Assembly (NCBI GenBank): GCA_029953675.1
Contig: JAMWBK010000008.1
Location: 558,001-622,000 of the forward strand
DNA length: 64,000 nt
From: Rhodosorus marinus CCMP1338
Lineage: Eukaryota > Plantae > Rhodophyta
Direction of reading: 5' to 3'
In this document: positions 1 through 64,000 of the stretch, one piece after another
How the letters are laid out: each line of letters starts with the position of its first letter
Position numbering within the stretch: position 1 is the first letter of the stretch
Translations under genes and position numbers: made by a program
The notes under the pieces: generated by a model
The model's database searches: none
Told to the model about the DNA's origin: nothing
What the model saw: only the letters and a program-made list of their open reading frames with translations

Positions 1-3000
1 CGTGGCGTGACGATGCAACGCTGAGATTACGTATCCGCTAATGGACAGGTAGTCCAAGCAGATTTTTTTATGTTTTGAAGACGGCGGTCCGCCACCCTTG
101 GAAGAACTTTTTTCTTCCCAATGCGCGTAGTGGATCCTGCTTTATAACTCGTTGATTGGCGCAGGCGAATTGTAACATTCAGCAATAGCAGAAGATGGAG
201 GATTCCTCGAGAGGGTGTGAAACCTAACGACTTCCGTGAAAACTGAATTCAGAGCAAAGCTGTCGGTGAGCACTGAGGAGCGTTGGCCCACATGGAAACG
301 TGAATAAATCATGTGTCGCAGCGCAGTCGGAGTTGAGCAGAACGTTCCAAGCCATGAGCATATATTAGATCGGCTCCGCTTGAGTTCCGACTTTTACTTA
401 ATTGTTATCGCCATCGCGATCTGCTACCATCGTCCAGTTACGCTCTCCCGATTCCAAATTACGGGGGGGGTTCTTGGAAAGGAAACCCAGACAAAACCCA
501 GTGTCCAACCGCCTTCTGCCGTGCATATACGTACTGCCACATAGACAAAACGAGATGGGGGGGGGGGAGTAGGGGACTCATTGGTGGCTTGCGCACACCC
601 ATCCAAGGGGGTTAACTTTGCTGGCTCGTCTTTGGTGGAAGGTTGAACACACTGATGCGTCCTTAACCAACTAAAACACCCCACGGAAACAGAGCTTTGC
701 TCGTTGAGTGACATGAAATTCGAGACAAGACGGATTGGACTCAACAGAAACCGAAACCTCCCTGAGAACATTCCAATTGCTAGAATGAGGAGCTGGAACT
801 TGTCCGCAGATCAACGCTATGCTTGCATCAGAATGCGAATCGCGCTCTGACTGCTGGACACATCGATGAACGTCAAAAGACCAAAGCATGAAACAAGAAT
901 ATTTTCAAGGCGTTATCCAGTTAGTTCGAAGACGACGAATGTATGTCTCAACGAACAGCCTCTGAAACATCCCAATTTGGGGGTTCTGAAACGTGCCAGC
1001 AGATCCTCCTCATCCTTCTCAACGCCGGCTCAGGTTTCGTCACGTTTTTATTCATATCGAATCCACAACTTATTATTTTTCTTAGGGACTAAAGAAGTTT
1101 AGATTCACATTTTGTCAGTCCCATGAAGCCTATTCACAAAAAGCGAACAACCCTTCAACCGCAATACACGTCACACACACAATAAACCAACGAAAAGCGA
1201 ACAGTACCGTCTCCAATTCATCACCAACGGAGCTGTGAGGAGAGGCGCGCCGTTGAGGCGCATTAAGGCTTTCTGAGTTTGTTTTTTTTGCCCAAGCGAA
1301 GCCGAGGTGTTTCAGGTGTAGGTATCCCGCCTATTGTAAGCCCGAAAATTTTGCCCCTCTAGCTTAAATGACCCTTCTACTCGATCAACCTTCAAACCGG
1401 TCACCATCACCGGCCACGTGCTCATCCAGGAGGTCAAAAGTTTCTTTTTCCAGTGTTTCGTAACGGCTGCTCCACGTCGCCAATAGATCTGCCCGACCGT
1501 GCTCACCGTGGGAATCAATAAACCATTTCAAAGCGAACCCACTTCTCAACTACTAACAGGCCACGACTGTTTTCGTTGCGTCCAAATAAAATTTATCCAA
1601 TTACAACATAGAAAGCTCTATGCTTCAAATTTTCTTCGTTATTTCACTATCTTCTGCCAAAGATCGCCCAAAGATGACGGTTCAGATTTACCTCATATCC
1701 AATATAGTTCGTCCCAATATGCTATAAGCATCAAAAACACACTTGGCAAGCCAATTAATGAGCTTTATCCACAATCTTCAAGGAAAATTGTCTTGGAGAA
1801 GGAAAAAATGTTAGGAACCGTAGTAGGGCCCCTAGGCCCCCTCGGCTTGAAGGTAAATCATGACCTCCGTCTGACTAAGTCGTCCACTAGAGATATAGAA
1901 AACCCCAATCTATTGAACAAATAGTTTTACTTTTTTTGAAAGAATTTAAACTTCGTCACTCTCCGATTTACGAATTTTGAGCCAAGGAAAAGCAAGGTCC
2001 ACCTACATCTGAGCCTTGCTTTATCAGCCTCAAACGACTTTTCAATGTATTTTAAAGAAATTAACTCGAACACTTTCAAAAAGTCCTCTCTCATTTTGTC
2101 AGTGAGGACAAAAGTAGAGAATTCTTGAATTGCAAAACGTAAAAATTGGACTTACTCTGTTTCGTGGAAAACGTATAAAAATACCAGAATACATTTTATC
2201 AACATCTTGTAACGACTGTATATTAAGTAGGCTGAAAAGGGGAGGAAGGGGTGCATTTTGCCGCCAAAAAACGGTATGTGCTATTGAAAAAGGAAACAAA
2301 ATGAAGAATCACCAGAAACCTGGACTGCCAACGATATCTAAAGCACACAAGAAAAAATTCAAGTAGAGCTTCAAAAATTATATATATATATAAGTTTTAA
2401 AGCACATAAAAAGGTTCAAATTTTCAACGTTCCTTTGTGCTTTCGCAAATTTCTATTCATTGAATTTTGTTCTGCAATATTGGCGGAAATTTCTATCGAC
2501 CCTAAGTGTGAATAACCATTTCACACAAAAAAAATTTGTTTTTTGTCCAGTTTTTCATTTGTAAGGTGAACCAAAAACTAAGGAGTACGTACGTAATATA
2601 GAATTTTGAAACGTGCACTGATTGTATTTTCGAAAAAGGCTCTACTTTTAGACATTGTACGTTTTCGTATTTCTGGACATAGCCTTATTTTAGAACAAAG
2701 TTAGTGCCTTCGCGACAATATTTGCCAAAGAGTCTCTATTTTCCGGTTTTGGCTATTTCTATTAAAAATGGGTTTGTTGCCAAGGAAATAGTATTTGCTT
2801 CTTTGAGATCGTTGAGATCGAAAAGGAACAATTCCTGATCAACTCTTGTTGAATTCTTTTCTATGAAGGTTCTATATATATAAAACTCTTCCAGTTCTAT
2901 ATCATAGATAGAACTTTTTATTCCTTTAGAACGTTGCCGGGAGGTTTGCGAGCAGCGGGCGAGAAGGATCCCGACACACAGTCAGTCGCTCGGGCGATTC

Positions 3001-4855
3001 AGTCGGTGGTAAACGATGACGGTGAGAGACTGCGAGAGGTAAATACCAAGCACTGGGCGCGGTTTGGAAGGGGCAACGGGTCTGAATTCACATCATCCTT
3101 GAAGCTTTTGCCGTCCTGCGATTAATGGTTCCATGTACGTTCGTACAATGCTAGTCAGTCAGCTGGAGGTCCGCTTGCGAGCAGCCCTCCTCACGCAGTA
3201 CAGGTGCTGATTTTACTCAGCTCGCGGGAGGGGGGTACCGTTAGGATGGTGGGACAAAAGAATTTCGTCGTTGAATCGCTAGCATCCGCGGCATTCTGGC
3301 CACGTCTTAGTAAGTTGGAGACTCAACGTCAACAGATAAGGAGAATGCGGCAAAGCGTACATCGGGGCTTTCCTTTCATCCCTACAAGAGAACTATAAAT
3401 CGATGCCACTCATTGAGTGAGGATACCCGGTTCCAGTCCGAAATTCTCATGCTTAGCATCTAAAAACTGAGAACGTTCACAAAGCGATGCGATGACCTCA
3501 GGCTCGTTGCCGTCTGCCGTCCAGCCCCATGCCGTTCGCTGTTTGCGCAGCAGTCCAGCAGTCATGCGATCCACACGTTTGCCCTTCAAACCCCAACAAA
3601 ATCTGAGTATGACATTCAAGAAGGGGAAGCTCCAAACCCCCTTTTTCCCTCCAAACCCATGCCGGTGGCTCTCAACCACTGTTGTTCCCAGATATCTTGG
3701 TCTCCAATACGACAATGACATACCACGTACTAACGTAACTCGCTTAAATGCCAAGAGGATCCGAGTCCGAGTTCCACCGGTTGTTTTGGCGACTGTCACC
3801 CCTCCAGAACCTCCTTTTTTTCCTGAACAACTGACACAATCTATATGGGGATCCTCAGGGTGATGAGCTCTTGCCCGCTCGCAACGCTATTCTAGCATCT
3901 TGAGCCCACATGTCGCAGATCCGCACCAGTGATGAAGTGAATTTGAACAATTTTCCAACCATCTGGACGGACAATCTGTAGCAATAAATATATTCGAAAC
4001 AAGGCTCCGATGAATGGAGCGGCCGCCGACACACAGACTGAATCTTTTATTGCAAGAAACGATTTCCTCACGACCTTTTAATTCTTGTACATCGTCCATG
4101 TGCCGCTCCCTCTGATTCTCCTTCGAGGTAGGTCCCCGCTGCCGTTTAGCCTCCCCGAGCGGGTTTTAGTTCTCCAGCATTGTTGAGGTTTTAGAGGGGG
4201 GATTATGCAGGCTATTTTCAGGCCCTTGAAAGAGCGGTTGAACCAACGCTGAAGGTCTCAGGCGGGTTTCGAAGTTTTTTTTTGGTTTAGCGCAGATATC
4301 AGGACTTCCGTGATCGGAGACGTCAAAAATCCCTTAAGGAGTGAATGAACTGCTCCTTCAGCCACTTGATATGGAATAGGAGGTTGATCCCAGACAAATT
4401 TCATCGTCCTTTGGGAATCACGTTCGTAATGTCCGCTGTTTCTAGTTCCATCCGCAGCAATCGCCCACAACCTATTTGTGGTTGAGTCTCCGAATCGGGA
4501 ACCTGGTTGAATCTCGAGTGCATAGTTCATCATCCTAATGCGTTTTTTCAGAGCCTGTCTATTCTGCGGAGCGTAAAAGGAGGCGCTGGTGGATCATTCG
4601 TCGCGTGTAATTCGAGCTTTCCTATCTTAGTTTGGATCTGAAGCTGCCCTCCCGACTGTGGGTGTTGTAGCCAGGACAAATTTCAGTTCGAGCAAATTAG
4701 ATGCCTTCACCGGCCAGCGGTGTACTGCCCGGGGTTTCCTCTCTAATGCATTCGGAAAAACTATCTAGTGGACTATCCCCAATCGTGAATCCATTTCGAC
4801 TGTCTATACCCATCCTCAATGTCAGGCTTGCTCAGGCTCCAAAGATAAATTGACC

Positions 4856-4954
4856 ACCATATCTCCAGAGACACAGTTGCAATACGCAATTTTGGCTGGT
4901 CAACGACCATATCTCCAGAGACACAGTTCCAATACGCAATTTTGGCTGGTCAAC
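4856..4954. repeat. 50-bp tandem duplication (2 copies, 1 mismatch)
   Basis: ACCATATCTCCAGAGACACAGTT(G/C)CAATACGCAATTTTGGCTGGTCAAC starts at 4856 and again at 4906. Confidence 0.95.
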
Positions 4955-7332
4955 CCGCCTGACAGGATTGTCCATCTGTTCGTGCGACGACTCTGGTGGG
5001 TAGCATGCTAGTCTCTCCCTCCCGATGCGGCCATATCCCTGTTGCTTTCGGATTTCTCTATCAGGGACTAACAAAACCCATCCCAACCCCACTGATTAAT
5101 GGGCAGCCGTGTCAGCTCAAGCCGTCTAATAACAGCGGTTGTTGGTGATTTCGCGTTGTGCTTCCATACTGGATCTTCCAACAACCAGCGAGGTCTATTG
5201 GTGTGTACGAAAGCCCTCAACCTGCATGGCTAGACTGTTCCTGCTGCGAAAGAAGAACACCTTCGTCCCGACATCAGCACCCCCCGACACTAACCCCGAA
5301 CTCGAAAGGGCGGGCGAGAAACAGAATAGAACTGGGCTCCGTGCAACCAAGCCCAGGATCTCTCTAAAAAAAGCGACTGCGTTCTCCTCGGGAAACCCTT
5401 TTGGGGGCCTCGCAAGACCCCCCTGCGTGCCTCCTGGGGAGAATCCCTTTTACTTTTTCATTAAATTTTGTTTCAGCTCAAATCGCTGTCAGACCACATC
5501 CCAAAATTAGTCGCTTGGCGATTGATATTTTTAGCAGCTTTGCCCTCTCGAAGATTAATATTTTCATTTATTTTTAGTTCCCGAGGCGAGCGATTAAAGT
5601 CGAAGGGATTACTTTATACTAAAATACATGTCAACCGTATTTCATATTATTAATAATTATCACTCGTTTTGCGTCTGTTCATTTTTGGAGGATAGCAGGA
5701 CACCCTGCTTAACCATATCCTGATATGGTTAGTTTAAGAAAAGAGCTTGGTTTCTGAGCAATGGATAGTTTGACATTATGGCCATTGACAAGAAGTTTTC
5801 TCCGCCCCTCTCCCCCCCCGCCTCCCCCGGCTTCTCAAGGCAAATGGACATTTCTAAAATCGACTGAGGGAGAACAGCTCTAATTCAAAATAGAAAGAAA
5901 ATGGGAGGGACGTACTGAAATTAGTCGAAAACGAATTCATTGCGGTGACCAACCAACAGGCGCCTTCCTACACTCACCTGCATGGTGTGTCTCTTTCTGT
6001 CATCAGCCCGAGCTTGTTCCCAGGTTTGTCCGCGTCTTTTTCCAAAACCTGGAGGTTTTATGAATGTGCTGTTTTCTTTCTTCTAGGAGAAAATCGGTTA
6101 GTTGTTTGGAACCTCTGTTACTATAGAACCCTTCCCAAGTGGTGCGAAGAGGAGGATTCTGTGGAACCCACAAGCAACCACCTTCGTTTCAGGAAAATTG
6201 ACTCAATTTCTTTTGGTCCTTTTACTATTTGGCTTTCATAGACTATGAGAAAAGGAGGGTTTCGTTCCGCGCTCATGAAAACCTTGTCGTCTTATAAATC
6301 TTGCTCCAATTTTGTCGTCCATTTCCGACCATGCAGGTTCTGCGCTTTCAGCGCAAGAAATCCCGAAAAACAAAGAGTTGAAGTTTTAAAAAGGAAGGAT
6401 AAACTTGATTTGAATAACCAGTGGTTGAACATTTTGATAGTATATATATGTTAAAATATACTACATTTTAATCCACTTATATAGACAAGATAATTTTATC
6501 CCCCCCCACGCAAATAGAGAATGGTCTCATCTAGTTTAACCGAAGGCCCAATAGCTCACTAAAAAAAAGAAGAAAACTCTTCGCGAACTTGTTTTCACAC
6601 GCCGTACCGTTTTTCAATATTTTTTTCGTGCTTTCCTGCGGGCGAGAAAATTGTGATAAACTTTTGGAAGACTTGTATAGATTTTAAAACAATTCATAAG
6701 CCACTCTCTAAAATAAACATAAACAATATCAACCTCAAAATTTCTATTTAAAATATTTTTAAAATAAATAACAGCCGAAAATTCGTTCAAACGTGGCGGA
6801 AGCATTTCTTTCACATGTTTCGGACAAAAGAGAATTTTCTACCTTTATTGCATTATTATTAGTATTTTTGATTGTTATAAGAAAAAATACATTTTATGGC
6901 CAAAAAGAAACGGAAAAATTATGGGTGTCGTTTTCATAACTTTTTGGGGGGTGTGGGGGGGGCTGTTTGGAGTGGTTTTCCGGCAGTCAGCCCTTTCTCC
7001 CCCTTTTTTTTTCTTTTTTTCCTTTTTTTCTTTTTTTCCTTTTTTTGTTCATTAGAATAATTTTACGAATTATTGTTTTTTAATAATTTTGCGCTAGGTG
7101 TTGATTGTGTTAGGGACTCTGGATTTTATGTTTTTTTGGAACTGGACGTGGGGGGAGTTTTGGTTGTGGGTGGGCCCAGTATATAAGCATGGGATACGAG
7201 CAGAGCGTTCAGCGGGAAAGCGTTATCGGGAACAGGGAGCCGGTATGAGTTTGGAGACAGACGAGTAAGAGAATTTAGCTGTATAGCTGTTTCGATTTGG
7301 AAGAAATAGTTTACGAAGTTTTTTTTTTTGGC

Positions 7333-7358
7333 GAGAGAGAGAGAGAGAGAGAGAGAGA
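7333..7358. repeat. (GA)13 microsatellite upstream of the zinc-finger gene
   Basis: Read directly; ends about 70 nt before ATG 7427. Confidence 0.95.
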
Positions 7359-7426
7359 AGGGTGTGTTGAAAGGACTCTTGATGCGTTTGTAATCGGTGT
7401 TGGCGGTTTTTTTTCTGTGAAAGGAC

Positions 7427-7825
7427 ATGGATCTGAAGTTGCTGTTGTGTGAGGATGAGAATTCGATGCATGAGGAGAGAACTAGTCTCTGTACGCTGGA
7501 TGAGAGTGCGGTTGAGGACACGATGGAGTCGTCGTTGACGGAGAGGAAGTCGGCGGAGTTTTTCTGTACAAAATGCTTGAGCAAGTTCACCAGGAGGAAG
7601 AATCTGAAGGAGCATATTAGAGTGGTGCATGACCAGGACCGTCCCTACGGTTGTACAGTTTGCGGGAGGTTGTTTGGTACGAGAAATAACATGCAGAGAC
7701 ACACGAAGATGGTGCACCTTGGGGAGAAAAAGTTCAACTGCGGAACCTGTGGGACAGGCTTTGCGACAAAGAACTGCGTGATCCGACACCAGAGGAAGGT
7801 CCACAAGGTGGAAAGTCTTGGGTGA
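7427..7825 (+). CDS. C2H2 zinc-finger protein (3 fingers, 132 aa, intronless)
   Basis: Three CxxC-x12-HxxxxH fingers (CTKC..HIRVVH, CTVC..HTKMVH, CGTC..HQRKVH) with a TGEKP-like linker (LGEKKF) and an acidic N-terminus. Confidence 0.92.
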   Translation: MDLKLLLCEDENSMHEERTSLCTLDESAVEDTMESSLTERKSAEFFCTKCLSKFTRRKNLKEHIRVVHDQDRPYGCTVCGRLFGTRNNMQRHTKMVHLGEKKFNCGTCGTGFATKNCVIRHQRKVHKVESLG

Positions 7826-9018
7826 ACTGCGCGCCTTGGCAGCAGCTCGCATGAAAACCTCAATGCACAGTTATGCCTTTAGGTCCACACCTGTGATTAC
7901 TATCTTAAAACCTTACTTGTACACTAGTCGACTGATTTAACTGCTAATGCTAATTAATACTAAATGAACAAGATATAAGAAAATGAGAGGGAGGAATGAC
8001 TCTAGCCCCGCAGAACACGCCAAGATGGACCTCAAAAACCCGTACCGTCCCGGTCGAGAATTTTGGCATACTCAACTCTTTGTACTCGCCGGATCGTGTT
8101 AGTTTGGCTGTCCCCATATCCATTCTCACCGCCCAAACATACTCGCCCCAGAGCGCTCTCAAACACACCCCTCCGCACCATCAATCTAACAATTTGTCAG
8201 TGACAGTCTGTCCTTCGAGTCCGTTGACAGAGTCAATCGAAATTCCAATCTATACGAGAATTGAGCGAGTGAGAAGTCAGTGCCAAGCTTTTACCATAAT
8301 TTCCACCAGAATCTGATCGAAATTCTGGTAGTTCTCAACGCAACTAAATTTCATCAATATTCCTCAAAAACTGTGCTCCCCATATGAATACTCAAACTAA
8401 ATCGATTAGTCAATCTATATTTGATCGAAAAAAGCTCTAAATCATGATATACTACTCAAAATAGACGTGTGTATCTAATTCAAGAACAACACTCCATATT
8501 TCTAGTTTAATTCGGGAATTCATTGTCTACATTATATTCTCTGCTTTCTTTTATTTACACCGAATCATGCATAATATCCAACCAATCTTGTATGGTGGAA
8601 AACATTACTCAACCGAATGCCTAGTATAGATGTCATACTTCTATTTTGAAATGTATTATTAAAATAATTTAGTTCTATACTATAATTTGGTATTGACCTT
8701 ACTGAAAATATGAATTATTGACGAGGGTGCTGTTGATGGTGTTTTTTTTTCTGTTTCTGACGGAGGAGAATTGGATTGATGAAGTTGGGGATGGTAGGGA
8801 TGGGTAAGCGGATTGTGCGCTGGGGGAGGATGCGGGTAGAGGGTAAGAGTGGATTTTGAGATGGATCTAAGAACGGCTTGATTAATTTGGGATCGATGTT
8901 GAGGATTTAGGATCTGAATAGAGCAAACGTTTCAATTGTTTTGGTTGTTTGTTGGAGATTGAAAGTTAGGATTTTGAGTTGCTTCGGGGGTGGGGGAGGA
9001 GGGGAAACGGGAGGAAAG

Positions 9019-10008
9019 ATGGCGAGAAGGTATGATTCGAGAACGACAATTTTCTCACCTGAAGGTAGGCTGTATCAGGTTGAGTATGCGATGGAGGCGA
9101 TCGGGAATGCGGGAGCGGCTGTAGGTGTGAAGTCCAATGAGGGGATCGTGCTGGCGGCGGAGAAGAAGATCACTTCGAAGCTATTGGAGGTAACCAAGTC
9201 TTCGGAAAAGATGTATGTGATAGATGAGCACATTGCTTGCGCTGTAGCGGTGAGTATCAACAGGATATCAGATTGTTTCCTTTCTCAAAGCCTACGCGAC
9301 GTTTGAGTGCGTGCGATGCAACCTCCACAGCAAACTAATCTTAATTCGTCCTTTTCAATCGTTTTTATCCGCGTGTCATTTGTGTCTATGAGCAGGGAAT
9401 AACCGCGGACGCAAATATTCTCATCAACAAAGCTAGGTTGTCAGCTCAACAGTACATGTACAGCTATCAGGAGCCGATACCGATCGAATACCTGCTTCAG
9501 CTCATTTGTGATACTAAGCAAGGATACACTCAGTTTGGTGGACTGCGTCCTTTCGGTGTTTCGTTCTTGTTCGCTGGGTGGGATCGACACTACGGTATTG
9601 TCGTTCGATGCATGAGTTGATCCAACATGACAACGTCCATCTCACTCACTACGACAATTGTTGATGTTGTGAATTTTTTCAGGATTCCAGCTTTACCAAA
9701 GTGATCCTAGTGGAAACTTTGGCGGGTGGAAGGCTACCGCGATCGGGGCAAACTCCACAGCTGCACAGTCGATTCTGAAATCGGATTATAAGGAAGATAT
9801 TTCCCTTAAGGAGGCGCTCTCTCTAGTGATCAAGGTGCTCTCGAGAACGATGGACTCAACCACATTGTCTCCCGACAAACTCGAGCTCTCCACTCTTTCT
9901 CTCAGCGACGATGGCTCGGAAATCGTTCACCATCAACTCCGAGAAGACGAACTCGAAACCTTGCTGAAGGAAGCCAACCTATTAGCACCACCAAAACCAG
10001 AGAGCTAG
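9019..10008 (+). CDS. PSMA4: 20S proteasome alpha subunit (alpha-3 / PSMA4 type); exons 9019-9249, 9396-9594, 9683-10008
   Basis: [28 protein letters not shown] signature. Splicing restores [28 protein letters not shown] and [18 protein letters not shown]; introns are GT-AG. Confidence 0.97.
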
Positions 10009-10804
10009 TCTCTGTACAGCAATTTCACTACATAGAAGCTATTCTTCGCACGAAAAAAAGGAAGTCGAAAAAATGAAATGCAGTGAAGCAAGCGAACCCA
10101 GCCTAACCCCATAGTCAACAGCGGTGTCCCCAAAACACTGCTGGTCTGGGTGCTCACTCTCTCCCAACGGCTGCCAGCCTTTGACGCTTACTTGCCAACT
10201 GCTTGGCCTATGAATACACTCTTTCGGAGACAGGCGTTAAGTTCACTCTCCAGGATACACAATGTAAAGCAGCAAGCGAGCACGGGCGTGTTGGCCAATA
10301 TAGCAGTTGGGTAGGGCCACGAAGGTCCCCGTATTCAAGTGGCTGCAGAAAATAGTGAAGCGGATCGCGCGAAAGGTCATATTATCTTTTTTACTTCTCT
10401 TCTGTACAACTAAGAACATCCATTCAAGGGGGAAGGATGTTGGAGAGCATGCAACAACCATATCAAGTTACGAAAAATCCAAGTTAGCTCGGAGGACAAC
10501 TCCCTGGCTCTTTTGTAAAGATACAAAAGCAAAAAAAAAACACAAAATAGTTAGGTGGTGCACCTGACGGACGCTACGGTTGCTTGCCAGTACAGACTTG
10601 CGACTGCAGCTTGGGTCAATCTTCCCAAAATCGCATTGCTCACGGCTGATGAATCACCACCACCAAAAAAGAAACAGGGCCAATAAAAAACCTGGTCCTA
10701 GAGGCTTTCGCTGTGGGGAGCCCTTCCACATCACAGCAAACAGGTACCCCAGGCACATCGGAAAGCCGGGGAACCTCCTCACTTCCAGGAACAAATAAAA
10801 ATAC

Positions 10805-12511
10805 CTATGAATTACCGTGCCTTCGAAAGGCATATGACATCGAGTAGCGTCGTCCAGCCTCTTTGACATACGCAATAGCCTCGTCTTCAATACCGCCATA
10901 CTTGTCAGCGATGTGCCTGGTATTCCTATCATTAGCAATATGCCAGCAACTGCCGCAGACCCAAAAACTCGCAACCGCCTGGTACTTTGTTGAGTCACTA
11001 CCGACAAACTCTTGCGCGTGCGTCCAAGTTCTCGATGATCCGTACCCTAGGAACGACTGTAGCTTAAGCGTATTCCTATGGAAGAAAAGAACATTTCCGC
11101 TCGGATCGTACTGCATCAATGTCTGTCCACAAAACCAAATTCCCATGAAATAATACCCCGCCAACCCTTCAAGAAGCAGTCCATGTTTAGAATCACCCAC
11201 GACGCCGCTTCTGCAATGCAGGCCAAGATTGAAGGACAAAAACTCACCTGGTGGTTTCTGAATCATGTAGAAAGGCATTTCTGTTCTAAAAAAAGCAAAC
11301 CTGAACAGATCCTTGTCACCCCAGAGCACTTGGAGTCTCTCAATGACGGCCGAGTTCTCCACATAGGGAGCCAAAAGTTCCAGAGCCTTCCAGCTCCTGA
11401 TTCGGTCTACAAGCAGTTGTCCGGCCTCTACTTCGTACATTGTCCTCGGCTCAACATCGAAGAGCTCCCATGCCAAGCTGGTCTCATCGAACCGAAAGAG
11501 CGGGGAGAAGTCCGGATGCCAATGGTCCGGCCAAAAAATTGCTCCGTGCTCAATAAACTCCTTGGACTCAAAAATATACTCCGGGTTTGTCGCCACCAAG
11601 TTGTCCGAGTCCAAGAGCAGCACTTTATCGAAACTGCTGAATCTCACAGCATAAATTTTCGTGTAGTAGCGCCTATAGCTCTTGTTATCGATCTCACGCA
11701 GCTCAATATTTCCAACCTCGCTGAGTATCTCTCTGACGGCCTCGTTCGATGGATCGAGCTCTCCGGCTTGGTAGAAAATCTCGATAGGAAGCTGGCATCC
11801 GGCTTGACGGATCCTTCTCAAAGCAGCTGCCGCGGGAATCAATACTCCGTAATGCACTGACATGGCTATTCCGCGCTCGAAAGCACCACCTTTTGCGGCA
11901 GGTGCCTCCATTGCCTCTATCCGTTCCAACTTTTGATTCACTTTTATCTTGAAATTGGCAAAATCAACGGCCTCCTTTTCGCATTGAAAGGTGGTCTGCG
12001 TCAGCCCGTCCGGATGTCCTTTCATAACCCTGAACTGTCGGCCTGTAGCACGATCGCAAATTGTGCAGAAGCCTTCCTCGGAATTGGAAGCCTTATATAA
12101 ACAACTTTGCTCTCCCAACCTCGTTCTCCGCATCAAACACACCCCTTCATCAATCGTTTGAGTTCCCAAGGGGCTCTCAGGTTGCAAATCACTGCCGCAA
12201 CGGGACAACGCCACCGATCTCAGCAATTCACTGTCGCCCAGATGAACATCCCCGCCGGACGTGGTGTACAACACCAGTCCCAGCTGAGTCAAACCCAAAA
12301 CAAAGGCAAAAGCGGCTAGACTTCCAACCGACACAAAAAACGCAGTCTTCCGTCCGAGTCTTCTCGACAAAGAGACCGGACGGTGATGTTGCGGCTTCGT
12401 CTCATCTACATGACTTTTCCTAAAAGAATCCTTTAAATACTCAAACGCGTCCACAACATCAAATTCCACACCACCTCCTTCATTAGCCTTCAACAAATAC
12501 CCCTCTACCAT
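10805..12511 (-). CDS. Type II membrane alpha-mannosyltransferase, GT71 (Mnn2/Mnn5-like) family; probable 81-nt in-frame intron 11167-11247
   Basis: TM segment near the N-terminus; RGIAMSV, LPIEIFY, TKIYAV..SSFDKVLLLDSDN (DxD), GAIFWPDHW, EAGQLLVD, LWGDKDLFRFAF, FCGQTLMQYDP. The ORF-track start 12583 is GTG; the first ATG is 12511. Removing the GTGAG...AG segment gives KPPGLAGYYF. Confidence 0.85.
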   Translation of the reverse strand: MVEGYLLKANEGGGVEFDVVDAFEYLKDSFRKSHVDETKPQHHRPVSLSRRLGRKTAFFVSVGSLAAFAFVLGLTQLGLVLYTTSGGDVHLGDSELLRSVALSRCGSDLQPESPLGTQTIDEGVCLMRRTRLGEQSCLYKASNSEEGFCTICDRATGRQFRVMKGHPDGLTQTTFQCEKEAVDFANFKIKVNQKLERIEAMEAPAAKGGAFERGIAMSVHYGVLIPAAAALRRIRQAGCQLPIEIFYQAGELDPSNEAVREILSEVGNIELREIDNKSYRRYYTKIYAVRFSSFDKVLLLDSDNLVATNPEYIFESKEFIEHGAIFWPDHWHPDFSPLFRFDETSLAWELFDVEPRTMYEVEAGQLLVDRIRSWKALELLAPYVENSAVIERLQVLWGDKDLFRFAFFRTEMPFYMIQKPPGEFLSFNLGLHCRSGVVGDSKHGLLLEGLAGYYFMGIWFCGQTLMQYDPSGNVLFFHRNTLKLQSFLGYGSSRTWTHAQEFVGSDSTKYQAVASFWVCGSCWHIANDRNTRHIADKYGGIEDEAIAYVKEAGRRYSMSYAFRRHGNS

Positions 12512-12752
12512 GTTTCCTGTTGCCAACCGCGCCCAGTCAAGGCAAAATACTACAATGTCAAACCCAGTCGCACTCTTCCGCACAACCCCAACTCAAGCAT
12601 CTCCCAGTACCACGCTCCCAGTAGAATCCAATCTGCCAAAACACACCGTCACTTCAAACCCAAACTTCCATCCATAGTTACATCCATTCTCTCCTTCCTT
12701 CCACGGCTAATCTTTCCATATACTCCTACACACACCCTCCCCCTGCACTCCT

Positions 12753-12757
12753 CCCGA

Positions 12758-12798
<41 letters not shown>
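12753..12798. repeat. (CCCCGA)~7 hexamer array (TCGGGG on the GT71 sense strand)
   Basis: Seven GA-separated C tracts read directly, about 240 nt upstream of the GT71 ATG. Confidence 0.95.
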
Positions 12799-15700
12799 AT
12801 TCCCCACCCTCAACTATCCATCAAAAGCACCCCCTTCTTGTCCTACCAAACCAAACAAAAACAATCGTTGAAACCCATCATCACCCAAGACTAACGTCAG
12901 ATTGAAAAAAAACAAAAAAAAACCTTGTAGAAAGTGCCGTACCACTCGAGTAACTTCCTACAACCGCCCAAATGCTCCCCCCTGCTCTTTAGAACTTATA
13001 TTGAGCAGCTTCTTCTTCATCACTATCTGACCTCTGATGCCTCTCTCACGAAAAGGAAAACGGCCTAGGCGAACGGTGAGGAGTAGTGTAGCGGGGCAAG
13101 GGTTGGGGGGGGGGTAGGTGGAGGGCAGGAGCAATAAGGGTTGAAATCCCGATCAATTTTGTCATTGTACCCTCAAACGATGGCATTCAGCGGGCCAAAA
13201 CGCCAGGGGACGAGGTGGGCCGATGATACATTCTTCGAATAAACGAACTAGATACAAAAAAAAAAACGTCTCTTGATTATTTGAAGAATCTCACGTTATG
13301 GAGGAGGAAGCACTGAAATTAGAAAACTTTTTGATCGCTCAATGTGAAACGATCGCCTTGGCATTGGGAGTCCCCGGTCAAGAATACACTCTCACTCCTA
13401 CCCCCGTCCCGCGGAGAATTACAAATTTGAAAAATAGGAAAAAAAGATAAAATGGGCGAGGTCATTGAGGGGTTGTCGGAGATTGGGAGTTCGACATGTT
13501 CGTTTTTGGGTTGTTGTTTTTTTTTGGGGGGGGGGGGGAAAGGTAAACTGCACCAGAGGTGGTTCGGAAAGGGTGGGGGCTTTTAAGTGCTGAGGCAGCA
13601 ATGTTGCCGTGAATTTGAGGTTGGGATGATAGATGCAGTAATTTCTTCTCTGGATGTTTGCAGGAGGATAACTAGTCCCTTATGCTTGTCCTTATATCGC
13701 TAAATTTGCGTTCTGTTCGGTGTATGGTTTTGATGACAGATGGTCTTCGATATGGAAGGGGGTCTTTTCTAAGGTCGGTGGAGCAAAACACAAGATGCCT
13801 GATAAGCCTAATGGAGAATTCATCGGCTTATTCTCCTCCGGTGAGGGGCTTTATACTTTGAATGACCTCTTTAGCAGATTCTCACAACTACTTACTTGTA
13901 AATCCATTGCCTGCCACGGCCATAGCTGGTGGAAGACTTCTTCCTAATGCAAAACAAAAGCCACTGTCGAATCTGCGAGGACATTGGGTGATGTCATTTC
14001 GGTGACAATCCTCCATCCCCTTGCCCGAACAGGACAACCAACTACAGCATGCAGAAGACTAAGTTACCGCAGTGATTTGTTTTTGATTTTTTGAGATTCT
14101 CTCTCATTCAGCAAGCAAAGCTTTACAGCTCCTTCCCCAAGAGCTAAAACGAGACCTCCAAATCCCGCGGTCCCCGCTCAAAATAACGAGACCGCAACGA
14201 CCACTTTGATTTCAATCCTAACAAACAATTATTTTTAAAAACAATACACTTATCGAATTCCACAATGGCAAAAAAACTTGGGTTTCTCCACCTCCCCCCA
14301 AAAAAAATAATTTGTCAACACTGTCAGTAAATCATTCTGATCACTATTACTAGAAATCTTTTCCAAAAAAGGTTTAGACTTGAAAAACTTCTGCTCGTCG
14401 GGGAAACTTCTTAATAAGGACCAATGGGGTGGGTAAACATTGGCACAATCAACTGAAAAAACTCCGAATTTATCCTTTTTTAGAAACGAAGCAGGAATAG
14501 CTGGAATATACCGATATGGATGAAACGTTACTTGATCAAAAGTTTCAAAAACACTAGACTTATATTGTAACTGAAAGGTATATGATTGTTTTACTCGTTG
14601 TATATATCGTACATTATTATGAGCCTAATTACCCGGATTCTTGTGTGTGGATATTTGTTATAGAAAATCAGCAGCTGGATTACTAGCCAAATTGAGTTGC
14701 TTTGATGATTTTAAAGGGGTGGCTTCCTTGTCTAGTTTTAGGTCAGGCAATGCCGTTACGGAGGGCGGTGGTGCCTAAGAAGGAAGAAGTCGGCTTTTTG
14801 ATTCCTTTTTGAATGGTAGCTTATTTACTGTACCTTCTCCGTGCCGTGATTTACGGTCCCCACGTCGCCGTTCTGGTTCGCGTTGCGTAAGGCGGCAGTT
14901 GCTGCGCTCTGTCAGTTTGCCGGATCTGGTACATGAATTCGATACTGTGAGGTTTTCCCGCGAATCGATACGTTTTTCGCTTTTGTTGGAGATGAATTCC
15001 TATCTCGTGCTTTGCTTTGGGGAGAAGCAGGGCGGTGTTCATCGTCACCGAATTCGATGGTGTACACTAAAAGTCTCCTTCGTGAGTCCTCACAAGGGGG
15101 GTGCGTTTTTTCTAGTAAACGAATTCGTTGTTGTCAGCTAATATTCCAACCTGGGCCCTTTCAGTAGCTTTCGGTAAGGATCACAAGATCTCTGGAGGTG
15201 GCCCCTCTACAGGAAATTTGCGGAGTCTGTGAATCTAACAAGCAGCCGCACCAGGTCAACATTAAATTCGCTTCTGTGCATCGGGCGCCCCCTGCCAAGG
15301 GTGGAAAGGCCCCACGTAGGTACGTCCTAGTGTAGGCTTCATCCATGTCGCATCTATTTATCAGTCAGCTCCAATAGTTGGACAGTCTGCGACGCCAAAG
15401 CAAATAGACCGCGGATTCGCTCAGGCCAGAATATCGGATGAATTTTGCCATGGATGAAGAGTCGGACCCCCATAACACCCGCGTTTGCTCTTCTAGTAGC
15501 AGATTTGTCACAAGTACTCTTGGAGAGCGGAATGCAGAGAACATGATGGGACCTGACTAACCGTTACCATTCACCCAGGTTGGAAACCTCCTCTTTCAAA
15601 TCATTGAGATTCAGTTGAGTTCGTCGACAAAGATCACCCAGCGATGAATTTCATTGGTGTTCCACAGCAGATTGAACTCACACAAAGACGTAGATGGCCA

Positions 15701-16254
15701 CTCCCCAGAAATTCTTGAAACCCGGGAAACTTTACCGGGCAAAACCAGACAATCAAGGTAACGGATTCACGCCACCAGCGAGTAAACTGCCTGCCTTGAA
15801 TCCGTCCGTTGAATCCATAAGCAGAGAAGAAAATGTATCCCGGAACGCCCACGACAGCCCTAAGATTCTCCACATCTTATCTCCAAGCTCCCGTCCAGAT
15901 GCTATTGCATCATATCTTCCTAGAGAAGGCCGATCATCACTCCGCCTCTCATCATGGAGAGCTTCAATCGCAAGTGAAGTCGGGCGTAGAATGGTTTCGG
16001 AAGTGTCTGTCACATCTGCGCTGACTACTCCAAGCGTGCCCACGCGGGGCTATACGGGTGCCAATTTTATCCCCAGATCTTGATCCCCAGCGCGCCTAGT
16101 AAACTTACTGAGACTCAAACCAAGCTAACTACTTTCACGCTAACACAGTCCCAGCGCTCTAGGCTCAAGATATAAACCGCTGGTCGCCATGATTAAGTTA
16201 GAGCTTATCGCACGACAATCAACGAAAGCCCATTCTTGGATCCGATCCAAACGC

Positions 16255-16293
16255 ATTGAACAGGACGCGATTGTAAGTGGCAACCTGTTCAAT
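16255..16293. repeat. Perfect 10-bp inverted repeat with 19-nt spacer upstream of MIF
   Basis: ATTGAACAGG (16255-16264) ... CCTGTTCAAT (16284-16293). Confidence 0.8.
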
Positions 16294-16404
16294 CAATGAG
16301 GATCCAGATTTGGTCAGATATTGGATGCAGAGGGCCAGGGTGTGAAGGGGGTGGGTTATACTGTAGGTCCTGTTGTAAAAAACGAGTTGTATACAGAGAA
16401 CGAG

Positions 16405-16853
16405 ATGCCGTCCCTAAATATCTCAACCAACGTTTCCCTGCCGAAAGATGTGGAAGTGAAGGTGATGCTTGAGGCATCTCGGATAATATCAGAGGAGCTT
16501 GGAAAACCGATGAGCTACATCACTGTGAGTTACCAGACAGTGAGTATGATATGGAACGGTACAGGGGATCCGTGCGCACAGATGCGCCTCAGCAGTCTCG
16601 GGCTTCCAGTGGAAGCAAATTCTGGTATTTCTAACCGGATAGCAGCGTTGCTAGATGAGCATTGCGGTATCCCGCCGAACCGGTACTGTACGTGAATTCG
16701 TCAATGATCTATTTATTCATTGGAACCTCTTTCTCTTAAAAGTGGCCACTAACGCACGGCAGTTGTCTTCTTGTTCTCGGTCCGCTAGACCTCGAATTCG
16801 TTTCGCCTGAAAGATCGCACATGGGTTACAACGGGAAAACATTCGCTGGTTGA
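16405..16853 (+). CDS. MIF: Macrophage migration inhibitory factor (MIF)/tautomerase family protein, 115 aa; exons 16405-16687, 16789-16853
   Basis: MPSLNISTNV (catalytic Pro1), LGKPMSYI, DPCAQMRLSSLG, and spliced C-terminus PNRYYLEF..HMGYNGKTFAG. Intron GTACGT...CTAAC...TAG. Confidence 0.93.
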
Positions 16854-17622
16854 TCCAGAGAGTACTAGCCCGCTTTGATCTTAGGAGAGGGACATCGTTA
16901 GTAAAACCTTATCAAACAGATTTTGCTCCTCCGTTTCATGACCATCAAGGCGCTGAGAGAATGTCTCCAAAACAGATGCCCTGGTTTCCTCCAAGCTCGC
17001 CCACGTCAAAATCCCGTCCGGAAGTCATATCGGCAGACCGGGGCGGACACTGTGTGGGTCCAGAACCATTACTCGAGCTAGCTCATGTAGCGCGAAACAG
17101 GAGGCAGGGCGTGATCGCACATGAGGAAATATTCCACTCAATTCCCGCGTTCACAGCAACGTTTTTTGAGAGAAGAGCGCGCGGACCCAAGAATACTCCT
17201 GTCCGAGCAAGGTAGTTCTTGCTGCTCGCGTTCGTCAGCGAATTCGATGTCAATATAGTGATGAACGGATTCCCCCAGAATCGCAGTTCCATGAGCACGA
17301 AATGAGCCCACGCCTGGGTCATTTCCAATGTGTTTGTACTCATTCCCCAAGTGACCGTCGGTGCAGTTCTGCCTTCGTCTAGATGGAAGTGCTCATACTT
17401 CTCCCGTAAGCGAGCCTATTTTTTTGTAACTTTCAGTACAAAGCCTGAATTTTCTTGTCCTTGCGAAGCGGTAGACAAGTAATTCGCGGCCCAATATCTG
17501 CACTAGTCAAACAAACGCGTAGCATATGAATATTCGCGTCGGGACATCCTTCGCATGTCCCCAAGCAGGAGATGCTATCCTTCACATAAATGAAACAACT
17601 TCCTCGAGACAACTTCTGTTGC

Positions 17623-18849
17623 CTATCCTTCTCCTTGATACTCCAAATCTTCTTGCTTAAACTGCTTCTCGAAGAGGGAATCGAAAGAGGTGTTCTTAGC
17701 CCCCGAAGAATCGTTGTTGAGAAACTGGAGTGGGCTGGACGATCTCGCAATAAATGGATAGTTGACCATTATGCTCTCTGACGCAACAGGAGCAGGAGGG
17801 TCCTGCGTTGGAGAGAAATGAGTGAAAGATGGTTTAGAGGCAAAGTCCTGCTACGATTCGTCTCAACGCATTCGAGGATGTGATACCCGAAATACGTTTT
17901 TGAGGAAGGCGTAGCGAACCGTTGCTGGGAACGAGCTAATCGGTTGTTGCGATTCTTGAAAAAGTTTCGTGTTGTTCATCATCATCAGGACAATCTCGGC
18001 GTCAGTTAGTAGGTCAAACTTGCTGCTGAAACAGAAATGCATCATTCTCTGGTCCTCCGTCGTCTCAAGTGAAATGTCCCCGTTGAGGGCGGACTTGACC
18101 AACGCAAATGGGAAATTCACTCTGGAAGCAAGCCTCGGCGGTGACTCACCGAGCACCAAATTCCTGTTCCGGGCTCCCAGCCTCTGAAAAGCTGTATGTT
18201 GCATTCTGAGCTCGTTTAAGATTGATCTCTTGAGTTCAATACGAGACTTAACCGCGCTGTATTCCCTCTTTGAGGATGAGCCTCTGTTCAGTTCAACCCC
18301 TTTCCATTCAATAAACTTTCCGTCCTTCGCAATAGCTCCCACCGCTACGAGGACGTTCAGTGCATCATACACACGTCTCCTGACGTTTTTATCATACCCT
18401 GGCATATCCATTGGCCTCTGACCCTCCTCAAGGATTGCGCGCAAAGGAGATGCCTCATCACCCATCTCCAAAGCCAGTTCATCCGCTACATCACTGCAGT
18501 TAACCTTTCCAAGTCCGTAAATCTTACTTACAAGAGATTTAGATAGGGCCCTCAGACCCTTCGCCCCTCCCTTAGTAGGCGTAGTTTCAACCGGGATGTT
18601 TTCAATTCGGGCCTAAATCGTGAATACCAGTGAGCACCTACAAGTATCAGTCCGTCTGGAACTGAACACTTGCACAAAATACATTAACATAGATGTGCTC
18701 ACCTTCTTCCTCGGTGTGGTGCAGTGATCACCTGCCGAATGTTTGGGGTGTGTCTTTAGAAACTCACGATCTTCGTCATTAGCGACACACCTCATCAACT
18801 CTCCAGCCTTGGGGGCAGTAACCCGAGCTCCTCCACCAGCATGAATCAT
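17623..18849 (-). CDS. DP: E2F dimerization partner (DP) transcription factor; exons approx. 18849-18703, 18612-~17920, 17847-17623
   Basis: KGLRALSKSLVSKIYGLGKVNCSDVADELA winged helix, DEF box DKNVRRRVYDALNVLVAVGAIAKDGKFIEWKG, coiled coil, and FPFALVK...FDLLTDAEIVLMM. The last intron and the exact start are uncertain; the unspliced stop is at 17863. Confidence 0.9.
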
Positions 18850-19439
18850 CCTCTTGAACGCAAAACCTCCCCCTCCCCCACAAAAACCCGACGAAAACGA
18901 TGCTGCGTTATCTACCGATCCTCAAAGCTTCCTTCTTCCTCAAGCAGTCCATAACCCATCATCATCCATCCCCAACACCCAAGGTTATCCACCTACGTCT
19001 TCATCAACATGCACCTCCATACTATCTCACCAGGAGCTCCCGCCTTGAGTGCTAAGGACGGCAAACAGCCAGCCTCATCTATCCCGCGTTTCCTTTCATG
19101 ACGTACAAACGTTCCGGTCGCATACACTCCAGCACACAAACAAACGGAACTTTTTTTACTAAAAAAGGAAGAAAGCCTTCTGTCGTTCTTAGTAAGTCAA
19201 CGCATACGTCAACTAACCCCACTCTTTCCTTCCAGACAATTTCCCCATACTGGGTATCTAACCCTGACCCCTGAACAAGAAATTGAACAAACGTAGCAGT
19301 CCTCAATCATACCCCTTTTATTCTTTCATCCTTCCCATGATATGTATCTTTAAAATATTTACTTATTGATATTCAATTGTATGATAGGGGGTTAGTTTAG
19401 TGGTGGAGGGGGGGTATACTTGCTGGCTTTTTTTTTGTC

Positions 19440-19447
19440 GCGGGAAA
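19440..19447 (-). promoter_or_regulatory. E2F consensus site TTTCCCGC upstream of DP
   Basis: Plus strand GCGGGAAA, about 590 nt upstream of the DP ATG. Confidence 0.45.
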
Positions 19448-19631
19448 ATGTACTGCTGTTTGGAGAAGGGGGGAGGGGAAGGAGAGGGCACCAAAACAGC
19501 CAAAAAAAAGTGTGTGATCTGGGAAAGAGAGAAAATATGTACATGGAACGGTGTGTCATCGAGCTCTATTGGCTGCATTCCGATTCGTATTATTTCTGTT
19601 TCTTTTCCGTCGAATGAAAACACCGGAAACT

Positions 19632-19643
19632 TTTCCCGCGAAA
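19632..19643 (+). promoter_or_regulatory. E2F consensus site TTTCCCGC(GAAA) upstream of DP
   Basis: TTTCCCGCGAAA is near-palindromic and lies about 780 nt upstream of the DP ATG. Confidence 0.45.
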
Positions 19644-22600
19644 TATTCGCGCCCTTTTTATTTGACTGAATATTAGTCAAAAATATTCTTGTCTGTATTG
19701 GGGAAAATAGTTTCCGGTGGACGTGGGGGGGGGCGGGGGGAACATCAGGTAACATAGGGACGAGGCTAGTACGGAAGCTGGAGTAACGACTACTTCACTT
19801 AAAGCATTTGACAACGGATCCTAGTGGAAACGTTAAGGATCTTGGTTCCCGCTGATGTGAGTTCGATTTTGGTCATGGAATGCCCGAAAAATCCAGCTCT
19901 AATGGGTCTTTTTTTTGGATGGTGGCCCATCGATGGATTCCGTACGGTTGTAGAGGGTGGCCTGCGCTGGCAGGGCTAAGAGGTGGACCTGAATGGCATC
20001 CGTGGGAGGACTGTTTTACCGCTATGGAAATGGTTTAATCGAGGAAGCTGCCCAGGGAACCGTCTTGTCGGTGCGCTGGAACGGTTTGAACAAGAACCGC
20101 AGTGCTTGAGTTGTGAGTTCGGAAGGAACTTTGCATCTTTCATGTGGTGCTCAAGTGGTGAGGGTGATGTTGACCTCGCTTACCACTTGCGATGGGGTAG
20201 TAGCCCTTTGTGGTTCCTGCGGGCGTTGTGTGGAGACTGGGTGCGTCGGTGAGGTTTCACGCTTTCTATCTCTCGAATAGAAACCGCTTTTCCTCCGCCG
20301 AAGGAAGATATCATAGTGCACTACCGAAGGTGGAAATGTGTTATGAGTTGTGAAACAATAAGAATTCCTTGGCAGGTGCCCATCTCTAGCTCATGGTAGC
20401 TGCACGAGAACCCGTATTGGCGCTTTGCCGCGCCAACGGCTCGTTCCTAGCTTCTCCGGACTTTTTGAATGAGCAGCTTCTTATTGTGTTTGGGCCTGTC
20501 AAAACACCTGGCTCCACTGCTAACCCGATCTTCGAATTCTCATATAGTACCGCTAGGATCTATTGGGGATTGTGCCCCATTGCTCGTCGTTGCTCCCCAT
20601 CGACCCCGCAATGAATGACACAAGTCTAGTAGGTTAGCACATTGAAAGGTGTCTCTTTATCAGAACTGCGAACAGGCAAGCTGGAGAGGTACCAAATTGT
20701 TAATCTAGTCCTCGCTCTTGATAGCTGTTAGAAAGTTCTTGCGGAAACTTCCGTTAACTGCGAAGAGAAACGGCCAGAACATGGCTAGCGGTATCCGATA
20801 GTCCTGAGCATCGAGTAGGAAGCAGGACATCAGTAGCGAGCACCTCGGGAAGAATTTGCCCTTGCATTACCTGTTGATAAGTAGTGGACCTGAAACCACG
20901 AGCGAATCTATACGCCATGTACCCATACCTGAGTTCGAGAGTACCGAGAACAACGCAATTGTCATTGAGCTTGGGCGATTACGAGAACGAAACAGTATCT
21001 CCTTCCTCAACTCACCCTCCAATGAGAACGAAGTTCGGAACGAACGGCACAAGGCTCATTTTCGTCGGCTTCCTCACCGAAGAAGATCTCGGGGACACCC
21101 CTCGTGTTCGGATCCCAACCGCCCTACCCGAAATACCGGGAGTGAAGGAGCTAACAAACGCAGACATGGTCGATGTTCGGGATATCCTTAAAACCAACCT
21201 ACTGAAACAAAAGAATCGTTCAATACTCTCACCCAAGAAATTATGTCACAACTCCCCCGAACTGACTTCCAACCCCAAGAGTCGCTCCCAGCTCCACACA
21301 CTACAATGCACGTCAGCTTTGGGATATAATACTAATATCAATGCAGACATGCTGCCAGTCTAAAGTCCAGGACCACTGCGTTTCTCAGAAACCAGTTGAG
21401 GTTCAACGGTGATGGAGCTTTCTCGGTATTTCCCAGTCTCTCTTGACGAAACTTAGGGTAGAGTTTCATTCGGTCGTGACACACCAGTTGGAAACAGACA
21501 CGCTCGGGACCAGGGTCTCACCACAATCTGGAGAGCGGGAACGAGGAACAAGCAACAATACAGCGGAAACTTTCAGCCAATGTGGCCAAGAGATCCAACA
21601 CGAAATCGACGCCTGAACAGAAGGGATCTCTTACGGTTTCAAAGGGAAGGGAAAAGATAGGGAGCTTACAACTTGCTCCTAGCCCAACAGGCGAACCATC
21701 ATTACCTATGCAATCCCAAGCACTGGCTAAAGCAAACAGCCTCCTTCGCCCCCCCCAAAAAACTATCTTCCTTCGAAAACTGCAAGTACAAATAAAAACA
21801 ATACCATAGAAGCCAATACAGTACAATTCTAAACTTTTTATACCCCCTATCCACATCGTGCGTGGAACCTTTTAATACCTTCTAATTAAAACAATTTACG
21901 ATAATTCAGCTTATGCTTCTCAGATATTACCCTTTTGGTTCCTTGGCTGATACACGGTATAAACACTATCCGGTCCTATCGCTGTTTTGGCAAAAAAGAT
22001 CCGATAAATGAATGGAACAGCCTCTTGAAAAGATTTAAAAATAAACATGTACTATTCTGGTATTTTTGAAGAAACAATATTTTGCTAAAACAACATTGTT
22101 TGGTGCTCACGTAAAACTTGCCTGGCTAAATTCATTGTTTCCGGAGGGATTTGTTTTTAATATATATATTTTGATGTCTACCGGGAGAAGTTTGTGCTTT
22201 TATGGACGATATCGTAGAATTTGTCGATAAACACTCAAATTTGGATCAATAGTTACCTAGATATCTTTTAGTGCTCTTGAGGGTATTTGATGACCAGATT
22301 TTTTTTTGCGTAGGAAGCCGAGGATGGAGGTGAAGAGGTGCCGGGAAAGGTATAAGAGAGAGAGCGAGAGAGAGAAGGCATTGTGAAGTGGGAATATATT
22401 GAGCTAGAGTATTCTTTAAGGAGGGAGTATGTTACTTTCTATGTAATTTTGATGATTAGTGACTTGGTCTGTTTGGTTCTTGGTATTAGTGAGAGGAAGC
22501 TGTGTCAGTGCTGTATAGGGTTTGGGGGGTTAACGGCACAGAGAGAGAGAGAGAGCGGATTCTTCAGAGGTTATTATTGGTATTTGATTGATCCTGGACT

Positions 22601-22809
22601 AGAGTGTGGCTTTTCAAAGGATAAGGAGTGGACAGAGGAAGCTTTGTTCGGAGAAGCGGCAGAACTGGCTGAGTGGTTTACGTTCTAGATGGAGCTGGGG
22701 ACGGAGTCCTGAACCGGCTCTGCTTCCGGGCATGCGCTTTTATGGGTGCTTTGTTTGGGAAGTTTGAGGGTATAGGTTGTTATTTTCGTGAGAATACTGT
22801 ATAGCAAAG

Positions 22810-25233
22810 ATGACGGCACGAGTGGGAAAGTATCTCTTGTTTGAGACCCTTGGCACTGGGTCGTTCGGAAAGTACGCCCGTCCATCACGCCCCTCTTTGC
22901 TTTTCAGACTTTTGGATGCGGCTGGTACTTCGTGTTCTTTGAAATTTGCTGATTCTCGAGCTTCATATATCTGTGTGTGTCAGAGTCAAGCTGGGTGTTC
23001 ATGAAGAGACCGGGGACAGGGTTGCTATCAAAATTATGGACAAGGGGGACATAAAGGCTCACGAGATGGCTGCAAATGTGCGCCGTGAGATCGCGATAAT
23101 GAAAGCCCTGGAACACCGAAACATTGTAAATCTCCGGCAAGTTCTGACTTCTGCTAATAAGCTGTACATTGTAATGGATCTGGTGACTGGAGGAGAGCTG
23201 TTTACAAAAATCTACAAGCATGGAGCACTCCCAGAGCCGCTGGCAAGAAAATACTTCCAGGAGCTGGTGGATGGGGTTTCATACTGTCATAGCAAGGGAG
23301 TGTATCATAGGGACCTGAAACCGGAGAATCTCCTCATCGACGAGGCAACGGGATCTTTGAAGATAACTGATTTTGGTTTGTCAACAATGGTAGGGGCAAA
23401 TACCGCGGATGACCTACTCCACACCATGTGTGGGAGTCCGAACTATTGCGCCCCTGAAATAATATCTGGTTCGAAGACAGTAAGGACTAGTGGAATAGCC
23501 TGGATGCATAGGATCAGAAGCTTTCGCCTTCGCTGATCGCTAATTTCCATTTGCGCAATCCCGTAGGGTTATAGTGGCGCGAAGGTAGACTCTTGGGCTT
23601 GCGGTATTGTGCTGTTTGCGCTACTTACCGGATACCTGCCGTTCTACGACGACAACCAAAAGACGTTGTATCGTATGATTGCTACTCAGCCACCAAAGTT
23701 TCCATCGAACATGTCTGAGGACGCCAAGAACTTGACTAACATGCTCTTGAACAAGGATCCAACCAGAAGGTAGGAACGCTCCTTTCTATTGACCTGTCTC
23801 GTCTCTGCTGTTGGAAGCACTCTTCGCTTGAGTGACTTCGAGTTAAACCTTTGATCACCCGACGCCCAAATTCCCCACAGGGTAACAGTCGAAGCGGTGA
23901 AGGAGCACCCGTGGTTTAAGCAGTCCAGTGGTAGCGTTGAGAACATTAGAACCTCCCTTCGCCGGGGCTCCTCGAAAGAGCAACCGCGAAAATACCACTT
24001 CAAAGCCGCGGCTGCCAAGTCCGCGAAACCCCTAACGCTGAGGAGCATTCCAGAAACTGAACATACGGTCAAAGCCATCGAGCAGTACAGTCTGACCAAA
24101 GTTGGGGACAAACTGCAGAGATACGACAATGCGGTGCAGAGGTAATGGATGGGCAAGCGGCGTACTGGCTTGATTTGCCTTGAAATTTATCGATGTCTTT
24201 TACTGGCGTGCTGAGCAAGGAAACGTTCTTGTGATTGACACTGGCTCAGGTACCGAATTGTGTTCAGTCTGAAGCCGTTTGCGTTGGAGCTCAGCCGCGA
24301 CCTGAAGACCCCGAAAGATGCAAACTCGGAGACCTCCGTTGAAGCTTTGGTCGTCGCGGAGGCCATGGCAATGAAGCTGTCCTCGGAGCTCATTACCATT
24401 ACCGAGAAAGGAGAAAAGCATTGTAATACCTCTGACAAGGAGTTTGCCGCATTTGAAGAGCTTGTCGGCATGTTTGGTGCTCATGCTTCTTCAAGGCGCG
24501 TTGATTGGGTCAAAAAAGTCGGAGTCTCAGCAGAAGAACGAAGACGAGTCAAGGTGCTTATCGAGTCGTTGCAGCTGGACAAGTCGGGCAGTTTATCCAA
24601 TCAATCCAATAGCGGAAACAAAACAAACAGCACGCGGATGGAAAATCTGACCTCTGGGGTCGCTGCGGTAAGGGTGCCCCTCTTATTCCCGTACAAGGCC
24701 AGCCAGTGGCTAAACTTGTTTAACTTCTGCTCAGGTTTCAATGAACGGCTCTACTACTAAGCCCTTGACTGATCATTCACGTGAATCTAGTCAGCGTGGA
24801 AGCACGATGAGCGCATCCGGCTTTACCGCAAACCTATCCGGCCAGGAGTGTATTCAAATCGTTGGTCGGATTCTGACTCAGAATAGGTATAAGGTCTTCA
24901 TCAAGAAAAATGAGAACAAGCTGAAATGCGAAATCCCAATCGCCGGTGGGAGTGTTGTTCAGGTAGGGTGGGCAGTGCGGGCTTCGACTAGCAGGACAAA
25001 CTCAAATTGATGACATTTTCTTGTTTCAACTTGACCCCAACAAGGTCACTGTAACAGCCGTTGAAAACAACGGTTTGTGTACTTTGTCTCTGCGCAAGTC
25101 CAAGGCGGACAAGGACAAGGGGACTAAGGAATTGATGAAGTTTTCGAGGGATTTGCAAGCGATCTTTTTGTCCGAAGTAGATAAGAAACTTGATCAGGAG
25201 AGCACAGCAAAACAGCCATCGCAACCGAACTGA
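22810..25233 (+). CDS. SNF1-related/CIPK-like Ser/Thr kinase with a probable C-terminal KA1-like domain; 7 exons (22810-22871, 22984-23479, 23567-23769, 23881-24141, 24250-24667, 24735-24962, 25045-25233)
   Basis: GKYLLFETLGTGSFGKVK, VAIKIM, YHRDLKPEN, DFG, CGSPNYCAPE, GYSGAKVDSWACG, EHPWF; all six junctions are GT-AG and in frame. Confidence 0.93.
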
Positions 25234-25354
25234 GCCCACGCGTCAAATCAATTGCGCGTCCGTACAAGCCTAATTGTCGGTGTTCTTTTTGGTCAGAAGA
25301 CTCGGGGCAAGCTATGTTATATAATCCCGTCGGTTTGCCTCTGGTCTTGCTTGC

Positions 25355-25403
25355 TTTTGTTGTTGTATCTAAGCAGTGGTTTTGTTGTTGTATCTAAGCA
25401 GTG
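25355..25403. repeat. 24-bp direct repeat (period 25) between convergent kinase 3' ends
   Basis: TTTTGTTGTTGTATCTAAGCAGTG at 25355 and 25380. Confidence 0.9.
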
Positions 25404-25602
25404 CTGTAAATTTTTCTGAGCATACTACAAACGGTGGGAGCTTCTCCTCGGCCATAAAATAAATTTTTTTTAACTTGGGTATCGACAAACGCGTAGGTAA
25501 GCCGTGCGGGAGGGGCAGGGGCGGATGAGCCGACATGCCAAGCGCCCCAGAATCTCCCGGAATTTCCAGAGTACTCTGGAAGATAAATTAAATACTTTAA
25601 AA

Positions 25603-27617
25603 CTAGTCGACCTCAGCATCGCTGATCTTGGAACCCTCACTGTACTTGGACCCGTCACTTTGCTTAGACCCTTCATCAGTGTCTCTGCTCTCAAGTTCTT
25701 CACAGTGGTGCGCTAATCGATTTGCTAGCACGACGACCCTGATTGCAGTTTTGATGTCGGCTTGCCGGTTGTGGTTAGACAATTCTCCTTCCTCATGCTT
25801 GTAGTTCAGTGGCAGCGAAGGGAGTGATTTTGAGAACCTGATGAAACGTGACAGAAGGAACTGACTCAGCGCTTGTCCGTCCGCAGTAACCGTTAACGCC
25901 GAAAATGTTCCCGGTATACAGGAGCCGGAACGAGGTACTCACCAGTCGTGGTGTAGGGCGGATCCAGCGGGAAGCCTCTTTTTTGGATCTTTCTGGAGGA
26001 GCCCTCGCAAGAGGTTTTTGGCTTCCTCCGAGATGTCGTGCCAGTATTTATCTGGAAAAGTCACTCCCTTATGGAGGATCGAACGAAATAGTTCCTCCTT
26101 GTTAGTTGCCTTAAATGGTAACTTCCCTGACAACATCAAGTACATGATCACTCCGCAGGCCCAGACATCGATAGGGGGTCCATACTGCCGTCTCCGTATG
26201 AGTTCAGGGGCAACATATAAAGGAGTACCAACTGCGGAGCTGAAAACCAAGTCCGAATCACCCTGCTTAATCGACTTCTCCGCGATAAAGTTGGAGAGCC
26301 CAAAGTCAGCGAGCTTGCATGTATACGGTCTTTCATTCCGCAAGCATAAAATGTTGTCCGGCTTGATATCACGATGAACTACGTTGTGCGAGTGCAAGTA
26401 AGTCAGTCCACGAAAAAGGTCGTTCATGACCTCAGCGCAAGCCTCCTCTGTGAATTGTTTTTCCTTAATAATTCTGTCGAACAGTTTCCCTGAGGCAAAT
26501 TCCCGACATAGAGGAGAGGTGTCAACCGGCAAGCTCTTAGTGTCTGAAATACCACGCACGTGTTCGGATTTGGACAGTGCGTGGACAGGTTGTGTCATGC
26601 CACGATTGTGCACACCTCCGGACATTTTCTCCATCACAATATACAGCTTGTTTTGAGTATCAAAGATATCCAACGTTCTAACCACGTTCGGATGGTTGAC
26701 GCATTTCAGGATATCCATTTCTCTAACAAAAAACTTCTTCCAGGACTGGTTGTCCTTCTCCATAACCTTGATGGCAACCTCTTCATTTTTTCGCAGGTCT
26801 CGCCCGTTGCAAACGACCGCAAAGTTTCCCCTACCGATTTCGTTCCCAACCGAATAGTATTGTTCGATGTTCTAAGGGTCAAGCGCAAAGCGAAGCTTCA
26901 GATGCTGGAGTCATCAGAGCAAGTGGAGGAAATACCTCTGCAAAACAACACAGTCAAGCGTCCAGAAGGTGATAGAGGAGATCGTAGTCCGATGACGCCC
27001 AAAATCCATCTCGCAAGGTTCACCCCCGATAAAAGTTCAGACTGAGTTCAACCTCAGAACGTTCGAGGTTTTGAAAACGCAAAGGCCACTGTATGATCGT
27101 GCATGATTTTCAAACGTACCGCACTTGCAGAATCCTGTAGCACTCTAACCCATTCTTCGTAATCGTCGGCACGAAAGCTAAAGCGGCTCTCGTATGGCTC
27201 TCTGAGCAGACTTCTCACGAGTTCACGCTTCATAACCCTGGGAATGCTGACTGTTATCATGTTTGTTCTGTCATCGAATACGACCTTGGCGCCATTCATC
27301 GTGAGTGACCACAACTGCTTCCCACCCTAAACAAGCCGGCGCGGAAGTTAGCACGGGCGAGCATGCTTTCGAAACAGGATGCAGATATCTCTGAAAGCTC
27401 AGCATATTCCCGCTCTCACCTCTTTATCATAACCATCCAGCTTCCCGCAACTCAAAGCCAAGTATTCCTTGTCCTTATACTCGTCAATCTTGTGATGCTT
27501 TCCGAAATGACGGCCATCATGCTGGTTGGACGAACGCCTCATCGTCGCCTTTTCCACATACCCTTGTTTCTGGTTGTTCCCATACCTCAGAGAAACCTTC
27601 TTAGCAAACGTATCCAT
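25603..27617 (-). CDS. PH-domain CaMK-family Ser/Thr kinase; exons approx. 27617-27420, 27314-27120, 26871-26616, 26489-25943, 25837-25603
   Basis: N-terminal PH-like region (QGYVEK...FSFRADDYEEWVRVLQ), GRGNFAVV, VAIKVM, VHRDIKPDN, DFG, GTPLYVAPE, IDVWACG, and a C-terminal IKTAIRVVVLANRL helix resembling a CaM-binding segment. Confidence 0.92.
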
Positions 27618-28619
27618 GAATCAATCCCCCTCTTGTCTCGACCTGAATCCAACTCTCCGCCTCGCACAGCGGAACCTCAAACGTTTTTTCAGCCCCTCTT
27701 CCCAAACGCCCCAACCCTTCAAAAATCAACCACTCTACCGCGGACTGCCACACCCGCAAATCTTTCCCTTAGTTCTCCTCATCATATTAATTCTCTAACA
27801 CTCCCAAACACACGTCCTTTCCTACCCCTTTCCCCATCCCTCCCAGCCCATTTCATCCTCTTAAATCGCCTCTCAACTCCTACACCATCAGTTGACTTCA
27901 GTTCCTTCACCGAAACTTCTGCAAAACAACTCCATTTCATTTTAGCCATTTCGACCGAATTTCTAGTGTATTCAACCCGTATAAATCCACTGTAGCCATC
28001 CAACAGGAATCCTCTTTAAATTGAATAAATATCCTATATCGATGTTTTAGTTAGAGAGTTGTAGGGGGGGCAAAACGTACAATTATTCTTGGCACAAAGG
28101 CCAAGAATGGAACAACGGTTTTGGCCCGAAAAAAAAAGCGGAATGTGCGAAAAAAAAAGGGGGAAGAATGCGAAAATCTACTGTTTTCTAGAACTTTGGT
28201 GTGAAGAAAGTGTGTAATTTACATGAAACTTCTTTCGAGTTGGGAAGCAGGTGGCTGTTCATTGTCATGAAAGGCGAATCCCATCTTATCTGGGAGCGAT
28301 CGGACGTCTGATGTCTTGATGGGAAACGAGAAAGTAATCTTTTGGGACGGTTTTAAAGGAGGGGCTTGCGGTGGGCTAGGGTTGTTAACTGAGTCGTTAG
28401 GTTTCTGGACGTTGAGAGGCGATATGTATTTAGTTTTTCTCTGTTGAATACTGTTTTAGATTGCTCGTTAACCCCACCCCCGAAACAATTGTTCTCTCGG
28501 GGTGTATATTATATTGTTTTTTGTTTTCGCGGGGTTCGATAACAATGGGTCATTTCCGTCCCCACCGCAGTCGATTGGATTCAAATCATTCTACTCCTTA
28601 AGTGATAAGAGAGCTTGTT

Positions 28620-29502
28620 TTACTTTTTTGTTGGTGATTCCACAAGACTCGCAATGTCCAAACCAAACTTGTCGCCGACGCCTTCTACGGCCTCCTGCAG
28701 CTCCTCGAGATGTTCGGGTTCAATATCAATAATTGCTTTCATCCTAAAGAGGTCAAATCCAGCGAAGGGCGCTGGTACAGTCTCGGTATCCTAAATCCCA
28801 TAGGACCGGTCGCCGACGTGCACTATCTTAGCAATTGCTCGTCTGAAACTCTGCATGAAGTAAACGGCTCCAACAAAACTTACCAGAGATTTGATGCTGC
28901 CTCCTTTTTTCGAAAGCGCTTGCGTTATTTGGGCAACAATTCCAATCGAATCTGGACCATCAACTTCCAGAACATATTCTTTCATCCTGGTAGGTTGGGA
29001 CTCGGTCGTTTCTCTGTGCATGCGGAATGAAGAACTCGTGGTTCAGCATGAGCTGGACTGAGAGGGCAGGATTTTACGGCTTTTGATTCGACTGCAGTAC
29101 CTCATGGCGAGGGAGAAGTCGGAGAAAATTCCCTTTAGCTCAGAGCGCAAGTCAGCCAGCTCACTCGGACGAACGGTTACCAGCGATATCATAGCAAACT
29201 CTCCTCCGAGCTGAGCCATTCTTGACTCTTCCACATTCCCGTGGCTCTTATGCAATGCGGAAGAAAAATCCTTCACGACTCTGCGGTTGAAAAGCAGAGC
29301 AGAAAAAAACGCAGGAAACAACAATCCCGTGCACTTCATTCAGTTCCGGCGTGGAGCATTTCCAGACCTCATCAGGCACGGGTAAGCCATTTCCCTACCC
29401 AACGCGATCGGGTCCAGCCAATGATACCAAAACTTTGGACGGCTTCTCCGTCGACATCCGCCTAACCTGGCCAATCGCCCTCGACAGGCTCCTCGCATTC
29501 AT
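28620..29502 (-). CDS. gcvR: GcvR-like (glycine cleavage system regulator, COG2716 type) double-ACT-domain protein with a mitochondrial-type presequence; exons 29502-29399, 29280-29101, 29013-28884, 28790-28620
   Basis: Spliced product: MNARSLSRAIGQVRRMSTEK-VLVSLAGPDRVGVV...GNVEESRMAQLGGEFAMISLV...YVLEVDGPDSIGIVAQIT...DTETVPAPFAGFDLFRMKA...LEELQEAVEGVGDKFGLDI. Three in-frame GT-AG introns. Confidence 0.87.
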
Positions 29503-32500
29503 TGCTCTCAAAGCCTGAACAAAGTCCAGAACCATAAACTACTCAGATCGACAAAGCAACTTGCCGCTTCATCCATGAGATCCAGTCGCATGTAAGAAAA
29601 TCGGCACACTAACGACAGAAAAAGATGAGGAAGAACGATTCTCACCATCTGAGCCCCCTAACAAAAAAAATCCAACCCCGCAGAGCTCAACCACGAACAA
29701 TCCAACGCAGGGTGCCTACTACCAAAATGCAACTTCAGATGATCTCTCAATACAGAAAACACATAGTCACACCTTCGATTACAAAGTCTCTCCCACTCGA
29801 CTCGAAACTCTTGTCAATCTCAACCCCAAAAGAGCACTGCAGCTAGCAACCTCCGCCAGGGCGACTTCCTACTTCGCCTCGTAGTGGAGAACTCCAAAGC
29901 TCACTAGGCAATCAGCTCAATCACCAAAAATTCGACACCACTTCAACGAATTTTCAGCAATTTCAGAAATAAAAATAGCTTTTCCTATTTCATAAATGTC
30001 CTTGTCATTTATACACTAGAGAATGTGTTTTTAAATAATAATAACCGAATTTTCACGGCTATGGATGTCATCCTTGCTAGTTGACGGCAATGCAATGATC
30101 TGGGTTGGACCGTTTCCATTATTCTGCAAAATTCTTGATTCTGTTGATTGGACGGGTACGCGATAACAGGGATATAAAACATTTTTATTGGTTACAGGAG
30201 ATATGTTAGGTAGTTATCAAGGACATGATTGGCTATAATCTGGACAGTTCTGATAGAAGTTACGTATGATTGGACCGTTTCTATGGACATATCAAGATTT
30301 TTTGCTATTAGCCTTTCGCGAGTAGTAAGCATTGAGCAAGCGGATATCAATCCGCATCAGGGTTGGTGGAGAATATTGAAGAAAGAAGATTCAATCAAAA
30401 CCACCGAAGCTTGGATTGAATGACTTTTGACAAGCTTTTGTCGTAAGTAGTAATTGGAACGAGTTTTACGTCCTCAAATCTTCCAGTCATTCGAGGGGAT
30501 ATGTCTACGCGAACGCAAGGGTCTACATTTTCAGAGGCAGAGATCTCCGCTCCTATGACTCTGATAGTTGACGACGTACTGGGCCCGATCCAGTCATTGG
30601 CTCGTCCCGGGTCTGCCTCACTCCAAACTAGAGCAGGAGCTCCGTCATGCAGTTCGCCCACCGAAGAAGTTAATTTCTATTGCGGGCTTTGCTCGCTTCG
30701 GTTGCGCTGCGATTCTCGCGTATTTAGTCTCCGGTGCTTCCATGCGGCCGGAGTCTACGAGCTGACTTGTACCCGAACGGCAAAGTGGAGGTCTTGGCAT
30801 TCGGCGCGAACAGCGCGCATGATCCTCTCGTATTGATAGGGTCAACGCGATTGCACGTACCCTGTCGAGCGGGCTCTTCGCCTTTTCCCAATATTTCAGC
30901 TCTCTTAAGCGCCACAGTCTGAGGTTGGAAGTGCTAGGTGATCTTCCATCTCATGGCAGACTAACAGTCACACCGGGTTTTTCGAAGTGGCAGTGCATCC
31001 TATAAACAACAGCATAGATCACTCAGAAACCACAACCCTGAGAAGAAGGAAAGCAAACCAACCAGAGGTAGACGAAGCTTGCACAGGCATATCAAAGTCT
31101 GTCGACTTCGCCATACCAACAATCCATCGTCCCACCATCCAATCAACTCAATCAGTCAAAATATAGCTAACTTAGATTGAACATTCACATCGTAAAAAAA
31201 AGGCAAAAAAACAAGGCGGAGAGGGTTTCTTGGAGTTGAAAACATTACAGTCGCCAACTTGACTCGAAACAAAAGAGGTTTTAGAGAGGCTTTTCTACGA
31301 GAACAAAATGTGCTATTGGACGAAACTGAGAAGGAAAAAGGAGATGTGGCCTTTTTACTGTGAAAACCGGGGGGGGTGGGTTGAGGGCCGTCGATACTTT
31401 GGCCATTTCCTTTTTGGTTTGTTTGGGACAAAATATCTTCATTCTTTTCTTGAAAGCATTTCTTGAGGAAGAATTTTCGTGGTTTGATCGTAAAATATTG
31501 TTAATATCAGTAACTCGTTTTGGTATTGCTTAATAAATGGATCAAGTCCGTTAAATTTTGTTTCATTGTGGTTGTGAATTCATGTGTTTTAGAAGAAATA
31601 TGATGTCTCCGGGGAGGGAGTCATCTAGCGATGAGAAAGGCTTTTCTGAAGCCAAAAAGTGTTTTGGGCGCGATTCGATGAAGTAACTGGTTTGGGGTAT
31701 ACGGATGGCGTTTCTGGACTGAGGCGGGTCAGTAGGTGGCGGATGTAAGTCGGAGCTAATTTACTGAGGAGATTCCTGGTACCGGAAAAAAATACACAAA
31801 GAACCCACACTGCTGAAACCGAAGAGGCCGGGGCGGAACCTACCAGTGGAGAGCATGAAGACATCGCCCGTAAAACAAACCAGGCCACCCCACCCACCAC
31901 CACTTCAACCAGGACAGAAGCAATCTCTGCAACCACTCTCGTCCAGCGTCACACGGACGAGCAATCCCGCGCAACAATTGTACTGCTCGCTGTTCCTTCT
32001 TGAGAATCGGATTCACTAGAGTCTTCCTTGGCGGCCTCAACCATCACCAGGATGCAAGAGCAAAAGGCACTCCAAATTTTCCACCTCCAGGGGGGAAACC
32101 CAAACCTTGCCAGTTCGGTCGTAAACGCTCGATAGTATACTGCCCATCACCCCTGGTTCCTTCAGCAGGCCTCCAATATCGTCACACTATTACCGAGCTT
32201 CTTGTTTACTCGAAAACTAACAGCTCCCGGCTAGGTGGGTGTCCTACGAGAGGGAAAGGGAGAGGGGGTAGGGGGAGGGGGCGCGGAGGGTCACCGCCAA
32301 TGTGTCCCGGAAAAAAACCGCAAATCGGAATGCGTGGAAAGTACGAAGTCTGTTCAAAATTAACCAATGAAAAACCCTTACCCATCGAAAGCTTTCAAAA
32401 TTACGGACGAAATTATTTGAATTTAAATTATATTCAAACACGATGCGGTGGCGTTTGAAATTTTATACTTTAAACACGAGTTTTCAATACCCTGCATCGG

Positions 32501-32821
32501 TTTTTGAAATCTTGAAGTTTTCTTTTCGAATCGGAGGAGAGAATCTGGATATTTAGATTTTTGCTGATTATTTTTTTTTTTGGCGCGCGAGGTGTGGAGG
32601 GGGGAGTGTTTTTTAAGTTTATTTTGAAGGGTTTAGGGGGTGATGGGGATGATGCGGGATTTTGCACAGTTTCGACAGAGGACGTCAATAAGCTATTAAG
32701 AGTCGGATTGAAAACGGAGGGGAGGGTGAGTGGGGTTGGGTGGGAGAGGTATTGGATCAGGTCTTGAGTATTGAAGATAGCTGTTTTTTGTTTTGTGAAG
32801 GTAGCTGAGAATAATTAGAAA

Positions 32822-33115
32822 ATGGCAAAGCAGCTTTCTGTAGCGAGGGAGCCGAGGTCTCCGATGGAGTTCGATCTGCCTGATCATGTCCAAATGGACG
32901 GCTTGGAGTTGATGCAGAAGCCGGAGGAGCCGACTGGTCTGAAGCACAAGAGACTGTTGACAGATTACTGGCGTCGTTTGTGTGATCGTATCATCTCTTT
33001 GATGTCGGATATGGAGCATGAGAAGGACGAGGATATTATTCAGTTCCATGAAGAGCAGCTGAAGTTCTTGCATTGTAGAGAGGCGGAGCTTAGGAAGAGA
33101 TTAGAGAATTATTAA
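32822..33115 (+). CDS. Hypothetical 97-aa helical protein
   Basis: True ATG after a G/T-rich leader like those of the recognised genes; charged, helical, protein-like composition; no family recognised. Confidence 0.6.
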   Translation: MAKQLSVAREPRSPMEFDLPDHVQMDGLELMQKPEEPTGLKHKRLLTDYWRRLCDRIISLMSDMEHEKDEDIIQFHEEQLKFLHCREAELRKRLENY

Positions 33116-34655
33116 GGGAATGCGCTCAACTCCCGTAAGGTTTCAGAATATGGATAGTCTTTGAATAAAGTTCTTTGAGCCAGTGTATCTTATCATCCTC
33201 TGCAGCGCAAAAACCAGATCGGCATAGAAGCTCATATCTAGTTGGTTAGTGCTGTTGTTGAAGCTCTCGATCTCGACAGGGATAGCGTGGATATCACCCC
33301 GAACATTTCCGAGTTGCAAGGATCCTCTTCCAGTTCGAACGCGAAGCGAGCGCGACGTAATCCCAACTATCTCTAGCAAACAAACAACCTACCCCGCCAA
33401 TACGCTGCCTAAGGTTCCGATCACAGCGAAGCACTCTATCAGAATGCTTCGATCACAGTTCCGAACTGGCTACGTTCCAGAGCACCACCCGCATGGAAGA
33501 AACAGATCTCACGCTCATCGCATTGTTGATCGCCCGTTAAGAGCCGTAGCTTCTTCTGCCGGGAAGTATACTCCCTTTCAACCAAAGTAGCAGGGACCTG
33601 ACCGCACGCTGGTTGAATGAATACCACCACTACAACACCTGTTGCGGTTCAACAGAGTTAAGCAAGTTTATGTGAGAAGCGACTTGAGGCCCACACTTTT
33701 CGCGCCATTTTCGTCTCCGGGCAGGCATCTGTTGGAATGCCAAGTCCTCATCCAGGAATTGAGTGTCATTTCGAGTTTCCCCCTGGTTGGCAACCAGCGA
33801 GAGCTCCGGTTGATTCCCGTTCACCCAAGCTCAGCTAGTATTGGTCTAGACCCAGCAACACACACTACAAGTCCGTTCAAACACTCAGATCTCCTCCTGA
33901 ATCGAGCGGGAGGATACCCGGGGACAGAATGCTGGAGACTGAAAGTCCTTGTCCATGAGCGACGAACGATGACCCCACCTCTCCTAAGGAACAGAGAGTA
34001 ACAAAAGAGATCCAACCCAGGGCTCAGCAAGGTGTACACACACGAAACCCCTGTAGTTATTCTGGCGCGATCTTGTTCGTAGAGAACCGACCGGGCGGTC
34101 GATCACATGCCAGCGACGAATTGTCCACTAGTGCTTTTTTTTTTTTTTTTGAATCATCCACTTCGCATGTGTTTTTTCTGCGCACCGTTCAAAGGTTCCA
34201 GCCACTCACCTATCGTTAGCTAGCTCGTCATGACCTACCGGATGGACGAGCGGGTTGGAATCGGCGATACAGCTTGCCAATGGGGCATCAAACCGTTGAA
34301 ATCTGCGGCACGTTTCCACATCGACTACGGAAGATGCTGCAGCCCAGATCGGAGCTGATGATGCTCTGCTCTGATCACTGCCGACTTCGAGCGCACGCTC
34401 ACTCTTCGGAGTGCCGGAAGCTTGTGGAGCAGATCGTCCGCGCTTTCATGCGTGGGGTTTCGGGCTTTGTATGTAACTTTGGAACAGGAGAACACGCGCG
34501 TGTTGCTCTATGCGTGACCGCTGGACGGTGTAGCGTGAAGATCCACGGCTTCACGAACCGAGGATGATCGCATTTTGAACATTTCATTCGGCGGAAGAAA
34601 AAAGAAAGCGTTGTGCTTTAAATTTGGGAATAGCTTGAGCGAGGAATTCCTCATG

Positions 34656-35314
34656 TTATGCAGGCGGTTTGTTCGTTTCTGTCACCGGAGCAAACCGGTC
34701 CCATCCTTCCTCTCTAATACGCTTTTGCCTATCCTCCTCCCTTTTCTGCCTCACAAGAGCCAGTCTTTCCATATCTCTACGGACTAGTTCTTGATCTTCG
34801 GCAGATAAGACTCTTCGAGCTCTCTGCTCTGGCTCCGCTCCTCGAGATCCGCCGTTAAGATCATCGTCTTCCTCCTCTTCAGACTCGTCCTCTTCTTCAT
34901 CAGAACTCGGAGGCATCATTCCTGCCCTAGGATTCTGGCCCATGCCGTTAACCTCTTCATCTTCATACTCCTCCTCATCAGAACTCGGCGGCATCATCCC
35001 AGCGTTCGGATTCTGTCCCATTGGCCGGCGTCCGTCATCACTCTCTTCCTCTTCATCGGAGCTGGGAGGCATCATCCCAGCTGTAGATGACTGAGCCAAA
35101 ATCCGCTCCTCCGTTTCCTCCTCGACATGTCCTCTACCCCGACCTCTACCTCGATAACCCCCTCTCTTCCTTCATCAACACAAGAAACCCAACCAAAACA
35201 GCCACATGTTAGCCCCAATCAGTAACCAACACACACAGAAAAACAACAACAGAAAGCAGTCATTTCAACCAATAAAACAAAAAAGATCAGACGCCCAGAA
35301 GCCTTACTTTCTCA
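34656..35314 (-). CDS. PDAP1: PDAP1/HASPP28-like (PP28 casein-kinase-substrate domain) acidic phosphoprotein; exons 35314-35307, 35169-34656
   Basis: MRKKRGGYRGRGRGRG N-terminus after splicing (GTAAGG...CTAAC...AG), three GMMPPSSDEEE repeats, and a C-terminal RRDMERLALVRQKREEDRQKR helix matching the PP28 DLARLALIRKQREEA pattern. Confidence 0.78.
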
Positions 35315-36813
35315 TCCTCAATGAACACTTGCGGACTTCGCTCCTCTAAACACACCAACAAAAACCAAAACAAAAACCTAGAATCCAATCCAAAACAATG
35401 TACACACACCCCGGAGAACAAGTCTTCTCGTCCTTCAGTTTTCACAAACAAACCACTTCTTCGACCTTTCTTCCTTAAAAATAAATCGTAACCCTATCTA
35501 ACCATTTACCTCCTTTCCAAGTCCCCACCTTCCCAACCAACGCATCACCCTCCCCAACTTTTATACCAAACCTGACCCATCCGTGTGATTATCCTCAAAA
35601 CCCGGAGTTCTCAGAATTCCATTAAAAAAATGCGAATTGTCCCAGTGTCCCATACCCTGTCCCAAAGTTTCCTTGTTTTCCCCCGGATTCTGTCCCAGCA
35701 AGTATGTGTGTCTGTAAATGTCAACGTTTGAATGATTGCTGCCGGAAGGGGGGGGGGTTGTCAACTATGGGCTGGCGTTCCGTACTTGTCATTAGGCGAC
35801 ATGTAGGGAACTTCAGCCCGTATTTGACAACTGCGAAAGCTCCTCAGTGCGTCGAGCTTTGTGAGTCATCCGAATCTAGGACACATTCATCTACCCGCGT
35901 GTTGGAGAACCTGGTACGGGCCTTTCCCGTTTGGCTTTCTCTCTCCAGACTAACGAACGGTCTGCTCTGTTCCTAAAATAGAATAGCCCGGTTCAACCTC
36001 CACGTTGATAAATGAACCGGAGCCTCTTCTGATCCGCTGGCCCTAGGAGAACTTGCGAGGTCTTGCTTTTTGACGACGTATGCAGCGAAACTTGATAAGT
36101 ACCCTTTGCCGCTCCAATGCATACTGAGCATCACCTTGGATTTACGGTGCAGGATACTTCACTCGAAGCGAAAGGACTTGTACTGATCCACCAGTACAAA
36201 TTGAATCATCGGTGTGCGAGGCCACCAGTCCCTTGCGTTTGCCGAGTCCTACAGGGAGAGCAGCGATGAGTCTATCCAAGGACACGACATGAAACCAGCG
36301 CATCTTCCCCAACTCTGAGGGTGTGTGTGACGAGAATTGGAAGCATCACAAAACTCCCAGGGACGGACGAGCTGCCGCAGGTGTCAACGAAGGACTGGCG
36401 TTCCGTGCAGGTTGGGCTAGCCGTAGATTACCAGTATGAAAAACAGGCCCATCGTTGATTGCTTGGAAGTTCAACCTTGACAGTGCTGTGCTTAATGATG
36501 GTTTGTGGGGATATCCGGCTGCGAGAAGAGTTCACTATGAACTTGACCTCTTACCTTGGCAAATGAGAACTGTTTACCCGAACGCCTGCCCTCCTTCACA
36601 AAATTCCAAGAGCGGTTCCTCACGTATGGCTTTGCACACTAGTGAGGGAAGTGTCGGGATGATCAGGGAGGATGAGCTTCAGACCCACCATTTGGTTAGA
36701 AATACGGGAGGGTTGGGCATATAGATGTCATTTGGCAGATAGATGTGCTTCTGTATATGTGTTGACTTGGTAGAGCCTTCTTCGCGGCGCAGGAGGCTGA
36801 CGGTGATGGGAGG

Positions 36814-37149
36814 ATGGAGCATTCGATTGAATTTTTGATCGAGGATGTAAGAGCTGGTAAGGTTAGTCATGAGGAAGTAGTGGAATGGATACGATGTGCG
36901 AAGGATGAGCTGAGGCAGATGGAAGATGCTGAGCGGGAGTTGAAGATGAAGTGCGAGGAATTGGGGAGAGAGGCGAAGGTTGCCAAGGCCCGCCTTTCCG
37001 GGACCGAAGCGGAACTAGTGAACCAGATCCTTAATTGTTCGAAGGAGGAAGATTTTCAGAGAATGGCGACCGTAATACGAGAAAGGAAAAAGGGGGCTAC
37101 TAAAGACGCGCTTACCTTCTACGCAGACGCAACGCAGTCACATTCATGA
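36814..37149 (+). CDS. Hypothetical coiled-coil protein (111 aa; may be spliced further)
   Basis: True ATG; E/K/R-rich heptad-like sequence (KDELRQMEDAERELKMKCEELGREAK); no family recognised. Confidence 0.55.
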   Translation: MEHSIEFLIEDVRAGKVSHEEVVEWIRCAKDELRQMEDAERELKMKCEELGREAKVAKARLSGTEAELVNQILNCSKEEDFQRMATVIRERKKGATKDALTFYADATQSHS

Positions 37150-37597
37150 AGGGTAAAGGCAAAGGCGAGGACGGAACACCGCAATCATATTCCGAACGTC
37201 TTCATCGCGCAACCGTCTTCATTGCGCAACCGTTCTCCATGACTTCCAGCTTCTGTTGAAAGAACCATCCGCTTGCTTAAAGAACTCCAATGTGACTGTC
37301 ATCTCCATCAGCACATCACCGAGGCGATAGCTTATCCGTTCTCAAGGTCCTTCACCGACATCCCAACCAACAATCTCGCATGAAGAGGGTGTCAGAAGTC
37401 AACTGACAAACCGGGAATGGTTTTGAGCTTGCTAGCCTTTGTCAACCTATTATCATCCTGAGGAGTCAAAGGGCAACTTTGCTGTCGACGACGGTGCTTG
37501 AGACTCATCAGTCAGTCTTCATCAACAACTCGGCGGCACGTGACATGACCTTCTGAACTTGCTACCGATTTCGCCTCGGCCAAACGGGGTTCGCATC

Positions 37598-37990
37598 TGT
37601 GAAAAGCTTCTACTCGCTTGTCCATCTTCTTCACCCGTCCAGCGACGGGGAAAAGCATACTATCTGTCCATCTCCCCGACCAGGTCGGCAGGGGAAAAGC
37701 TGACCAGCTGCCCATCTTCCGCACCAGGTCGGCGGGAAAAAGCTGACTCGCTGTCCATCTCCTTCATCCGCTCGACGGGCAGTCCATCTTCTATACTAGT
37801 CCAAGGGAAAAAAGCTTATCCTTGCTTGTCCATCTTCTCCAGCTCGACAGGGAACAGCTTACTAGATGTCCATCGATCGGAAAAAAAGCTCACTAGCTCG
37901 GCCACCTTCATCAGCTCGACAGGGAAAAGCTTGCTAGCCGTCCATCGATCGGAAAAAAGCTTGGCCACCTTCGCCAGCTCGACGGGGAAG
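37598..37990. repeat. Degenerate minisatellite (~40-50-bp units, ~8 copies) upstream of DBP5
   Basis: Recurring GG(G)AAAAGC(T)...GTCCATC(T)...CAGCTCGAC blocks. Confidence 0.8.
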
Positions 37991-38206
37991 GGAGGGAGGG
38001 GGAAGGGTCTTATCGAGCAGAAAGTTTTTTCAGAACGAACGACTTTGGAGGAACGTTTGGATGTGTTTTTGTAATGTTATCGTTATGATCGGGTCTAGTT
38101 GAAAAAGCTGTTTGCGAGTGTGAGATTCTTGATCGACTTTTTGAGGAATAAAGGGTTTTTTGGAGTTTGTTTACTTGTTCCTTAAGAGTGTTTTTGTATT
38201 TGAAGA

Positions 38207-39857
38207 ATGTCGTCATCAACGGAAGTTACGAAGGAGAGTGTAGCGGGGGCTGAGGAGGAGAAAGAGGTTGAGGAGAGTGAAAGTAAGGTTGAGAATGGGG
38301 ATGCCGGGGGTGGTGAGGATCCCGAGGTGAATGCGATAACTGAAGGAGTTGAACAGACTGATGTGGATTGGGCAGAAGAGGACGAGGATGAGGAGGTGGA
38401 GGAGGAGGAGGAGGAAGTGACGGGTATTGATAAGGGTGATCGGACTGCGGAGGTTCAAGTCCTTCAGTCCAATCCGAATACACCTTATTATTCAGCTACG
38501 ACATTTGAAGAACTGGGACTTTCTCCTGAACTCATGAAGGGCTTGTACGCAATGAAGTTTAACAAGCCGTCGAAGATTCAGGCGACGTCCCTCCCGATGA
38601 TCTTCGGAAAGGAGAGACAGAATCTCATCGGGCAGGCTCACAACGGATCCGGAAAAACCGCATGCTTTGTCCTAGGAATGTTGAATCAAGTCGATTTCTC
38701 AAACCCAGCACCCCAAGCACTCTGCGTTGTGCCCACTCGAGAGCTCGCCAGGCAAATCCATGACGTGATTATGGCCATAGGAAAATTCACTCAAGTCAAA
38801 GTCTATGAGGCGGTTTCTCTTCCAGAGGAAGAACGTGTTCATGTAGGTTCTGCCCGCACTTCAAGCTGAAAAGGATGCAGCCGTTTGCACGGAAATCTGT
38901 TTGGCAGTTTCTTAGCCTTGGTGTTTCTGTGTATTTTTTAGAGTGTTAAGATAGACGCTCACATAGTCGTTGGAACACCTGGACGGGTGAAAGCGTGCGT
39001 TAGCCGGAGGGAGCTTAACACGCGTGCTATCAAAGTTTTCGTTTTGGACGAGGCCGATCAGATGGTTGACGAGCACAACTTTGGAGAGGACACGGTAAGA
39101 ATCAAAAAATCGCTACCGAGGGATGTCCAAACGCTGCTTTTCTCGGCGACCTACGATGACGTCGTGCGAGCCCTCGCGAAGAGAGTCGCGCCGGACGCGA
39201 ATATGATCACCGTCAAGCGAGAACAGCTCTCCCTCGACAGCATAAAGCAGTACTTCTTCAGATGTCAGAACGCCGACGCCAGATTCGACGTGCTCTCCGA
39301 GATCTACGCAAGCTTGTCACTTGGACAGTCTGTTATCTTCGTTCGAAAGAAGGATACAGCCAAGAGCCTTGCCGCTCAACTTCGAGCGGATGGCCATACC
39401 GTCTCCCTCCTCTATGGGAACCCAATGACCCCCGACGAGCGTGACCGAGTAGTCGATGAATTTCGTGCTGGTACAACCAAGGTACTTTTACAAAATCTAT
39501 CTACTTCTCCTCGAAAGCTGTCTTTCTTAAGAATCATTTCCTCAATCAACTCTGCTTCCTGTCCAACAGGTTCTGCTCACCACCAACCTACTCGCCCGCG
39601 GAGTTGATATCCCTCAGGTTACTGTTGTCATCAACTACGATATGCCTACTGACAAGTTTGACCAGGAACCGGAGTTTGATACATACATGCATCGAATCGG
39701 TCGTACTGGAAGGTTTGGTAGAAAAGGTATTGCGATCAACTTTGTGTACAATAGCTTCTCTTTTCGAATACTGAAGGAGATAGAGACCTTCTACAAGCAT
39801 ACCATTGAGGAGGTTAAGGACGTTGAGGATTTGGAGGAGAAGATCAAGAATATTTAG
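38207..39857 (+). CDS. DBP5: DEAD-box RNA helicase DBP5/DDX19 (mRNA export); exons 38207-38842, 38942-39481, 39570-39857
   Basis: Q motif [69 protein letters not shown]. Confidence 0.95.
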
Positions 39858-42835
39858 GAGGTCGTAGGCTCTTTCCCTTCCGCGTGTGCAGAAGAGAGCC
39901 GGTATTTTTTGATTTGGGTTTCATGTGGGAGACTCTTCTGTGTAGACTTTACTGGACCACAGGGGTCAAACGGCGTTGCAGGAGAGTGGATGGTCTGCTC
40001 TGACATTGAACAGCATGTTTAACAAACTACACTATCGGATTCTGACAGAAGATTCAGCTTTCCAGACCCCCCCTCCTCATCCCCCCAAGCTCGTCCGCTC
40101 GACTGCGCGCAACACTTAAAATGCTTTCTCGAACGCACTGAGTTGGTGCTCGAGAGGCTTCGTCAGTTAAATCCTTGTTGATTGAAAAGAAGCGAACTCC
40201 CAAATCGTTAGAGTCTCACTACTGGCACTAGGGAAACTGAATGTGCTTTGTTCTTAAGCTCTTGCCATGCCGCTGCACCGTCAGCGATTGAGCGACCAGA
40301 GCACGCCGCGTCTGTTGGTGACGTTCATGAGTCCAGAGTTTGCGGGGGCATGGTAGGTAGAGACTCCGTGGATTCAGTTACTCTTGCAGCGCAGGGAATT
40401 TTACAGATACCTAAGATCATGTTCTGAGATCCGGATACCAATGAGGTTCAGCTACAGGTTTCGCGCGCTGTCGGTGTAAATCCTCCTCGTTGCACCGAAA
40501 GTCAAGCAGCTGACCTCATCCGCTCTAATCTCGGGGTGAGTTAACAAGTACCTAGCCTGGCAGTACGGTGTCTTCTGGGAGACCCGTCTGTTGTACTAAT
40601 AAATCATATAGAATAAAAGCTCCGTCCACTTCTGGGAGCCGCATCTGAGAGATTCCCTAGCTGCCCCAAAACATACATCAACCACATCCTTCCCAACCAG
40701 ATGACAAGATTCCGTGGTCAGATACTGCGGCAAAGACGCAGAACACGCGCCCCTGAAGCGTTCCAAGCTTAGCCCGATCAACAAGCTCTGTTCACTATCT
40801 CGAGGGAGTGCCTGGGAGAGGGGGGAGGGGAAGTGTTACCACCCAGGACGAAATACTCGTAGGATACCCTCCCACAACCTACTTGGCAAAGTTTTGTTTT
40901 TGGACATTAAATCACGATGAGAGGAAAGCGGTCTCCAAACTCCTCCTACCCCAGAGTAGTTACCCTCCTCACCCTCCTCCCTCTCAGCACCCTGACCACA
41001 AAAGTTCTAATCCTTTCCATTTTAACGGGCCATTTCTCAGCAAAAATTTCATCATCTCAAAGCGCGATGCTGATATTCCTTTTTAATATAAATAAAATGG
41101 AAGACAACCCCCAAAATTACCGACCGTTCATTGAATTTCTTCATAAAAAAAGATTGAACCATGGCAATATTATTTGAATATTTTATAAATACGAAACACA
41201 AGAATATGTCCAACCAATGGTCGTGTGAGAACTATCTTGGCCATAAAATTTCTTCAAAAACATAGGAGATCAATGTATCATGGGAATCTCTTGAGCGATC
41301 CTAGTTTTGTGTCTCGGGAATTTTGGATTTGAATTGGAGTAGAAAGCTTTTGGCCGGTTTTTTGGAGGGCCTTAAAATAATTGTTTTCTATATATATATG
41401 AGTACCTTCCTACCCCTCTCAGATTTGTTCTTTGGGTATAATTTGTTTTATAATTCTACAGAATATCCGCAAATTTGTTGTAAAATATTGTTGAGGGAAA
41501 GGGGGGGGAAGGAAAGGGCGAAGAGTGTGATTGGAGAATTGACGAGATACTGGATGATGCTCCATTTCCAGAAGAGATTCGTAAACGGTTGCGAATTAAC
41601 TTTAAAAATTGAAAAAGAATAGATTACCCCTAAAACGCTTTTCAAATTCATTTTCTGACCCAAAAAATAAGGTCTGATTTATTTTTACTGCTTGAAGAAC
41701 TGTCTCATATTGATACTTTTAGGGGGGGATAGATTTAGACAGAGTTAGCCTCATTTTAGTACACATGACCGGCAGCAAGAGGAATCATTTTGGCGCGGAA
41801 AATTGTCAAGTATATTCAAAATCGAATAATATTCAATCTTTATAGAAAGTAAAATACTAGATAAACAAAGCCTTCAGTCAATAAAGTATTCCTCGATGAG
41901 ATTTTGTTGCGCGTTATCGAATGATTTTTATTCATTACAAAATCGAACACTCCAAAAGTTACTGCAATATAACATGTGGTGTCCTTTGTACGTGAGACGT
42001 AAGCACTAGTCAAGTCCGCCTTTTTGTGTCGTCCACGCTTTGTTTTTTTTCTTTTTTCACCCCTACCCCTCAAAATCCGCACCCAAGATTTTGCTGAGCG
42101 GAGAAAATCTACCAGACCCCAGCAAGGTTCCAAATTTTTCGTGCTCGATTGTGTTTTGTGTATTAAAAACGTCAGATGGTGAGTTTGATAGACGTTCATC
42201 TAAGGGTGTTGTACGAATGTTCGTATTTAAGTGTGCATTCCAATGCATGGGACGAAGAATTTACGAAGATGGTTTTTAAGGGGGGTAGCAGGGGAGGGGG
42301 GAGGTTGGGGGGTTAACGGAGGACTACTATTCCTTTCGGTGGGAGCTGATTTAGGGGGTTTAGGAAATTTTTGTTTGTTGAGGTTTTGGTATATTATATT
42401 GTCGTGCGTTTTGAGGGTGTTTTTTGGTAGTTGAGGTGAGTTGGAGGGGTTACGGTATGTTAGTGGTGAAAAGCTTGGTTTGTAAAAGAAGGGGCGTTTG
42501 CGCGCTGTTAGGTGGGTAGGGAACTAGAGGAAGTGGTTGGAGAAGGGCCTAACTTTTAAGCCTGAGAATGTTGCTGTAGGGCGGGGTGGGGGGGAGAAGT
42601 TTGTATTATTGTCATTTGTTAGAATAAGTAGAAGGACCATGGAACCTTGGCTCTGAGCTCTGCGCTGAGCCGCGGGGAGGGTGTTAACGAACGTGTTTTT
42701 GCGTGTCAAGGTGGTCCGGTTGGGTTTTTAGTGTTGGGTTAGTTTGGGGGGCCCCTTTTTGGTGGATTTTGAGAGCGCAAGGTTGGGATATGCTGAGTTC
42801 TCCTGTTCCCATACGCACTTTCTGAGCTGTAGAAG

Positions 42836-43615
42836 ATGAAGTTCCTCGAACACAGTGGACTTGCCGACTTGGAAATGAAGTTGTCCGGCCTCGAGGTTGG
42901 AGACTTCGTTTTGGACTCGAAGTTTGAAGCTTACTCTTGTAGGTTGCCGCAATTCCTTCGACAAGCTTCTCTCCCTTGGGAAGATTTGATGCTGAACTCC
43001 CAAAATCCTTTTGATTTTGCAGGCAAGCTTGCGTTGGGTGACAAAGAACTCTCCAAAAGCTTGGACCGCCGGTTCAACGAGGAGATGGAACGGTCTCAGA
43101 GGTCGCCGCAGTACCTTAGTTTGTCTCCCGTCGGCCCTTTAACGGACTCAACCTCGAGGAGAACATTATTAAATTTGATATGCACCCTGAACGCTGCATA
43201 TCCGGACTACGACTTCAGTACTTTGACCTTGGACTGTCTCACGCGAGAAAAAAGCGTGGAGAGCGTAGTGAGAAGAATTGACTCAAACCTTGAACAGGTG
43301 TACAAGTGCCTCGGTCAGTCTCTTCGAACAGCCCTGTGGACGGCCATTGACGAAGTGATCGCTCCGAATGACTGCGAAATATACAGTTATGTCTCTGACA
43401 ACGAGGAGACTCCATTCGATATGGAGTTTGAAGTGTGGTCCACGCACTTGTTTTTCTATAACAAGCGTCAGAAGAAGGTCTTGTTGATGTCGCTCTCGGC
43501 ATACAATCGTTTTGCTCTGGAGACGATTGAAGAAGAAGAAGTCGACGACATGGAGTTCGAGATGGACGGCATGGACGACACCGTCGGGTCCAGAACGCCA
43601 GCATTGGCTTACTGA
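42836..43615 (+). CDS. MAF1: MAF1, repressor of RNA polymerase III; 84-nt in-frame intron 42939-43022
   Basis: MKFLE, EAYSCK after splicing, GPLTDSTSRRTLLNLICTLNAAYPDYDFS, LWTAIDEVI, CEIYSY, VWSTHLFFYNKRQKKVL, and an acidic tail. Confidence 0.96.
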   Translation: MKFLEHSGLADLEMKLSGLEVGDFVLDSKFEAYSCRLPQFLRQASLPWEDLMLNSQNPFDFAGKLALGDKELSKSLDRRFNEEMERSQRSPQYLSLSPVGPLTDSTSRRTLLNLICTLNAAYPDYDFSTLTLDCLTREKSVESVVRRIDSNLEQVYKCLGQSLRTALWTAIDEVIAPNDCEIYSYVSDNEETPFDMEFEVWSTHLFFYNKRQKKVLLMSLSAYNRFALETIEEEEVDDMEFEMDGMDDTVGSRTPALAY

Positions 43616-43703
43616 GGGGCTTGGCGTAACCCCCGCGTACCGAGCATAGATCTCGGAAGTTGCAAGCTGCGAAACAAAATTTGCTTCGCACGATGGCAAT
43701 ACC

Positions 43704-43780
43704 AGCGAACGGGCTTTTCTGGTGAAGGCGTAGAGTTTTTAGCTCTGACGGATAAGCGGGTTCGATTCCCGGCGTTTGCT
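43704..43780 (+). tRNA. Non-canonical tRNA-Lys(UUU)-like cloverleaf (tRNA pseudogene or tRNA-like ncRNA)
   Basis: Acceptor (A)GCGAACG/CGTTTGC(T); D-arm GCTT/AGGC with loop TTCTGGTGA; anticodon arm TAGAG-TT[TTT]AG-CTCTG; T-arm with perfect B-box GGTTCGATTCC; TTTT at 43780-43783. Deviations: no U8, G.G mismatch at the base of the T-stem, 8-nt variable loop. Confidence 0.62.
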
Positions 43781-46484
43781 TTTCAATAATACTGTCCAAA
43801 CATCTCGGCTGTGTAGTGTCTTGATCTTTGGGTGTCCCTATAAATAAAACAAAAAATCTTCGACGTGAGAAATGGATTGAAGGCATTAGTCTCTTCGTGC
43901 TCGCATGATTGTCCCAGTCGATCCCAGCAGTTGGCAACGTCCAATTTCACTTGCACCACTCCGTCCCTTCCCCAGCAGAGTCATCTCAGATATGAAGCTG
44001 AGGCAAACATGGACCATTTTTCCACCGAAGATAGTGACCCGAGTCCAAAACCAAGCCCTTGTAGTGCGTAGCGCTTGAAACCAACTGCCGATCCGGTGGC
44101 ACGCTTTTCACCTTAGGACTAGTCCGTGCGTTGGACCCGCTTGAGCACGTGTATACTCAGCAGTCGGGTTGCCCGAAAGCGGGGACAATGAGGCATTTAA
44201 CCCTCCCCAATTTTTTGACACTCACTTGAACTTGCAGTACTGTGCCAACGCGAGCTTCAGAATGTGACAGGGGTCCAGTACCTGACTTGGAACGGTCCAA
44301 ACTAGAATACCCATCCGTGGCTACCACATGGCAGCCGTCAGAAAATCAACCGGCACATCCTCCAAGCGCTCAGTCGAACGTTCGCTGGTAAAACCAGAGT
44401 GTAGCCAGTCCTCACCACGACATTTTGCACTCGTCAGTCACCGACAATCATCTTCAGAAAAAAAAGAAAAAAGGAAGATCTACTCCTCATCTCCAAGGCG
44501 ACACGATCCCGCTCTCAAACACAACCACAGGCAGCCAGCAATGACACATCACTCCTATACCGGACATCTGCCGACTAGATAACGACCGACTCAAAACTCA
44601 ACCCAAACTAACCACCTTCACAAATCAGTCAAAACCTTCGCTATCCATCGAAATTTCTCTGATCAACGGGAAAATCCTTGCGGATCAACAATATCCACAT
44701 TGAACGTTTCCCATAGGTACATCTCTCCGACCCTCCTACCCCTTCCCCAACTTAACCATCTATCAAAAGCCTATTTATACATCGACCCCAGAAAGAGTTT
44801 CCTGTTCACCCGGCCGTCAGCCGCCCGCACAGTACGGAGCGTTGAAATTATATCAAAGTTTCACATCCACGAACAAAAAAAGCTAAGCGAAAGTTATCGC
44901 AACCAAAGAAATGGGACAGTTTTGTCGGAAGCTACCAGTGGGAGTCAAATATTCATAAAATGAAAACTTTGTGAAGGCCAGTTTTCAAGTGGCCAATATT
45001 TTCGCTCCAAAAGGAAGGGGTAAGGGATTTGTCCCAAGAATTTTCGCCAACATGGGACAAGAAAATTGAAATAGATGTGAAAGTTCAATGATCAATAACG
45101 GGGATTCTTCCCTGTATGCCAAGGTTAGAAAAGGTTGCCGATACAGAAGAGACCCTTCCTCACGAAGGAGATCAGAGATATTCATCATGATATAATCCGA
45201 GACAACAACCCTGAAGGGAAGAAAGCTAGGCTAGAGAGACAGAACCGGGCTCCAAAAACTAACACGGCATCATAACGCCACAGGATAAAACTAAACGAAG
45301 AGAGGGAAACGCGAGTGATTCTCATCGCGATCGCAAAAACAGTCCCGAAACCATACCGCCCCCGGAGCTCTCAACTAAGCCGAAGACCTCGACGATCGAA
45401 TAAGGTCTGCGGAACAGGGCGGTCTGACACGCCGGATTTCAGGGTGGTCCATTCGTGGTACACAAACTCCTTGTGGCGCCGTAAGATTCGAGCATCTTCA
45501 CCATTCACAACGCACTCGAGTGAAAGACAACAAACAACGCGAAGCAAGAGGGCAGGGAAGAGTCAGATCAAGATCAGTTTTACAAAGACCGGCCACGTCC
45601 TGACGCAAGATCAGCAAGTCTTCCGGGGAACCAGAAGGGACTTCGAATAAAGTTCCGGATTTCAGAATCATCAGTATGGTGGTCGATGAGGCGAGGCACT
45701 GGGAGCCGCTGCTCCGTGGCAATCTCTGCACCCTGAGGTGGGCCTCAACGGGTGATATAGAAGACGATTGATTGGGGATGGTGGCGCGTTCTGGCACCTT
45801 TCACTGCCAGACAACTCGCGAGCTGGTGAGCTCCATGGTTGCCGAGGGTTTGCCCGGAACAAAACTTTGCAGTGACCATACTCAGGACCAGACCAAAGCG
45901 ACAGGTCGACCCCAAGTACAGACGGAAGCATGTGCGCAACTCAAAGTCGGCGAGGTCTAACACTTGATGAGCCGGGGTGCTCGTCAGCCATAGAGTGCTC
46001 AAAACGTTCCTCGAGCTCCGCAGCCGCCACGTCTGGTCGTTACGAGATGGCTCCAAGGAGGAAAAAAGCACGGCGTTGATGTCCCTGATCTCATTTTGGG
46101 CAAGGTATTCTTCTATGTTGGCGGACGTATCGTCACCAGTTTATGCGAAAAAATTCAACCAATTCCATCAACCGAAGAGGTATCTGAACGCTCCTCACTT
46201 CTTTAAGTAAGACCTACGAAGCTTTTTGTTGCCAACTGGGGTTTTGTATCATTGATGGGATTATTATTAATTTTTTTTGTGTAACGGCAGTGAATTTTGT
46301 CTTGTTTTGAGTTAAGTTTTAGCCGATTTTTGGTTGTGAATATGAAGTTTAGATGATGAGGGTTTGAGGTTGGGATACGGACTAGGGTTGGACGGGAGTG
46401 TGGATCCGAGAGAGTAAAGAAGAAGAGTTCGAGTATCTTTCAATGCGTGTCTGGCTTCTGAGTATAGCAGACTAAATTGAAATA

Positions 46485-47231
46485 ATGGCGTTTGCTCTCT
46501 CCAATGGAGTGGTTCGAGTGAGGAGCGGAGCGCGGGTTTGTAGAGGGCATGGAGATGCTTCCCAGTTAGCGCCACGTCCGGTTTTGAGGAGCGCCGACCT
46601 CACCCGAATGGGTGCGGAGGAGAGCGAGGGATTCCAGGGTTATCCAGAAGTTGATCCTGTGGTATCCCCTGCTCCGCCGGCTGATGTCGCAGCGGTGACT
46701 CCGGAGCAGTATGCCAACGGCCGAGCTTTGAGCAGGTTGGGATGGTTGGCGTGGTGGTTGGAACTTCCACTCTCGATGACCACCGCGGCTATTATTGCGT
46801 TTGCTCTTGTTACGAAAGGTAGCGCCGTGAGCGCTGCGGTGAGTGCAGGTCTCGTTTTTGCAGTCGCTGCTGTGGTTACGTGTTTGATTTCCATCATTGT
46901 TGCGTGGGCCTATGCAGCTATGGGCAGAAGGATAATGGCGGGCAAGAAGAGCTTCCCCGCTTCGAGATTAATTTGGTTTGGCTTGTTCCTTGCCTTCATC
47001 GGTATCATACTTTCTCTTTTAGGCGTTCAGATTATTGTCGGCACCACCCTTGGGAAGGCCCTCTCAAGTGGTTTATCCTCCTCAAACGTTGTTCAATCGG
47101 TATCGGCCGTAACTGCTATCGATCTTCTGGTCATCCAAGGTTGCGTTAATGCTCTGATGTCGCAATTTATTGCCATGACTATCGCAATGAACCTCTACAC
47201 TCGATTCCATAAAGCGATTGCAACAGACTGA
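46485..47231 (+). CDS. TIC21: TIC21/PIC1-like (DUF3611) plastid inner-envelope membrane protein, intronless
   Basis: MAF-type transit peptide and 4 hydrophobic segments with RLGWLAWWLEL, LLGVQIIVGTTLGKAL and AIDLLVIQGCVNALMSQF, matching the DUF3611 pattern. Confidence 0.83.
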   Translation: MAFALSNGVVRVRSGARVCRGHGDASQLAPRPVLRSADLTRMGAEESEGFQGYPEVDPVVSPAPPADVAAVTPEQYANGRALSRLGWLAWWLELPLSMTTAAIIAFALVTKGSAVSAAVSAGLVFAVAAVVTCLISIIVAWAYAAMGRRIMAGKKSFPASRLIWFGLFLAFIGIILSLLGVQIIVGTTLGKALSSGLSSSNVVQSVSAVTAIDLLVIQGCVNALMSQFIAMTIAMNLYTRFHKAIATD

Positions 47232-48614
47232 GTTTTAAAACTCGACCACCCTTATCTTCGATCGTCATCGTGCGCCCAAAACCTGCGTACAGATCTTATC
47301 AAATTAAAGCAAAGCGTTCTCAAGTCCTTTAGTGCATCGCCTTCATTACAGCATGACCTGTAAGTGTACAAGAGGGCGCTTGCTTTCAAGCATCGCCAGA
47401 CGAGGAGAAATCAAATGATTTTGGCTGCGATCAGCATGCGAGAGGCCTGTCTCGGACACAAGAGTCGTTAGGCTATGAGCTGTATCGGTACGTTCCTCAG
47501 AAACTATGTGGAGTACTGGTCCACACCCCAAGAATGAAGCCTAATCTCCACGCAATGCTCATGAGCTCAAAAAAGTCGATGCGAACCTAAGAAAGCAGAT
47601 TCGTGGATGTGTGGAGAGCTAAACAGCATCAACGATTTCCATTTTGCTAAGTCGAGTAGTGACAGGTCCTATTGCGTAGCAAAGAAGCAGGAAGCTAGCA
47701 ACACGTGGCTAATGGGTTGGAAATGAGGCAAGACCCATCGAGAAAGCCAAGAACGCTGTTCAAAGCAAACGTTTCACCACGGAACTTTTGCGCGGGTAGC
47801 TCTCTCCAACCAGCTGGGTACCCAAACGCTGCTGAGAGTGCGCTGTGGACACGGAAACGACGTTATTCAAGTCACGTAGTAAGTACCTGATTGTACACAC
47901 GAGACATGCACCCAACTTCACGAGTGGGTGCCTGCTGTCAACAGCCACAACCATGTCTACCGAACCCACCCTGAAGTCAAACCACTTCACTGGAAACACC
48001 AAAATAATTAGATAGATTCCCACTACTCCACCATTTTACTACATTTAAGCCAATCAAATATTCTAAGAGTAGAAAAAGAAGATCCACCGCCGTGGACCAG
48101 GCCTTAAAAATCCCTGATCTCAGTCCATCTCCATCGATTTTTCTTCCATTAAACAACATTGAGCTTGAGATTTGTATTTTTTCAAGGTTCGAAAGGAAAA
48201 AACAACGAAGAGCCGAAAGTCAGAAATTGAATATTTGATATAAATAGCCGCCTTTTTGGCTAAGATCTTTGTTTTTGGGATCAATAGTTCGTTTGGCCGT
48301 GAAGTTTGGGAACATTGGTTGGGATTGAAAAATTGAATAAAAGTTTGGGCCGAGGTTGGGTATCATAGGCCAGTCTCGTATGGGATCGCGGTCGGAAAGA
48401 TTAAGAGGTTGTGGAGGTAATTAAGAGGGTGAAGGGAAGAGAGGTGAGATGGCTTTTAGGTACGGTCTGGAGTTCGGAGGGAAATGTTTGGATGGGATGG
48501 GTGGGGTTGGGTGGTGGATGGGGGTGAGGATGGTTGTGTATTGGATTTTGAGAGGAGGGTTGGAAAGGACAGATTTGTTTTAGGGTTTTGATCCGCGGTT
48601 TGGGATTTGTGGGG

Positions 48615-51600
48615 ATGGCGTTCATAGGGGGTTTGGGATCAGTGAGTAGGGTTAGGGAGGGTTCGCTGAGGGTAAGCAGAGGGGTTGGGGTGTTTACCAG
48701 TGGTGTGAGGGTGTGCGGTGGTAGAGCAGTGATGTCAGCGTCTGAGAGAGGTCCGGAGGCAGGGCAGGAGGCAGGTGCTGATGATCGGAAATGGACAGTT
48801 TTGAAGTTTGGTGGGACCTCGCTTGGACTTGCCGAAAGGTTTGAGCAGGTTGCAGCGATACTGGAGAAACAGAGTACTCCGATTATGGTGGTGGTATCTG
48901 CGGTGGGCGGAGTCACGACTGCTTTGGGCAAGCTGGTGGAGGCGGCTCAGACCCGGGACAATAAAGATCATTATTTGGAAGGCATCGAGGAGATTAGGGA
49001 GCTCCATGAGGAACTCGCTCACAGGCTGCTTCCTGAAGATGCTCGAGATACTTTCCTTACCTCCCTGGCATCCTCTCTCCGTGACGTGCGCGATCTCCTT
49101 CGTGCAGCGTGGATTGCGCGCTCTACTTCAGAGCGCTTCCAGGATTTTGTCCTCGGGCAGGGCGAATTATGGGCTGCACAGCTTCTCTGGTCTCTCCTTC
49201 GCTCTCGCGGACGGAACTGTTCATGGATGGACACAAGAGATGTTTTAGTTGCGAGGAGATCACACGGAAGCAGTCCGCAGAAGATAGTCGACTGGGATCT
49301 GAGCCAAAAACTCCTCGACGAATGGCGAAAATCGAACCCCACTGAGATCATCATTGCCACCGGCTTTATTGCACGTGATTCTGAAAGTGTGCCAATCACC
49401 TTCGGGCGAAACGGCTCAGATTTCTCCGCCTCCGTGTTTGGGCGCCTTCTCAATGCTAAGGAAGTTCAGATCTGGACCGACGTCGACGGAATCTACACGG
49501 CCGACCCCCGTGTGGTGCAAGAGGCGGTACTACTAGAAGAGCTCAGCTACCAGGAAGCGGCTGAACTTGCGTACTTTGGCGCTTCCGTACTCCATCCAGA
49601 TACAATGGCTCCGACCATGGAAGCAAACGTTCCAATATCCATCAAAAACACGTTTAAGCCCTTAGCTAGGGGAACGGTGGTTACAAACACAAGCCTGGGA
49701 AGCAGCACCAGCAGTTCCAAGAGACGCATGATGCCGTGGGGAGCGATTAACGACTCCAAAGGTGTGCGAGGTTTCAGTACTGTCAAGGATGTCGCGTTGG
49801 TGAATGTGGAAGGTACGGGTATGATCGGTGTTCCTGGCATTGCGTCCAGGCTGTTCACCGCACTGTATGAGAAGGCAATCAGTTGTATCCTCATCGCCCA
49901 GGCGAGTTCGGAGTACTCGATTTGCGCCGCAGTACCAGGACCTCAGGGAGAAGAGGCTGCGGCAGCTGTTCGACAGGCTTTTCAGATTGAATTGGACGAG
50001 GGGCTGGTCTCCGATGTGGATGTAGTCTCGAATCTCAGCATTCTTGCAATGGTCGGAGAGAATATGCAGAGGCAACCTGGAGTGAGCTCAAGGCTCTTCA
50101 GGGCCCTCGCGAATGGGGGAATCTCTGTGCGTGCGATGGCACAGGGATCCTCGGAGCACAATGTGTCAGTCGTTGTGGACTCGAAGGTTGAGATGAACGG
50201 ATACTGAGAAGCACGCGAGTGGAGGAAGTGCGAAAGCATGCGTTTGCTGAATTTTTTGCTTCGCTTTTTTGTGTTTGCCTGTCTTTAGCATGAGTCGAGA
50301 GCACTCCGAACGGCGCACTCAGCGTTCTACTTGTCCGATCAGACGCTTTCCATCGGAATCATTGGATCCGGCGTTGTTGGCACCGCCCTCATGAGGCAGA
50401 TTCTTCATCAGCGGAAGTCCCTAAAGGAGCGTATGGGTGTGGATCTCCGAGTGACCGGGTTAACCACTTCAAAGAAGATGTCCTTGTCTGCTGATATAGA
50501 CTCTGATGACTGGTTGAAAACGGAGGACGTTTTGGATGCGGATTTGGACGCTTTCGCAGCTCATGTGAACGATCCGTCACTACCAAACGCCGTGATCGTC
50601 GATTGTACGGCTTCTGAAGTTGTCACGGAGAAGTACGAAGAGTGGTTGAACAAGGGCATTCACATTGTGACACCAAATAAGAAAGCCAACTCTGGACCGT
50701 ACCCGACCTACCTCGCTCTCCGCCAGGCGATGAGCTCAGCGAATTCCCACTTCTTCTACGAGGCCAATGTTGGGGCCGGTCTCCCTATCATCACGACGAT
50801 ACGTGACCAGTTGCACACAGGAGACGATTTCCTTGAAATCCAAGGAATCTTTTCAGGGACTCTCAGCTATATTTTCAACGAGTTTGATGGAACTGAGCCC
50901 TTCTCCGCTGTCGTAACCAAGGCCAAGAGTCTTGGATACACGGAGCCCGATCCAAGAGATGACTTGTCCGGAATGGATGTAGCAAGGAAGGTGGTTATTC
51001 TTGCAAGGGAAATTGGGATCCAGGCAGAGCTTGATGACGTCCCAGTAGCATCCCTTGTCCCCGAAGAGCTTCAAGGATCCGATGTAAGTGAATCTACTTC
51101 AGTTTGCGCCCCGCCCGAGGTCTGGATGTTTAAAGGTCTTCGATGCTTTGGCGCTCTCCTATGCTCAGGTCTCAATCGATGAGTTCATGAAGAGGCTTCC
51201 CGATTTCGACAAGGCGCTCACTGAAATGGCGAATGAAGCAGCTGAGGATGAGGAACTCCTCCGCTACGTTGGAGTAATTGACGCAGTCAGTGAAAAGTGC
51301 AGTGTGGAGCTTCGCAGGTGAGTCCGGCAAACTCTCGGAAAAGCGAAACCCCAGTGTTCCCTGTTTCGAGATGTTTGTTTCTCGTAATCTGCTAAGCCGT
51401 TGGCTACCGTGTGGTGTACTCCTGCAGGTATTCAAAATCGCATCCGTTCGGAAGGTTGAAGGGGTCTGACAACATTGTCACCTTCCGCACCAAGAGATAT
51501 GATGACCAGCCTCTGGTTGTTCAAGGTCCTGGAGCAGGAGCTGACGTAACTGCGGCCGGAGTATTCTCCGATGTTCTCAGGCTTGCGGCGCATCTTGGCT

Positions 51601-51620
51601 CTCCCAGTTCATACGAGTAG
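48615..51620 (+). CDS. AK-HSDH: Plastid bifunctional aspartokinase-homoserine dehydrogenase; exons 48615-50186, 50289-51083, 51169-51317, 51428-51620
   Basis: MAFIGG transit peptide, KFGGTS, GRNGSDFSA, WTDVDG, two ACT domains (IAQASSE, MAQGSSE), GSGVVG, VTPNKKA, YEANVGAGLP, GYTEPDPRDDLSGMDVARK, QGPGAGADVTAAGVFSD. Confidence 0.97.
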
Positions 51621-51979
51621 AAGGGAGGACAAGCAGATTGTTTGTCCTACCCATGGAGATGAGTTTGTGAATCCCAAACCGTCTCACGGACACGTTCAGC
51701 TGTACAGGCTGGGGTGGTTGTTGCCTTGAAAGTTTTGTGCACCTCGCGATCTATTTTCTGAATTGCGGCATGTAAAGAAAATTCCATTTTGTGCACGACT
51801 TCGCTCGTGATTAAGTAGAAGGTGACATCAGTGCGGCTCAAGCGTTCTGCAAGGGGTCCTCAGCGTTCTGAGAGACGCTCCTCGAGACGCATGTCAAATG
51901 GCTCCAACAAGGGCTTCCAACATACTTGTTTTAAAAAAGTACCAGAAGGGGCAGGACTCAATCCACGGAAAATTAGGAC

Positions 51980-53776
51980 CTAGTCGCGAGTAAGTACTGT
52001 ACATATTTTCACTGCAGCTTCTGTGAGCATTTTTTCGTCGTGAGCAGCCGAGACGCTGAGCCTTAGGGTTGGTTCCGGAATCTTGTGAATCATTCCCACG
52101 TACAAGGGAGCAGAAACGAACACTCCCTCATCCAAAAGCTGCTTCTGCTTCCGCAGGGTGGCTTTCTGAAGCTCAACGTCATCTTCGGTTCCCAAAAGCT
52201 TCAGGTGAACGATAGGGGAATCTCTATCGCCAAGTACTTCGACACACTTTCCGCAGCCCGTTGACAGCAGGTCGCGAAACTTGCGCGTCAACTGACGCAG
52301 TTTCCCAACTCGTGATTCTCCCTCGGAATCCAACAAGTTCATCGCTAATACGGGAAAAGAGGTTTGTAAGAAAAGAGCTGAATACGCCAAATCCCGAAAG
52401 ATAAGTCAAGCTGCCTGGGTCCGTACCTTCAATGGCAGCTGTTGCCAGATAAGGTGGTTGCGAGGCTGAGAAACAATAGCCTGCGCCCGACAGGCGCTGG
52501 TGGTTGACAACTATCCTCTCGCCAACAATAAAACCTCCTATCGTTCCCAGAGCCGGTGAAAAGTCTCCACCTGATACTTCAATTTCATCCCTAGGGATAG
52601 ACAGTTCTTCGCACACTCCGTGACCGCTCGCACCTGCCCAGCGACAATGCAACAGCTCGGTTTCAGATATTGGGATTGCAGCGTTTTACGGAAGAGGGGC
52701 AACGCACCGAGGACACCGATCGAGTTGCTCTCGTCGACTATCAGTCTGTACTTGTACTGATTTTTCAACATGATAATCTCCTTCAAGGGAGCGAAGTCAC
52801 CATAATCAGTGTAGAGCGCTTCCAGGACTATGAATCGCCTCTGCAACAAAGGGTAAAAGGATCAGCTCAGTCACTCCCTCCTCCTTCAAAACATACTGAC
52901 CGAGCAGCCGATGACGTGACCTACCTGTCGCGACGGTCGCTTCGGGTCCGCGACGTCAGCTTGATGGATATCCTCCAAAATTCGCTTAAGATCCTCAAGG
53001 TCGTTGTGCTTGAACCAATGAATCTGAGAACGACTGAGGTGACAACCCGCCTGCACTGCATAACTAACTCCTTCATCGCATATCAAGACGTCATCTCGTT
53101 TGCAGAAGGCGGGAATAACACTGGACATTGTCGCAGTCCCAAAAGAATATATGATCGCGTCCTTGGAACCACAGAATTCGGCTACTCTTTCCTCACACCG
53201 AAGGTGCACATCCGTTGTCCCGTAAAACCCGCTATCCGCAAAATTCAGAAACGAAAACGAGCATGAGCAAACGCGGACTTTGGTGGATGTCACTAGAGTG
53301 CACTTGAGAATGCAAAAAAGCCGAGGAGCTTACCGAGGCCCGCATGATCCGCAGCCGTAGTGTTTCATCGTTTCAGCACACGCCTCCTTGACCTGGTCGC
53401 TGCCTTGTAAACCACTAAAGTTGAACGACGCCAGGTTCAGTGCTCCTTTCGCATCGGCAACATCGACTGTCTCTCTGGACTCAGACTTCATAACGTAATC
53501 ATACTCTGCGGCGAGTGAATTCCTTTTCCAAGCGGCCTCCGCATCGGAATGCGGTGGCTCACCTAGAGGAACACTTTTCCACTGTTTGCATGCAAGCTCG
53601 ATTTCCTCCCTTGTTAACTTTTTCTTTCCCTTAGACTTTGGCTTGTACGCTCTTTGAAGCCAGAAATATATGGACAACAGCACGCACATCAACTCCAGCA
53701 AATGCTGGTATTGGTTCATCGATACCCAGGCCTTAGCCTGCTCCGTCAGAAAGTCTATCGAATAAATCCCCTGCAT
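51980..53776 (-). CDS. LCB1: Serine palmitoyltransferase subunit LCB1/SPTLC1; exons 53776-53335, 53231-52925, 52840-52708, 52633-52427, 52344-51980
   Basis: N-terminal TM segment, LNLASFNFSGL, YGCGSCGPRGFYGTTDVHL, WFKHNDLEDL, RRFIVLEALY, RLIVDESNSIGVLG, LGTIGGF (no PLP-binding lysine, as expected for LCB1), HQRLSGAGYCFSASQPPYL. Confidence 0.96.
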
Positions 53777-55172
53777 ATTCAACAACTCAGATCAACCCCA
53801 CCAACCTCTCCCTCCTCCAAAAAGCAGCCCCTCCCCCCGGCGATCCGTAAGGAGGCAGTTCAGCATTCCATGTAATTGATTAATAGTTCAAGAGCGAACA
53901 ACTAGACCAGATAACTCAACTTCCCGCTTATCAACCCAAAAACAAAAGCACCCTCTGAGCTCGGATTGCTCACCCCAACCCCCGACCCCACACTCCCTCA
54001 CTACGGCCCCGACCGTGTCCCTTCACAACTAAAGAAAAAATCGGAATCAAACGCAAGCACATATACGCACAACCCAGTGTTTTCAGTTTTAACTCTTATC
54101 GAAGACTAGTCTGTTGTCTACCCCTGTACAGACCTCCACCCCTCCTCCATCTCACTCCTCTCCTCCCCCTCCACACTCCTACCTCCCCAGAACAGCGTCC
54201 CATCCTGCTCCCCGCCTCTACATACCAAGCCTATTCCCATTCTCAGCTCCGGTCGGACTTCCCTCAAACTATTAGAATTCCAAAAGAAATAACCGAACCT
54301 CAACAAGTTGACAATTTTACCTGAATCCTGGCCATATAAAAACTAAAAACAAATGTGATTGATTTTAAAACATGTTTTAGGGGTAGTCTGTTTTTATCCA
54401 CTTGAAGTTTAGGAAGCTACTAACCCCTTGTAAAATGGAATTCCAGATGGAAATGTTGTTACGAATTGAGTAAAATGAGGTTGTTTTTTTTTAAATCTGG
54501 GTACTTCCGAATGGGAATTCGATGGAGGTGTGCCTTCGGGGGGTTGGGAGTACGTCAAAAGTGACCAATCACAGCATCCATCAACGCTTTAAATTCGGGT
54601 TTTATATGAAAGTTTATTTGTCACCCAATAAATCTAGTTAACTGTCACTATGTGGGAAATTGCTTTGTAAATGGCTCTAAATCTCGGTTCGGTGGGACAA
54701 TAGAATTATATTAATTTAAATGTTGGAGATATATTTTAAGTAGTATTGATATTTTTCTTTTATCTGTCGCTAAAATGCCTTCCTGCCTTCTGGGTTTACC
54801 TTACCTTGCACTCGGCCTCTCCCACCCCACATTGCATACTCTGAGCGATTCCATGTGGAGGTTTTGAGCTGTGGCCTTGGGGACCAGTCTCAAGGAGCGA
54901 CCGTAGCTTCTTGTCACGCGCGAGTGGATCTGATCCATACCCTCTGTGAAAGTGACCTGGTTTGATTGCAGTTTTGCTCTCGGGATGCTACTACTATGCA
55001 AGCGACCTGCGCTCTGCGCAAGTAAGCGTTTCTGAGAGCACGTACCTCGATATAATGCACTGGTCTTGGGTTATCATGAAGCGTAACGTGGTGAGTCGTT
55101 CCTGGGCAGAGTACTTCCTATCTTCTTGACTCCCAGAAGAAGTTGAATTGTGAATAGCTGGTCGCTCCTTTT

Positions 55173-56270
55173 TCAGGGCGGGGAGGAACCGCTATAGGCA
55201 TCACCAGGTGCATCACTGAGGTGCAGATGGATTGAGCTTGGAATTCTGAAAACGGGCGAATCCTGTACTCCGCACTGTTCAATCCGAACGAATCCTGCGC
55301 CTTCTATTCTTTTCAAGCACATATACCAACGTCCGTTCGCGTTACTGTTTTCGTTCGTCGAAATTTCAAAGCGTTCCCGTAAGGCGGTCTCCAACAACTC
55401 TTGCGTTACACGAGTGTTCTCACTGCATACAACCAAGATGCGCCCCAACATCTCCAAGCAAACGAACAACTGCGGCAGAGTCTGGCTACAAGGGCCGTCG
55501 AAGGGTTGAGCTCGTTAGTACAACTTGGCGTTCGTAAAGCATATCATCCAACACTAGTTGGGTCGTACGAAAATGAACCTTGGAGGGGTTTGTAGCAATT
55601 AGTTGCGACGTATACGTTGAGAGCTGGACAAAAAGCCAGTTGCCTCCCAACTTTGATAGAATCTGCAGTGAATAGAGTTCAATGAAGATGCCGCTTTCAC
55701 TCACGACATGCAGATGAAAGGCCGTATATAGCCCATGAAGCCTTCTGTAAGGAACGTGCGTCTCTGCCCAAAAGGAAACCCCTTTGTCCGACAGTCGCCG
55801 TCAGAGCACACGCGGATAACACTATTGGGTAACGGCAAATCTACACGTCGACCACACTGGACCCCGGTTGCTCTCTCTTGAACACGTCGCCACTGCCCTC
55901 AACCAGGGTTTCGCGTTTTCGAACGCAAGAGCTTCAGGTGAGCGCTCTCTTTTCTCATAGATTTGTGTACTTGGAAAGTGAATGGATTCTACATCCATGG
56001 TGCCGAGAGCTTGGCCCTCAATTTCGCAACTCCAACGAACATCGTTTTGTACAGAAACGACTCCAGTTTGGTTATACACCCGCATGAGATAGGCTGAGGG
56101 AGCAAAACACAATCAAACTCTGACAACCGTAGCCACTGAATTACAAGCACGTCCTTAACCTGCAACCGAACTGATATACTATTGTTCCCTAGAAGTCGGA
56201 CCTTTGCCAGCAACGCGCCCGTGGATGGAGATACAAAACAACTTGTTCCTGAAAGCCTCATCGTGGCCAT
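55173..56270 (-). pseudogene. Candidate decayed ORF of unknown family
   Basis: ORFs 55989-56270 and 55173-55469 share one minus-strand frame. I count only 7 stops in about 366 codons, against roughly 17 expected for random sequence. No motif recognised. Confidence 0.25.
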
Positions 56271-59200
56271 TCAATGAAGTGGAAAGGCTTTCTATGAGAA
56301 GCCTCAAAAACTACCATAAGGGATCTCTCTATCAGCTTGAAGGTAACAAAAAAAAACCAGGCGAGCAAAATCTGTTCGCTTGCTCGAAAAGGACAAAATT
56401 GAGAACAGGAGAGCTCCTTCTCCATTACACAGTAGTGATTGCTCACCAAAGACATATCAGCACAATCAAACCATAACCAACGAAACCCTCTCCTTTGTCT
56501 CAGACAACTCGAGTCAATTTGACCAAAAAATAAAACAAAATGAACATACATACACGTACGTTATGCTCATTTTTTTCTTATGTCCGCTTTGTCCTCACGA
56601 TTTTTGACGATACAGAAAACCATGGTATTTTTCCATCCGCGAACACAGGTGGGGATGAGGGCTCTCTGCACGACCCCAAAAACACAACGCCGGAAGTAGA
56701 ACTTGCAAAGTTTTACTATTAAACAAAAACGGCCAATCGTGCCAGAATGGTCGTCTGGAGGTAAGTAAAGTCCTAAATTTTCCTTCCCTATGGTTTCCAT
56801 TACTTCGCGGTATGGTTGGTCCGAAAAACATTATTATTTTATAGGCTCCAACAGTGTATTTGATTTTTGTGTATATATTTACAAAATATGTCACTGATTT
56901 TGATGGTAGTTTGTTTTTACAATTTTCAAATGGTGTGGACATGGGAAAAGCCACCGTTCGCATACGCGACCTGGGAGCGATATGTGCAAACAGCAACTAG
57001 TAGCTATTTGTAATTTTTCTTTTGATTTCGGTGGGAGGCGCCGGAGCTTCGTTCCAGCCATATTGATTGTATTCGGGGTAAAACGTTATATATTCAAATA
57101 GAAAGAAATTAAGAACCTTCGGAAATATAATCTTTAAATCTGTATTGTTGTTGTTTTGTTTTCTTCTCTGAACGACCCTGTCAAGAACTTCTGGTGAGGA
57201 TCGAGAATTTGCAAAAAATTCCATCAACCACCAGCTGAGCTGAGATAGAAAACAGAATAGAAAAGAAGAGAAACAACAAGGGTGGTGTTTTCTTCCGACG
57301 CAAAAAGAGAACAAAAGGAGGGGATTCTTCCGTTTACATCGAGATTTTATCACATTGTGCATATTATTTTACTAATTGATCCCATCATCCAATCATTTCC
57401 GGGAACTTCAGCTTTGGCTACGTCTGCAGGGGTGGAGCTCGAAAAATAGTGTAATACATTTTAATATTGATAGGTCTGGATGTGTATTCTTGCTTAGGGG
57501 TTAGTGGGAATTAGGATGTACTGTATTCTCAAGGTATTAACTATATAATTAGTCCTTTTTTTGTTTCAACCGCTCTTCGTGGATCTAGCACTTTCGAAGG
57601 CCTCATAATCTTTTATTTTTTGTGCGTGCCCACCTCCAAATAAACTTTAATGATTCCACAAAAGGCGGGAAAACAGCTGGAAATGTCATTTAATTTTCAC
57701 AGGATTTAAGAGGTTAGTGGCCACAAGACTAGGCCACGTCTACCACGTACAGAGCAACAGGCTCAATCTTAATAGAAGATAATTTCTGGATGGCTTCAAA
57801 CGCATTTCGTTCTTCGATGAGGTATCAACTAACTGATATCCGTCCAGGGGCCCTGGAGGGTGCGCAAGGCATTCCCACTGGCCCTCCGCATTTTGAATTT
57901 CATATTAATCTAAAGCACAAACTGAAGACCGAACGTCTTTCTTGGAAGATTCATCCAAACAAATAGCCCGTACAAAATGGGTTGTGATTTGTTTGGGTGG
58001 CTCATCTAGGCGAAAGAAAATGCGAATGGGCCTCAAATTTTTATTTTTTTGATGAGGAGAGTGCTTTTTATCCGTTTTGCAGCCTATTTTTGTTCGAGGA
58101 GCGTCAGTTTATTTCTTCACCAAATCTAGAATTCGCAGAGTCTCATCAGCGCGATTATTGCCAGTTGCAATATGGAAGCCTTGGATCTCGTCCTTTTTGG
58201 TTGCGCTATGCACTCGCAATTGTAAAACAATGCATTTTCCGCTCCCAAGGTGAGAAATGGAGGTGGAAGCTTGTACGGAAGCAGAAGCGAACCCTAATGT
58301 TTACCATTATACACACAAACGGCGAAAGCGGGAATCCATCTAAAGACCCCCTTTCGAAAGGGCTGAGCAAAACCAAACAAAAAGAATTCAGTGAAATGGA
58401 AGGACACGCTGGGTGTTGCAAGAGGCTCTCGTGTTGTTGGGTAAGTTGGTTTAGTGGATTTTATTTGTGTTTTTCTTGGGTGATTTTGGCCAATGGGACG
58501 AAGCGACGTTACTATTTCCCTTCCCCACTCCAACCCCTGCCACTGTGATCGTTTGTCGCTCTATATTAGTTTTCGCCTACACGCTGGAAACGATCGATCG
58601 CGGTGGAAAGAAAGAAATTAGTGAAGGGCGGTCGTGGCTATTATTTGGGTGTGCGGATGTGCTGAATAAATTCGAACAGAATCGCCGGAGAGACCCTAAA
58701 ATACGACGAGTACACTCAACCAAGGTAGCTACGTGTTAAAGTAAGAAATTCCGCAAAAAAGTGATTACAAACCCCTACATCCCGACAGTGCAAAGAAGGC
58801 AAAAGATGTAGGACGCCGTTTTACGGTGATGTGATCAGACAATCTGTGAAGTTCGTGTTTTTTTTAGTGTTGCAATTATGGACCTGTCGCTCAAGACGGA
58901 GACCATTCCAGAAAAGAGCCATGAGCCACTGCGAGGCCCCATGGGGATGGTCAATACAGATGACTACCAGCAGAAAAAACTGAACCATTCAAAATTTTCC
59001 TAAAATACGTGGATACGCACGACGTCAATCAGTCACTAGAAGCCAATTCTAAAGCTTTTAGGGCCTGATTGGGATTCGTCACAAGTCCGAGTCGCTGACA
59101 CCTAGTTCCTATCTCTTTGGAATTCTACTTCTGGTTCGTTTCTCATACATACCAGTATTCGGTTCCATTGCGACAATGCGACGCTGATAGCGTGTGATAT

Positions 59201-62120
59201 CCCCTAAGGAGGCACTCATCGGCTTGGAATGAGGGGGACTAGGCTAACAATACGTCCCGTTTGGCAGGACTCGATTCGTTTTAACGCATGGAGCTCTGAC
59301 AGCCCCTTTCTTCATTTTCTTTTCTTGTCGTGGGAGGGTGAGGCCATTTCAGTTTGTCAAGGATAAACACAACGCTTTCTTTCCTTGGCGGTCTGTGTGC
59401 GAGTCTACAATGCCTGCTGTGGGCAGCAAGCTTTTTAAGGATGGCGAAGGTATGGCGTGGTTTGCGGTTATCCACAAAACAGCAGCTCAGTCCGAAATAT
59501 CGTGCACAGAACATCACGAAATTCTATCAAAATACCTCCTCACCCACCCACCCACGCACTGCAAACGTTATGTACATTGCTTTCATACAAAAAAAAAAGT
59601 GACTGTTGGCGCCGCCGGTCTCCACATCTGGAATGTTGCCTTTTTGTTTCGCTTTCGTCCATCATGACTCGTAAGCCGTCGTCCGCCTCCCTGCTGCATG
59701 GCAAGATTGTTTTTCTGCTCCATTTTTTTCTAGAATTATTGGATGTTTTCGTATTGTTCCCTGGGCAACTTTTTATCACCCTGGAAACGCACGGTTTTAG
59801 TCTATGTGGGCTGTGGACCGGCATGTAAAGGCGTTCGTGATTGCAGATCGAACATGCAAAAAGCAAATTATTAATATTATTCTAATATCCAGTTTGTCGT
59901 GCCCCCCCCTTGCTCACACCCCCGGGTCATCGAATTCGTAATTCGTTGCAGCGACTCTTAGCTTTTCAGAGTCCCGGTGGAAAGACACCTAAAAACAAAG
60001 GTTTTTATCTACTCGCCAAAGATTGGATTGGTCCGTGTTTGGGAACGCACAGCTTTCATTCCTCGCTAATAGTTTTGTTTTTTCTGGTTGCATGGCATAT
60101 GGGGTCGACGTAACAAAAGCGTATCATTCGTTCAAGACAAACAAGGCGACAGTAAAGGGCGTGCGAGTCCGGGAGTTTTTCCTATTTTTTTTATGTCAGC
60201 AAGCATAAATAAGCAATCTTTGGGGGAGTCTTTTTTCTTCTTTTTTTTGTCGGTACACGGACGGGAGAGGGCGGATGAAAGCACTACGAAAGGCGTCATT
60301 TGCGCTCCTCAATCTACACATCGATTGCTCTTGACGAGGCATTCCCTTGCGGCCTCGAGAATACACATACACACACAACTCTTCTTTTTGTTAAAAGTTT
60401 CAATGTGTCAAGGATATTTTTGTTTGGTTTTCCAACGACTTATTGCCTTGGACCTGATTTTCCAGGGTTTTCGTTAAGGTTTTGCAGTGGGAATACGCTC
60501 CATACAATTTTATGCAGAAAAAGGACTTTTCCTTAGCGATGAAGCAGAAGAGACTGCATGGAACGATGATTCAAAAATAGGGCAGAATTCAGCTTCTATG
60601 CGTCCTTTTGAAGGTATCAAGAATTCTTGATTTTCATGAGTATTATCTGAAAGTTTCGGTTTACAAGACGTTTTTATCCGGAAATTGAGGGGGACGTCCA
60701 CGAGCACCCTCAAATATTATGGACAAACCTACTCACTAAGCAGCTTTGATGGCAACGTTTCAGCCCAGCACGGTTTCTCACCTTGCATTTCCGAATACAG
60801 GAAATATTTTGAAAAATCTTGACCTTGAACTATCAAGGCGTATGTAAAATTTATATCTCATATACACTATTCCAATCTTTTTCAGTACCCACTATCAAGG
60901 CTCCACTTGAATTTTTTTCTTCCAAATCAAATCCGGAGCCCCTTTAATGTTTTTATACCCCCCCCCACCATCACCCCTCACAAAAAGCGTTGCCCCCCGC
61001 TCCCCCCTTCCGCCCTTTAACCACCTAAATTGTTTTTAATCTTTGGACCCTCTGGTCGAGAGGGGGGCGCCTTAGTCCAGACCCGACCTTCGTTGAAAAA
61101 TTTACTCTTTTGTTTATAGTTTTTCTTTTAAAACGACTGCTTTACGTCAGACTATGTGGACCCCCCACCCCCTTCCATCTCCCTCCTCAATACTCGTTTA
61201 GCGGAGAATTCATGACTAATTGAAAACCCCGTTTCTCCATTTTTGTGCGGGGGTTAGGTGGGCAAGATATGAAAATAACAAACAAATGAGTAAATTTCAG
61301 CAAGATAGATTTCCCACCAATTTGTTCGAACTCTATTCTAGGGATAGTATATATTTTAGAGCCCTTGGCTGCACGATCAGAAAAGGGGGTGGCTTCGCTT
61401 CACCGTGCTGGGATTCGGTTCTGTACTAGTTTTTATTCCCTTATTCAAAATAATATATTTATACTGTTTCCATTTTTTTCTTTTTCTAATTATCCAGCTG
61501 GATTTTGTTTAAATAAAAAACTCAGAAGTGTTTTCTTTTTGAGTTTTGTTTTTTATTTCTACGACGTTTTCTTGCTGGCGAGTGGGGGAGGAAAAAAAAA
61601 TGGATACAGGGGGGAGGGGGTGATTGATAAGCTTATGAGAGAATTAATCATCTTATAGTAGAAAACACTAAGGTCTCTGTAGACCCCGGACATGTGGAAA
61701 TGGATCGTCCATTTTCAGGAGAATTGCTAAGACAGGTTGCTACGTTTTTTTTTTGGATTTTCTTCCATGCCCTCACTAAAAGAAACCCGTGTTTTCGCTG
61801 TGGTATTTTTGTTGGAAGAAATATTATTGGGGTTGAGGTGGGTATAGAAATTATGTTGAAAATAATGGGGAAGGTTTTTGTTTTTTTTGGGCTGCGCAAT
61901 GGGACGTTGGAGTGAAAGCGTGGGCATGTGCTTTTTAGGGTTAGTAAGCTTTTGCCTTCCAGTTTCGCAGGGAGCAGAGGGATATAAAGGGGCATGAAGT
62001 GACCACAGCCTTTGCTGCGACTTGCCCATGATGGTTGAGCGAAGACGAAGCGTAGAAGGAAGGAAGTGCCTAGATGGAGACTTGACGCGGGATGCGACGA
62101 TAGGGAGAAGGCTCTGAAGG

Positions 62121-62423
62121 ATGTATACCATTTCAAGTGTGTCGGGCAGATCGGACGGGTCTGGTCAGGCCAAGGCTGTCAAACGGCGGGCTAATTTTAA
62201 CCTGGACTTTTCGAGCCCTAAGGAACCGGTGGGAGTGGAATCGGACTTTGAATGGCTGTTGGAAATGATCTTGCAGAGCACTGAGGAAGAAAGCGTCTCT
62301 ATGGTCATGCCCGGCGAGGAGTGCTTCCCAGCGCCAAAGAAGATGAAGAGGTCGGCGTCGGTCACGGAGATGTCCTCTTCAGTGCCTGTCGAAGTGTTGT
62401 CTATAGATGAACAGGAGAGATGA
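62121..62423 (+). CDS. Hypothetical 100-aa low-complexity protein with basic clusters (KRR, KKMKR) and a CFPAPKK motif
   Basis: True ATG after a G/T-rich leader; composition like an intrinsically disordered nuclear protein; family not established. Confidence 0.5.
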   Translation: MYTISSVSGRSDGSGQAKAVKRRANFNLDFSSPKEPVGVESDFEWLLEMILQSTEEESVSMVMPGEECFPAPKKMKRSASVTEMSSSVPVEVLSIDEQER

Positions 62424-62641
62424 CAGTTTGCCGCTTTTTCCTAACTGATTCGTATATTAAGAAGTGAAATTAATTCGTATATTATGCAAGCACGATCCGC
62501 ATGAAGACGGCGGTGTGTATGTGAATGACCTGTACATCACAGAAACTAAAGTAATAGTTCATATTTGTTTATATCTTGAGCTCCTAAATGCCCAACAGCT
62601 CCCCCTGCAGTACCATGTATCTGCAAGAGCACGTACTACCG

Positions 62642-62801
62642 TGAGTACCTCCCGAGATTTCCGGTAATTTTTGTTCGATGACAGGCTGTCTATCGGGATA
62701 GAGACAGTCTGTCGATTAGGTAGTGCCTTGAGTACCTCCCGAGATTTCTGGTAATTTTTTACACGATGACAGGCTGCCTACCTGGCAGAGACAGTCTGTC
62801 G
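62642..62801. repeat. 87-bp tandem duplication, each copy with two GACAG-N-CTGTC palindromes forming a hairpin
   Basis: Copies start at 62642 and 62729; palindromes at 62680, 62703, 62768 (1 mismatch) and 62790. Confidence 0.92.
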
Positions 62802-63119
62802 CCAAACAACAGAAATTCTAAGAATTACAAATTCCGGACATAGCAATTTCCAGGCAGACTGCATTTTGTAATTCCATGTCCTTCCATATTATACGTGATT
62901 AGGGAAGCTTCATGTCACAACATCTTTTTTCGCAATAGTTTCGAATCTTTATTTCTTAGAACAAGTCTGTATTGGGACTTGATCTGGATTTTCTGTCCTA
63001 GCTTGCAAAGATGCTGTCATTGCCTCGTTGAATTACGCTGAATCCACAAAACACTCCCATCGTGTTCGGTCGTGAAATTTTGATACGTAGGCAGTAGAGA
63101 TAAAGGAATCTCGCCCCAA

Positions 63120-63705
63120 TAGACGTATCCAGACTCCATTCCATCATTCTCTCTCCATCCTTAGTGCTGGTGCTGACTGTCGCCAAAGAGTATTGGTCAT
63201 CATTCGATATGGGGACAGCAGCTTTGTTGTTGTACTCAACATTGTATCCCCCCAAAATAAATATAGGAATCAAATTTTCAACACTTTCCAATCTGAATAT
63301 CTTGGAAGAAATCAGTTATGGGTGTTTGGCGTACTCCCTGCCTTCAAGGGTGCTGTCATTTTCTTCTTGAATCGCCCAGAATCAGACATGCGCTCTTCGC
63401 CGCGCTTGTGGGGTGGGAGTGTCATGTTTTGATCCATTGGCCTTGCCGATAGACAGACTCCATGCCATGAATAGCGCTGGCGGTGAATGCCGCCAACGAT
63501 ATTCGTCTTCAATAGATGTGGGGATAGCTTTGTGCTGCTCTCATCGCGGTGGCGCTTCATCGCCATCGAGCTTGCGGGGTGGGTTTGTCATGTTTTGATA
63601 CATTGGCGTGTAGAGATATCCAGACTCCAACCCATTAATAGCGCTCGCGCTGAGCCTGTCGCCAAGGATAGTCGTCTTCAATCGATGTGAGGATAGCTTT
63701 GTACT
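63120..63705. repeat. Diverged ~166-bp tandem repeat (2 clear copies plus 1 older partial copy)
   Basis: GTCATGTTTTGAT at 63421 and 63587; CAGACTCCA at ~63130, ~63455 and ~63621; shared GTCTTCAAT.GATGTG.GGATAGCTTTGT. Confidence 0.85.
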
Positions 63706-64000
63706 CAGTATCTCAGCCCCCGATCAAACATTTCGCCACAGCCAAGCGGCGGTGCTGACATCGTCGTACCACGGAGGCGTTGGAACATGCGCCCTTAAAA
63801 ATGTAGCCCACGGGACGCACCAGCAAAACGACCCATGTCTGGACACACACCAACCTGTCCGAGAGCTTTGCTTGTCTGCGCTTTCTATAACGGCTTTCAG
63901 TTTCTCAGCATCACCCCCAGCAAAGCGAGTCCAAGAAGAAGAAGAAAAACAAAAAAAAAAACCTTCCTCGTGCTGACTGACACCAGCACTTGAATTTTGT

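Follow-up and report, generated by a model that had tools for sequence, protein, structure and literature searches.

The gene for MAF1, a conserved master repressor of tRNA synthesis, lies on the forward strand of the window, the 64-kb stretch of Rhodosorus DNA analysed here, and comprises two exons (Pfam Maf1, E = 3.2e-45). Exon 1 (42836..42938) extends from the ATG to codon 35 and is followed by an 84-nt GT..AG intron (42939..43022), which is in frame and free of stop codons, and by exon 2 (43023..43615), which ends with the stop codon TGA at 43613-43615. The exon/intron boundary was set from the sequence and from BLAST against a Rhodosorus transcript (L124), and the intron is supported by the protein of a spliced Rhodosorus transcript (P0001), from which 28 in-frame residues are missing. 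Transcriptomes also include MAF1 isoforms that retain the intron (P0123; P0004/L002). This 84-nt intron after codon 35 is the only one in the red-algal MAF1. Downstream of the stop codon, an 88-nt leader (43616..43703, forward strand; approximately 90% identical between Rhodosorus strains) separates the coding sequence from a tRNA-like cloverleaf with four arms on the same strand (43704-43783). A candidate poly(A) signal, AATAAA (43843..43848, forward strand), is found approximately 60 nt past this element and is common to both Rhodosorus strains, with identity between the strains dropping on its 3′ side. Several open reading frames run antisense across the element, among them 43239-43937 on the minus strand; Pfam matches none of them, and they are regarded as spurious.

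Over the full 64 kb of the window, ARAGORN predicts a single tRNA-like gene, at 43704-43781 on the forward strand and designated Lys(ttt), in agreement with the initial annotation, which had placed a cloverleaf 88 nt past the MAF1 stop codon. Across 60 dinucleotide-preserving shuffles of the window the program made a single call in total (approximately 0.02 per window), so the cloverleaf at 43704 is unlikely to be there by chance. Its acceptor stem consists of 7 bp between GCGAACG (43705..43711) and CGTTTGC (43773..43779), all features of the element being on the forward strand, with 95% of cells paired in the three lineages compared below; A43704 and T43780 offer an optional eighth pair (A-U). 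In the D-like arm (43715..43728) the stem has 5 bp (TTTTC/GAAGG) and the loop 4 nt (TGGT); the core of the arm, GGTGAAGGCGT, is unchanged across the three lineages. The central, ‘anticodon-like’ hairpin (43731..43747) has a 7-bp stem and a UUU loop in the minimum-free-energy fold, and can also be read as 5 bp with a 7-nt loop containing UUU. In place of a variable loop there is an unpaired linker, ACGGATAAG (43748..43756), of 8-9 nt, compared with 6 nt in the other lineages. The T arm (43757..43771) has a 4-bp stem (CGGG/CCCG) that is invariant in the three lineages, a G.G mismatch as its fifth pair and the loop TTCGATT; within it lies the B-box GGTTCGATTCC (43759-43769). Immediately 3′ of the acceptor stem is the T-run TTTT (43780..43783). 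The four arms, a T-loop of the form TTCRANY and GG in the D-loop are those of a cloverleaf; U8 is absent and the A-box is weak. These two deviations, together with the 8-bp acceptor option, the T-stem mismatch and an 8-nt variable loop, had been pointed out on first inspection alongside the perfect B-box and immediate TTTT, and all hold when read from the sequence.

No Rfam family matches the window at gathering thresholds. In E-value mode tRNA-Sec comes out ahead of the other tRNA-clan models, with 28.8 bits (E = 0.0011) where 47 would be needed, and RF00005 scores lower. The lack of a covariance-model hit, which the initial annotation had named as a ground for refutation, thus formally applies to Rfam at curated thresholds, and shows only that the element is no standard tRNA. 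Canonical tRNAs (RF00005) have in common with the element the cloverleaf, the T-loop and the D-loop GG; the element falls below their threshold and has no shared 7-nt anticodon loop. tRNA-Sec (RF01852) is the best Rfam family for all three red-algal copies (28.8, 22.5 and 20.8 bits), owing to the extended D stem with its 4-nt YGGU loop and to the 4-bp T stem. However, the copies stay below 47 bits and have neither a UCA anticodon nor a long variable arm (linker of 6-9 nt), and their stacking is 7+4 rather than the 9/4 of tRNA-Sec. An intron-containing or permuted tRNA gene is rejected, since from acceptor to acceptor the element measures 73-75 nt, the length of a mature tRNA, which leaves no space for an intron.

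Rhodosorus is a stylonematophycean red alga. Two further lineages of this class, Bangiopsis sp. CCMP1999 and a relative (L001), have a homologous element 3′ of MAF1, in the orientation of the gene and with a T-run behind it. The distance from the MAF1 stop codon is 83 nt in L001 and 200 nt in Bangiopsis (L002/L125), and the T-run comprises four residues in Rhodosorus (TTTT), six in L001 (TTTTTT) and eight in Bangiopsis (TTTTTTTT). BLAST aligns no other non-coding stretch between the genera, and against a red-algal covariance model (R1) the copies reach 86-98 bits. Folding each of the three sequences independently gives the same four-arm structure; 94% of the pair cells hold standard pairs, versus 41-52% when the partners are slid. 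All 21 central-stem cells pair across the three lineages, and three pairs in this stem have changed on both sides (G-C/U-A/U.G; U.G/A-U/A-U; U-A/C-G/C-G). These changes were read by hand from the independent folds, because MAFFT of the hairpin alone mis-registers the Rhodosorus 3′ strand. In the model-fitted alignment of the three sequences, one pair shows a two-sided change and 20 of 500 shuffles reach the observed percentage of pairing, and formal covariation support from three sequences is weak. Between two Rhodosorus strains, a 99-nt block (43691..43789, forward strand) containing the element with 13 nt upstream and 6 nt downstream is 100% identical; no longer stretch without a mismatch occurs in the 3′ region, where identity is 75% overall.

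This conservation bears on the idea that a tRNA pseudogene in decay, or a repeat derived from a tRNA, came to lie next to MAF1 by chance. Its several deviations from the tRNA consensus would fit such an origin, as would the folding energy of the window copy, which is no better than that of shuffled sequences (z -0.45 to -0.65). However, position, strand and fold have been kept across lineages whose MAF1 proteins are 57-67% identical, the 99-nt block is perfect between strains with diverged flanks, and a search with filters off finds one copy in the window. An accidental neighbour of this kind is therefore highly improbable. The inert pseudogene entertained in the initial annotation is rejected, and the dispersed repeat named there as a ground for refutation gives way to a single copy in the window with a conserved linkage to MAF1.

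A similarly slight probability attaches to the cloverleaf being a structurally odd but functional tRNA-Lys(UUU), which might for instance be imported into the mitochondria of Stylonematophyceae, poor as these are in tRNAs. ARAGORN returns tRNA-Lys(ttt) in both Rhodosorus strains, and the mitochondrial minicircles of the class encode few tRNAs (PMC10250338). The Lys UUU anticodon in a 7-nt loop that was read from the Rhodosorus sequence can indeed be formed there. However, the orthologous central hairpins of L001 and Bangiopsis (18 and 20 nt, with 7-10 bp stems and 4-6 nt loops) are unable to close a 7-nt loop on a symmetric stem, no anticodon is common to the copies, and ARAGORN calls neither of the two. 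In addition, the scores lie under every Rfam threshold, and the element has no U8, no A14, a T stem of only 4 bp and a D-loop of only 4 nt. The anticodon is not conserved and is to be dropped, and the functional tRNA-Lys reading is largely refuted. Given that the central arm varies in loop size and sequence, the RNA of the element does not decode; genome annotators should be aware that the ‘tRNA-Lys(UUU)’ reported by ARAGORN at 43704 is no decoding tRNA. Both the decoding tRNA and the inert pseudogene are thus set aside. The best explanation is a selected, non-decoding tRNA mimic that is sense-transcribed within the MAF1 unit of stylonematophycean red algae, and we place the probability that it is a functional, conserved, MAF1-linked mimic at roughly 0.85.

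ARAGORN and unfiltered R1 searches detected no such element at further MAF1 loci, from Galdieria (L128/L129), Porphyridium purpureum (L132), the relatives L123 and L133, and the green alga Coccomyxa (L130); at these loci R1 gave no E-value below 0.2 (best 12.8 bits) and no match on the sense strand downstream of MAF1. The initial annotation had suggested looking for a cloverleaf at MAF1 loci of related algae, and one is present in L001 and Bangiopsis and missing from Galdieria, Porphyridium, L123 and L133. Its absence from Galdieria, Porphyridium and the two other red-algal loci indicates that it is no general requirement for MAF1 control.

MAF1-embedded tRNA-like elements are already known from land plants, a precedent that the initial annotation does not mention. 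The plant element, CPIR-1, resides in a MAF1 intron (Akkuratov et al. 2014, Gene 548:81, as cited in PMC12218528), and is described for angiosperms and discussed with a neighbouring ‘MAF1 motif’ (PMC12218528). It was confirmed in Nymphaea, Selaginella and Marchantia, on the sense strand of the same MAF1 intron; Marchantia polymorpha MAF1 has three intronic copies and Arabidopsis one. Rfam searches of plant and Galdieria MAF1 loci at E ≤ 1 yielded nothing tRNA-like, and all that betrayed the plant element was a plastid motif matched in part on the reverse strand. CPIR-1 and the red-algal element are alike in their MAF1 host, their sense orientation inside a Pol II transcription unit, their cloverleaf with a canonical T-loop and a long D stem capped by a tiny loop, and their central hairpin, the loop of which is too small or variable to decode; a T-run often follows the plant element too (Selaginella, Marchantia). 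They differ in that CPIR-1 is intronic, between residues about 95 and 96 (PDYDF region), whereas the red-algal element follows the stop codon and red-algal MAF1 has no intron at the PDYDF region. In CPIR-1, moreover, the T stem has 5 bp, the stem sequences are different, and an additional hairpin resembles a class II variable arm.

Covariance models of the two elements cross-match at 13-25 bits, with the plant model (R2) scoring 21-25 bits on red-algal elements (none on L001) and R1 scoring 13 bits on Marchantia. Ordinary tRNAs score 20-44 bits against R2 and 20-36 against R1, and since the cross-scores are no better than these, homology between the red-algal and plant elements is not demonstrable. 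The ordinary tRNAs used as controls were metagenome loci retrieved with the pattern GGTGAAGGCGN{19,31}GGGTTCRANTCCC; among the matches listed, most of the loci that were run through ARAGORN proved to be tRNA arrays, while at several the program called no tRNA. The arrays are apparently phage or bacterial, and the pattern is too loose. Judging from these comparisons, the red-algal and land-plant elements were probably recruited independently; a single ancestral element of Archaeplastida that moved between intron and 3′ UTR is less likely.

In both Rhodosorus (L124) and Bangiopsis (L125), contigs of spliced MAF1 transcripts include the element and extend beyond it. This agrees with the earlier proposal of a MAF1 transcript that reaches the element, as the MAF1 coding sequence and the element share one contig in two genera. 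These assembled contigs suggest that some MAF1 transcripts, at least, end downstream of 43704, though the transcriptome assemblies are presumably unstranded, so contigs may fuse overlapping transcripts; L124 has an extension of roughly 900 nt that may or may not be part of MAF1. Contigs running through the element further show that uncut MAF1 molecules exist, which counts against cleavage at the mimic. The element retains those parts by which the tRNA-maturation machinery recognises a tRNA: the stack of acceptor and T arm (7 bp, a mismatch and 4 bp), the canonical T-loop, and a small D-loop containing GG. There is no conserved anticodon loop.

The mimic probably ties MAF1 expression to the machinery that makes tRNAs. 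How it does so is a more tentative matter, and that it serves as a feedback sensor through RNase P/Z cleavage, the reading favoured here, is put forward at somewhat less than even odds. In this model, the mimic would be where RNase P and RNase Z cleave MAF1 RNA. As the site precedes the candidate poly(A) signal, cleavage would split the coding part from the tail and lower MAF1 output. During high RNA polymerase III activity, plentiful pre-tRNAs would compete for the two enzymes, leaving more MAF1 mRNA intact and allowing more repressor to be made, with homeostatic negative feedback on tRNA synthesis as the predicted net effect. For CPIR-1 of land plants, the same logic would operate through cleavage versus splicing.

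A transcriptional role is rather doubtful, though not without support. It holds that the cloverleaf is a nested tRNA-type Pol III unit or TFIIIC site, sense-embedded in the MAF1 Pol II unit, where Pol III/TFIIIC occupancy under MAF1 control would alter MAF1 elongation or 3′-end formation; alternatively, a small RNA product would merely report Pol III activity at the locus of the repressor. The B-box consensus, GGTTCGANTCC, is matched perfectly in the window (GGTTCGATTCC) and in L001 (GGTTCGACTCC) and near-perfectly in Bangiopsis (GGTTCAAATCC). At least four T residues directly follow the acceptor stem in all three red-algal lineages (4, 6 and 8), as well as in two of the three plants (7 in Selaginella and 4 in Marchantia), and such a T-run has no role in RNase P/Z cleavage and so points to Pol III termination; the Nymphaea element, however, has none. 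The A-box is poor: its consensus is TRGCNNAGTGG at about +8 to +19, and the element keeps only the GG at positions 18-19, with T8 and A14 absent in all three lineages and G10/C11 absent in two. A DNA-only TFIIIC site would require neither the compensatory changes of the central stem nor acceptor complementarity, Pol II-type transcript contigs include the element, and simple interference would yield positive rather than homeostatic feedback. Unlike MALAT1 (PMC8457004), the red-algal transcript has no A-rich leader to pair with the U-run, in keeping with a Pol III unit. A precedent for a Pol III-machinery gene under a Pol III element in cis is ETC6 in the promoter of yeast TFC6, for which autoregulation is reported (Kleinschmidt et al. 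2011, as cited in PMC4228148). ETC sites are nevertheless B-box DNA sites in promoters that need no RNA fold, whereas the red algae keep an entire cloverleaf at the 3′ end. Both the RNase P/Z-processed mimic and the TFIIIC/Pol III unit of the initial annotation are viable, and would look the same by sequence alone.

The conserved fold and its co-transcription with MAF1 would equally suit a trans-acting small RNA for which MAF1 is a host gene, in the manner of snoRNAs or mascRNA; such an RNA might bind a tRNA-binding protein, and the linkage would then reflect co-expression. For the MAF1 elements of plants, PMC12218528 allows for such a role, and mascRNA is reported to have functions of its own. 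However, a trans-acting role gives no reason for MAF1 to be the host in two lineages with unrelated-looking elements, there is no known target, and the variable central loop provides no conserved recognition surface; we consider it improbable.

To our knowledge, the known control of MAF1 is post-translational, through TOR-dependent phosphorylation. Two lineages far apart now each show a tRNA-shaped element under selection within the MAF1 transcript, although its position differs between them and no shared sequence can be detected. Such a pattern suggests that linking MAF1 RNA to the tRNA machinery is selectively advantageous. It is conceivable, if at present unlikely, that these are independently placed mimics which set the MAF1 transcript in competition with pre-tRNAs, the prize being RNase P/Z or another factor that handles tRNAs. 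If so, the cell would gauge its pre-tRNA load through the fate of MAF1 mRNA, constituting an undescribed post-transcriptional homeostat for tRNA synthesis. The pattern raises the testable question of whether MAF1 expression senses pre-tRNA load or Pol III activity directly, and provides the orphan plant element CPIR-1 with both a comparative partner and a working hypothesis.

In the thrS operator of E. coli and the tRNA-like structures of plant mRNAs, a tRNA-shaped part of an mRNA lets proteins that handle tRNAs control that mRNA. The concept in these cases is the one proposed here, but in other organisms, at a 5′ leader position, with the synthetase as the partner and with no sequence relationship. 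In vertebrates, mascRNA of MALAT1 and the tRNA-like element of MEN-beta resemble the red-algal arrangement in their tRNA-like fold, reduced anticodon arm, location near the 3′ end of a Pol II transcript and U-rich trailer; the 3′ end of MALAT1 is made by RNase P cleavage at this tRNA-like RNA (PMC8457004). MALAT1 is a nuclear lncRNA with an A-rich tract and triple helix upstream, whereas the red-algal host is a protein-coding mRNA with a candidate AATAAA downstream of the element. A reading of the sequence upstream of the element found no adjoining A-rich tract or triple-helix-like (ENE) element; a MALAT1-style stabilising structure and leader-trailer pairing were looked for there and not found, and hairpins predicted in the 88-nt leader are no stabler than those of shuffles. 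An element of the mascRNA type would be cut by RNase P on its 5′ side and by RNase Z on its 3′ side before CCA is added. In common with mascRNA, the red-algal element, a putative cleavage site, combines a tRNA-like fold with the lack of a functional anticodon loop and is carried in spliced contigs of its host, MAF1.

The open reading frame (ORF) at 42836-43615 (+) matches Pfam Maf1 (E=3.2e-45) and is 98% identical to transcript-derived Rhodosorus marinus MAF1, leaving aside 28 extra in-frame residues. These residues represent an 84-nt GT..AG intron (42939-43022), so the MAF1 coding sequence consists of two segments, 42836-42938 and 43023-43615 (+); the window derives from the genome of Rhodosorus (Stylonematophyceae, red algae). 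The intron is the only one in the gene and, because it is in frame and stop-free, the unspliced gene reads as a single 259-aa ORF. Intron-retaining MAF1 isoforms are present in the transcriptomes of Rhodosorus (P0123) and Bangiopsis (L002), and the intron position (after EAYSC) is common to Rhodosorus, land plants and the green alga Coccomyxa. Elsewhere in the window, DEAD-box helicase domains (DEAD, Helicase_C) lie on two neighbouring ORFs (38207-39607), which probably represent separate exons of a single gene, a DUF3611 protein is encoded by an ORF at 46485-47231, and searches of 43900-46400 yielded no recognisable gene.

ARAGORN calls a single tRNA-like gene in the 64 kb, Lys(ttt) at 43704-43781 (+), and made one call across 60 dinucleotide shuffles of the window. 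This bears out the cloverleaf placed by the initial annotation 88 nt after the MAF1 stop codon, and the structural features described there (arms, B-box, TTTT and deviations) are all present in the sequence. The proposed Rfam covariance scoring was negative: no family reached its curated score in the window, and within the tRNA clan the element matches tRNA-Sec best, scoring 28.8 bits where 47 are required. The folding energy of the window copy is ordinary (z about -0.5).

The four nearest MAF1 proteins in the database form one clade with the window protein, and all four of their contigs carry, on the MAF1 strand, a homologous element 3' of the stop codon; a check of related algae had been proposed initially. 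They comprise a Logan assembly of SRR22824290 from a relative (L001), intron-retaining (L002) and spliced (L125) transcripts of Bangiopsis sp. CCMP1999 (MMETSP1475), and a spliced transcript of a second Rhodosorus strain (L124). The element lies 83 nt (L001), 200 nt (Bangiopsis) or 88 nt (L124) after the stop codon, is directly abutted by a run of six, eight or four T, respectively, and is the only non-coding segment aligned by BLAST between genera. R1, a covariance model of the three distinct red-algal sequences, gives them 86-98 bits and, with filters off, detects no second copy in the window. The element is missing at the MAF1 loci of Galdieria, Porphyridium purpureum, two further red-algal relatives and Coccomyxa; among sampled red algae, it is limited to the stylonematophycean clade. 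The hexamer AATACC immediately precedes it in Rhodosorus (43697-43702) and L001 (3007-3012), and ATTACC lies nine nt farther upstream in Bangiopsis; together with the 13 upstream nt that the two Rhodosorus strains share perfectly, this may provide a context for processing or initiation. The Bangiopsis contig L002 terminates in a ~20-nt tandem repeat (1815-1971; CTCTTGACCTCTCTTGGCCT).

Folded independently, the three sequences adopt a common four-arm structure. This comprises an acceptor of 7 bp, a D-like arm (5-bp stem, 4-nt YGGU/AGGU loop, invariant core GGTGAAGGCGT), a central hairpin of 17 nt (Rhodosorus), 18 nt (L001) or 20 nt (Bangiopsis), and a T arm whose 4-bp stem is invariant and whose loop reads TTCRANT. 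A single mismatched layer separates T stem from acceptor, giving a tRNA-like 12-layer stack. Standard pairs occupy 94% of pair cells across the three sequences, versus 41-52% with slid partners. Most informative is the central hairpin, which contains 7-10 bp, with loops of 3 nt (Rhodosorus), 4 nt (L001) and 4-6 nt (Bangiopsis); its 7-bp core is paired in 21/21 cells and, read by hand, shows two-sided changes between lineages at three pairs. With three sequences, formal shuffle statistics are weak and MAFFT mis-registers the central stem, so this covariation is taken as supportive rather than proven. Positions 43712 (following the acceptor 5' strand) and 43772 (unpaired between T stem and acceptor 3' strand) carry the same letter within each lineage (G/G, A/A, U/U; columns 9 and 71 of alignment A3), which may be chance with n=3. 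The previously proposed UUU (Lys) anticodon can be drawn in Rhodosorus, but a 5-bp stem with a 7-nt loop is possible in that genus only, and ARAGORN calls neither the L001 nor the Bangiopsis copy. Judged from these sequences, the 'anticodon' is a single-genus feature and the RNA not a decoder, making a decoding tRNA extremely improbable.

Selection on the element is apparent between the two Rhodosorus strains, whose post-stop regions are 75% identical overall. Their longest perfect run spans 99 nt (43691-43789), covering the element with 13 nt 5' and 6 nt 3'; the inert pseudogene suggested initially is thereby rejected, its probability being negligible. Identity is 80-90% as far as a common AATAAA (43843-43848) and 47-75% beyond, which points to this signal as the probable end of the functional 3' UTR. 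Other perfect runs occur at 43649-43678 (30 nt, 3' UTR leader) and 44357-44382 (26 nt), the latter amid otherwise diverged sequence ~570 nt 3' of the element. The spliced MAF1 transcripts L124 and L125 include the element and extend 600-1000 nt beyond it, colinear with the genome. Since the underlying MMETSP libraries were presumably poly(A)-selected and unstranded, these contigs show co-transcription of element and MAF1 in at least some molecules but cannot place the poly(A) site; the proposed 3' UTR location holds to that extent. L124 runs ~900 nt beyond the candidate AATAAA (1250-2138; window 43860-44710) with no recognisable ORF, and this extension could be an elongated 3' UTR, the product of read-through, or a non-coding transcript merged into the contig.

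In land plants, one account describes a conserved hairpin ('MAF1 motif') in angiosperm MAF1 introns and, ~10 nt 3' of it, CPIR-1, a putative non-coding RNA of tRNA-like character that was reported in 2014 with no function assigned (PMC12218528). CPIR-1 lies in sense orientation in the same MAF1 intron, which interrupts the protein at about residues 95/96, in Nymphaea (L126 4158-4241), Selaginella (L127 3611-3689, with seven T after it) and Marchantia polymorpha (L131 3905-3983, 4089-4167 and 5089-5167, each followed by TTTT). The Marchantia copies are identical and share their flanks within one 2.4-kb intron, a pattern that resembles recent triplication in situ. Selaginella MAF1 is followed at 115 nt by a gene for a class I aminoacyl-tRNA synthetase (PF00579; L127 4523-6490), and a divergently oriented dyskerin/TruB pseudouridine synthase gene (L132 1236-2597) lies upstream of Porphyridium MAF1; this adjacency is probably coincidence.

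Conservation of the element supports both remaining proposals, an RNase P/Z-processed mimic and a TFIIIC/Pol III unit. Its conserved parts are those recognised by RNase P, RNase Z and the CCA-adding enzyme, and its anticodon region is variable, as in mascRNA, where the 3' end of MALAT1 arises by RNase P cleavage (PMC8457004). A cut at the element would fall before the poly(A) signal in red algae and within the intron in plants, and would leave the MAF1 transcript inactive; abundant pre-tRNAs would compete for cleavage and spare it, placing Pol III output under negative feedback. This reading is tentatively preferred (probability roughly 0.4). The strongest objection to it is the T-run, which resembles a Pol III terminator and abuts the acceptor stem in 3/3 red-algal lineages and 2/3 plants. 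No A-rich leader able to pair with the T-run was found at the element, whereas MALAT1 has such a partner for its U-run (PMC8457004). These two features make a nested Pol III unit or TFIIIC site affecting MAF1 in cis a serious if rather unlikely rival, although the A-box is poor and the compensatory stem changes would need explaining.

Cross-scoring gave no signal of common descent between red-algal and plant elements beyond shared tRNA-likeness: the plant model (R2) gives the red-algal copies 21-25 bits, and Marchantia reaches 13 bits on R1, within or below the range of ordinary tRNAs from unrelated loci (20-44 bits on R2, 20-36 bits on R1). The plant cloverleaf differs in architecture: its D stem has 6 bp and its T stem 5 bp, the D loop and the loop of the central hairpin each measure 3-5 nt, and an additional hairpin resembles the variable arm of class II tRNAs. 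It is also intronic, whereas the red-algal element lies in the 3' UTR; independent recruitment is therefore the more economical interpretation. That MAF1, the repressor of tRNA transcription, should have acquired a sense-strand tRNA mimic twice independently is the chief ground for expecting a regulatory function; a trans-acting small RNA with MAF1 merely as host is improbable. A tRNA mimic embedded in MAF1 is already known in plants as CPIR-1, and the red-algal element is a new form.
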